64,000 nt of DNA from Spironucleus salmonicida. Lineage: Eukaryota. Under the pieces are notes generated by a model. It was not told where the DNA came from. It searched no databases and was given only the letters and a program-made list of their open reading frames with translations. The position numbers and the translations under genes were made by a program. The stretch covers positions 1,674,001-1,738,000 of the forward strand of contig NC_090596.1 in the NCBI RefSeq assembly GCF_000497125.1. Reading direction: 5' to 3'. Shown here piece after piece: positions 1 to 64,000 of this stretch (position 1 is the stretch's first letter; every line of letters begins with the position of its first letter).

Positions 1-2
1 AA

Positions 3-638
3 CTTAAACTTATTAATAAAACATAAAAATCAGATCCAATAGAGTCAAAAACTTACTGTTAGAAAACTATATAATAAAGTTAAGGTAAAGATGATTTCAA
101 TTTTTCTGGAATATCAGATATTACTGATTAAAAAAATAAAATTATAAATTCTAGCCATATTAACGAAAAATAAAGTATTTAGTTACTATCTGAATAAACT
201 TTAGAAATAATAAAGCCTTAAAATTAAATTATATCGCCAGCAATATCAAAAGAATTTGTCCCCTCTAAATAAACTCTTATCTCCCCATCAAAATATTAAG
301 TGAAGATGTTTTAATAGTTTAAAAAGCAAGAAGTAGTCAAAATTATCAAACTAGAAAATCCTAGATTAATTAAAGATAGTGCCTCTGTTAAGGCACGCCC
401 GTTAGTAGTTAAATAGAATGTTAACATAGTTAATAACACGGTTCAAATAATAAAAACATAATAATTAAATTTAACACAATTAAGTTAACATCATAATGAC
501 GTAAAGACTCTAAATTTGATAGATTAACCTATATATTATAAATAAAGCAAAGAACAATTAGCAGAGTCAACTAGTTCAGCAAATTCAGTAAGCTTTATTT
601 TATCCTAAAAATAACGAAAAAATAAGAAAATATAGTGA
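3..638 (+). CDS. Hypothetical protein, 3' part only (runs off the window start)
   Basis: Frame 3 is open under TAR=Gln to ATA TAG TGA at 636-638 (AGTGA end). Hydrophilic and rich in Q/K/N/S. Confidence 0.7.
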
Positions 639-648
639 TAAAATATTT

Positions 649-2502
649 TCATTTCATATATATAAAAAATACTGCGATTGAAACGCCTATAACAGCAATA
701 ATTTTCTTAGAAAACTGTGGTTTCAGCTCTGAACAGTTTTGCCTCAACTCATTAATATCTTTATCAAATACTTTTTAAAATCCATTATGAATTTTCTTTG
801 CCGAAGGAGTAAAGAGGTCTCTATTATCTAGCCATTCTTATCCATATAATTATTTAGACGCTTTTGGTACGCAAAATCCTTTGAGACCTGATTTTCTTAC
901 AATGATATCTATTTTTTCTTATAAATTTTATATCTAAAGTGTGCTGAGTACAATACAAACTGGCGCATAATCTTAGGGTTAAGCTGTCACAAAAGCATGT
1001 TCAACACCTTCTATTTATTCAATTATTTTCTCTATTTTCTCTAAATCTAAAAATTCTCCTTATTGCAACTTAATGACAAGATTCTTTCTTCTCAAAAATG
1101 ATATCGAACCATCCGGATTCAGAATACCCATATCCCCTGTATGATAAAAATCTTCACTATCTAATTGGCAAATTTTATTGTCATATGAATCACGGATTAT
1201 AAATCTTGCAACTGAATTCGATTTAACGCAAATCTCTCCTATTTTTGTCTTTTAAAGATCGTAGTGACCTGTATCATCTGGAATAATTTTTACTTCAGTA
1301 TTAATAGTAGTAAATCCTAAGGTATTATCATCCCAGTATTTCATCGTACCACATATATATAATGCATTGGCTCCAGTTTCAGTTAAGCCATATCCAGTTC
1401 CTAAACGCGCACAAAAACAAGTTTACAAAAAAATTCTCAATTATTTTGAAACAGCAGAACTGCCCGATACGACAAATGTTAGTTTAGGAAAATTTTTTGA
1501 AATAGGTTTAAAGACAATATCAATAGGTGTTTTGCCGGTTTTTTCATATTTAGGAAATAAATACATTAAAAATACTTTTAAATACATAAAAGCAACGAAT
1601 ATTGGCCATAATGGGCCTGTTTTCGACTTGACACCATTGTATATCTTTTACCATACCCTAGGAACACCTATTAGCATAGTTACACCAGATAATTTAATAT
1701 CCTATATTAAATTCTTCGTACCTTAAGATGAAAAAGCAATAGCACCTCCTCGAGTCATGAACAAAAATTCAAAATTCTTTTCAAAAACATGTGCCAAAGG
1801 TAAATATGATAGCATTATACCTTGATAATCCAAGAACCTATACCCCATATTAGCACCACCTGCAATCATGTTTCGTGATGTTAGCAAAACAGCTTTAGGT
1901 GATCCTGAAGTACCAGAAGAAAATAAAATATTTGAAGTATCATCTGCAGTTTTAGCGCATAAAGCATTAAAGTTTTGTTGATTTGTTGTTATATATTCTT
2001 CTAAATATGTAATATCCAATACTATAGGAGCATAGTTTAAATTTGGTAAAATATTTTCTAAAATCTACTTTTAATTTTTACCTATTATGATAACTTTAGA
2101 TTAAGTTATCTCTAGACAATATTAAATGTTAACATCTCCTAACGTATCATATAAAGAAACAGAAACACCATTTAAATATTATACTGATAATTCAGATATC
2201 CATACCATTGGGCAATTTTTAGAGAAAATTGCTACTCGATCATTTACATTTATATGTTAAGACAAATAGAAAGATAAAGTTTATACATACTTTTCCACCT
2301 CGATAAAGGACAAATATCTATAAGATTAAGTAAGCTTTGATTCTCCAGAAAGACCATTTCTTGATCCTAACATATTGTCATCTTAATAATTCGTAACCAT
2401 TTGCTAAAAGGCTTACACCATAGTTAAATTAGGATTTGGTTCTTTATTGGAAATGAGTTCTAACTATGAGTGCAGAGAAAAATCATGACGCTTGGCGAAC
2501 AT
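649..2502 (-). CDS. Long-chain fatty acyl-CoA synthetase (617 aa) with C-terminal hydrophobic anchor
   Basis: Starts MFAKRHDF. AMP-binding motif FSSGTSGSPK, plus SYLPLAHVFE, GYGLTET and YHTGDMG. Ends IIAVIGVSIAVFFIYMK-TGA. Confidence 0.93.
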
Positions 2503-2782
2503 TTAAATGAAGTGGCAAAACCTATAAATTTTAGTAACAAATACTCTAATTTATATAATTTAATAAAATTCGTATTGATTAATAAATTTTATATTTGAAA
2601 GTTTACACCAATTATTGATAATTTATGAAACTTATTTAATACTTTACATAAACTTTAAGTTATAAAAGACCGAAGATATTATATTTCTATAGCTTTATGA
2701 AATTTATAATTTATGTTTTTTATTAGTTTTACTTCAAATTAATAATTATTATATATAATAAATTATGTATGAATTTCTAAAA

Positions 2783-5700
2783 TCATTTGAGCCTCATTGG
2801 ACCATAATATATATCGCTTGTTTAATAACCTCCTGGATCAGCTTATAATAAAATCCAACTATTAAGTTCTTCCTCAAATACACGAACTGTTGGTATTCTG
2901 CCTGCTTATATAGAAGAAGCTTCTTCTTCTGCTGCTCTTATCGCAGCAAAAGTTCTACTTAATACATTTCGAGCACCTTCTGTTATTTACGATTCTGTTT
3001 ATTCCTTAATAGCGTAATAGCCACAGCCAATTGCTTCTGATATAACTTTTAGCACTTACAGTCGTTATACTCTGCTTTAACTTTTATTAAAATATCCTAG
3101 TAGATTTTCCACAATATCACGACCAACTAAACAGCCAGCTGAACATCTACTGCTCATACGTAAGCAAAAAGATCCAATCCACTCTTCACCTGTTGAATAT
3201 GGGACGGTAGTCAATGGACCTAGCTCCGGGGCAGCTTATTAAGTAGGATCATGATTTGAAGATTCATCAGTGGTATAGCTGCTTATACGCTTATAAGAAT
3301 TAATACAAGTCTTTTCTAACGCAGGTTAAAAACTAGCATCAATAAAAATATCACCTTATTTGTAACTATCCTTTGTATATCTTAATTATTCGATTATAGG
3401 TTGAAATTCATCTTTTTATCTGTTAACTCTTGTACAGGTACATGATCCTCCCAAGTAGCAAAACTAACAGTCGTATAATATATGAAATTAATTTTCCACA
3501 ACCTGATGCGTATTTCTATATGCATCCCGAATTAACCAATCCAGTGAAGGACTTATTGATAAACAAGACAAAGAATGCATAGACTTGCTCAAAATTTAGT
3601 CTCCTGGACGTGCTAAGATAAGTAAAAATTCAGGATCAATATATGACATGAAAAACGTATTTTAATCGTAAGATGGGATATGAGACATAAAAAGCCCTCT
3701 AAGCGAAAATAACACACTTTCACGTAATTCTGGATAACTATCAGCCATTTACAAGAAAAATGTTATTATAATGCTAAAATCAAATCTACATATGCTGCAA
3801 TCACAATTAATAACCTATTCAGTATGGTCAAATACCTTGAGCATTATGTGGATTTTCTCATAATCTAAGCTAACACATAAAAACCCAAGTAGATAAACAA
3901 TACTTTAGCGTACATATCCAGAATTATTAATATTTTGTAAAATTGCTTTAAAAGTTTCAAAAGCTTTCAAATACACCTCCTCATTACGTGTAAATGTACT
4001 ATTATCATGCTACTAAAGCTACCAGGCTATCCCTTATAATGCACAACAACTTACTACGTTATTTTAACTTTAAACTCCATAATCCCACTCAATGAGCTAA
4101 TAAAAAATATCCATGTTTTTGATAGAAATATATCCTAAAAGTGTAGCAGTGAGTGCAAGAACTCCTTCATCCATACCTTACAAATTTCGCTTGAAATAAG
4201 TCTAGTCAAATAAGCAGTTCAGAGCAAATATCACATCTTAAAATGGAGATTCTAGTAACTAAAAATGCTCCTAGATAGCAATCTATAGAGATTTTTCTTG
4301 AAACTTAAAACTAGAATATGTAGAGAAAAATCGATAAATTCCAATAATTCCGGTTTCACGAATTCTAAAATCCTTTGAATTTAAAATTTCAAAGAGTCTT
4401 GGAAGAAGAGGCTCATAATAATACTTTGTCAGGGTAAAAGCCCTATGGATTACCGAAATATATGGAGTTTATGCATCTGAATCTGGTTTTATTTCAGAGT
4501 CTAATATGTTGACAACATGGGGGAGCTGTTACTAGTCAGATTGCATCCATCGAGACCAAGAAAGGAATGGTAGAGACATTTTAGGATCCAAACATGGCAA
4601 TACTGAGTGATTGTTGTTGATTGCACAAATATCAATCGTGCTGAACATCCTTGAAGTATCTTCCTAACCGTAAACACGAGCTTGTGATACTGATGATTTC
4701 TCAAATTTGTCAATTTTTTTGTCAATAATTTGAGCACCATCAAAGATTTATAGTTTCTGTTATATAAAATCTGCAAACATATTACTTGGAGAATAATTGG
4801 TCAGATTAAGCTTAAACTATGTTTTTTTATTGCCGCCAGATTAGTCTGTTACTTCTTATATTATAACTCTCGGGGCCTGCAGGCAATAACCTAGTTGCCC
4901 AATAATTCCAGTAAGCTGTTATGTTTTTTACTATGTATGCGTTTTAGCTGCTTAAACATTTTAAAATTAATGATGCTAATCATGGGATACATCAGGTCCT
5001 GCCCCGACTGCTTAAGTACTACACAATTATGAATTTTGCAGTTCATCTAGTGTTTGAAGAAATGCTTGTAATGTAAATTCTCCATTTTAATAGTATTCGC
5101 ATAAAATTGAGTCAGTATCTTCAGTATTATTAAAAATTGTTAAGGCAATAATTTTTGCCCGCAAGCGTAACATTTTGAGCCCAAAACCATCATCTTAATA
5201 AGGATAAGATTGATCTTAAAATAAATAATCTTCTGCAACCCAGTCATCAAAAATTGGTTACTAACCAATTTTATTGATTATCGTATTTGTTTCGATCGAA
5301 ATTTCAGATTAATTATCATTAAAATCTTTTTGGCGTTGAAGACGATCAATGTCAAGTTTCTTCTCCTAATTCATTTATGTAAGTGCCTCATCGCGCAAAA
5401 ATACTTTTGGAATATTATTAAAAACATTCAAATTCAGACTTGACCATTTCACATTTTGGACAGTTTTAGGACGCTATCGGAATCCTAATTTAAGCATTTA
5501 GTCAACCATATCAGCCGTAACTTCCCTTTACTCAAAAATTGCTGAAGACCAAAGCTGCGGCATCGATGCGTTACAAAAAACGCTGAAACTTGTTTAAGTT
5601 TAAACGAAGTCCCAACTTATTTCAGATTAGGAGAGATATTACTGATCAAGTTTGATTTTAGATAGTTCTTAGAGAATAAAACAAGATCTTTTGTTAATAA

Positions 5701-6415
5701 GAGAATTTGTTGACAAATTAAATGATACACGAGAAATAGCTTCTGCACAAATTTGGTATAATTCTAGTGTTTTTCTAGTTGTCATTTTTTCCGTATTGAT
5801 TAATGGAACTACTGCCCAACTCTAAAATGAATGAATTTCGGTAATTTGAGAATCTACTAATATATTAAGTTCTTTTTTAAGATTCAAATACTGTGAAAAT
5901 TCAGTAAAAAGTTATGCATAGTCTGTTGGTTCAAAAAGTTTAAAAGCTGTTGGCATCCATATTTTAATGTGCTTAAAATATACGCCTAAAATGTCACCAA
6001 TAGCGAAAAACCAATCATTTAATAAACATGGTTACTGAGTAGAAACTATATTGAATTTTTCAATTTTAGACTTCACAAAAACTTGGATGTTAGTTGAAAG
6101 CAGAAATGAAGGTACTGGGATAATATTGGATATATCCCCTGTAAGCCTTCTAGCATAGTTTGAATTAAAGTAAATATCTGATGAATTAGATGTTGTAAAC
6201 ACGAGTGTAATGCTCTCAAGCTGAATAGGGTGGTGTAGTTATATTTGGTAATCCCCAAATTTAGCTCTCATAGCATTTTTGGTGAACTCTTCGTTCTGTA
6301 GTTCAAAAACGGAATTTTATCTCGATTATGAGGTTACTTCAGATTTAAAAATTTAGTTTAATGGTAATTGTGCAGAGTTAATATATATCTAATGAAAATT
6401 TGTAAATTTAGACAT
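2783..6415 (-). CDS. Large hypothetical protein (1210 aa)
   Basis: MSKFTNFHQ...YGPMRLK-TGA. Scanned for in-frame TGA and none seen. No family recognised. Confidence 0.8.
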
Positions 6416-6611
6416 GATGGGGATTGATGTGCTTTATAATAATATTGGTTGAATAAATCTATAAATAGCAATAATTTAAAGCTACTTTTCTCCAAACACA
6501 GGTGAAATAGATAACGTTAGAGTAACATCGGTCATAATATTTTGAAGTGGGGATAGATTATTATTTCATTATTATTTTATGATAATAGTCTTAATTTTTT
6601 GAAGCAGCAAA

Positions 6612-7232
6612 ATGATTACTCCAAATTAGTTTGAATTAGAAATGTAAGGGTTTTATGAATGCCATAAACTTGAATCATCTATCAATATCCTGCAGATTTA
6701 AAAGATACAACTTCAAGCATAAATTCCGTTTGATTTTGAAGTGGCACCTGATTTAACTAAAAGAGTACGGCGCCTTGAAGATCCAGAAGTTGAAGTAGAT
6801 TATAGTACCCTTTTAAGTAACTTTATCAAAGAAATCAAGTCGCTTTAAGCAGCTTCCATCCAATATACTGAAACTATAAGATAGATTAAAATTAACTAAA
6901 AAATTGCTCTTTAGCTTACAAACACTATTTAAGATGATTCAATGATAGCAGAATTGCATGACTAATTTAACCAGTAAATAATCTTGGTGTAGTCTATTAG
7001 CATAGCGTAAACATGCCCATAGTCAGATCAAATCCTAATGAAATCACCAAAAAAACATACAGACCGTCCATCTAACAGTCTAAGAGAAGAAGAACTGGTC
7101 GATTTTGATAAAAAGCAACTTATTCAGAAAGTACTTTTCGGCTAATCTGCTCGCTCTATGTACTCTCCAGTTAGAACAGATTCTCCACTCAGTCTACCAA
7201 TATTAGACCAAGACCAGTTCGCTTTTGAATGA
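6612..7232 (+). CDS. Hypothetical protein (206 aa), partly coiled-coil
   Basis: MITPNQFELE...DQFAFE-TGA, open with TAR=Gln. Confidence 0.75.
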
Positions 7233-7243
7233 ATTAAGTAACT

Positions 7244-8614
7244 TCACATCGACCTTTAAATTTCAGCCAAATCTCCTTCCATTTAGTTCCACTCTACAGC
7301 CATTTTTACAACTTTCTACTGCCACTGCCCTACCAGGCCTTGCTCAATTCCTAAATGTTTTAGCTAGTACAAAACGGCAGCAGATAAAACACCAAATTCT
7401 TTTTAACCAAAACTGTTCATAACAAGTTTGTAAAAGTTTATTTTACTATCGTCTGCGAGATAGAAAACTGTACTTGCTAAAGCCTTTTCGTTACTAGATA
7501 CCACATCAAACAATATTTACATTACTATATTTTATTATATATATAAATCATCATTTGATAATGCAAGATCCAGAGCCTTGCCGTATGCACGGTTTTTCAT
7601 CAGAAGTTCAATGGATTGGGGAAGAATTTAAGGTTTTGGAAGTGTAATATGCTAGCTGTGTGGCTGGTTAGTTAGGTTAAACTTTTTAAGTACTTATTTG
7701 ATGATTTGTGGTGGTTATTAACCTAAAATATAGACTATTGGTTTACTGGTAGAAACCGAAAAAAATGTTTATTCACCGATTAAAAAACGAGATAAAAATA
7801 GGAGTGGATGCTTGAACCGCTCAAGTACTTTAGAACTAGTTAAATCAAGACCACATGACCTTATGCTACCATCTAAGCAAGCGAAAAATAATTCATTATT
7901 AACGTTAATGGCTTGAGAAACTCCTTTAATTATCTAACAGCTAGCTTTAATGAAATTCTATTTTATATCAGCTATTTACATTCCCAAATCAGTACAGATA
8001 AGTATTTCATTTTGACTGATATAATTGACTGATATAACTCTGCCTTTATATTCACCTACCTTTTATTCAAATTCAACAACACTTTAATGTTTTTTAGCGC
8101 TGAATTATACCTCCCTAGATTCGACATTTAACGCAATTATCTAGTTTTGGCCTAATACCACAAGTTTTTCACCTACTTGAAGACAACAGTTTAGTTCAAT
8201 TTTTAACTAAATCGCAAAAATAATTTCACCAATTGCGATATCCCAAACTGTTACATGACCTTATTTTGTTATAGCAGCTATCTTTGTTGTTCCAAGAAAA
8301 CAGAGCTAAATAGGAGCAGCAATAGTCTTAAACTGCTTCAAAACAGATTTTGTGCGGATTGCTGAAATTGAAATAGAATTAGAATGAGTAGCAGCTAGAA
8401 GTTAATTATCTGCACGGATAGTTGCTTGGATAGATGGCTATGCGAATTTAGAAACTTTCTCAGAACTGGAATGCTTCAAAGAGAGTATTTGAGAGCCAAC
8501 AATGGCATAATTAAGTAAAAGAGCAGATGGAGATAGTGATGTTGAAATTTCGTGCTTATAAGTAAAAAATTAAGTTATAGGCTCAAAATTTGAGAATTAA
8601 TATGAGGGTTGCAT
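7244..8614 (-). CDS. UTP15: UTP15-like WD40 SSU processome protein (456 aa)
   Basis: SKFAQPSIQATIRADNQLLAA and VTVWDIAIGE resemble UTP15 WD repeats. AYGKALDLAL resembles the UTP15 C-terminal helical domain. Confidence 0.7.
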
Positions 8615-8699
8615 TTCGAAATGAAAAAGAGAAAGGATAGCTAAATATTTTATCATATATATAAATAATATTTACTTTTCTGTTTTCACTCCTTGATAA

Positions 8700-11498
8700 A
8701 TGCAATATTCGCTAGACACGAATCCTCCAAGTTTTCCCGGAGGCGTTACGATGGAGAACATAATACAGCTTATTCAAGATTTAAAAACAAATTTTGATCT
8801 CTCCGTTCAGCTGCTTCCTTAGGCAACTCTGACATACGCCCTTTCTGTAGAAGACCCACTAATTGCCATCTAAAACATCTAGGATTTAATCAACATTAAC
8901 ATCCCCATTGATTCGATGCGATACCTCGTCTATGCCATCGTTTTTTCGACCCCAACAATTTCAACACTCCTGCAGCCAGTGCTTTTCGCCGCATATCATG
9001 CTTATATCCTAGTGAACTTTAACGACTCAATAGACAATCTTTTTGCGCCAAAATTCGACTTCGACGGTCTCACAGAATCGGAATCGTAGGTACAAGAAAC
9101 GTCGATTTTTACGTCATTCCCAGGGTCTTTCCTAGTATCTAAATAGATTTTAGACAGGTTTCAACAGCCAATGACCATCAATTAGGCCCGTTTTGTGTTG
9201 CACTGCTTCACCAAAATTGACAGCAGCTTTTACAGCATCGCTGAAGTGCAGGAAACTGCAGTTTTCGTGCTCGCTAAACTAGCGATTTCAGACTGCGGAA
9301 TGAGCGATTTCTCGCGCGCCTGTGAAGCAGTTTTCGATCAGATTGATAGCGCGATGGCAGTAACGTAGACAGCAAATTCAATGTATGAGGCGCTCGACGC
9401 GCAGCTGCTCGAAAATTACACAAATTTCGACGTGTTTGCAGAGAACCTCATCGCGCCCAAAAGAACAAGTTTGGGAACCGATAAAATTTTCCGCATTTTA
9501 ACGAATATAATCAATATTTGCAATTTGAGCGTAAACAATATTTTCAGGCTGACTTGTTTTTTGTATGAAAGCTGCAAGGAAGAGAGCGTTTTCTCGTTCA
9601 TTAAAAAATTAAGCTTTGGATCGCCTGAAATGACTGCCGAATTCAATAATCCGTTCGTTGAGGAAGGAATTTTAGACGAGGAAATCATGGATTAAGTTGA
9701 CCGTGTCGTAAATAGCTTTTCTAACGAATTAGTTGATAAGCATATTTAGGCTGTTAATTCGTCTAAGAGGCTTAATTTTGTTTAGACATTCTTTTCTCTG
9801 CGTATTTTGACTATCAACGAACGGAAAGTCAATTTAAACATTACTGAGTATATGAAAAACAATAAATCAGATGCACTCAGTCTATATTTCTTAGCCTACG
9901 ATAAGTAATTTCTCAATGTCAAGTTCATCACTGAAGCAAATATAGAACAATATGTTATAATTTTGTCTCGCTTTCTGTTAGAAAATTATAATGAAAACTT
10001 AAACTAGCAACTTGAATAGATAATAACTCACATTTAATAAACAAATGATCCAGTTTTGATCGCGTACGGTGACTAAATTATTAAAAATTTCCTCAAGACC
10101 AATGAAGAAATCGAACTTAATCTCCAAACTTACAGAAAGCTTTTTAAACGCAACGATAATCTCGTTTTGGCGTTAGCAGATGCATTCAATACTAAATTTA
10201 ACGATGATAAACTTGTCGAATTGGCTCTAGAAACACTCCCTCATTGCGAGGAAATTGAACGCGAAATAGTGTAAAAACTAGTAAAATCTCTATTCCATTA
10301 CCTTTTATAGTTCATTAATAAGCCTGTTCAAGAAACTCCAGTTTAAGCAATTGCTGTTTTGACTGCTTTTTATTATTCTTTTGATATATCTCCAGCATTC
10401 TGTGGAGTTGTTAACTCAATGAAAGCTGATTTTGTGGATGTATTCGAAACATTAAATTAAAGTAACGTAAACGGAGCTATTTTACCTGGATTCTTGCTTA
10501 TTTTGACCTCCCTATTTGAGCTTCCAATAAATAATAGTATTGATATGCTTCTGAACCACGTCGAAAAGACACAACCTGCTGATTTTTGTAAGCAATGTAT
10601 GTACTTTTCTGCTGATTTCAACTCCTACTTGTTCGTGCATTCAGCAGGTCCTAGACTTATAATTTCTGCAGGTCCGAAAGAATAAGAAATTGCATCCGAT
10701 ATGCAATAAAAAATGTAGAAAATTCTTCATTATTACGTTCAGTCTGCTGCAAATTTGGCTGAGATTTCTATTGGAATCGTTTAAATAATTACCGAAGCTT
10801 TTTAGGATGAATTTTCAAGCATTGATGTAGTTTTCAACTGCATTGGATAATTCACACGCACGATAGGTAAATTCGATTATAAAGATTGCAAATTATACAA
10901 ATAAATGCCAATTGGTTTCGAAATTTATGCACTGGCAGTTGCAGGGTTGCTAACTTTCGAGCATGGGGCTTAGTGGTCTAGCTCGAAGTATGTTAACAAA
11001 ACTTTTATCACCCTTTTGCTTGAAGAGGCATTATAAAATACTGATTTCAGTATTCCATCACAAATTTTAAGACTAATCTTTGCAATTAAATATGTTAGAA
11101 ATTCGTTTATGGGTGAAAAATCAGCTACAAATAACTTTTACAAGTCGTTTATTTAAGTAGTTAAGTAACATATTTAGAAACCTATACATACGAATTTAGA
11201 GAAGGAGTACTAGTAACTTTAGCAATCGTGCGTGTCATTTTATATTTTTGCGCTATCTGTGCCCTCCGGCGCTAAATTTGACGTTAAAATAACAAATCCG
11301 ATTACGATTTCCATGCTCGAATTGTGCCAAAAACTCCAGTGGGAGGACTAAAACTCACTTGAAATTTCGTTTTCGGTGCTAAATTCACTTTATGAGTAGA
11401 GGAAATTGAACGGGAAAGTGCTCGGAATCGCTGAAAAATCACTTTACTTCATGGAGAAGTTCCTAGACGAAGAGGAAGAAGACAGCGAACAAGAGTGA
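8700..11498 (+). CDS. Large alpha-helical (HEAT/ARM-like) hypothetical protein (932 aa)
   Basis: Open from MQYSLDTNPP to an acidic tail DEEEEDSEQE-TGA. Amphipathic helix pattern throughout. The 9381 and 10494 track ORFs are in-frame pieces. Confidence 0.75.
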
Positions 11499-11504
11499 GT
11501 CTGG

Positions 11505-12533
11505 TCACTGCTGGTTGAGTATCTATTCGGTGGTCAGCAGCTCGATGTCGTTGATCGCCTGGAACTGGAAAAGTGGTTATTTGATCTAAAGAATGTCCTC
11601 CACATTACCGAATGAGCTGTTATTTTCCAACTAGCAAATCTACTGTTTAGACATTGATGCTAAAATCTGTGGTGAGCACGGCTCGAACTCTGGATCCATA
11701 GACGCCGTGATGGGGTTCTCCAACTGCTTGATTTACTGCCTTAACTCGTACGCTGTTTCCTTGTAAATACTCTAGTTCCGGGTGATCTAGAATTGGAGCT
11801 CGTATATCTGGTTCTGTAGAAAATTATTCTCCTCGATCACCTGCTTTTAGTCCGTTGTAATCGAGCTCTGGGTCTCTGCAAGCTGCTGCTGCAGAATGCT
11901 GATCTGACTTCTTAGTTGTGTGTTTTCCTCGAAAACGTGTGCAAATTCGGCCAGCGTGAAATCTTTGGACTTAACATCGATAATGCGTGCGTAGAATTCT
12001 GTCTGCTGCTCCAAAAGTTTGATTCTCTCTGTGAGGGCAGTATAATCGTTTTTGTTCGATACCTGAAGTTTTAATTTTAATAATTAATAATCAGACTTAA
12101 GTTGAGTTTTCTCTTACTCAATTGCAAGAATGTTGGACTTCAGCTAGAAAACAGTTTAATTTAGAATGTGAATTTTTTTAATATATACTAGATGATCTTA
12201 TTCCGGGATACTAAGTTTGATTATTTAATTTTTCTCTTTTAACTATCGTATGGGATCATAAATATCATCTAACAGACGATTTTAATACTGCTATATTTTT
12301 TACTTCAGGAATAAGTTAATTGAATTGGCGGAGTCCAGTTAGACTTATTAGTTATCAAACTTCGTTTACAGTTTTTTTAACTATTCGTAAAATAAAGTTT
12401 CTTGGGTTATGCTATATTATATTTTGGCTTTCAGTTACGATGATTACATTAAGTTGTTTAACGCATCCTTCCCTATAATTTTTGTTACTGCAGATAAAAA
12501 CGTCTCATATTCGTATGAAAGGTCATCGATCAT
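11505..12533 (-). CDS. Coiled-coil protein (342 aa)
   Basis: MIDDLSYEYE...EQILNQQ-TGA, with heptad-rich Q/E/K/L content. Confidence 0.75.
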
Positions 12534-12577
12534 TTTAATCTATAAATATATATAAATATTGTGACTATTATTTCAAA

Positions 12578-12778
12578 ATGCAGCCAGAACACATATTGAA
12601 AATGAAATTTTACGTAAATAAGAATCACCCAAATCTTTAATTTTAAAAGATAGATTCATTTAATGAGATAGATGACAAAATATACCTCAAGGCATATTTT
12701 TCTGACTAAATTACAACAACTATATTTTCTAAAGAAAACTCTGAATTAAGAGTTGAGGCATTTCTTTTAAATGAATGA
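12578..12778 (+). CDS. Small hypothetical protein (66 aa)
   Basis: AAAATG start, MQPEHILKMKF...AFLLNE-TGA (AATGA end). Fills the gap between flanking genes. Confidence 0.6.
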
Positions 12779-12787
12779 ACAGTTTAT

Positions 12788-13495
12788 TCACTAACCAGAA
12801 CACCCTTTTAAATTTGTTGTATGTTTATCCCATATTTCGAAAAACTCAACAGGATACAATTCTGCTAATGAAGATGCCTATGCAAGAATAATCTAATAGG
12901 ACTATGCATCATATTCCTAAAATTCTTATAATCTAAACCCTTTTTTCAGTATCATTTTCTTTAGTTCTAGAGCCTACATTTTATATGTCCTATTTCCTCT
13001 AATACTAAACACAAATAAACTAGGCCTTGCTTCTGAAAGCATAATACAATCCGCAATATTACTAAGAGTTTTTAATTCTGTCTATTTTGGGCGAATGCTT
13101 GTATTAAGGGTGTATATGGTATTATAAATGTCATCAATAACTTTCATCACAAATGTTATGCTATCTATGTTATCTTCATGGAAAAATAATAAAGCTGAAA
13201 GAGGTGCTATTTTAATTACTTCATGACGGCTAAATTTTGTCTACAGATTAAATAGTTTAACATTAAGGTGCCTCCCTTTATCTTCTCCATTAAGTGTTAG
13301 ATATTTAGCTGAGGTTGTCTTTGTGTCAAAATTAATATACTAATTAATATATTAGTAAAATTCATTAATACCTGAATTTTCTTGGCCTAGTAATATGAAA
13401 GTCATATTATATTAAAAATTTGTTGCCTTTTATGTCTCTTTCTTGGCATCTAAAGTTAGAATATAATCTAAAACTTACGGTTTTATTTACTACAT
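12788..13495 (-). CDS. Hypothetical protein with degenerate small-GTPase-like N-terminus (235 aa)
   Basis: MQQIKPQV...FILLGQENSGINEF resembles beta1-P-loop but lacks the GK[ST] lysine. Ends TAG TGA. Confidence 0.65.
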
Positions 13496-13615
13496 TTTAC
13501 TTATTAATAATAAAAATATTATATAAAATAGTATTAATTAATAAAAACTAAAATAAATATTTCATTTGGAATCATAACTAAAATTATAAGATTTTATGAT
13601 ATAGTAAGTTAAATT

Positions 13616-14506
13616 TCACATATATTTTATTATATATTCAGGTAAGTTGTGCTTTAACTATGTTAAATATATACTCCATTAGAAAGCTTAAAATTGCGCA
13701 TCTTCTAAATCCATTAACTCAAACCTTGGTATAAAAAATCCTAATAATGCTCGTTACCAACCAAAGCTTAAATAATTGAAATAAATATTTGAATTAAATT
13801 TATCAATAAGTTCAATTTATACCTCATCTAAAAAGTTATTAGCTCTAAGAATATTAGATTTTGCTAGACTTTTTAGGTCATGGTCTGTTTTTAAGTATAA
13901 TTTTGTAGTTAAATTATTTTTGAGTAAAAAATTATGATACTAAATCATATTAACACTAAAACCAATTCCAAAAAATGAAAAATATTACAAATATGGACAG
14001 GTAATGAATATTTACAAATGAGTATTTATTATACTTATTTTTAGAAGATAAGTCGCCAATATAAAACTTGAAATAAAAAATAAAATTTATACTCTTAAAA
14101 TTATTAAAAATAGTAAATAATTTCTAGCACCTATATCACATGAAAGATACGAACAATGATGATCAAACATAAAAATACAGCTATTACATGCACCACAATG
14201 AGTAGTAAATGTAGGTAAAATAATTTAGCATGTTTAACAATACTACGATTAAAACTAGGTGTAATCTGAATATTGGAATAATTTTTAAAGCTTATATTCT
14301 CTGCTTCTTATTATAGGTTTACGTAATCTACCTGGATCTCTAAAAGAAATACAAATTGCTAAAAATATAAATAATACTCCTGTAACTATTGATATTAAAG
14401 ATAAAACGTGAACTATACTATAAACCTATGTCAGATATAAGAAATACTAAATTATTACTAGTATAAAAGACAAAACTGCTAATATGATAGATAGTCCTAT
14501 CTTCAT
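13616..14506 (-). CDS. DHHC palmitoyltransferase (296 aa)
   Basis: Two N-terminal TM segments, DPG, and CQTCQIILPTFTTHCGACNSCIFMFDHHCSYLSCDIGARNY. Confidence 0.92.
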
Positions 14507-14565
14507 CAATTCTAGTAAATTTATTATTATTATATAAATATATTAAATAATAAATTAAATAGAAA

Positions 14566-15789
14566 ATGTATGGTTAACTATAAAAATTTAAATAACTTTA
14601 AGATATTTCACTTAGAGAAATTTAGAATATGAGTTTTGACATATTTGCATAGATTTCCTTTGTATTAGTTTAAGGAATTAATTTAAAACCAAGACTAGTA
14701 AAATTATACAATGATTGTTCCTGCATTTTATTACCAAAAAGAACGTCACTAAGTGAATCTTAGCGATACGAAATTTTTACCAGAGAAGATTATGAGGAGA
14801 AATTTTTTGAGCTTTTATAATTTGATACTTAAATCTAAGCAGGAAATCTTAAAATATAATAAGAACGTGAAAAATACATTTTATAATTGATTAAAGTTTA
14901 CAATAATGATACATTTATTAAATATTAGCAATCTTTAAAAACTTAAGCAAAAGAAAGGATCGTTTAAAAACAACAAGAAGCAGCCAATTAACTAGAAACT
15001 AAATATACATAACCTCAAGTACTCGAAAAACATATTGAAAAATAAGCTGCTTAATCTAAATTTTAACCAAAATCTATTCCGCCAAAATCATTGAACACAC
15101 GACCTTCTTCTTAACCATAACAATTAAATCAGCTAGAATAATAATTATTACAAACCAATTGCATACTTTAAAAACTGCCAGATTTTTATCAAGCACATAT
15201 GAGAAAACTAAATATAAACACATAAAAATAACCTTTATTGTATCTTTCAACTAAACAATTAGTGGTTCTATTGGATCAACTTATGAATTAAGAAAAATAA
15301 TTTATGATATTAAAAACACATGTTTAAAACTCAAAACTAAATTTCGAAAATTTATCAGAGAAATTACTTGGTCTAAGAAGAATTTCAGTTCAGTTTAATA
15401 AATTTTTAGAGTAGACTACAGAGTTGCCAAAAGAGTGTAGAACAATTTTGCTAGACGCGGGTAACAGACTTAAATTAGCGGATTAAGCTGCAGAAAAGAT
15501 CTAAAAAGGTACAAAAATTGATGTTGATAATTTAGTTTCTATAAGCGAACAATAAGAAAGAAGTATAATGAAAAACAACGAACTTAGATCTATAAGGTAT
15601 ACCGAAGATTTAGTAGATATAAGTCAGTAATTAAGGCGTATGCTATCGAAATAACGGGAAGGTGAATAAGTAGATTTGGAAGAAATACTTATAGATTTTG
15701 AGTAGAAACTCAACTAATTCATTTACAAACAATTGAATTGCAAAAATGATTAGGTAGAAAAGAGTATAATATAGACTATGTTTGAATGA
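14566..15789 (+). CDS. Hypothetical helical protein (407 aa)
   Basis: Fully translated open frame MYGQLQKF...IQTMFE-TGA. Confidence 0.75.
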
Positions 15790-15798
15790 ACAGTTATA

Positions 15799-17457
15799 TC
15801 ACTATTTCCCAAATACTGACTTAAATGCTGGAATATTTGATTTATAACCAGGTCTTGGTATACTCCGGAATGTACTTTATAGTGTATAACCTCCTCCTCC
15901 TGTTTCTACATATTTTCTATGAGGCGATACAGACTTTTTCTAATTTCGCATACGTGCATATCTATCTTAAGCTTCATTATTTCTTTTAATTTAAGCTTAT
16001 AAACCAAAATCCTGTAAGATACTGTTTTCGACATAATTTTCTTTTGGATCTATAACATTTTATTTTTCAACATCCCAATCCCAAATATTCTTTGAATGTT
16101 TCTATTTAAATCTTTAGGATTAAATTAGCTCTTCTCTAATAGGTGATGGAATACTTTATTTACCAATAACATCTACGACTCGCGTTTACTCCTCACCTAT
16201 GTCATATAAAGTATCACTAAATTAGCTTGCAGATCTACTATTTCTCCCACTTCGTTGGGAATATTCAGTATTACTATATGCTCGCGAACTAGATGGTCTA
16301 TTTGAAATTTTAGTAATCATAATACTTTCTTAAGTTTAATCTTGCATTTCTAACATTCTATCTTATAGCAGTTCACTACTATTCTTAATAGCTCCACCAT
16401 TGAGACAATTCAGCTGATGTAGCGATGAAAAAGACCGTGAAACTACATCAGCGGCAGTTGGGCGTTACCATTAATCTTAAAGCATTTTCATCAGAAACAC
16501 ACGCAAGTTCATTTCGATGCTTGCGAATTCAAAGTCTCTAACTTCACTATATTTCTTTAAAAATAACATTTCAATAACTACTAGAGCTAATGAATAAACA
16601 TCTGTTTTTTCGTTAAATTTTCCCTTGACTTACTCATTAGACATATATGCTGGCGTCCCGCACTTAGTCAGTTCAAAGTTTGTAACTTCTAATGTAGTAA
16701 ACTAGCGCTTTGGTGATCTAGAAACTGTATAAATTTATCCTGATTTGATTCTATCCTTGTCCGGTCGATTTTCATTAAATGATTTTTCAATTTTTTTTGC
16801 TGCAAAAACATTATTAATCTTATCATTTTATGAGTCAAACGAATAAGATGAGACATTTTAGTTAACAGGATTTTACTCTAAAAATGGAGTTTGAGATAAC
16901 TGACAATGACCAAAATCTGTTAAAATAAAATTGATATTGCATGACCTAGAAATATCATCCTCATCTATAAAATTTATATCTGCTGCCTTAGTTTCTGTAT
17001 ATATATCCTCCTCTAGTACAATATTGCCTGGTTTTATATCACAGAAAATAAACCCTTTTTTATGTATATGATCTAAGGCTTTTGAAATATGATACAGAAG
17101 ATACCAAGCATGATGAGTTTAAAACTTAAAATTATGCTTTCTATATCTTTAAATCTAATTTTTAAGATCACCAAGGGGATAATATCTTAGGGCTATTATA
17201 GACCGCTTTTCAAGGTATTTAAAACCATAAAAAACCGCTATATGCCCATGTGGTCCTAGTTATAGATATATTTTGGCCTCTTATGACGATTCTGATTTAT
17301 TAAGCTCGGAAGTAATGCGATATTTAAGAACTACAAAAGCACGTGTTGGAATGTGTAATGAAAATGATACCTTTCCAAAATTAGTTAAGTTATAGCTTCG
17401 TATCTCTCTAAAATCAGCTAATGAGGTAATTTTAAGTGAGTTAAATCGAATTTGCAT
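15799..17457 (-). CDS. Divergent Ser/Thr protein kinase, NEK-like (552 aa)
   Basis: VVLK, IFCDIKPGNIVL, DFGH, CGTPAYMSNE, KTDVYSLA and RPTAA motifs. Confidence 0.88.
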
Positions 17458-17509
17458 TTTCTGGAAAAATAAAATATTATAAATATATAATAACGTGTTT
17501 ATTTCATTT

Positions 17510-18040
17510 TCAATTTCTGTAAAAACTATCCAAAATTCTATATAATACACTTAGCAAACCAACTAATCCGCCAAAAAGTATCCCAATAAATAACGACTTG
17601 CCTGTAAATGAAGATGCTAGCATTCCGATAGTCGCCGCTATAATAAGACTTTCATACGGCATTCTCTATCTTTTACCAACTATATCTGTCTTAATGATAT
17701 ATTATGAATATGCAGCTAGCCCTAAAATTGTCCCAGGCCATGCTATGATAGAAAACCCTGGAGAATGTATATTAAAGAAAAATGCACTTAGAACTACTAA
17801 AATACATTTTGCAGTAACAACTCTTTTTTAACTAACAATAAGAGTCTTACTAGAAGCAGCTTTTCTAATATCCGAAATGTTGGGCATTCTTCTATCATTC
17901 ATGGCTTTACAAACAACATTTGCCTCCTCAGATAAAAATTTATCAATACGATTACCTAATGACATGAACTCTAGTTATGTCTTCTTTAATATTTTTTGAG
18001 AACCAGCCTATAAATTTTAACTTAAATCTGAAACCGACAT
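17510..18040 (-). CDS. Small multi-pass membrane protein (176 aa)
   Basis: MSVSDLSQ...; about 4 hydrophobic Gly/Ala-rich segments in the C-terminal half. Confidence 0.75.
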
Positions 18041-18088
18041 GATTAAAAAGAAATGAAAAATTTATATAATATTATTGAGTAAATACAA

Positions 18089-21000
18089 TCACTTCATTCC
18101 ACTACGACGTGCCGCAGAAACTTTCAGTGCACTTCCTATTCCTTTTGTACCAACCGTGCTATAAAATGAACTCATAAGATCATTTTTTGGAAGCTTTCCT
18201 TACCGTATTCCAAGTAAGTCTTATCTAAATGTTGACTATCTTCTATTTTAAATTAACTGAGTCTCGAAAAATTTATTGCCATAACCCTATAATATTCCCA
18301 GCTATTCGATCATGTCCTTTAATGTATCTTTACTTTATGCATCTCTATATAATTAGACTTATTCGATTTCACCAGTCATTAATTCTACTGCCTATTAAGA
18401 TAACATCATACTAGTTAGACTATCGTCCTATAACTTAGACTATTAAGATCTTAGCATTATTTCAGATAATAACTAGTCGTTTAACTTTTGTTTATCTGTA
18501 ATACCTGTGTAATTTTTATTAGGCGATACCAGTTTTTATTGTTAATTCATTTCTTCATTATGTTTATTATATACAATGCCATTTAAATTATTGAATGATT
18601 CAACATCCTATTGTAAATTTTATTATGTATCCTTATAGCTAGAAAATTCTAATGAATCAGGTCTTGAAACGAGTTCATTTAAGATTTTATCGTCAGATAA
18701 TGTATTATTATCTCCTTATTCTTCTAATTTATCTTCTCTAATATTTAAATTTGCCACGGTATCGCTTTTAGCAACTTTTCCAAGTAATTTACTTAAAAAT
18801 GATTTCTTAGCAATATTATTACTAGCAATTTCGGCTAAATTTTTCTCGCTGGCGTCAGAAGTGGTAGCAGTTTAACCATTCTGGTTCTTACCACTGGCAT
18901 CAGAAGTGGTAGCAGTTTAACCATTCTGGTTCTTACCACTGGCGTCAGAAGTGGTAGCAGTTTAACCATTCTGGTTCTTACCACTGGCATCAGAAGTGGT
19001 AGCAGTTTAACCATTCTGGTTCTTACCACTGGCATCAGAAGTGGTAGCAGTTTAACCATTCTGGTTCTTACCACTGGCATCAGAAGTGGTAGCAGTTTAA
19101 CCATTCTGGTTCTTACCACTGGCATCAGAAGTGGTAGCAGTTTAACCATTCTGGTTCTTACCACTGGCATCAGAAGTGGTAGCAGTTTAACCATTCTGGT
19201 TCTTACCACTGGCATCAGAAGTGGTAGCAGTTTAACCATTCTGGTTCTTACCACTGGCATCAGAAGTGGTAGCAGTTTAACCATTCTGGTTCTTACCATT
19301 GGTGTCAGAAGCGGCAGTATTAATATCTTTTTACGAATTCACAGTCATAACTATATCAGATTAGTCTAAACTGGACACAGTGTTTTTAATACCACTAACT
19401 TCACATTCTAATTCATACAATTCATCTTACAATTTTTATTTTAATTACGCATCTTACTCTAAAGATTATAATTGACCTGAATAAATCGTTGTGGTTTCTA
19501 GTTATTTTTATTCAAGTGTAATTTATGGTTTCGATAGCTATTCAACGGTAACCAAATTTTAATTTCCTGTCTACTCTTACATATTTTCTTGTTATTACTT
19601 TTACAAAATATCCTCTGAAATTTAATTGTTAATAATATCTTTTTGAATATTATTCTAAATACTAGGAATTTCAGGCTAATGTTAGTTGACCTTACTTTAT
19701 ACTTATTACATAGATGGCGATTTTAACACATTTTTCTTACTGCTTTTAGAATCATCATTTATACCTGAAATATCCGGAGACTTCATATCTTAAACAAGCT
19801 ATGATGAATCTTTCCTAGATGGTGACTTTGGTACTTTAGTGAGCCCTAATTCTTCAAATACTATTTTATTAATAATTTATTGCGAAATTTTATTCTTTTT
19901 AACTACAAAATTTTCAGAAATTCTTTTAATCAAATCTTAAACAATTTTTTCTTAGTCAAATTTACTTTTTATTAATTAAATATTCGCATACTTTGGATTT
20001 TATTTTTATATTCTTATCATTACTGGCAAAATAATATCCTTATAATTAATTGCTAAAGGAGAATCATCAATAAATTAAATCGAATCTTATTATTGCGCCT
20101 ATAAAATAGGTGATTAAATATCTACTTAAGGTTCGTGTAAATTTAAATCTTCTTATTTGAGTGATTCTTTTAAAGGTTATTTAGGTGGTCGTTGGGGTAA
20201 ATTAAGATCAATCGGTACTCTTTTCTTTTAGTTTTCATTTAATTCTAAATCAACACTATTTTCTTTTTCAGTATCAGTATCATAATACTCTATAATCTCC
20301 TCTTCGATAATATCTTCTGTAACGTATTCTCCATCTTCGTCATCATTATCTCCACGAACATGAAATTCAATAAATTCATACTAATCCACTTTATTATTAG
20401 GATCATTATCTTCAAATATTTCTACATGTTGTGAAATATCCTAAACTTATTCACCATCATGTGTTTCATCTTTAATTAACTTTTAATGCTATGAAGATAT
20501 TACCGGATCTGATACGGTCTAGATAGGTTAATAATTTGAAATATTAGTATGATCCATAATTCTTTAAGTGTCAATAATACTATTGTTCTTCGTAATATCA
20601 ATTCGTGAGTTATCAGTTCTAACTGATTCAATAATTGGTAGGCCACTAAGATCAATTTAGTTGCTTAATAATTTCTGTTCGATATCATCAAAAACTTTAA
20701 ATTGTTTTTCGCTCTCCTCTTATAAGTTTTAAAGCATTTACCCTAAATTTTTACTAGAAAATGAATCCAAACTTGAAGATGTATCAGATTTATTTTGTGA
20801 AGTCATTGACTACATGCTATTTGGGTTTGTTGGTTTAATAGCTTACATTAAAGCTGATAATCCTCCAACCTAATAAAGGCAACATTTTTAAAAATAATCT
20901 ACCATTTAATCAATCTTTACACTCAATAAATCCATTAAACTCATATTCTTATTTACCTCATCTTGAAGCTCAATTTCTAATACTTCACATATTTTGGCTT

Positions 21001-23143
21001 CCGAAATTTCTAAAAAATTAATTTAAGTATCCAAAAGGTGATGCATTTATGATAAAAATCTAGTTTCTGTTGATTTTGTAGAAAAGAATAACCGTATTGA
21101 ATCAATTTGGGAAAAATCTAAATTAAACTCATCTCTAACTGATCCAAATAGTTATATTAATTTAGGATTAATAAAAGAAATCTCATTATACAAAAATTCT
21201 ACACTACCTAAGTCAAAATTAGCGCCTTATTAAGAAATTCTAATATTATCAACGTTAACACGCATAAAATTAACTAATTCTTCATCTAAGTGAGAAATTT
21301 CTTCATCTGGAATATTAATATTAATGCATAATAAAATATACTCATCAATTGTTCTCATAATTTTATAATGATTAAAATAAAGCTTGAACTTATCTTAAAC
21401 TTCTCTAATTTATACATTGCTTAACATAACATCAATCGGTTTCATTGACTTGCTTAATGTTTCAAACGTTTATGACTTATTTACAATGCTTGTTAAAACC
21501 CTACTAGCTGATTCAGCTTTCGGACTAAATAAACTATTCTGCATAAAATTTTCTATATTTGGTATTCTAGTTTAAATTTTTCGTTTGCTTACATCATTAG
21601 TATCAAAATGTACTGATTTATTCATGGATTTATCCATTTCTTTAATACTTAAACTCTGATTGACTTTTCTGTCTTATATCTTATCAATTTTTGGTAGGTG
21701 TAAGGTTCCAAAATTCTCACCACAATATATGCTAACTGGTGCTGTATTTTAGCTAGTATCTTCATTATACGTATAAACTTGATCTTCAGCATCTAACATA
21801 ACTAGCCAATTAGGAGAGGATAAAATTGATGTCATCTTCGCTCCAGCGTTTGGATGAACTATTACCTTGGAATGAGCAAGTGAAAACCCATTCTTTTCCT
21901 ACTCAATTCGGAATACTGTTAACAAATTAGATTCTGTGGAACCAACAAATGCATATCTATTACATTACGATAAAGTGATGATATCAGGTCTATAATCAAC
22001 TTTCGCAGCGGCCATAAACTTTTTAGTTGAGAACAAAAATACATTATTCTCTGTAAAAACACTGGTTGGCAGAGAGCTAATAAGTGAACTATCCATTTAC
22101 TTTTCTGGAATATTTATGAATGATTCATTTAGTACAGGATTGAAAGAAATAGAATAAATGAACAAAAAATGTTCGTCTCCCGATTTTGAAGATTTGAACT
22201 AAATAGGCTAAAATTAACTAAACAAAACATCTTAACCTAATTTTAACTATTCTGGTACAAATTATAAAGGAAACAAATTTTTTAAATATGAATAACGCGA
22301 CTTGATCTATCCTAAGTTAGGACTTAATTCGCGCAAATTAAGGAAATTTTATTATTTTCCAGGCATAAAATATTCCCAAATATCTATTCCTGCATATCTA
22401 TCATATACTAGCAATACACCGCTTTTATTAGGTTAAACTGATTGCAAAATACCACTCGTTTTACTAAAAATTGCACCTCTTCCATCGATACAAATTTTTT
22501 ATGGTTCCAGCATCCTTGAATGCTATACACTCGTATGTTTGAACTTCTAAATCGGCTGATGGATTTCTGAATAATTGAACACACAAATTGATTGTGTTTT
22601 ACGATCGAACCCAACAAGATAATCAAAAGATATAGGACAGATGACTGACATATCTTTAAACTAGTCAATAAATCGTGTCATTTATGGCAGCTCATTTGGG
22701 CGTAGCGCGAACTAAAAATTTTGGATTTGGTTATCTTTAGAAACTTAAAACTAAAAATATTTAAGTGGTATTCTGAAAAGCTAATTGTCTACTCCATTAC
22801 TAATAGTAACGTAGAATGCCTCTTGCTTTGTTTAACGTGCAAAATGAACTGCTTAGATTTTACATTGGTCAACTATTGGTGTATGAAATTCAATTATGAA
22901 GTCCTTTGTTGCCAAGGGGGTTTGAACAAGTGCTTAGGATGACTAGATTTGTTTAGTTGCTAAAGAACGCTAGAGTGCCCTAACATACAATTTGTTATCT
23001 TGATAGTGAATAATAAATTCTGAAGTTGTAGTTGTATGTACTGGTGATATATCTATTAATAGCATTGGTTTATAGTTTTATACCAACTATGAATTGGTGA
23101 TTTACTGCAATCTTGACATAATTGACTCCGCAGTCTTACTCAT
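18089..23143 (-). CDS. Very large protein (1684 aa): beta-rich N-terminus, helical middle, long acidic/low-complexity tail with 15-aa repeats
   Basis: MSKTAESIMS... to RRSGMK-TGA. Frame checked at the 5' end, the middle, the repeat and the 3' end. Confidence 0.75.
18851..19320 (-). repeat. Coding minisatellite: 10 x 45 nt plus a degenerate partial copy, encoding (SGKNQNGQTATTSDA)n
   Basis: Unit on + is ggcatcagaagtggtagcagtttaaccattctggttcttaccact, spanning 18851-19300. Copies at 18851 and 18941 have ggcgtc. Confidence 0.98.
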
Positions 23144-23322
23144 AATTTTTAAGAAGCAAAAATTTGAAAATATATAATTATAAATAAATAATTTAGTTAA
23201 TATAGTTTAATATATTGAATGTATTATTATTATTATATATGAATAAATGAATGGAATTAAAATATAATATAATATGTTTCTAATTTAATAATAATAATTT
23301 TTCTGTAGAAAGTTACCAAGAT

Positions 23323-24024
23323 ATGTAATATAATATTAGAAACACTAGTTGTATGATCAGTAAAATGTCATAATCTCCTGCCCCAAATACCTACTCGTTA
23401 CCAAGTACAGCTAATCCAAAAAATATCACACTCTCTGGACGGCATGATATATTATATAAAAATGAATATCCTAGTCCAACAGCCTATACATTATCATCTA
23501 CTCTTAATACTACAAAAGCATCTACACTAGCCTCAAGAACCAACTAAATTATAAAGGCAAAGTCTCCTGGTCCTACTGCATATTATCCAGTAAAATAAGG
23601 AAGATCTTCATCACCAACACTTGGCACTAGAACTGCTTATCCTGGTACCCTTGATTGGGACTTGAAGAGTAGAATCAGCAATACTTCCTAAAATTTTTAC
23701 GATATATAATCAAAGAGATCGACTATCTCTTCCAGTTTTGGGAAAAGAGTTACTCTTAAGTCAGATGAAACTGGGCCTGGTCCAGCAAAGTATAGTAATA
23801 GAGATGTAAATATAAATGTTATTAGACCATAAAGTCCTAGTTACACTCTAAGAGGACGAATGCGAAATATTGAATTTGAAAATACTCTCAAAAACAGTAA
23901 TGTTGGTCCAGCAAGTTATAATGTTAGTGGGAGGAATAGTAGAGGAAAAGATTCCATATCTAAAAATTAAAGTATTAGTTTAAAAGGAAGGCCAACTAAT
24001 CGTGGTATTATGGTGTTTGTATGA
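23323..24024 (+). CDS. SHIPPO/ODF3-type PGP-repeat axonemal protein (about 233 aa; in-frame ATGs also at 23251 and 23353)
   Basis: Repeats SPAPNTY, PSPTAY, SPGPTAY, GPGPAKY and VGPASY. Confidence 0.88.
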
Positions 24025-24166
24025 TTTTCAACTCATGTATATTTTAAGTTTTGATAATATATTTAAAATTACCTTCTATTATATTTGTGATTTAACCAAT
24101 TTATATATGCAATATATTCTACTAATATTCTACTGTATATTTAAAATTAAATCAACCACTTCATTA

Positions 24167-25498
24167 ATGTTTACTCAGCATCGTGATAATTTATATAAAG
24201 CCATCGGTACTGAGTGCGCTTTCCTATCATCCGGAGTATCACAGTGTAGATATGATACAGATAGAGATATTTAATTCCGCTAGGAATCCAATTTTTACTA
24301 TTTCACTGGTTATACAGAACCTGATTGCTTTGCGTTATTTAATGGTGAGGCCAAGTCTGCTACATTATTTATTCCTAAATTAGGAGCTGACCATGCTCTT
24401 TGGGTAGGTAAAATAGAACCAAATGAATCCATAGAAGCCAGACTTTCTATTAAGGTATTGTTTATTGAAGAATTAGAGAAAGAACTCGGCACTCTTTAAA
24501 ATAAAACTTTTCATATTATACAAGATATACCAACCATTCCTAATTATAAAGTACCTAACCCAGTAAACGATCTTAAATCTATCTCTGGGGAACTTAGATT
24601 AATTAAGGATTCTGAAGAGATTAAAAATTTAGAATTATCTTCAATCGCCAATAAAGAAGCTTTTACTTTTATAATGTCTAACTTTAAAGCTGGTATGTAT
24701 GAATATGAAGTAGAAGGTATGCATAAGTATATAGTTGCCAAGCATGGATGTAAAGTGGAAAGCTTTGAGTGTATTACAGCTACTGGTTCTAATGCTAGTA
24801 CACTGCATTGGGTTAATAATTCTTTTTAATCTAAGGCGGGTGATACGTTTTTATGTGATGCTGGATGTGAATATAATCTGTATGCATCGGATAATACTAG
24901 AGTTTTCCCAGTTTCCAAACGTTTTACTTAGAAGTAGGAAAATTTATACGAAACTGTTCTTACTTCAAATAAGGTAGCAATCGCTTCTATTAAACCAGGT
25001 ATTAAAATGGAAGAATTACATTTGATAGCGTTAGCTGAAATATTAAAGGGTTTAAGAAAGCATGGTCTTGTTAAAGAAGAACTAAGCTTTGATGAGTAGA
25101 TGAGTATTGGCATTCCATGTATATTTTAACCTCATGGGTTAGGTCATCTTATGGGTTTAGATGTTCATGATATTGGAGCCTTTACCGATTAATTTAAGAG
25201 AAGTACAGATCCCAGGTGTGCTAGACTCAGAACTACCAGAATAATGGTCGAGGGTATGGTTATTACTATTGAACCTGGTCTCTATTTTATTGATGGTTTC
25301 TTAGATGCTGCTAAAGTTGACCCTAAAAAATCTTAACATTTAAACTTTGATGTTATTGAAGAATATAGAAAAGAATGTGGTGGATATAGAATCGAAGACG
25401 ATATATTAGTTACTAAAGATGGTCACTATATCTTCCCTTCTGCTGTTAAAGAAATTTAGGATATTTATAAGCTTAGAGATTAAGCTTTTTCTGAATGA
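24167..25498 (+). CDS. PEPD: Xaa-Pro dipeptidase / prolidase, M24B (443 aa)
   Basis: FRQESNFYYFTG, DAGCEYNLYASD, PHGLGHLMGLDVHD, TIEPGLYF and GGYRIEDD. Confidence 0.95.
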
Positions 25499-25576
25499 AT
25501 GAATCCATTATTATTTCAATATATTAAAAATCTAAATTTTATTTTAATTAAAATTACCTATTTAAATTATACTATT

Positions 25577-27049
25577 ATGATATATTTTTTATATTATCAA
25601 TAAATGAATTGCATTTAGATAAATTATGTTGCCTTCTTTTTGTTTAATAGTTCATTTGAACTTTAGTTTAACTTATTGGAAACCTGTAATAATTTATAAG
25701 TAGCATCAGGATTAATTAGTCTTCAAAGTCAGCGCGACTTTCCATTAGTAACAATAGAAGTAACTTCCTAATTTTTCTAACTCGGCGATAACAAGCTATA
25801 TTTTACACTTGCACCGAATTAATTTTATTATTTTCAATCAGCCTCGCTATTTCTTTTTTCGCCTTTGGATAATACAAGTTATTCTAGTAACTTTAATGTT
25901 AGTAAATATTATGACAAAAAAGGCATTTTTAACATTACTATGTTGTAAATTTAACCAACAATTTCTATTAGAATATAACTTAGCTTTTTTGGTCTTAGTG
26001 GTTTTACATTATCACGAATTCTTGTTGGTGATGTCTAGTTGGATAATACTATTTGTGTTGGATTTGGGACAATTACATCCTTGGTTGATATTACATGCAA
26101 TTTAGTAGCTGCTAGTTTTTAAATATCATAAGCGCTATAACATTTGCTAAATTTTCCTTTTATTCCTATACTTATTACAGCTACAAAAGATAAACTTATT
26201 TTCGAGGATAGTATAAAATCATAATTAATATCAGATTAAACAGGAAATTGTTTGTCTAACCCAATATTTTTAATAACAAATCAGAACCTTTAAGTATTAG
26301 TTGATACATAGCCAACTTTTAAGTGTAAGGAGCAGGTAAAATCAGCGTATGTTTAAATTAATATAACTGGGACTTTAGATATTATTACTATCAGCAATAC
26401 GTTTTATTCATTTAAACCATTTACAATTGATAATTAAGTTTCCTTTTTCTTCTCTCTATCTCGAGAATAATCATTGGTATTAACTAGTCTATAATAATTT
26501 CTAACTACAACATTGTTGATCAATTATAATTTTCCTTTCGAATAATAATAATTCTATTAAGTTATCAACATTTAAAATATAACTGAGGCAAGTTTATTGT
26601 TTTATACTATGAAATTTAATAAATAAAAAATATAGATTGTATATGAAAATGGGTTGCTAATACAGTTAGCTAAAGAAATATCTGTTATGCTCTTTTTCAA
26701 TTCTAGCTAAGATCCTTATATATTTCTAAACTAATCGGCGTCATTATATAGAACAAATGTTTTAACCTTTAAATAAGAAAATATTCATTTAAAATATTCA
26801 ACTACGTAGTAATATATCAATAACATTGATATGAAGATAATTAATAATAAAATATTATCAGCAACAAGTTTGCTAGTTGGTATAAATGGTGCTGGAGGTG
26901 TTAATGTAGTATCCACAATTATAAATTTAAATTAATACTTGAATACAGATCTATTAATATTAATCCTATTCATAGCTATTATTCAATTATTATTCTGCTT
27001 ATTATATTTTGCAATAAATAAAAATAGTTATTTGTATATTAGAAACTGA
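25577..27049 (+). CDS. Type I membrane / surface protein (490 aa)
   Basis: Open frame with a beta-rich ectodomain carrying many N-x-S/T sites. C-terminal TM LLILILFIAIIQLLFCLLYFAI and a short tail. Confidence 0.75.
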
Positions 27050-27059
27050 GCAAATTAAA

Positions 27060-27365
27060 TCACTCGTAATAATTATACTCTGTTTGCTCATTTTTCATCC
27101 ACTTATTCGTAATATTTTATTTCTGTTTTACAGTAGTATAAAGGTCTTTAATCCTTGTTAATTCAAATTAATTTTTATGAAGATCTTTATTAACAGATAA
27201 GTATGTTATTTTTTAATATTCTGATTTTTTTGTAAAATTTAGTTTTCTATTAGCAAACCTATCCTCATAATCTTTTATTGACTCAAATTATTGTTCATAG
27301 CTTTCTATATCAGACAAATTATTTTTGTTAAAATAACTATAAATAATTCCGCCATTTTATTTCAT
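27060..27365 (-). CDS. Hypothetical protein (101 aa), in the same frame as the upstream ORF
   Basis: MKQNGGIIYSYF...EYNYYE-TGA. Confidence 0.5.
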
Positions 27366-27377
27366 TTTGGAAAGGAC

Positions 27378-27770
27378 TCACTTGAGATGAAAATATACAC
27401 GTGATTAAACGCTTTATTTTGTAAATGGGCTTTTATAGTTCGAAGGATCTTCTATCATTATCAAATTATCGTTATTAGTTCTGATTGACTGATATTGATT
27501 CTTGTTAAGATAACTTAAGTCATTAAACACTGTTTAACGATTTATGTGATACTTAACTTATTCATCTATACGAAGATAGTTATTTTACATATGTTAAGCC
27601 GGGATAATTTACTACTTAATCTATTATTATAAACAAAATTATATTGAACTTTTATCTTTTTTAATATCACATAAAACACCTTTATCTTGTGTTTAAATAG
27701 CATACTTTTTATACTTTTTATGTGATAATTCTACGCTTTGCTTAGGTATTTTTATTTAGCTAATATTCAT
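27378..27770 (-). CDS. Hypothetical protein (130 aa); may continue through TGA to 27060
   Basis: MNISQIKIPK...VYFHLK-TGA, followed in frame by VLSK-M. Confidence 0.55.
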
Positions 27771-28191
27771 TTTTCTAATAAATATATATTGTTATATATA
27801 GTTATTACATTTAAATAATAGTATAACAAATCTAAACATACACGATATTTTTTAAAATCATCTTGTTAAATGTGAAGTTTATTTAATTATATAAAAAGTC
27901 ATATTTTCTATTAGTAAGTAAATGTTTATTTGTTATATTCTTAATTTAGTGAATTATGGGTTAATATAGTTTATAAATATTAAGTTTAAAATTTTGTTTC
28001 GATACTATTTTTGAAAAAATAAAATTTACTGTTAATATCTTAACAATTACAGCCTTATATCACTTATCAAGTATTGATGATTACCTTATATTATCATATT
28101 CTAATCAAATTAATTTATATGTAATAAAACTAATTTGTAGCCAATATTTTTCACACTAACTAAACTATTATCATTATATGTTAACATTATT

Positions 28192-28524
28192 ATGAAATAT
28201 TTATGCATTACTTAGAATGAAGTTATGCTCAATAATAAAACTAAAATAATTTTGCACAGCAATGTAGTTATCTTTTCTTTACAAAACAGTAATAAAGATA
28301 GTTTAAATTATGGATAAATAAAATTTTTATGTATAAAAAATGATGGTGAAAGCTTTAGAGACTTTCAAATATTTATTTTTCCTGAAATAGATAGTGTAAA
28401 ATAAATTGTATCAAATAATAGAACATACACTAATATGATTTATAAATAACGTTGTTTAAGAACTTAGAATTTCTTTATAAAATTATTATATATATATATA
28501 TTGATTTTAACACAGTTTAAATGA
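28192..28524 (+). CDS. Possible 110-aa ORF in an AT-rich gap
   Basis: MKYLCITQNEV...TQFK-TGA. No motif, and ORFs of this size arise by chance in a one-stop code. Confidence 0.25.
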
Positions 28525-28843
28525 CTCATAAAGGACATCATGATTTTTTAAACATAACGCTTATAGTTCTCCTAACTAAATTATAATTGTTGGTAAAATT
28601 ATAATTATTAGGGAATATGAATAATTTTTACAACATAAACATATTTCTAGGTTATATTTAGTATCTATTCATGATAATATAACTCAAATAATAAATAGAA
28701 TATTTAGAAATAAGAATTAGTTTAATAATAACTTATTCATCTAACAAATATAAATAATTAAATCCTATTATAGCAGTTTATAATTTAATTTTTAATATAA
28801 TTATGATTAACTTAAATATATTTAGTTATATATTATATTTAAA

Positions 28844-29623
28844 ATGAATGAAATTTTTTAACTTTGCTTACAAGGATTTGAAAGAGATAATAGTATTATA
28901 ACTACATTAGATGCTTATTACATCTATATAATTTAAAAATGCCATTAAATATAACCGGAAGATCTAAATTTATTAAATATAATTATTAAAAAAACGAAAC
29001 TGATTTTATTAAACCAGACCTATCTAAGTAGTATGGATTAATTCTTATCACCATTATAAAAAACGTATCTAGGTATTAATTATTAAAGTAAGAAACAACA
29101 ATTAACTAAGCTTACTAAAGATTAAATTATTTTTGATTATTATCCAAAGTAATTTTATGACAGACTTATTTTTCTTATAAACTTACCACATAGGTCTGGA
29201 ATATTTTTAGAACCCTATTTATACTTTCAAATTTTCGGAGCTAAATATGAAATTGGTTTAGAAATATTAAATATGTTATTTGATAATTAAGTAAGCGGCA
29301 TTGTCTCTTTGAATGATAGATAGCAAACATTAATAAATAGATTTGATAAATTTCCATAATTATATTTTTCGGAGAGATTATCAGCAATGATAATAGATTG
29401 GTTATATAATATTTATGAATTTAAAGAAATTGAAAATATTAAATAAATGCACAAATTTATAGATTTGTAAATTTATAATCATTTACCGACGTAAAACTAA
29501 TTAAAATTAGTCATATATTTAGCTACAGATTATGGCAGACTATTAGATAGGAATAAAGCATTATGTTAAATAAGTATTTTGTGGATTAATGATACATTAA
29601 ACTTTTTGAAGTTAATTTAGTGA
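28844..29623 (+). CDS. Hypothetical protein (259 aa)
   Basis: AAAATG start, open to TAG TGA. Confidence 0.7.
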
Positions 29624-29677
29624 GGTATTTATTATACTTATATTTAATAATAATTATATTATTAAATTCCGCAAAGA

Positions 29678-31822
29678 ATGACAACATCACCACTTGAAGT
29701 ATTTATTCGTTTTCGTCCTGCACCAAAACCATCTAAAGAGATTATTGTTGAACCTAATTTGTAGAATTTATCAGTAATTAACCCTGTTAATTAATAAAAA
29801 CTCTCATTCACTTTCAATGAAATTTTACAAAATGCAACTTAAGAATAAGTTTATGATAAAATTTGTTCTAAATAAGTGTAGCATGCTATATAAGGATATA
29901 ATGCATGTGTATTTTCATATGGTATGACATCAGCTGGGAAATCATATTCTACAGTAGGAGATAAAGCTCTTACATACAAAACCAGAGGAATGGTTTCAAG
30001 AGCCATAGAAGACATATTCAAACATCAATAGTCATGCCCTGGCTTAGTATTTGAGGTCAAATTCTCATCAATAGAAATATTTAATGAAAAAATGATTGAC
30101 TTACTCAGACCATTGAACTCAAATATGTAATAACCTCAAATATAAGAAACAAACGACACTGTGACAGTTAAATATATGTCAGAAGTGTAATTACATAATT
30201 TATCAGAGGGGTTAGAGTTATTATTCTCAGCTGAGTCTTCACGAACAGTTGGAAATTCTTCACTGAACTCTAGTTCTTCAAGATCGCATGTAGTTTATAT
30301 TATAAATATCAAGTAGTCATCAAGGGTTGACGATTCTGCGTAGGCATTAACAAGTAAATTATATTTAGTCGATCTGGCTGGATCAGAAAAATAAGGTTCA
30401 GATGATTGTTCTGCATATATTAATAAATCTTTGGCATCATTAGAACTTTGCATTAATTCTTTAACTAAAAATAACACTCATATTCCGTTTAGATAATCAA
30501 AATTAACACATATTCTTAAAGATTGCTTAGGTGGATCTTCCAAAACTACATTATTAGCTTGTGTTAGACCCGATGATGAATTTATTTTAGAATCTATATA
30601 GACGCTTAGATTTGCATAAAGAGCAGTTAATATCAAAACGGAAGCATCTGTGAATGTAATTAATCGTATATTCGAACAAAAAGGTGATTAAAGAGGAATA
30701 AATTCTTAAGTTTCATAAGCATTAGCAGAAGCATTAGAAAGTCAAGGAGCTACAGGCTAATTACAGGCTAAGGTTTTACGATAATTAGAAGCAGAAAATA
30801 AAAAGTTGAAATAAGAAATTCTTATTCTTACTGGCAATGCAGCCCAATACGATACAACTGCAGACTAAGAAGGATTGAAAAGAAACTTAGATGGATGGTT
30901 ACAAGATGCTGCAAAATTACCTGATTTGTCGTCTAGATCTGATTTCATCTTCTGCTTGGAGTTTATGAAGTCTAAGTATCTTTCAGCGTAAGAAGAGAAT
31001 TTGTCAGCTTCTAGAAATTTAAGCAAATAGTCAAATAGGTAGCCATAATCTTAATTGTAGCAAATTGATTCTACAGCAAAGCCAGTTGAGGCTTAAAAAT
31101 AACCACCAAAAACCTCATCAAGATAGGAAAATATAACATAAAATTAGATTCTTGGAAAACTTCAGGAAACTGGTGTGTTATCAGTTTCTCGTGCACCATA
31201 AGGCATGTAAGTGGCTTCGACATTGACAAACTCCACACTCAATGCAAGAAACTTTTAACAAGATGATAATTTGATAGATAATTAGGATGAGAAGTAGAAA
31301 TTTGATGAATTTAGATAATCAGAGAGAGGAAGAACTCTAGCAACATAATTATCAGAAGCTAGAAACACAACTAGAAACTAAAAAGATGTTGCAAAATAAT
31401 TACAAAAAGAGATAATAGATATTAATGGTTAATTATAGTAAAAGTAGACTTCTTTGAAAGAAATAGCTGAAAAATTTTAAGAGGAACAATAAAATGAGAG
31501 TTAAAATATAGTTAATTATAAAGAGAATCAGCAAGCAACTATACATCTTGATGAGATGAAAGCCATAGCTTAAGATATTTAAACATTAGAATAAGGTAAC
31601 GAGAAATTACTATCGTAATATAATCAGTAAAGAGATGAGATTGATTAGTTGAAGGTGAATGAAGATTATTTGAGAAAAAAGTTAATGGTAGCATTTGAAA
31701 GTTATTGTGCAGGCTTAAATAAGAAAATGGATGAATATAGAGAGGATGAAAAAGAGGTATAAGAGAATGCATTATATACTAATGTTTTATAGAGGACTTT
31801 GGCTAAAAATAAAAGGCATTGA
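29678..31822 (+). CDS. Kinesin, probably kinesin-9 (KIF6/KIF9) family (714 aa)
   Basis: VFIRFRP, YGMTSAGKS, NSSSSRSH, LVDLAGSE, HIPFRQSKLTHILKDCLGG and a C-terminal coiled coil. Confidence 0.93.
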
Positions 31823-31856
31823 TATTATGGATTATAAAAGTGAATGAAATGTAAAA

Positions 31857-32969
31857 TCATTATGTTACAATGCTAACTACATCCTCATCAGATAATACAT
31901 GTGCTTTGCCGACATGCTATCCCATATGCTTAGTACTTCTACCCCATACAACTGCATATTTCATTTTCGCAAGTAGATCCTTATGGATATTAAGCACAAA
32001 TTATTCCACTGTTGGTATCTGACGTCTTGTTCTTAAAATAACAGGTTCTTCTAAATCAGCTTATCCACCACGTGGACGTGTATATACTCTAATAATACCT
32101 AATTTTTACCATATTTTTTCTAATAATTCGTCAAGATTCCAACTTTGCTTGCATGATATAGGTACCCAATTGGGAAGTGAATCAAATAGATCCAATTCCT
32201 AAATTGTGATAGAGTCTATTTTATTCACAACATATAAAGCAGGTAAATATGCTCTGTTTCCTTCTACGACGTCAATTAATTCGTCTACAGTAGAATCAGG
32301 CAAATTAACATAGACATCTGCATTAAATATTTTATATTCTGCTAAAATAGATGCTACTAAGGCATCATTTAAATATTTAAGTTCGCAATTTGTTTATAAT
32401 GCTACTCCACCTTTATCACGCCTCTCAACTCTGATATCTGGTACACGCTTATTAAGTCTGATACCAAAACCTTCTAATTCATATTCAATTTTTCTCTTCA
32501 TTTCTAAACTCTTAGTAGCATCTAAGATAATTAACAGTAAATCAGAAGTTCTGGCAGTGGCAATAACCTATCTACCCTTACCTCTATTATCCTTAGCACC
32601 CTCTATAATACCTGGTAAATCTACCATCTAAATTTTTGTATCCTTATAGAAAATAGTTCCTGGTATGGCAGTAAGAGTTGTAAATTCATAAGCTGCGACT
32701 TCTGATTTTGCAGCAGTGAGCTTAACTAATAAAGAAGATTTACCAACAGAAGGAAAACCAACTAAACCAACTCTGGCATGACCAGTCTTTTATACGTCGA
32801 AGCCAACACCACCAGATCCAGATTTTTTAGTAGTTTACTAAATAAGGTCATTTCTTAGCTAAGCTAATCTTGCTTTTAATCTACCTACATGAAATTCTGT
32901 GGCCTTATTCTTTTGTGTGCGATTAATCTCATCTTCAATGTCTTGAATCCTACGCATAGTGTCAGACAT
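31857..32969 (-). CDS. DRG1: Developmentally regulated GTP-binding protein, DRG1-like (370 aa)
   Basis: [36 protein letters not shown] and a C-terminal TGS domain ending DEDVV. Confidence 0.95.
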
Positions 32970-33025
32970 TTTTCTAGGAGTGGTAATTAAAAAGCAAAGT
33001 GTTATTAAAATATAAAATTTTAACT

Positions 33026-33649
33026 ATGAAAATGAGCAAAGAAATAGAAATTAGATAGATTTTATAACATGAAGTACTTACTGATTTTTGTGAAAACAAG
33101 TACCAATTTGATTATTTATATAGTCTCAGAAATGAAATATAATTAATCAGATTTGATTTGTAAAATTTTAATCAAGTGTTAAAGAATGATTTAAAAAAGG
33201 AATAAAATTCAATATTATGTTTGATTCAATAAGTGAATGATGTATTTACTTGTTTTGTAGGAAAATAGAAACAGGTATAGCATCAAAACAAAAATGACGA
33301 AGAATTTTATCTTAGAAAAATTTATGAATTGTAGAAAAATGTACCTAAAGTGCTTATTGACTTCAAAAACTAAACTCGCTTCAATACTTAGTCTCATATT
33401 CATATAATTAAAGAATGTAATTTACTCCGGCAATAAATTTAAATCGTATAAAAAACTCTAGAATAATAAATTAATTTTCAGTAATTATCCTAGTCAATTA
33501 TTCCATATATTAAGGCTGTTGGCAAAGCAGCTTCTTAGTTGAATACTAAACCCTAGTTTATCAATTAAGAAATAAACAATCTATTATTATTAATTAAAAA
33601 TTTAAATATAGAAAATCAAATTTTAATTCAGTAACTAATAGATAAGTGA
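33026..33649 (+). CDS. Hypothetical coiled-coil protein (207 aa)
   Basis: Open frame MKMSKEIEIR...QQLIDK-TGA. Confidence 0.7.
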
Positions 33650-33651
33650 AA

Positions 33652-33736
33652 CGCCATCCAGCCAGAGTTGAACTGGGGGTCATAGACCAAACTGGAGTTG
33701 AAATCCAGCGCGAAGACCGCTTCACCACAAGATGGC
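33652..33736 (-). tRNA. tRNA-Sec (anticodon UCA)
   Basis: GCCATCTTG TG GTGAAG CGGT CTTCGC GCTGGA TTTCAAC TCCAGT TT GGTC TAT GACC C CCAG TTCAACT CTGG CTGGATGGC G. This folds to a 9-bp acceptor (one U-U), 6-bp D stem with 4-nt loop, UCA anticodon, long variable arm, 4-bp T stem and G73, the eukaryotic 9/4 tRNA-Sec fold. Confidence 0.95.
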
Positions 33737-33959
33737 AAAATCATCCACTTTTATGCTTTCCCTAGTAAATATTTTTAATTCTTGATATATTACTCGTTTC
33801 GAAGGTCTTTGTTTGTGCAGCAAAGCCTAAGTTACCAATTTATTACCTCGTACTTTCCTTTTATTGTTTTTTAGAGCTAACTTTCGATTTAACTAAATTT
33901 TCTGTTCATCACATTTCTAAATATCATACATAATTCAGCATAAAACCCTAAAAATCAAA

Positions 33960-34748
33960 ATGGAGGCTTGGTTAACTGCAGCTCGTATGAACGACATTCC
34001 AACGCTCACGCGCCTAGCCCCAATTTATCTATCTTCAACACACAATAACCAAACCGCTCTGATGCTCGCATGCCGATCCAACAACTTTGAGGCGGCAGAA
34101 TTTTTACTTGCCGAAAAGGACATTTTAGATGACCAAGATCGATCTGCGCTCTTCTACACCCAAACCCCGAGAATAGCGAATCTTCTGCTCTCGATAGCAT
34201 CGATTCCCGATCGTTCAGGGACCACTCCACCGCACCACTTCGCAGTTCAGCAAAACGTTCAAGTATGTCGTGTTTTTTTCGAGTATGCCCTCCTACGTGA
34301 CACGAAGGGACGGACCCCTCTGCACATCGCTGCAGAACTTGGAAACTTCGAGATTTGCGAGATTTTCAGCGAGGCGATCGGCGCGAAAGACGACGAGGGC
34401 AAAGCTGCGCTCCTGGGGGCCGTCGCTGGAGGTTTCGTCGAAATCTGCAGATTTCTGAGCAGTGAAGTGGACGAAATGAGTTTGCGATTTGCGAGTTTTA
34501 GCGATCAAGAAATACTCGAAATTTTGGTCGGCAAAATTGAGGATCCGATGGCAATAAGCGCAGATACCAGACAGTTAGTATTTGAAAAATTGGGCCTAAA
34601 GGGATGGGGCCAATTTAACGGAGAGCAAGATGGCGAAATCCAAGTTGACGAGGACGTTGAATTCGAGGCAATTCGCCGTTAGATAATTGCGAACTAAGAA
34701 AAATTAGATATGTAGGATTAAAGTGAATTTAAGGTGGAGTTTGAATGA
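33960..34748 (+). CDS. Ankyrin-repeat protein, diplomonad protein 21.1-like (262 aa)
   Basis: TALMLAC, SALFY and GRTPLHIAAELG repeats. Extends past the track's TAG to GAA TGA. Confidence 0.92.
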
Positions 34749-34787
34749 GATAATATTATATATTATATAATATTATAATTGGTTGAA

Positions 34788-35027
34788 ATGGAGGTAGAAT
34801 GCCTGAATGGGCAAAAAGAATTATAGATAGTTTAGGAGAATGAGATACTAGAAATATTGATTTGTTAACAAAAATAGTTGCAAGAGGACCTTAAAAACTG
34901 TTTGTAGAAGCTAGAAAAGTAGAAAAGTAGTATTATTCTAAGTCGTGAAGAGTTAGCGTAACAGATAGTTACTAGTCTTATCAATGATCAAAATTCTAGT
35001 TAAAGCACTTCTTATGTGTTTGAGTGA
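34788..35027 (+). CDS. Small coiled-coil protein (79 aa)
   Basis: MEVECLNGQK...YVFE-TGA (AGTGA end). Confidence 0.6.
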
Positions 35028-35224
35028 TTAGTATTTCAATAGGATCATGTTTTCTACTAATTCGTTTTTACTTATTAATGCATTAGTTGAGACTATAGGC
35101 GAAGAGTATTAAGCTCGAATTTTAATATATTCGACAAGTGATAAAGTTCTCCTCACTTTATAAAATTAAATTAAATATTTAACAATATTATAATACATTT
35201 ATTATAACTAAATAATTTACAGAA

Positions 35225-35749
35225 ATGGATATTTCAATATTATTACAGTAGTTGCACACATTCCCAATTCCACAGTCTATATCTAACCTATACAAACATT
35301 GTGCTGATCCAGAACTTCTTAAAGTTCATAATAATGACACAATCGGTATAACAAGCTACCCATAATCTTAACAGGCTAGCTCTTAGCTTCCACTTGCTAG
35401 ATTTTTCTTAACTTAAAAAAACTAGGAACAGACACAGCTTATTTTTCTAAAAAATATGAAGCTTTTAATGGATTTTATCAATATTTAGTTCTTCCCTTCC
35501 GATCTGTAAATCAAGCGTGAAACGCGATTTGCACTTGCAAAATAACAAGAATTTAGGGATGCTAGTGTCGATTTCGTGTTCAGTTCTCTCAAGCCTAGCT
35601 TTGACCGCGTAATTAAGTGGGTAGGTGACTACGATGAATTTAAAATCATTATCAGGGCTGCATTGTGGCTGTGCGTTGATAATGATGCCAGGAGGGAACG
35701 AGGAGAACCTGAAACTGCACTAGATGAGTTTATGAGTCTGAAAAAGTGA
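35225..35749 (+). CDS. Hypothetical protein (174 aa)
   Basis: MDISILLQQL...FMSLKK-TGA. Confidence 0.75.
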
Positions 35750-35750
35750 G

Positions 35751-36179
35751 TCAAATTCTTTCAGATTCATGACAGAAATCCAGAAACTAGACGTCCTTAT
35801 CACGCTGTTTTGGAATTTCACGGTCTACTAGCGTAGAATCGATTACAGCTGATAGAACCTCTTTTTTTGAATTGTCGAAAAGCTGTAAAAATGCTTATGC
35901 TGACCTTTTGAATGGAATTGTTCCTGGTATTATTATATTATATTCGCAAATTTCACGAAAATTGTTATCCTCAGCAGCTATAATCAGCTATTCGAAATTA
36001 TCAGATTCTGGTAGCAAATTTATTGAAAGTGTAGGCCAAAATTCACGTAAATTGAAGCAAAATGCAGCTAAATCCTTGAAATTTGATTATTTAGAAAAAT
36101 GAATGATACAGATACACTAGTTCGATAAAATTTTTTCAAAATCATTATAGAACGTTAGAATAGCTAATTTATTTTACAT
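35751..36179 (-). CDS. Hypothetical protein (142 aa)
   Basis: MQNKLAILTF...HESERI-TGA. Confidence 0.7.
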
Positions 36180-36294
36180 TTTAAATAGAATATAGAATAT
36201 AAATTATAGTATAAAAGAACACTTTATTGTGAAATTAATATTTAAGTGGTAAGACTTATATTGAATATTATATCGTTTATACTATATTTGAATA

Positions 36295-36801
36295 ATGACA
36301 GAATAAGGATAATCATATAAGCGTTGGACCTCACAGGAGATTCTCACATTATTAGGTGCAGTTGAGAAATGCCAAGATATATCTGGACGGATTCAATGGA
36401 AATAAGTTACCGAGGATTTAAATGTTACAATTAATTAAGCAAAAAGGCAGTACAACAATATTAAGCATAGACATCCTGAAATAATAGAGTAATAAAAATC
36501 AATGGTCGAGACAGAGTCATGTGACCTCCTTAGACAATCATCACTTTCAAAGTCACTAACTCGTTCAAAAAAATAACTGGAAGAGTGGACTCCAAAACAC
36601 GAAGAAACGTTTAAACTATGCATTTCTAACTTTGGTGGTGATGTTGCAGCTATTTCTTAGTATTTTCCAGAATAACCAAGGCATACGATTGAAGAAAAAA
36701 TTGTAGAATATAATCATAAACCTCAACTATAGTTTACAGATAATTGTCAGGATGAGCAGTCTGAGGAGTTAGATTTTGATGTGCTAGATTTAGGGATGTG
36801 A
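36295..36801 (+). CDS. Myb/SANT-domain protein with two repeats (168 aa)
   Basis: RWTSQEILTLLGAV...IQWKQV...QAKRQY and EWTPKHEETFKLCISNFGGDVAAISQYF. Confidence 0.88.
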
Positions 36802-36985
36802 GAGTTTATTTCAAATGATCAAGATAATTTTTTTAAAGAAATATCTAAAATTATTTTAATGTTATACAACTATTTATAGAATTTCTAGTATAGTAAGATA
36901 AAGTATATGTTAAAACAAAAATTGTATTTTGTTACGTTATTATTTATTATTAAGTAATTAATGTATTTCCTTTTCACATTTTAAA

Positions 36986-39900
36986 ATGTTGATCCTTCTT
37001 TAACTTATTTCATAGTATCGTTATGACGGAGAGACGTTTAAAGATGAGTTTTGGAATGATCCTACCTATTCTATATTTTTAACCAAGTCTATTACTTTAG
37101 ATACTACAGTTAACGAGTTAAAAGCAAAAATCTATGGAAATGGTTTAGTTATTACTTGTACTGAAATCTGTTTTAACTCTATTTCATAGGATGCAGCTAT
37201 TATTAATGTTTCTTTTATTTTTGTAAATTAAGATGGCAGTAATACTATCGCTAAAACAATAACTGGTGGATATTTATATTAAGTTGGTATTTAAGGGAAC
37301 GGATTAGTAGCGACTACTATAACTTTATCTTCGTTAAACTATTGGTCTGGTGGAGTAATATGCGATGCAATTTCTCTGTCTAATATTACAAACAGCGACC
37401 TTAGTGCTACAATGGTTAAAACTGCAAATAAAATTAATATTGTCAATTCACGTTTAATTTATCCAACTGAAGTAAATTTATTCTGTACTGATGTTAGCTA
37501 ATGTATTATAAATATTATTTACAATAGTTTTATTCATTCCTTAATTCCAGTTACAAAAAGCATTTTTACTAGCGTAGCTACTGTTTAAAATTCTAATATC
37601 CTAGTTAAAGAGATGAGTGTTTCTATATTAGGCTCAGTTTAAAGTTACTTAAATTCGACATTTTAAATTATGACGTTAACTGGTAGCAATTAAGGCGTTC
37701 TTAGCACATCAATTTAATAAGTATTAATTAATAACTCCTATATTTTAATAGAAACCATGACTGCTTCGGAGGGATTTAGTCTTCTGACTGCTGGATTAAA
37801 TTTATAATCTTCTGTGTTGAATATTAGTAATATTAATTAAGCTGTTTTGTTCTAAACTTTATCATAACTTACTTTAAACAATTCTCTAATCTTAATTGAT
37901 AAATTTTAACTTACAGGTAGTTCTAGTTTATTTGCTGTTAGCTCAAATAACTGTAATCTACTTAATTCTGTTATAACAATATAAAACGGCTAGATATTAG
38001 GAGATCAGGATTAGTTAACATTATTTATACCACTTATTTAATCAATGGCTATAACTTAGTTTACTTTTAATTTGAATAATCTTACTTAAACTGGAAATAT
38101 CAAATAATTAAGCGTATTTAGTTAATAATTATAAGGTACCTATAATAATTGGTTTGTTAATTTGCATAATATATCTTTTTAAGAAGCGACAGTAACAATT
38201 ATTTCGAACAGTTAAGCATTTTTAACTAATGCATAAAATCTTACTATGAACATTCAGAATATGACATTTTCAAAATAAGGCTAGTAAATCTTTATTCTAG
38301 GTCAGGGATCCTATAATTTTGCATCTATTACATTCAATGCAACTAATCAAAAAATGCCACTAAAAATGTCTTTATTCTCAGATAATTCTAATTTAATAGG
38401 TGGTCCAAATCTCTTTTTAAACGTAATTTAACCTATAATTCCAGTAATTATTTTTGCTTTCAAAGAAACATTATGCCCAAATTGCGTTAATCTTTGTTTC
38501 ATTAGAGGAGTGACAACCACTTCTTAACAATGTACATCATACAATAACCAGCCTTTAGCATGGTATAACACGTAATCATTTGAACCTATTTTGAAGATAG
38601 AACCTATCCTTAATTTCACACTAACAAACAAAGTATTCTACATCTACTCCTTTACCGATTAATTGTAATTTTAGTGTGCCACTCCAAACTGTGACAATAT
38701 GGGAATAAATTAACTAAATTGCTAAAATTTTGCTTGTTCTTATGATTTTTGTGACTGTATATAATGTACACCAAATTTGATTTGTTAAAAATCTGAAAAT
38801 CGTGAAAAATAGGGGACAATTTAGCTTGCAAACTTCACTTTTTGTGATTTGCAATATGAGCTTAAAGCGAAATAATGCGTTGTAAATTGCTAGATTTTGA
38901 CTGTTACAGAGTCAAACTGCAATAATGTAGGGACTTAAAATTCAGTCTGCTAATAAAATTCTATAACCGAGCGATTTGGATGCATTTGTCCATCAAATAT
39001 TGATTTCTTAACGTCTCCAGATCTCACGTGTCAGGAGGGATGCCAGAATATCAATTCCACACAGGGTATTTGTTCAGGTATTTAATAGTCGATTTGTAAG
39101 CTTAACTATTTTAACAGCAATGATTAATATCTTTGTGACTTAAATTTCTGTGATTTCAGTCCAATCGGAGCGGCCTGCTCCTACCCAGGAAGCCAATTTA
39201 AACCCTCTTAGACTCTTAATTATCAGTGCTATAATATTATCCCAGATCATTCCAGATGTTACTCACCTCAAGTATTCACGTATTGTTCAACCTGTGAGCA
39301 ATTTAAAAGTGGAAAATGCTAAGTAGTAAACTATAATGAATAAACTATTAATTAGACGCTCAGCTAGAATATTGTGATGGCGTAGCTTTCATGTAACTGC
39401 ATTAGAACTGGATACACAGGTTAGTTTTGTTAAAATTATAATTGCAATGACGCTGGAAATTTAAAATGTGAATCTCATGGGATTTGCTTATAATCTGGGA
39501 AGTGCTAATGCGACAAATACACATTTTAAGAAAGCACCGGAAACTGCATTTTGGGCTGCTCAAATCAGATAATTTTCTATGGATAGTGTGTTGGGTAGAA
39601 TCTACTTAATTGCTACGGTGTGAAGAGCATTATTTTAGGTGCTAAGCCTGGTGCAAACTGTGCGGATTGTAGATAAGCCAGATTGTTGAACGTTGACCAA
39701 TGTGGGAAGAACGGCGTCTGTTCAGATTTTACTGGGCTTTGTGTTTGTAATTAAGGACACTTTTTATACAAAACTGGATTTTGCGAGCCCCCAAGAAAAT
39801 GTGGTAGTGGTAAATTCGTATATGATCCAATAATGTTCGAATTTTCATGCGATTGTGGAGGGCTGAACAACGTGAATTCAGATGGTAGCTGCCGCGTTTT

Positions 39901-40063
39901 TGTTGGTGCAGTGGCTACTATATCAGTTATTTTCAGTTTGCTTGCTATTGGTATTGCAGTATTTTTAATAGTTTTCTTCGTCCGGAGGGCAAGGAATTCA
40001 AAGGTCAAGGCTTCGCGGATGACAGTTACAGGGAAGTCAGTTGCGCGTTACTTTGTTGAGTGA
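36986..40063 (+). CDS. Cysteine-rich type I membrane protein (1025 aa) with EGF-like repeats
   Basis: Short hydrophobic N-terminus and about 500 aa of beta-helix-like N/S/T/I-rich sequence. Then CxC/EGF-like units (CNCIRTGYTGQFC, CGKNGVCSDFTGLCVC), a TM segment and a basic tail RRARNSK. Confidence 0.88.
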
Positions 40064-40075
40064 GATAAATATAAT

Positions 40076-40477
40076 TCATACATATTACAGCAGCTACCGT
40101 ATTGTCTCTTCTAGGACTTCGTTATCTAATACACGGGATTCTGCTTCGCAAAGTTCATCTAGGAGACCATAAGCATCGTTTTTTGATACAGGAAGATTAA
40201 GGGCCTTGAAAATAATTAGCACTTATCGCTAATCAAAAAATGGACGCATATTCGTTAATATTTAGTAATTATAAGGGTAAGCCTTTGCCTGGTCTATGAG
40301 GTCTAAAATTGTATCCTTATTGATAGATATAATTTATTTTAGTTCCATATAGGCTAAAATAATTTCTTTTTCGAGTTTGATCTCATGTTTTGTAATAAAA
40401 TTCATAAGATCGTCAATGTTAATATTAGAATATGGGAGCTTTCCTAAATCTACATTATACTGTAATTCCCATTCCAT
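40076..40477 (-). CDS. Hypothetical protein (133 aa), possibly degenerate EF-hand fold
   Basis: MEWELQYNVD...QLLQYV-TGA. Confidence 0.7.
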
Positions 40478-40583
40478 TTTCAAAGTGATTGATAATTTAT
40501 ACATATAAATAATAGAATAATTGTCAAACCTTTTCTCATTATATTATATAGTTATTATAAAATCGTAATATAGTCCTAAGTAA

Positions 40584-41546
40584 ATGGTCAAAATATTTCC
40601 TGATCCATCTACTTATAAATACCTTTATAAATGCCATCATCCTGTTAAATTTTAACCATAGTACGTTGAAATATTAGAAACGAGAACAAATATTTGGAAA
40701 GAATTCCTACCCACTATGAGAAAGAGAAAAGAATTTTACCCTAATATTTCCTACGTATTCTTATCAAATAATAAGGACTTCGAAATAAAAGGATTTTTTG
40801 AGCTATATCCTGATTTAAAAAGTATATATAATGTTGTTGAATACACTTCTTCAATGTATGCAGTGTTAGAAACCAAATAGTATCCTTTTTGTATTGTTGT
40901 ATCTCCTAACAATAAAATATTATACTAAGGCTCCACTATGGAGACATTAAAACTTTAACCACATCTTCATAAGTTAAATGTAATGGCATCAAGATTAAGT
41001 TTAGAATAATTTAAGATTGAAGAATTATTCAAAGAGGATAAGTAGTTATCATGTTATTAGTTATCAATGTCTTTATCAGGAATCACTAAGGGTGGTGCTG
41101 TATTAGCAAAAAAGTAATAAAACTATAATGATATTTTTTAGTCGAGATTAGAAAAATCATAAAATGATGGGTTTCTTCCTGCAGTATCTAGACAAATATC
41201 ATCATTAGGAATGTCTAGAAGTGCATCAAGTGGATTTTAACGATAACAAGAAATAAATATATTTTAGTCTTCTGGAGGCTTGAGCGAGAAAATTAAGTCC
41301 TTAGGAGGATCAACTTCGGATAATTTATATACAAATGCCTTTATTGGAGTTGGAGAATTTTAGTAGCAACGACATCTGATGGGTATTAAAAATTTAGGGC
41401 CAACAGCAGAATAGTTACGAGTAGCTGAGGAATCAATTAACCCGTAATTGAGTAGATAAAAGTTTCTATTAGGTTTAGTTAATGAAAATGATGATTTAGA
41501 AATAGAAAAAAGAAAGTTAACTTTTATTTAAAAAGGACATTAATGA
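40584..41546 (+). CDS. Protein with N-terminal thioredoxin/redoxin-like fold lacking CxxC (320 aa)
   Basis: YPFCIVVSPNNKILYQG resembles the cis-Pro beta-hairpin of TlpA/redoxin folds. Low-complexity C-terminus. Confidence 0.65.
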
Positions 41547-41548
41547 TT

Positions 41549-42208
41549 TCATTCATTTTAAGTTGTAATATCAACCGTATAAGTTTTAAATGAATCGATA
41601 ATCTGTTAAACAACTAACCTAGCTTTTACAAGAGGATGCAATCCACCTACAAATATATATTCTTCTTCTATAGATTAGTCTATGATGATTGGAATTTATA
41701 AATTTTTTAGACCAATAAAACTCATACCATTATGATCTGCACCTGTAAGATCTTTTGCTATATGCTCATCCGCAAATTACCATTTATAGTTAGACTTTGT
41801 ATTTAACTTATACAATTGACTCTTTCTTGCTTCATTTTTTACAAATTGGTTAAACTTTGTCATCGAAAACTTTCTTGAATATTAAAAGATGAGAATATAG
41901 TATCTAGAAAATTCCACGTCAAATAAATCTATAGGGGCAAATCTATTTTCATAGATTATAGCCTTAGTAAGCTGATTAGTATTTTTGCAGTATGATCCTA
42001 TAAAATTCGGGCGTTCTTAAAGTTCTAAGTTATAGTAATGATCATGAACTTTAATTGCGTAAACTGATTTCAGCTTGTGTCGGTAAGCTTAGGCTAGACA
42101 ATTAATAACATCATCGTCATTTTAAATCTGTAAATACTCACATAGCTTTTCCATTTTTGATTCAATATTCTAATTCATTAGTTTTAGATTAAATTGTCTA
42201 TTTTTCAT
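41549..42208 (-). CDS. YbaK/ProX-family aminoacyl-tRNA editing domain protein (219 aa)
   Basis: HYYNLELQER, QLTKAIIYEN, YYILIFQY, LTGADHNGMSFIG, IPIIIDQSI and FVGGLHPLVK. Confidence 0.85.
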
Positions 42209-42268
42209 ATTAAATATGTAAAATAAAAGTTCAATGCAAAGATTATATTAAGTATATTATATAATAAG

Positions 42269-43306
42269 ATGTTAACTTAATAAATGACAGAATAAATATA
42301 GATACATACATTTCATAAAGTAGAACAAAATAATTAAGAAACCGTTTTGTCATTAGGTAATGATCCGATACAAACTTCAAATCAATATGGATTATCAATG
42401 AGAGACTTTCGCTAACTATTAGTAGATGTATCATTGATTGAGCCACGTAATAATGTAATTATAGCATCACTTGGTCCTCTAAATTGTATATTTACATAAT
42501 AGCATGCTCATATACTTGTTTCTCTTGCATCTGCAAGATTCATATAGTTCTTTAAGCAAATTTTTAATTAGACTGATTAGTTTAAAGATTTTGAGTTGAG
42601 ATGCTTGGAAGCACTTTTAATTTTTGTAGTAGAGACATTAGAGTAACAACTTAAAGATATTGAAAAGGCCTTTGAAGTATAGTAATCTCATTCTAAATTA
42701 GCTCAAACCAGAAAGTCAATTACATAATTATTAAATGATACTTCCCGTGCACTAGATGCCTTAGATTAATTAATAGATTCTAATTAAGATGTTTTGGCAT
42801 TATCATTTTAAAATTAATAGTTTTTGCCTAGGTTTTCTTCATAGTTAGCACCTGAATTTGATTACTAAATCAAATTTCTTAATGAAAATAAAAATATTGA
42901 TGATTTTTAAAATATGTTTAAGATATCACTGTAGCAACTATTATAATTTTTGGAAAATTTTATCTTTTAGCTAGAATCAGTTAAAACATCAGCAGATTAA
43001 TTAGAATCTTATATTCATGCATCCTTTGATGTTTTAAACCTTCACCTTAATTCACAATAAAATCAAATTTTAAAAATCTCAGTATTTTCAGAAATAACTG
43101 CTGCTGCAATAGCCATACCTAATCTATTATTTATTATTTTTGGGCAAAATTTTGTAAATCCATGGTGTGCTGACCCTCAAGGTGTATTGTATATGGATGG
43201 TGATGGTCCAGCAATTTTTATTGGAATAGTAGGTGGTATACTGTGCTTTGTTTATATTTTTGTATGTTGGAACTTATTTAAAAGAGGGCTTAGAAAATAT
43301 TCGTGA
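42269..43306 (+). CDS. MRS2/CorA-like divalent cation transporter (345 aa) with a GQN motif
   Basis: GLSMRDFRQL, IEPR and DFELRCLEALL, then two C-terminal TM segments with FGQNF at the GMN position. Confidence 0.88.
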
Positions 43307-43333
43307 CTCAGAATTAGTGATTATAAGTGAGTG

Positions 43334-43732
43334 TCATTCCTTAAATTAATTTTTATACCATGAATCAAAGACTTTTTATACCTACTTATTAAAAGATGGA
43401 GTAACTTTATGTGGAAATGAGAATGCAGTATCTAGTTCTGTTTGAACTGTCTCTTTAGCAAGTATCTCAAGATTATCGTTAGTCAATACAAGCTAACAAG
43501 ATAATATTTACTAGCTAATCTATTATAAAGGTTTCAATACAAAAATTCTTACTATTGCTTACTAGTCATTATCTTAAGTAGTAGCTAGTGTTAGGAAAAT
43601 TCGTTATTCTCTAACATAAACAGTAGACAATAAATCTGACTCATATATAAATCTATAAATTGGATCAGGGATCGTGAATAGATTAGTCTTCTCTTTATCT
43701 CTGTCAAATTTGATTCTAATTTAGTTAGTCAT
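43334..43732 (-). CDS. Hypothetical protein (132 aa)
   Basis: MTNQIRIKFD...KNQFKE-TGA. Confidence 0.65.
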
Positions 43733-43772
43733 TTTCAAAGAATATATAAATATAAAATAATAAGTATATTAA

Positions 43773-44390
43773 TCACTTTAATCCTTGATAAACTTTTTAT
43801 AGGGTATCAAAATAGTCAGGATTGAGACTATTTTATTTTACATTATTTATACCAACGACATGCCTTTGTTTAGTTATAGCTACTGGGACTTAATAGTCAC
43901 TTTTAACAAGGCTTATAATATTGTTTATTCCATGCTTATTCTTCGAAATATGACTTTGAATAGCCTCTTATTGTACTCTTTTATTATTTTCCTAAATCCA
44001 ACGGTTTCTCTATAGTATTGATTCTTTTCTATCTATTATAGAATGAGGAGGTACATAAGTTGATTATTTATATTACTTAATAGCAGCATTCTATGGATTT
44101 AACGTAGGTGGATAATTTATATATTAAGATGCTTCTGGAAATAAGCCATCGTCATCTTTCTTTTTTGCCCTAAGTTAAACTGAATTAAGCTAATCAGTAG
44201 GTTATTTATTTTTAGCAAACCTTGTAGTATTATCCCATAAAATTTCTTGATACAGTCCAGTTTCATTATTAAATTTAGAGCCTTAATATTATTTAGGAAG
44301 ATACTATTTCTTATTTTTCTTATTTTCGATATTTTCATATGGCTTTGGCGATCGTGGCCTTACTTATGTATTCCAGTCTGAGGTAAACAT
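43773..44390 (-). CDS. Hypothetical basic, disordered protein (205 aa)
   Basis: MFTSDWNTQVRPRSPKP...YQGLK-TGA. Confidence 0.7.
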
Positions 44391-44479
44391 TATAAATAAG
44401 GAGAATTCGAAATTACGCGGTTATACTATTTAATAATAATAATATATTATTATTGAATATTAATTATAAATTCATTGAA

Positions 44480-46471
44480 ATGCATTTGCTTAACTTCTGC
44501 ATTTTATGTATAATCTCTAGAAAATCTCTTTTAAAACCAATATCCTATCAACAATCTATCATTAATTATTTTGATCCTCTTATTATTATTGGCTTATCAA
44601 ATATTGAAGCAAACAAGTTGGAATATTCCATCACAGCCATAATTATATTCGTAATTTGTAGTTACAACTTAGTAACTTAAAATAACACAGTAGTATCAGC
44701 ATCGAATATTTTTAATCTTTATTGTTTGTTGTGTTTTCGTATTCGGGAATTTCAGATGTCATAGGTAGAAATAACTTAGTTAGTAATAATAATATCCTCA
44801 CGAATTATATAAACTCAATATAGCTCACTAATTGTCAATCTTTCGAGTGAAGCATTCATGCTTATATTAGTTTGGCTCTAAATGGATGGCCATTTTACTG
44901 CTAACGAGAGTCTGCTAATATCCTTTTGTTTTTTATGTGTTTTTAAACTTAAAGATTACATTTTAAATCCACCAGAAATCATTCTTAGGAAAATATTCTA
45001 ATCAATTTCTTTGTTTGGACTTATTTAAATTATGATTCATCATATAAATTATTTACGACAATTCATGTCAATTATGCTTCTCCTTACCGCACTTATCGCA
45101 ATGAATGATCTTCCAGATGCAAATTTCGATGATGAAGGTCAAATTGTTCCCAAGCTTGATATCGATGCTGAGGAGCCGTTTTCTCATACGGAAAGGATGA
45201 TCCGTAAATCAGTTTTTTTACTAGATAAAGTTATGCTATATTTCACTACAATGCACGGTTTTTACTATTTTTCATAAGGTAGCATCATTATTTTCACATT
45301 ACTGTTTATCATTTTCAACATATTTATGTTTTTAATTTCTATCTACACAAATAAAGAACAATATCTATAAGATAATCGTATTTTCGGTTGCACTATCCTT
45401 ATAACAGTTATTTTCGTCAAATATCAACAATATTTGCAGTACTTTACCCTATTTACTGCTATTTTAACTTTTTTGCTGTTTGTTAAAAAGCTTATTACAT
45501 TGACATAAGACCAACAAAATCTTAACAACGATGCTGCAAGATAAGCTTAGTCTGACTTCTCAAATTACTTCTTATTGTGCATTGTTATTTCTTTGGTGTA
45601 CCTTTCGACCTGCACCTCCACTCTATCATATTACTCATTTGCATCTCTTTCATTATTCATTTTTTATATGCAAATTTTATCAGAAATGACAGTGAATGGC
45701 CCAGAGAGCTTTTTAGCACTTTTTGGTTTGTACAACTTGCTAGAAAGCCTCAAAAAGTATAATTTTACGACTGAAAGAGGTGTTTATCATTGCCTTTTGA
45801 CAGCTGCAAAATCAAATCAAATTCGATTTTTCATATCTTTAAAATCTTAAATCTCGATTGCTTAAAATTCTGGAAAAGAGTCAATTGCGCATGCAGCTTC
45901 AGAATATGGCTCATTATAAATTCTAAATTTTCTTATCAAAAATTAATTATACCAACACTTTGAGAAACAAAAATTTGAGGGGAAAACACCTCTAGATATG
46001 GCAGCTGCATTCTCAACACCTAGAATAGTAAAATTGTTGCTTTAATAAAATACTAGAACGTTTGAAGTAAATTTACCCACACCACTGCACTTCGCTTCTA
46101 ATCATGGAAATTATCGTGTAATTTTTTTATTAAATAAATTTGTTGGACGAAAAGACCACAATGGTCGCACAGCACTTCAATGTGCTGCTATGCATAATTA
46201 CTGGAAGATGATAAAATATTTAGACACAGAAATTCTAATTAGAGACGATTTTGGAAGGTCTGCAAGGCAGGTTGCCGCATTGTATCAGAGTTGGAAAATT
46301 ATGAATATGCTTCCTAGTGGAAATTTGGATTTGGTCGGAAATGGTGATGAGTATTACGAATTTAACAAAATTGGGAATTATTTTACTGATGGAAAGTAGG
46401 ATGTTTTCGGTCGTAACTAAGAGATTATTTAGACGCAACTTGATAGGATTGAATAAAATTTATGGAAGTGA
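44480..46471 (+). CDS. Multi-pass membrane protein with C-terminal ankyrin repeats (663 aa)
   Basis: Track fragments 44453, 45032, 45575 and 46190 join in one frame. Many hydrophobic segments, then GKTPLDMAA, TPLHFAS and GRTALQCAA. Confidence 0.82.
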
Positions 46472-46481
46472 AACATGAAAA

Positions 46482-46952
46482 TCATTGTATACTTAAGCCT
46501 GGTCCAACACCATTTCTAAAAACAGCAGGGTCTGCACCATTTACAGAACCAACTCCATGGATTTAAGAGTTACGGAACTCACCTGAGTATGAAACTTTGT
46601 CAGGGAATGTGTAAGTTCCCCCTGATACGAAATTGGTGTCTTCTAGTTGCCCACTGTACGTAGAAAAATCTGCAAATGTCAAGACGCCTTCAGAAAATAC
46701 ATCTCTTGCCCATTTGCCTTCAAATTTGATGATATCATGTTTATTATGAGTAGGAACAAACTAATTTTTTAGGTCTTCATGCATAGATTCATCATCTTTT
46801 AGTTCTTCAGAAAAGCATATATAAACGCCCTATCCATCCCGAAATTTAATTGAATTTTCTTCAATAAAATCTCCATTATAAATATCTCCATTCGGGTAAA
46901 CAAACTTTCCATTTCCAGTGGTAGATACTGGGACTACGACTTTTGGCGGCAT
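46482..46952 (-). CDS. MORN-repeat protein (156 aa)
   Basis: GKFVYPNGDIYNGDF, FEGKW, YSGQL and GTYTFPDKVSYSGEF. Confidence 0.9.
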
Positions 46953-46996
46953 TATGAAAAAATTATATATACATATATTAATATATAATATACAAT

Positions 46997-47305
46997 TCAT
47001 TAACATGATTGAATTTCGATATCTGACGATGAACTGTCAAAAAATTACTGGCTTAGACTTTATCTTACAATATCAATATCATAAATCTCAGTGCTTTTGA
47101 AATTGGTAGGAACACCTTTTGAGTAGTCTAATTTATATGAACTTTGATACATTTGTTGAAATTAGTTAGATGAATTGCTTTCCTAAGTATTTGTACTGGA
47201 ATACTTAGTTATCCGTAGTCTTGGAGGTTTGGCTACATGTTTGATCTATAATTTTAGTGACTTCATCTCGATAGATTTCTTACTTTCGTGGTTTTATTTC
47301 TTCAT
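46997..47305 (-). CDS. Hypothetical protein (102 aa)
   Basis: MKKQNHESKK...EIQSCQ-TGA. Confidence 0.55.
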
Positions 47306-47350
47306 TATAATAATTTATTTATATATTTAACTAAAATATTTACCGCACAA

Positions 47351-48469
47351 ATGGCATCCATACCTTATAAACCAAGAGGTTCTATTAATTAAGATATTGG
47401 GCCCACATATTACAATGCTTCAAGACCATCTGGTGATACTAAAGTTAAATATTCAACATCAAGTAAAGGATCTTCTTGTATGGCTTCGGCTGTTGATAGG
47501 TTCCCTCTTAGACATTCTCACTGGGGAATGCCAGAACCAGGAAAATATGATCCTCAGCTATCTTTAAAAAAGATGACTTAATCTTCTTTAGCATGCAATC
47601 CCGATGTATATTCAGCAACATTTTAAACTACATCAAGAGACAATTACGTTTATCAACCCCAGATTACACTGACACCAGGACCAGGTGCTTATAATAAGGT
47701 TTCAACAATTAAATAAAATTAATTATATTAGAAACAGCAGTCATATAAAAAGTTGAAGGAAAAATCCTAAGTGTAATAAATGATTAGGTAGGCAGCGTAA
47801 GCTTAGAAATCTTTATCTTAATTTACTATTGAAAATGATGAAAACTATATCCCTATGAAAGATCCTATGAAATTGGAAACTTTAGATAGAAGACCACTAG
47901 AAAATCCGTTAACAGATAAGATGGCAGTAGATCTACATAGATACGAAGAATTCAGAAAAGTTGAAACTCTTAAAGATAAGTATAAGATTGAAACTCAGCC
48001 ACCAAATACTTTATTAGGTAATGAAATCTAAGCTGAAATAGAGGAGTCAATTAAGCATTATCAAGAGTTATAAGGTTAACCTATAGTTACTAAACCAATT
48101 AATGCTTAGTAAATGCGTGAATTAGTATAGGAACATTTAAAACGTATACCGTTTAATCAAACTGGGATTGCATTCGGTACTAGAGAAACCAGTGAAATGA
48201 TTGATTAAGTGAAATAGCAAGAGTAGGAATAAAAATCTTTACTTGGGCCTGGAAGATACGATGCCTAGATAGATTTTTAAAAAGTTAAACGTGATGGATA
48301 GGTTCCCTTATAAAGATAATCTAGTAGAAATAAGCTAGAAGTAATCAATGATATTTCCGGATCAATATTTAAAGTTGGTAATGATAAAATACCGCCTGTG
48401 GGTACTTATAACATTAAAGTTCAGGGGCCAAAAAGTTTTTTATTAAACGAAGAATAGAAATGGGTGTGA
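47351..48469 (+). CDS. SHIPPO/STPG PGP-repeat protein (372 aa)
   Basis: IGPTYY, PEPGKYDP, TPGPGAY, LGPGRYD and PPVGTYN. Confidence 0.85.
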
Positions 48470-48482
48470 TGTATATATTTAT

Positions 48483-49997
48483 TCAGTCAAAATGATTTTT
48501 TCTTAACCCTCCAGGAACCATCTATCCTTTAATAAGCTTCTTCTATTCTGCAAACTATCGCTACAACTTTTACAGTTATTAAATATTTTATTCAATCTTC
48601 CTCTACTATATTGCTTGCTCTCCTCTTAATGTAGTAAACTATTCTTAAGTTTAAAATTTAATATTATTAATACTTTAAAATTCAGGTAATAATGACTATT
48701 TGATATATTTTTCATAATTTTAATCCGAAACTCTAATTCCTTTTGCTTAATATTTATCTAGAACATCTTAATTAAGTTTTTAATTTTAGTAATATCCTTG
48801 ATTGTCTATATCTGTTCTAATATTCATTTATTCAGTAAATTTTTCTTTTTGCTTCATTTCAATTTTTTAAACTCTATCTTTAAATTTTTTCTTGTCCTGA
48901 GTACTCGCTCCAGAGCCAGCCCATTCACCCCAGCCTTCCAAAACTACTATTTTGTCAACAACAATTTCTTATTCTTTCATTTCTTTTATTTCGTCTTTCT
49001 AGAACATAGTTGCAATAACTCTTTATTATTCATCATCGCTAGCAACTTCTAACGCATCAACTAATAAAACTTCCTTTTAAACATAGTTTGATGTCAGTTT
49101 TTCAGGTAATTTCATAGTATCTTCTTCGATTACAAAAGGATTTTCACCATAGTCATCTAAAATATTTTATACTTTATTTTTCTACATTGATAGTTCAGCT
49201 TTCTGTAATAACAAATTATTATTATTTTCACCCCTTTTTAGCTCATTTTATATAAATTTAAGTGAATTTAATGCCGTTTTAGGTTGGACTAAATCTTATT
49301 CTTCTTATAGTAACTCTTATTCTCGCAACCTAACGTAGTTATCATTTTCATCGTTCAAAAAAGCATTTTTATCACTGATAAGTTAATTAGCTAAATCGTT
49401 CAACCCAGCAATTTTAGCAACTTCAGATGCGTTATAAAGTTTATCAGTAACTCTTTACATCTTCTCTATTCTTCGTTCTCTATTATGTATCTTTCTGAAG
49501 GTTTTTGATTTTATTTTTGCCCATCTTTGCAATTTAGTTGCATTTTACTTAAGTTTTAGTCTAAGACGAATGATGTCATCTGACTATAGTTTAATTGTCT
49601 ATTAATTATTCAAAATATCTTAAAAATCGATTTCTTCTGAGTCTGATGATTCAAAATTAGTTCTTTTTTCTGTAGCAGTAGTTGGCAGTTAATCTAGTCC
49701 AGCTTTCTATAAGGCTACCTAAATATTATCTGATGGTACAAAAGTAGATTTAAATTCTTATTAGGATCCTAGAACCATAAGTGCACCAGCCTCTTGTTAT
49801 GCCTGTTATAAAGGAAGATGTTAATTTAATTGTTACTGTGCTGTTTTTTTAATTTATCTATTTGTAACTTTTTCTATATCTCCTAGTTTAGTTTAAACTT
49901 TAGATGTAAACTATACTGGAGCTTCTTTCTACTCTGCAACCTAAGCCATGAACTATTCATAATCTAAGGGATTATCTTCATTAAACTAATTATCCAT
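48483..49997 (-). CDS. UTP14: UTP14-like SSU processome protein (504 aa)
   Basis: Charged coiled-coil protein with RWAK and the hallmark LEGWGEWAGSG (cf. LPGWGSWAG). Confidence 0.7.
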
Positions 49998-50053
49998 TTT
50001 GGGAATGAAAAAAGGAATGTGTATTATCGACACATGTGGTATAAATTACAAAA

Positions 50054-51178
50054 TCACTTTTCTTAAAAATACCACTATTTAAATTCTGCTAAAGAAACGT
50101 CCCCGTCAACAAGTCTCTATACTACAAGTTCCAAATGAGAATTAACTTACACCTATTTTGAATCTTTTGACACCTCCATAAAAAACGGATGTTCTAGTGC
50201 TTATGATGACGAAATTCTAGCCTGTGGATCCCATTGAAGCATTGATTTTAAAAGATGAATAAAGTTATACTTAAATCCTTTTAATTCTTAATCAATAGGT
50301 TACAGCGCATTGTAAGAGACTATTTCTTCATTGGCCGAATCAAGCGGGACTTACCATTACCCATCAATATAGCTTTCCCCATTTTTCGTAATTTAATCTT
50401 CCATATGTAAGGGCATTCCACCAATTAATTTTTCTATCATTGCTAAATGTATAGCTGATGAATGTGTTCTAAATAGAGTTTTCCCTGTTGAGATTTCAAA
50501 TATAACACACGCACAGCTCCAAATATCTATTTTTTCGTTATATTATCCACCTATAACAACTTCTGGAGGTCTATATTATCTTGTACAAACTAACTAAGGT
50601 CTTGGTTCTCGAAATCTAATAACTGAACCTAAATCTATTAAAACTAGATTTGCTCCAGGAGGATGGACAAAAATTCTATCTCTAACAGTTGATTTAACAG
50701 GCTAATGGCGCGATACTATATTTTCTGGTTTAATATCAGTATGTATTAAATTCATGTCATGTAAACATTTAACTCCCGACATAAAAATTCTTGCTAATTC
50801 TCTTGTCCAATCCAGATTATAGCCTCTGTAAGAGTTTAATTTTAGTAGGTCTAATAATGATACACCATATAATGGAAAAACTATAACTAAATGATCATTA
50901 AACATAAATGAGTCTAGTTATTCTGCTAGATTTAATTTATTTCTATGCCTAGATTTAGATATTTCTGATAGAAACTAAGATTCTCTTTAGCCTGCTGCTG
51001 TATACTTTGGTATAGCTCTAATAATTTTTAAAGCTACACCTTCTTATATTTAAAGATCTTTTGCTGAGAAAACTGTTCCAAATGTACCCTTTCCTAATCT
51101 AGCTACTATCTAATACCGGCCTATTATCTTTTCACCAAGAACAGGAACATAATGGAACTCGTGATCATCTTCGCCCAT
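50054..51178 (-). CDS. CLK/LAMMER dual-specificity kinase (374 aa)
   Basis: LGKGTFGTV, ALKIIR, IHTDIKPENI, CTRQYRPPEV and HLAMIEKLIG. Confidence 0.95.
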
Positions 51179-51280
51179 TGAGAATGAGCGGTATAATGAT
51201 GTCTATTATAAGTATAATATTATATAATCTTATTTTAAGATATATATTATTATATTAATATTGATATAGTTATCGCTGAG

Positions 51281-52696
51281 ATGAACTATGCATATTTAGA
51301 ATAAAGACTTTCTTCTAGTTCACTGAATCATCTACAATTAATAGATAAGTTATAGCCAATAAAATTATAAGAACACTACTTATATCCATATCTATAAAAT
51401 ATAGAGAGATATATTTAAAATGGAGATTTATCGAACTAATTAAGCGAGTTTATGAGTTATATTAATATAGACTGTAAATCTTTAACTATAGAAGGACCTA
51501 TAGGTATTGGTAAAACAGCAATTTTAAAAATTTTTACTTCAAACTAATTATTAGTTAAAGAAGGGTAAAACATCCCATTTTCCTGCTTGCTGGCCAAAGA
51601 GATCACAGAAAAATCACAATAACCGTCTGCAACACGGTAGCTAGTATTTACTAGTAGCTAGAGTACTATTTATTTGGAATAAGAAAAAGAAATTATCAAA
51701 AGGAAAATTAATAATAACAAAGGATCAATATTATCACAAATAAAATGTTTATCACCACCAAAGAGTGATATTGGTTAAAATAAAATAATTAGTCAATAAA
51801 AATAATTTATGGTTAGCAATTTCATATCACAATTAGCAATAGACGATTTACAATATTATAATTTTAAAGACTATAGCAATCTTTACAAGAATTATAAGTA
51901 ATAAAATATAAGATATATAATATTATCACATAACAGCTTTGTATACTCAAATTTTCGTTATCTAAATCTTAATCCACTGAAGATTTGTAATTTAACATTC
52001 ACTTTTTATAAAACAGTAAAAGAGATTTCTCAAATATAAGAACCTTGTTAAAAATAATATCCATAGAAGATATATCATATTAAGGAAACAAATTTTTCTA
52101 AATATAATTAAAAATAACAAATTTTTTTAAACGAATCTAAATAGGAATTAAATATGGATACTGTAGATAACGCAATTTAATTAAATTAAATTTTTTTAGG
52201 AAATTAGGTCATATTTCCTAGCTAAGTCTTGGTTAGCTTTTTCAGCTATAATCTTAATTTGCTCTAATCTATTCGAAATTTACAATAAAAATATTTAAAT
52301 ACTATTGCAAATTATTTTAGGTTTAATTATCTTACAAAAATCTATTAGAATAGAAGATCATCATTCCCATATTATATTGATATTAGAGGAGTATTGATGG
52401 ATATTGACTTTTGGAAAGAAAGCTATTAACCTTAGCTGTAATGTACATCATCATTTCAACGATTGATTAATTAGGAGAAACCAGTTTTCATGCATAAGAA
52501 CGCCGAAGATCTTTTTGTTGGTGATATTAATATATTAGAGAATTCTATTTATGATTAACCTGAATTCACCATTTCTCAAATCATATCGATAAATGTGCGA
52601 CTAAAAAACGATTTTAGTTAGGAATTTTAGCACGAAGACGGATTTTATTTTGCAGACTTGCTAAATTTTAAAATTTAACCTCAATATTTTCAGTGA
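51281..52696 (+). CDS. AAA+ ATPase, divergent clamp-loader large subunit-like (Rad17/Elg1/RFC type) (471 aa)
   Basis: LIDKLQP resembles the RFC WVDKYRP box. Walker A EGPIGIGKT and Walker B LAIDDL. Confidence 0.65.
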
Positions 52697-52722
52697 TAAT
52701 TTAAGTATATGTCACTAATGAG

Positions 52723-53538
52723 TCATAGACCTGTATTGATAATATGCCTATACGCAGTCCCATCAATTTTTTATCTAGGTTGTATAAATGGAAACAACCA
52801 AACATAAAGCCAGTTTTCACCAAAAATTTCTTTTAAATTACCTGAAATTCCAAGATCATATGGATATTAAAATTAAATACCTAGTTATTTTGACCTTTTT
52901 GTTTCAAGTTCCATCTCATAACTTTCAACTGTTGTATAATTGTGCTTAATCTGGTTGAAATGACTGCTTATCATAATAAATGTACAGATGGCAGACATAA
53001 AGGTAAATATAAGTAAAATAATACTAGTAAAAATTCTAACTGTTAAATGCACTTAAAATGGTCCAAATTTGCCAAATACTGCTGAAATTAATCCTAAAGT
53101 TATTGAAATCATACTAGATATAAATCCAAACGTTATAAATTTGATAAAATGAGCGTAGTTTCTCATCCCTACACAGTTTGCTATCCATGGACAGTGATGG
53201 TCGTATCTTAAACAACAAATATCGCACATTGAACAGTGATGTGCACGAGGTGGTTTGGAAAAGGAACATTTTTAACAAACTGGATCGATCCCATCAGGAA
53301 GGGGTGGTTTTCCTGGTGATGTAAAGATAGCCATAATGTAAGATGAAAAATAATTAATAGCTGTGAAATAGTAAAATATATTGAAGAAAACCTATAGAGG
53401 TTTAGGGTACTATCTTATTGCTAAGTAATAAGTCAATACAACAACAGATGAAAGTGCAAGACATATACTAATAACCATGAAATGCATAAGACGAGTACCA
53501 CATTTTTTAAGACATTTAAATCCAATATAATTGTTCAT
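52723..53538 (-). CDS. DHHC palmitoyltransferase (271 aa)
   Basis: [48 protein letters not shown] and YDLG. Confidence 0.96.
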
Positions 53539-53671
53539 TTTTACAATGTTAGTAAATAATATAAATTAGTATATGCAAAGTTTATATTAATGGACATTAA
53601 ACAAAGTGTTAGAAAAACTTGATTTAAGTGTAATTTTGCTATTTATACAGCATTTAATGATGTAAGAATGA

Positions 53672-53857
53672 TCACTAGTCACCAGATTGTTTAGAGATCA
53701 TCTATTCAATTTCAAGCTAATTTTTATATAATTAGCTCATTTATTATGGTATTTTCTGATTAGACTTTTCTTCTAATTAAAGCACCTTCAGGTAAAGAGT
53801 TTTTATAAGGTCTAATTGCTCAGATAACAAAAGCTTAATATCTTGAAGATCAGACAT
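53672..53857 (-). CDS. Small coiled-coil protein (61 aa)
   Basis: MSDLQDIKLLLSEQLDLIKTLYLKVLQLEEK...SGDQ-TGA (AGTGA end). Confidence 0.6.
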
Positions 53858-53927
53858 TTCTAAACGAAGTGGTGAAAATCAAAATTATAATAAAAACTAT
53901 ATAGTTTACTTAATATTATTAATTTTG

Positions 53928-54419
53928 ATGAATGATTTATCGCCTGTTTTTTATACGTTTTAACCAGCGAATACACTAAGAAAGTTGTAGATATAACTTT
54001 GGATTTAAAAACTAATTTAATTTACCCATGATAATAAATAATTAGTAGTTACTATGAATTCTGAAATTTTTAGAAATGAAAAATTATAACGTACGGCGGA
54101 ACCACGATTAATTAAATCTATTTTTAATCATTTTATATAGAATTAGTTAGGTGTTAAGATAGATAATGGTATATAAATATAACTTTTATCTATATAAGAA
54201 GGATATGTAATTTTACAAAAATTGTTAAATTATTAAGGTCGGTAAAATGATATATTAGATTATTCTGAAATTTAAGAACTAATTTAAGATTCATAGTTAT
54301 CATTATTAGGCGAATATTATATTTTATAAGTCATTCAGTAGTTTATTTCTAATAAAAGATGTGAAAAAATAATAATTGATTAACAAGCTGCTTATAAATT
54401 TTGTGACATCCTAAAATGA
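53928..54419 (+). CDS. VPS25: ESCRT-II subunit VPS25 (163 aa)
   Basis: SPVFYTFQP...QIQLW...IFRNEKLQR...AYKF matches the Vps25 PPFFTLQP...W...FNN.KLQR...GVKF pattern. Confidence 0.85.
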
Positions 54420-54472
54420 ATATAATTTATTTTTCTAATATATTAATTATATTTTATAATTTCACTTCTAAA

Positions 54473-57367
54473 ATGAAAGCGTTTTAATTTAAAGAAGAAT
54501 TTATAGCTGAGGATTTAAAAGTTTAATTTTATCAACATAATACTAACAATGCTAAATTTTATAAAGTATATGATTCTTATATTACAAAAGATTGTACTTT
54601 TTCTATATCGTTTTTTACTCCATCTTAAAATTCTAAAGGTATTTAGCATATTATTGAACATTCTGTTCTATGCGGTTCATAAAAGTATTAGTTGAAAGAA
54701 CCATTTACTACACTATTATAAACTTCATTTTAAACATATTTGAATGCAGGGACTTATTCAGAGCATACTGAATATCCAGTGTCATCAAGAAATGTAAAAG
54801 ACTTTTATAATTTAGTTGATGTCTACTTAGACGCTGTTTTTCATCCATTACTGTTATAAAATCCAGATATATTTTATTAAGAAGGTTTCCATTAAGAAAT
54901 AATTGATAATAAAGTTATCAATTCGGGAGTAGTTTATAATGAGATGAAGGCCGGATATTCTGACCCATAACAATTAGGTATTACGAAATTGAGGTAAATA
55001 TTGTTTCAAGATATGCATTTATAACATGATAGTGGAGGAGATCCTGAATAAATAGTTTAGTTAACATTCTAGGAACTAGTTAGTTATTATAGCAGATATT
55101 ATACTCCAGATAATGCAATTATAGTTATTCATGGTCCAACTTAGCTTTAAGATGATTTAAAATTATTAAATATATTTTTTTAAGAATTATTGCCATCAAA
55201 TGTTAATTTTTTATAGGATATCTAATAGTTAAATCTAGTATTTTAAAATGAATCTGAACAAATTTAGGAATTTGCTTCATAAGATCCTGATGCATAAGCT
55301 TACTAGATTATTGGTAGTCATTTATGTAATGTCGATGAACTTTCCCCATTATAAATATAGATATTTAATTTAATTAAATATCTCTTATTTGAAAGTGAAA
55401 CATCTCCTGTAATAGAATATTTTTAATCTGAATAGCTTGCTGATAGTGTAGAAGGTAGTTTTGTTTTCGAGGAATTTTATGGATATTTATACATTGTGTT
55501 GTAAGGTGTGGATGGAGAGTCAGATATCTCACTAAAAAATCATTTAATATCTATTATATAATAATGTATCGGATAATAAGAAGGAAAATATTTTAACTAT
55601 ATTTCTAAAGACATTTTATTATCTGCTATAAAATATTTAAAATTTGTATAATAAGATAGATAGGAAGAATATGGAGTGGAATTATGTGCAAATATTACTT
55701 CTGCCATATTATATAACTTAAGCCCAATATATTATTTAAATTAATCTTACCTGCTGAATGAGTTAGAAAAACTTAATACTACAGGTTAGTTGTTAATATA
55801 AGTTAAAAATTATATTTAATAGTATTTAGTCAATAATTAAATAACTACTTTACTTTTTAGACCATCTTAGTAAATGTATATTTAAAAATCTATTTAGCAT
55901 GATAATTATCAAAAGTAGATATTAAGTGAAGAATATTTAAAGGAAATTAATTTATAGACATCATAGTTTAAACATTATTAATCATAAAAAGATTCTGAGT
56001 AAGAATTAGATAAATTGCCTTAATTATAAATAGAAGAGATAGGGATAGAAAACATGAAATAAGATCTATAAAATAGCATGTTCAAATTAATTTCTTAAGA
56101 TTTAATTTTTATTAATAATAATGATAACTAGATTATTACATAAGACCTTTACTTTAATATTTCTAACTATAGTAATATAGACAACCTTTTGCAATGGAAG
56201 CTTCTAACATTTTTCTATTTTAATCTCATCACTGAATAATATTCATCCAGAAAATAGTTATAATTGATTCTAGACTCTACTTTAGGAGATTATGAATGTA
56301 ACCTTTAATATTAGGATCATCATGATCGAAATTCCGTATAGATTTACTTTAATTTGTAAATTAAATTTTTAAAGCAATCTAAAGAGGAAGCAAATACACT
56401 TTTAATGCATATAATTAGCTCTTTGTAGTATTCTATGGTTCATGATAGAGTAAAAATGTTGTCTATTTTATAAGATTATAGGTCTTAGTTTGAATCCGGA
56501 CTACAAGGTGAAGATGGTTATGATATATCAAAGAATTCCTCCTAGTCTAAATTTTCTAAAGCAAGTTAGTTATCATCATACACAGACGGTATACCAATGT
56601 ATGAATATCTATAAGCTTTAGATTATGAAGACGATGATGAAATTAGCAATTTTTTTTAATAGTTAGATAAGCTTTAATAAATTCTATTAACACTTAAACC
56701 GCTAATAATAGTTGGTTGTGCATCTTAATACTTTGAATAATCTAATTTAAAATAAATTATTGCAAAGTAATAATTTGGTATGTAATAATGCTTATCAGAT
56801 GAGATTATTTAGTTTGAATTTAATCCTATTAAATATATTTCGACATCAATAGATATCAATTATGTATCTGTGACATATGGATTATAAAAATATAATGGAT
56901 TTTGGATATTATTAGAACATATAATGAATAATACAATTCTTTGGGATGAAATGAGAGTAAAAAGAGGAGCATATGGATGTTCTATATAATCAAGTAGGAC
57001 ACATAGTACATTTAGTACTTATAGAGATCCCAATATACTTGAGACTATATCATTTTTTAAGGATATTTTAACATAAAAATAGTAGCTTGGTGAAATACTT
57101 ACAAATAAAAAGTTGAAAAAATTAAAAATTGGATGTTTCGCTGGATTATAATTACCATCAACATCATCATAATTATATAATGTTATAAAGCGGTACTATT
57201 TTAATAAACGAACATATAATTTTACGTGTACAATTTTTGATGAAATTTAAAAGTGTACAAAAGAAGATATTTTTGAAGCATTTGACTACCTAACTAAGTA
57301 ACACAGTCAAGCAGTATTCGGAACTTCACAAATTAATGATATTTTCCCTAATGCATAAGTAATTTGA
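54473..57367 (+). CDS. M16C metallopeptidase, presequence protease/falcilysin-like (964 aa)
   Basis: HIIEHSVLCGS (HxxEH), YLNAGT, VYLDAVFHP, GVVYNEMK, SGGDP, RVKRGAYG and TYRDP. Confidence 0.95.
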
Positions 57368-57902
57368 TATGATTTACACATTTTAGTTATATTTTTAATA
57401 TTATATACATATGATATTATTTAAAAATAGTAAATATAATATTATTAGTCAAATTAGGTAGTATATATAATGATTGAATCAATTAGATATGTTAGCGATT
57501 TTAATGCTAACAAATTTGAAACTAAACCAAATTATATAATATTTTTGTTACAAAGTCCAATATTTAATATTAGAGGCTTGCATCCACAAATTATTATCAA
57601 TTGAAAAGTATTAAAATATATTGAACCTAAGACGGTGCAAATGAATATTTTACCTGTTTAAGATACTATTTATAACTAGTATATGATATTAATCTTTATA
57701 TTCTAGATTATCACTTTATCTGAAGGAATTTATAGAAATAACATTAGTGGTAAAGTGAACGCATTTTAGGTTTAGATAATATTTTAATTAGTTTGTACTA
57801 TTAGTAAATAATTAATATAAAATCTGTTTTTATACAATCTTCATATGCATTAAATTAATAATATACTACCTAATGATATACTAATTTATTCCGCTTCAAA
57901 AT

Positions 57903-58979
57903 ATGAGCATTTAAGCTTCTCTTTAAAAATCTTTAAATAAAACTGCTAAAAACATAGAACAATCATAATTACATTTTTCCTCACTTAATCTTAACTAAGC
58001 TATAAAATAGTAAGTATCTAAATGGAATCAAGACTGCAAGTATGCAGAAAAGATTGACTAAAATTTATAATAGTTAGATAAGGAAATATTGCAATAATAA
58101 TCTAGAGCTAATTAGCCAGATCATTTATCTATGGTTATGACCTCTTATCCTGATATTTAATAATAGTAATAATTAACTAAAGACAATTTTGAAACTGAAT
58201 TATCAAGATAATATTAAACTTTAAATGATAAATATCAGACCTAAGAAATAAAAGTGTCTTAAGAAATTGCCAAGTCTCAACAAACTTAAGAAATGGCCAA
58301 TATTCAAATTAAAGAATTTGTTACTTTTATTAGTTAATAACTTCAATAATAAATTTAAACCCTGTATGATAATTCATTTATCAATAAGCTCATGGATCCT
58401 AAAATAATCCTGAAACTCAAGAATACAATCTAGTAAATTTCTGTCAACTATGAAAATATAACTTCCTAAAGGAAATTAATATATGAACAATATAATATTT
58501 ATGAAAAAGAATTGGTTTAAGAAAATATATAATAACAAACCCCTTAAATAAGATCTCTGGCTAAAATGATGGAGTTGTAAAATAAATATTAACTTTTACT
58601 TATATAAAATTAAGCATATCTTACTAGAAATAATGCTTTAGAAGAAGAAAGAACATAATTACTTAGAAAAATTACTTAACTAGAAGATTATAATAAACAT
58701 AAAGGGACATTTACTGAATAAATCATATTAGCTTCTCAGTAAAATGGAATAAATGACTGTTTAAAGTGTAAGTATATCGATTCTATAGTTGAGGAAAACT
58801 AGAGGTTAAGATAATAATTAAATGATTCTGTTATAACTTAGTAAAATATGAAGTCTACAATTGTTGATTTATAAAATTCTTTATTTTAAAATGTTAATAA
58901 GTCATAAGTGCTAAGCCTTCATCATGATGTTGACGATGTAGAAGAGTTGTTAGCTACTGCTAGATCATAATTATAATGA
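57903..58979 (+). CDS. Gln-rich coiled-coil protein (358 aa)
   Basis: MSIQASLQKS...ATARSQLQ-TGA. Confidence 0.7.
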
Positions 58980-59053
58980 CCTATATTTTGAATATTTCAC
59001 ATATATTATATATAATTTAACATAAATTTTTAACCACTCCATATAATCCGCAA

Positions 59054-59761
59054 ATGTCATAGCCTGTTAAAGAATCACTCATTAAGTATGATCCACCTCT
59101 CCAGGCTGCTGCTGCAAAAGAAAAATAGAAAAAAGCTCGTGCAGTTTAAGCTGCCGGTTAAGGTAAAAACTCTACTGCTGCTGCAGAGGATATTTTAAAC
59201 TCTTTATTATTACCTCGTGCCTTTGAGCAAGATGGGGAACAGTGGGTTTAGTTTGTATCATCACAACCAGCCACTCGTCTAGATGTATTAAATTTATAGG
59301 AAAAGCTAGATTAATAGCTCAAAGTGCGTTAAGCAAGAGAAATGGGTCTTTGCCCTATCCGTGAAGATATCTATGCATAATGTTTTGATGAGCTGATTAG
59401 ATAAGTCGCTGTAAATTGTATTGAACGCGGTGTGTTACTTACTAGAGTAAGAGATGAAATGCGTATGACAATCGCTGCATATTAAACTCTGTATGAATCC
59501 GCTGTTGCTTTTGGTATTAGGAAAACTCTTTTAGCAGAATAGGGTAAGACTGAGATGACGACTCGAATCAAAGAACTTGAAGAGGAAAATGAACGTATCA
59601 AGCGTTAGTTGGCTGAGCATAAAGCAAGATTAGATGCGGCTGAAAGAACAGAGGCCGAAAGAAGAGCTCTTGATGAAAAGAGACACGCTGAGGAAGTTGT
59701 ATTCCTCAAGAAATAAGTAATATAACTTAAATCATAGTTGGAAAATATTCTCAGTGTCTGA
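59054..59761 (+). CDS. DNALI1: Axonemal inner-arm dynein light chain p28 (235 aa)
   Basis: SLIKYDPP, PATRLDV and RQAREMGLCPIREDIYAQCFDELIRQVAVNCIERGVLL. Confidence 0.97.
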
Positions 59762-59798
59762 AAGATTATAAAATTATATTATATAAAATGTATAAAAT

Positions 59799-60950
59799 AT
59801 GTCCTTTCACCATTCCTTCATGTTTAGTCGTCGTCGTCGCCCTTAGAGGAAAAGAAAGAATGTTGTAGTTAAGGATCCAGAAACCTTTTTCATTGATATT
59901 GAGGAAAGTTTTGAGCTTATGGAACCCGAAGATGTTTTCCATGAACTTTCTATTGATAATACTTTCCGTTAAAACGTAGTTCCATATTTAGATCAGTTTT
60001 GTGAAAGATGTTTTTGTGGAAGATATGGCCTTATTGCAGGTGATCGTTTATCAGATCCTCCCCTTGAATCATCATTTTTGGGTTGTAAAGAGGAGAAACT
60101 AAATACTTGGTTAGAGGAATTTGGTAAGCTTTGCCATTCATTTACTACTATTAAAAATAAAATGGATGCTATATTACCTAAATTTTTGTAGTCAGCTCTA
60201 TCTCTTCCTGACGAAATTCAGTAAAGAGTATTCAAAATTTCTGCTAAAATAGTATCTATGAAGATCTACAACAAATCACATTCTTAAGATTTCTATCTTA
60301 CTGCTCTTTTTATTATGCCACATTATGAATAAATTATAGCTAAAGCACTAAATACTTTAAAGAATGAGCTAAACGAATAAGAAATATTTACGTTTTGTTT
60401 GTAATATGAATTTGTTAAAACATTAGAGAACTAAGAACATGAAATTATATTTTAAGAATGTGATTGGTTCAAGATTGAGTACGAAAAATATCAATATCAA
60501 ACAATGATTGATAACCAAGTTATAAAGGTTGCATAACTAATCAAAGACGTCAATTTTGAACATTTTGAAGAAGAATTAGAAAACGTTAAAGATATATGCA
60601 AAGAATAGTTCTTATAAGTTGTCTAAAAAGCAATTTTTGTAATTCTAGGATAATTAAATAAACAAAACTTTAGCACAGACATTGATACCTTATTTGTTAA
60701 AATAATACCTTATATCTAATAATTAGTGTAGACCGTACCTCAATAAGCAGAGTTTATGGATGTTATCCAAAATTAATGTTACCAAAACCCATCGCTCCAT
60801 GACAATTTTAAATAAATTTTATTGCTATTTTATAAGAACTAAATCATTGACGGGAGAGTCATTATCGCATGGTTCGATAGAGCCGATGGCAAAGGTAAAA
60901 AGTCTTTCACGTAACAAATCAATCAGTTTTGTTCCTGGCTAAAAGAGTGA
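59799..60950 (+). CDS. BZW / eIF5-mimic protein (5MP) with W2 domain (383 aa)
   Basis: N-terminal RKRK...DPETF and C-terminal FKQILLLFYKNQIIDGRVIIAWF...KGKKSFTQQINQFCSWLKE. Confidence 0.85.
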
Positions 60951-60962
60951 AGTTTCAATTTA

Positions 60963-61922
60963 TCATTTCATGACGACTTTTCCTCCGCCTTGCTGCTAAC
61001 CCATTCCCATCTAGTTTTACATTTTCTTGGCTGCTTTAGCTTTTTCTTTCTTCTAGATGCTCTCTAACTTAGTCTAAATAGCTTTTCTGTCAGATTCTCT
61101 CAAGCTCTTACTCTATAATTTGCGTTCTAATCCAGCAATTTTCTTAGCAAAATTCTCCCCAGCTGCAATTTATTATTATTAAGACTTCTGCTACGAAAGA
61201 TACTTCTTAGCAATCAACGTATTTTTATCTATCTGCTTTTGCTGGTCCAATGTAGTTTGTAGTTCAATAAGCTTTTTGGCAACCTCAAAAACACTAGCCA
61301 AAACCTTCTCGGTGTGCTAAATCGCACACTAAACAGTCAATTCCCCGTTCGCGTAAATAACAAAATCGGCGTTTTCGATTTTCAAGTTTTGAGCCAAACT
61401 GGGGTAAGACTCATACGTCTAAAATGGCACTATCTGCTGCTTTGAGGGCTGGAACCAGCAGAGCTAAGATGAAAAAGCACTTTTAGCGGCCGAAACCTTA
61501 TTTTAGGAAATGAGTGCACCGTAAAGATTTTGAGTTAATGGGACCGTAACGAGCTAGATAGTTGAGGTAGGCTCAATAAAAAGTGCATAATCGAGCAATT
61601 TCTGAATCAAATTTGAACTGGAGGGAAATTATGAGATCATTCTAAAGCTTCTATATGAGGATTTTTAACCAAAGTTAGTACCCGCTGTTCTGTAGAGGTT
61701 AGCGGTAAGTTTTAAAGGCGTGCTGCTTGTAAGCTTGAAATGAGTGGCTACGTGGGAATCCAAGGCTGCGCTGATTGGGTAAAATTAGGTTTTGTATGAT
61801 CTACGGCAAAGAATAGAAAATATTATCGACAGAATATAAATTGTAGAAGTTAGTTAAAATTATTTATCAGTTAAAATAATAACAAGTAGCTGGTTAAAGA
61901 ATATTGTAGCTTCAGCAAGCAT
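60963..61922 (-). CDS. CCDC47 / DUF1682-like ER membrane protein (319 aa)
   Basis: N-terminal hydrophobic segments, an alpha/beta core and a basic coiled-coil tail ending KKEKAKAAKKMQ...KVVMK. Confidence 0.6.
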
Positions 61923-62004
61923 TTAAGTATTAAGGAAAGAAGTTAGTAATTTATTTATTTAGTATTATACTTTATATATATTTTAAATTTAATTTTTTTA
62001 ATTA

Positions 62005-63285
62005 ATGAAATAAAAGTATATTGTACGGAAAGCTTAGCTTATGTTGAAAGATTAAGTTATTAGAGAGTTTCTCTATGATATTATAGAATCAAATACGTAA
62101 TAGAAAATATTAGCGTTTCCATAATCATTTTTTAGATAAAATCTAACATTTTATCAAATGAAGAGAGATTTCTAAAGTTTTATGAAGCTTAACTAATAAT
62201 TTTAGTACCAAAATACATAATTGCTTTATTTACTAATTACACCGTTTGCTGAATCAGTTTGTCCTCATTATTATTCGAAAGCTATATTTTTTTGTAAGGA
62301 TTGCGAAAATTATTCACCATGTAAGATTTGTCATGAAATTTAATATGATCATAAACTTATTTGTGATCATATAGTATGTGTTTAATGCTAAATGAAACAA
62401 AATATTAGTTAGAAGTGTATTTCATGTAATATTTAATTTGGTGAATATATGTGTGATAAATGTGGGATCCTAGATCTATTCACTAGCGAAACAAAGCCTG
62501 GGTTTCATTGTGATTAATGTGGAACATGCTTATTAGGTTATACGGAAGATTTTATACATTGCAACACGTGCAAGTTTTGTAGACTAAAAGAACATATATG
62601 TGTTGATTTTTAATGTTTTCTCTGTTTAGAAGATTTAAGTAGTAGTCAATAAGGAGCTATAAAGCTCAATTGTGGACATTTTATCCATAAAAATTGTAAA
62701 TAAAGAATGTTAAAAAGCAACTAATTCACTTGTGGTATCTGTAGAAAATTAATGTTAAGTAAACAGTAATAGATAATTTATAATAATGCTATGAGAGATA
62801 AATACTAATAAGAACCAATCTCTTAATTACTTCTTAAAAAATTCTTCTGGTACCAATGTAATGAATGTAGTAGAGAATTTATAGCAATTCAACATCCCAT
62901 AGGAGCTATGTGTTGTAATTGTATTAGTTTTAATACATCAATAAAATAAATATGTGACGATGCTCTTAACTGCGATTAAATATACCAAGAGTAAATTAAA
63001 GAAATTCTAATATAAAACGAATGTGTCCTTCAAAATAATGTCAGTGATCTATAATACTATGAATAACTATTACCTAAACTTTTTAGTGCTGAAATCTTGA
63101 AAAACTATGGTGAATGTAATGAAAATCAAATATTTCAATACATACTTATTGAGCTCTGTTTAAATGAAATAGACGAGGAAGAATTGATTAATTAACTAGA
63201 AGTGGTGGTATAAGAATATCAAAACAAGATGACAATTTAAGAAGTAAGTCTAAAACTCTTAGAATACAATAGTAATATTTAGTGA
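62005..63285 (+). CDS. CHY zinc finger / RING-H2 E3 ligase, PIRH2-like (426 aa)
   Basis: CPHY, CKDC..PCKICH, FHCDQCGTC, a RING CFLC...CGHFIHKNC...CGIC and a zinc ribbon CNEC...CCNCISFNT. Confidence 0.92.
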
Positions 63286-63298
63286 AGTACATTTCATA

Positions 63299-64000
63299 TC
63301 ATTTCCTTTCAAGTTATTCATATCGGCCATACATACCCATGAAATAAGCACACATAGTTTAGAACTAGCTATTATAATTTACTCTAAATCCTAGAATAAC
63401 GTCATTTTCACTAAGTCCAAATTCATATAGATCGAAAACTTATTCTTTAGGGCCTTCAACATCAAAAGTAATAGGTTTTAGAACTAGTTTTTCATCTGCT
63501 GTCTCAGTCCGCTTTTTCAAAATAATATTAATTTACTAAGGTACAGAGGTTCTACCATTCTGAAGAGTCTTAGAATAAGGATGTCCAACAACAAAATACC
63601 TTGGCATCGCAGGGAACTTCAATGAGACTTCGAAGAAAGCTTAATTGACTGTAGGGTAGCAATTTCCAGGGTGATAGTTTCGCATAAACATAACATGCTT
63701 TTTATTTCTCTATAGAGCCTTACCAATTGATTTCTAAATTCTAGTTACGTCTCTGGGATCAGCATTAAGTAGAGTAAAGTTATCAGCTATTTGATCAACT
63801 AACGAAACTGTATTAACATTCATATTTTCAAACTACTTTTCTGCTTTGGTTAGGAATACTTGGATTGAATTGAAATATTATTCTAACTTTAAAATCTTGT
63901 CCTTATTCATATCTTAATTTTTAGTAAGTGAGTCTAAATTCTTTTAAAGATTCTGGAAATCTTCCTTAAAATCACCTAGATTCTACATATGGTCAATAAC
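63299..64000 (-). CDS. C-terminal SUN (Sad1/UNC-84) domain protein, 3' part only
   Basis: Coiled coil, NFA, then HPGNCYP...FEVSL...FVVGHP...GRTSVP...FRVNYNS...MCAYFMGMYG. Confidence 0.8.

Follow-up and report, generated by a model that had tools for sequence, protein, structure and literature searches.

The gene for a selenocysteine (Sec) tRNA, found in a genome whose only stop codon is UGA, raises the question of how Spironucleus salmonicida tells stop from Sec, given that UGA is at the same time its poly(A) signal and that its 3' UTRs measure about 13 nt; this has been stated as unknown since 2010 (PMC2874811). The tRNA alone is old news. It was published in 2007 together with the remark that all 64 codons may be sense and with an average 3' UTR length of 13.2 nt (PMC1805757), and the same tRNA and remark are also found in PMC2874811 (2010). 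The latter paper reported SelW with a UGA, gave UGA a role as poly(A) signal besides those of stop and Sec codon, and did not detect a canonical SECIS in S. barkhanus ESTs. Sec pathway enzymes, a NifS-SelD fusion, three SelW genes and an AGTGA signal were listed in 2014 (PMC3916229). The tRNA-Sec and the 64-codon point are already known from these three papers; the claim of a sequence-only reading of the locus that all 64 codons can be sense repeats this conclusion and is not a discovery. In the literature searched, SECIS and Spironucleus were named together only in PMC1805757 and PMC2874811, and supplements or subscription papers might hold a prior report. Spironucleus is not named in the available main text of PMC5330540 and PMC4561486, the available text of PMC9509377 is without the term 'seleno', and that of PMC2746813 holds nothing on metamonads. 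As far as these searches reach, the candidate SECIS presented here and its tie to polyadenylation are new.

ARAGORN called a tRNA-SeC(tca) on the minus strand at positions 33652-33736 of the window, the whole 64-kb stretch of DNA that was analyzed, and this was the sole tRNA called within it. The Rfam model of tRNA-Sec, RF01852, scored the element at 49.9 bits (E 4.7e-7), 2.9 bits above its gathering score of 47, and this was the sole Rfam match in the window. The sequence-only reading had proposed an 85-nt tRNA-Sec with a 9/4 fold, a UCA anticodon, G73 and a 4-bp variable arm, and scoring with a tRNA-Sec model as a check; the RF01852 match bears the element out, and its strand, not given there, is minus. 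With 53 of 667 candidates scored, which makes the counts minimum values, at least six genome matches to RF01852 were found, and only the tRNA-Sec was over the cut-off; the other five were four Ser tRNAs and one Leu tRNA. The minus strand folds as a cloverleaf with a z of -2.4 (2 of 200 shuffles), and CCA is not encoded.

The stems, read from the sequence, are 9/6/6/4/4 for acceptor, D, anticodon, variable and T. The 9-nt 5' strand of the acceptor stem (33728-33736) pairs with 33653-33661, and the nine positions comprise seven Watson-Crick pairs, one U.G at 5b and one U.U at U6.U67 (numbering after PMC7609411). Rfam alignment and stem reading placed the D arm, a 6-bp stem with a 4-nt loop containing GG, at 33710-33725 and the variable arm, 4 bp with a 3-nt loop, at 33678-33688; the latter is shorter than the Rfam consensus, with seven RF01852 model positions deleted. 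The UCA anticodon (33699-33701; ARAGORN and stem reading) lies in the 7-nt loop of an anticodon arm (33691-33709) whose stem has 6 bp, and stem reading placed the T arm with its 4-bp stem at 33662-33676 and the discriminator G73 at 33652. Of the features of eukaryotic tRNA-Sec (RF01852), the 9/4 acceptor/T fold (13 bp), the 6-bp D-stem with 4-nt D-loop, the UCA anticodon, G73 and U6:U67 are present, as are the invariant G18, G19, U33, U55, C61 and C66 when compared by eye, in our own numbering, with the list in PMC5330540. The U.U pair had been taken as divergent in the sequence-only reading; it is the eighth pair, U6:U67, and is conserved in the tRNA-Sec of vertebrates, Drosophila and C. elegans (PMC7609411). 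The tRNA differs from its eukaryotic counterparts in its length of 85 nt before CCA, compared to the 90-101 nt given in PMC5330540, in its 4-bp variable stem and in having the wobble at 5b and not at 5a. Position 5a:67b is a C-G pair in place of the non-Watson-Crick pair of animals, which is needed in vertebrates and is an animal feature, not a family-wide one (PMC7609411). That 33652-33736 on the minus strand is a tRNA-Sec is close to certain. Judged by organism, fold and the 64-codon conclusion, it is presumably the gene previously reported for S. salmonicida.

A 207-codon open reading frame without a Pfam match (33026-33649, plus strand) stops 2 nt short of the tRNA-Sec 3' end on the opposite strand; a transcript of this frame, if there is one, would run antisense to the tRNA in its 3' UTR. 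The tRNA-Sec trailer has three T only, and short trailers were also seen on some Ser tRNAs.

The combination of tRNA-Sec with UGA as the only stop, as given in the sequence-only reading, was supported by the genes around and beyond the locus. The Pfam/NCBIfam match to SepSecS contains 25 in-frame TAA/TAG and no TGA, and that to SelD 12 and none. Table-6 translations were identical to database proteins in seven of eight cases; six of these are named Spironucleus salmonicida and the seventh is the DRG GTPase of the window. This DRG/Rbg1 gene, the neighbour of the tRNA-Sec gene at 31857-32969 on the minus strand, has 13 in-frame TAA/TAG and a TGA stop, and in our reading of the alignment three of 12 aligned TAA/TAG stand opposite Gln of yeast Rbg1. 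A large gene of the window (18089-23143) contains a tandem repeat at 18547-19299 (minus strand), with a 16-residue repeat in an alternative frame.

Genes for Sec synthesis and delivery, which the sequence-only reading had suggested searching for, were found in part. SepSecS (contig C3; 261 bits), eEFSec (contig C6; archaeal SelB and human eEFSec as its top PDB matches) and a NifS-SelD fusion (contig C1) are all intact, with open frames. A search for the L7Ae family gave seven hits which we take, partly by recognition, to be RPL7A, Snu13 (2), RPS12 (2), NHP2 and RPL30; SBP2 was not among these seven, and a divergent SBP2 could have escaped the scan. The two Snu13-like paralogs (L023 and L024) are candidates for binding the hairpin described below. 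Two profile searches for PSTK gave no match to TIGR03575 and only KTI12 with PF08433, but PSTK is annotated as EST42607.1 in supplement file 3 of PMC6397501. Neither a SECIS-binding protein nor the word 'SECIS' occurs among the annotation entries listed from that supplement. As far as gene content can tell, the Sec pathway is present in the genome.

The genome contains three SelW genes reading C-Q-S-UGA (CxxU motif), located at C9:331464-331691 (plus strand), C9:360633-360860 (an identical inverted copy) and C4:620989-621216 (minus strand). In its CxxU motif, its length of 75 aa and its scores above the curated cut-offs of PF10262 and TIGR02174, the product resembles the Selenoprotein W/Rdx family, and the three copies are as published. 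The database product P0002 (NCBI) differs in lacking the first 13 residues including Sec and in starting at Met14. The annotated product P0021 of Hexamita inflata likewise starts at a Met behind CxxU; this species also has a Cys form of SelW (P0019), and P0021 may be an unrecognised Sec form. The two C9 loci (L007/L008, C9:329970-362354) form an inverted duplication, identical where compared, with a cluster of four tRNA genes and the locus L048 between them.

The 3' side of the SelW genes holds a hairpin of about 57 nt. Its GUGA(C/U) core starts 17 nt behind the terminal UGA and 212 nt behind the Sec UGA, and is followed by an arm of 11 nt, AA, a mini-helix of 2 bp capped by a GNRA loop, a second arm of 10 nt and, last, UGAG. 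In the upper stem eight of nine positions pair, in the lower five of five, two of the latter as G.U. The topology is present in the MFE fold, and the folding energy is no better than that of shuffles (z -0.3 to -1.0). With an upper stem of 7-15 bp, an unpaired AA and a mini-helix as criteria (PMC11227280), the RUGA...GA tandem core, upper stem, unpaired AA and mini-helix of a type-II SECIS were found in the SelW hairpin. The hairpin also resembles the type-II SECIS (RF00031, GUGA variant) in the Y.U pair above the core, followed in SelW by G-C, in the AA bulge and apical mini-helix, and probably in its place in the 3' UTR. A G-C pair above the core is a determinant for SBP2 (PMC1874613). The spacing fits as well, with the Sec UGA beyond and the stop UGA within the minimum of 51-111 nt cited for mammals (PMC3316567).

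Other features set it apart from a type-II SECIS. The SelW hairpin was not scored by RF00031 at E<=10; over the genome this model gave two weak matches (E 2.2), neither at SelW, and Rfam at E<=10 on the SelW loci L007, L009 and L010 gave one chance miRNA match only. At about 57 nt the hairpin seems to fill the whole 66-nt SelW 3' UTR, pairing across its lower internal loop can produce a standard k-turn with a 3-nt bulge, its 3' UGA appears to be a poly(A) signal, and no SBP2 was found among the seven L7Ae hits. Closing this loop in a rat SECIS left almost no Sec insertion (cited in PMC1874613), which counts against the SECIS reading. Closeness to the stop, escape from the standard search and the lack of a detectable SBP2, here among the seven L7Ae hits, are shared with the eSECIS-like elements of Asgard archaea (PMC11227280), from which the SelW hairpin differs in its eukaryotic host, polyadenylated mRNA and single stop. 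This likeness is anatomical, and descent is not claimed.

The SelW element itself was the source of the hairpin patterns and thresholds used in the scans. A first genome scan gave 20 matches compared to 19 in the control, and both helices formed in only four of the 20, the three SelW sites and C9:350460-350501 (L048). The chance that one of the other 11-16 pattern matches forms both helices was 0.7-1%. A second pattern had been widened after L048 was seen and so gives no independent test of it; among its 16 matches (control 30) only the same four formed both helices. A pattern scan over 323,386 bases gave three passing sites, all SelW. Model R1, built from the three near-identical SelW hairpins and run on 18 sources, found SelW and a truncated paralog only, and not L048; divergent SECIS elements elsewhere in the genome may have escaped. 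Six identical copies of a repeat (L035-L038, L050, L051; C3:1472699-1494748, C34) match the SECIS pattern and pair poorly (6/9 and 3/5). The C4 and C9 SelW genes differ at 1 of 66 positions in the UTR and 12 of 228 in the coding region; their flanks show 19 differences in 60 positions upstream and 13 in 202 downstream. Conservation between the paralogs alone therefore argues only weakly for the hairpin. The truncated copy (L010:1501-1750, G000:C4:613446-613684), about 7 kb from the C4 gene, is without a Sec codon and carries a decayed hairpin with six of nine upper pairs.

The single-copy L048 element follows a frame that opens with an ATG and meets a UGA at codon 5, which lies 175 nt from the core; after 46 further codons come UGAs at codons 52 and 55. 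The frame has no other ATG, and its codon-5 UGA lies in an ordinary stop-like context. With in-frame and off-frame windows as the sole reference sets, its 46 codons have a coding score of 10.1, which 34% of the former and 1% of the latter attain. The putative product (L048:1313-1546, G000:C9:350272-350505) would begin with a hydrophobic stretch and carry a Cys-UGA close to its C-terminal side. No homolog of this product (P0016) was found by word search or Pfam, and the profile library gave one low-complexity bacterial repeat protein. An alternative frame (P0017) was rejected, as it scores non-coding (-2.5) and has no Pfam match. From its sequence, the chances that the L048 frame is a new small selenoprotein gene are about evenly balanced.

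A relative offered a comparison across species. P0005 and P0008, ENA proteins about 80% identical to SelW, have W at both UGA positions and then run on, while their cluster mates stop at the same residue. We infer that both were called with TGA read as Trp, in which case their tails would mirror the 3' UTR. The sequence of P0008 allows the same core 18 nt behind the stop, AA after 11 nt, a mini-helix and UGAG; its amino acids force nine of the 15 pairs and rule out none, and one pair would be U-A where S. salmonicida has C-G. With P0008's own score as the threshold, S. salmonicida DNA as the control and 27 geometries allowed, this score was reached by none of 172,568 stop-free windows, 1,284 of them motif-compatible. 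P0005 fits the 5' half of the hairpin, by eye, up to the mini-helix loop. The cross-species evidence thus consists of back-translated peptides, not DNA. A metagenome scan for SelW loci returned one locus (L030), a false positive without a SelW frame. Taken together, the SelW hairpin is very probably a SECIS.

The 3' end of the SelW mRNA was examined in contigs from four runs of one study, whose RNA status was guessed; these contigs show presence only, so that the uncovered stretches L007:1393-1485 and 1796-2200 carry no weight. Contigs of all four runs cover SelW into the hairpin, and in three of the four the 3' pieces listed run into adapter at 1773. One contig of one run (X1) ends in 8 A behind SelW L007:1788, where the genome goes on with T. 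This end gives the 66-nt 3' UTR and lies 10 nt after the 3' UGA of the hairpin. A second poly(A) end (L007:1357-1371) lies 12 nt after a plus-strand UGA without a clear ATG-led frame and may belong to an antisense or pseudogene transcript.

The context of UGA was compared at 32 ordinary stops, taken from 14 of 16 loci (two were dropped, with no stop in range) and from 18 window ORFs of our choice. All 32 have A or T at -2 (A 27, T 5), and the 12 nt behind them contain 5.8 T on average. In SelW, the Sec UGA has C at -2 and two T, the stop C and three T, and the 3' UGA of the hairpin A and eight T. SelW of the relative ends in Gln, giving A at -2, so the C at the S. salmonicida SelW stop is not conserved. 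Another poly(A) end in these contigs also follows a UGA with C at -2, and both observations speak against a strict -2 rule. As a poly(A) determinant, the U-rich tract may outweigh the -2 base. That the 3' UGA of the hairpin doubles as the SelW poly(A) signal is somewhat better than an even proposition.

A genuine tRNA-Sec could also coexist with a SelW hairpin of another function, a box C/D-type k-turn bound by the Snu13 protein in mRNA stability or 3' processing, with recoding left to something else. The hairpin core resembles the box C/box D consensus, and the L048 element overlaps a SNORD27 match, below threshold with 17.1 bits against a gathering score of 52 (E 5.3). The closed 3-nt bulge favours Snu13p over SBP2 (PMC1874613); the two Snu13-like genes and the lack of SBP2 among the seven L7Ae hits point the same way. 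An AA 11 nt above the core and a mini-helix are nevertheless SECIS anatomy, which is kept in the relative, and the element was found behind exactly the CxxU-UGA genes and has decayed in the copy without a Sec codon. This alternative was judged improbable.

Lower still is the probability that Sec is specified within the coding region, by a hairpin about 30 nt after the Sec UGA acting as a bacterial-like or Sec redefinition element. Both versions of SelW do fold in this way (z -2.6 in L009 and -0.6 in L007), and SelD is of bacterial origin according to PMC2874811. The elongation factor, however, is closest to archaeal/eukaryotic SelB, the Gly codon of the inner 3' arm is replaced by Gln in P0003-P0008, and no such fold was seen behind the UGA of the L048 candidate gene (z 0.1). 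It is very improbable that the tRNA survives as a relic or suppresses UGA in general, with SelW made from the Met after the UGA as annotated in P0002. For this reading speak that annotation, the small margin over the cut-off, the short variable arm and the lack of the non-Watson-Crick 5a:67b pair required in vertebrates (PMC7609411). Against it, G73 and the 9/4 fold are intact, the SepSecS, eEFSec and SelD frames are open, and UGA stands at the CxxU position in two species where a Hexamita inflata homolog has Cys.

The explanation preferred here, a functional tRNA-Sec, UGA as stop by default, the SelW hairpin as recoding SECIS and a shifted poly(A) signal, is likely as a whole. By analogy with the enzyme families, SerRS, PSTK, SepSecS and NifS-SelD would load the tRNA-Sec with serine, phosphorylate it and turn it into Sec, and eEFSec would deliver it. 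Termination would be the default at UGA; Sec would be inserted only where the mRNA carries a compact type-II SECIS about 200 nt further downstream. By the mammalian spacing rule, the Sec UGA of SelW would be recoded and the terminal UGA would lie too close to the core. In Spironucleus, the stop UGA normally doubles as poly(A) signal, and the tail starts about 13 nt behind it. For SelW, as the one poly(A) contig and the sequence context suggest, this signal would be shifted to the UGA of the hairpin 3' strand, so that the SECIS stays in the mRNA. The sequence-only reading held that the cell must decide at every UGA and has no unambiguous stop. This was overstated: a candidate SECIS was found at only three, perhaps four, genes, and termination would therefore be the default, as in any Sec-using eukaryote. 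It was right that the recoding signal could not be identified from the window; the candidate sits elsewhere in the genome.

Reading of the SECIS without SBP2 is a tentative proposal, with the chances somewhat against it. A more far-reaching and rather doubtful version is that one 57-nt RNA separates the stop, Sec and poly(A) roles of UGA: a minimal SECIS would be the whole 3' UTR, its own 3' UGA would be the poly(A) signal, its closed k-turn would be read without SBP2 by a Snu13-family protein or eEFSec, and the same kind of element would mark a fourth, lineage-specific small selenoprotein from G000:C9:350272 onward.

The hairpin offers a concrete answer to the question of 2010, and one that is testable by point mutations. 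If it is a SECIS, it is a very compact one, missed by the standard model, which couples 3' end formation to recoding; a SECIS may then work without SBP2, and the SelW annotation would be corrected. The hairpin further suggests that the selenoproteomes of diplomonads are under-counted.
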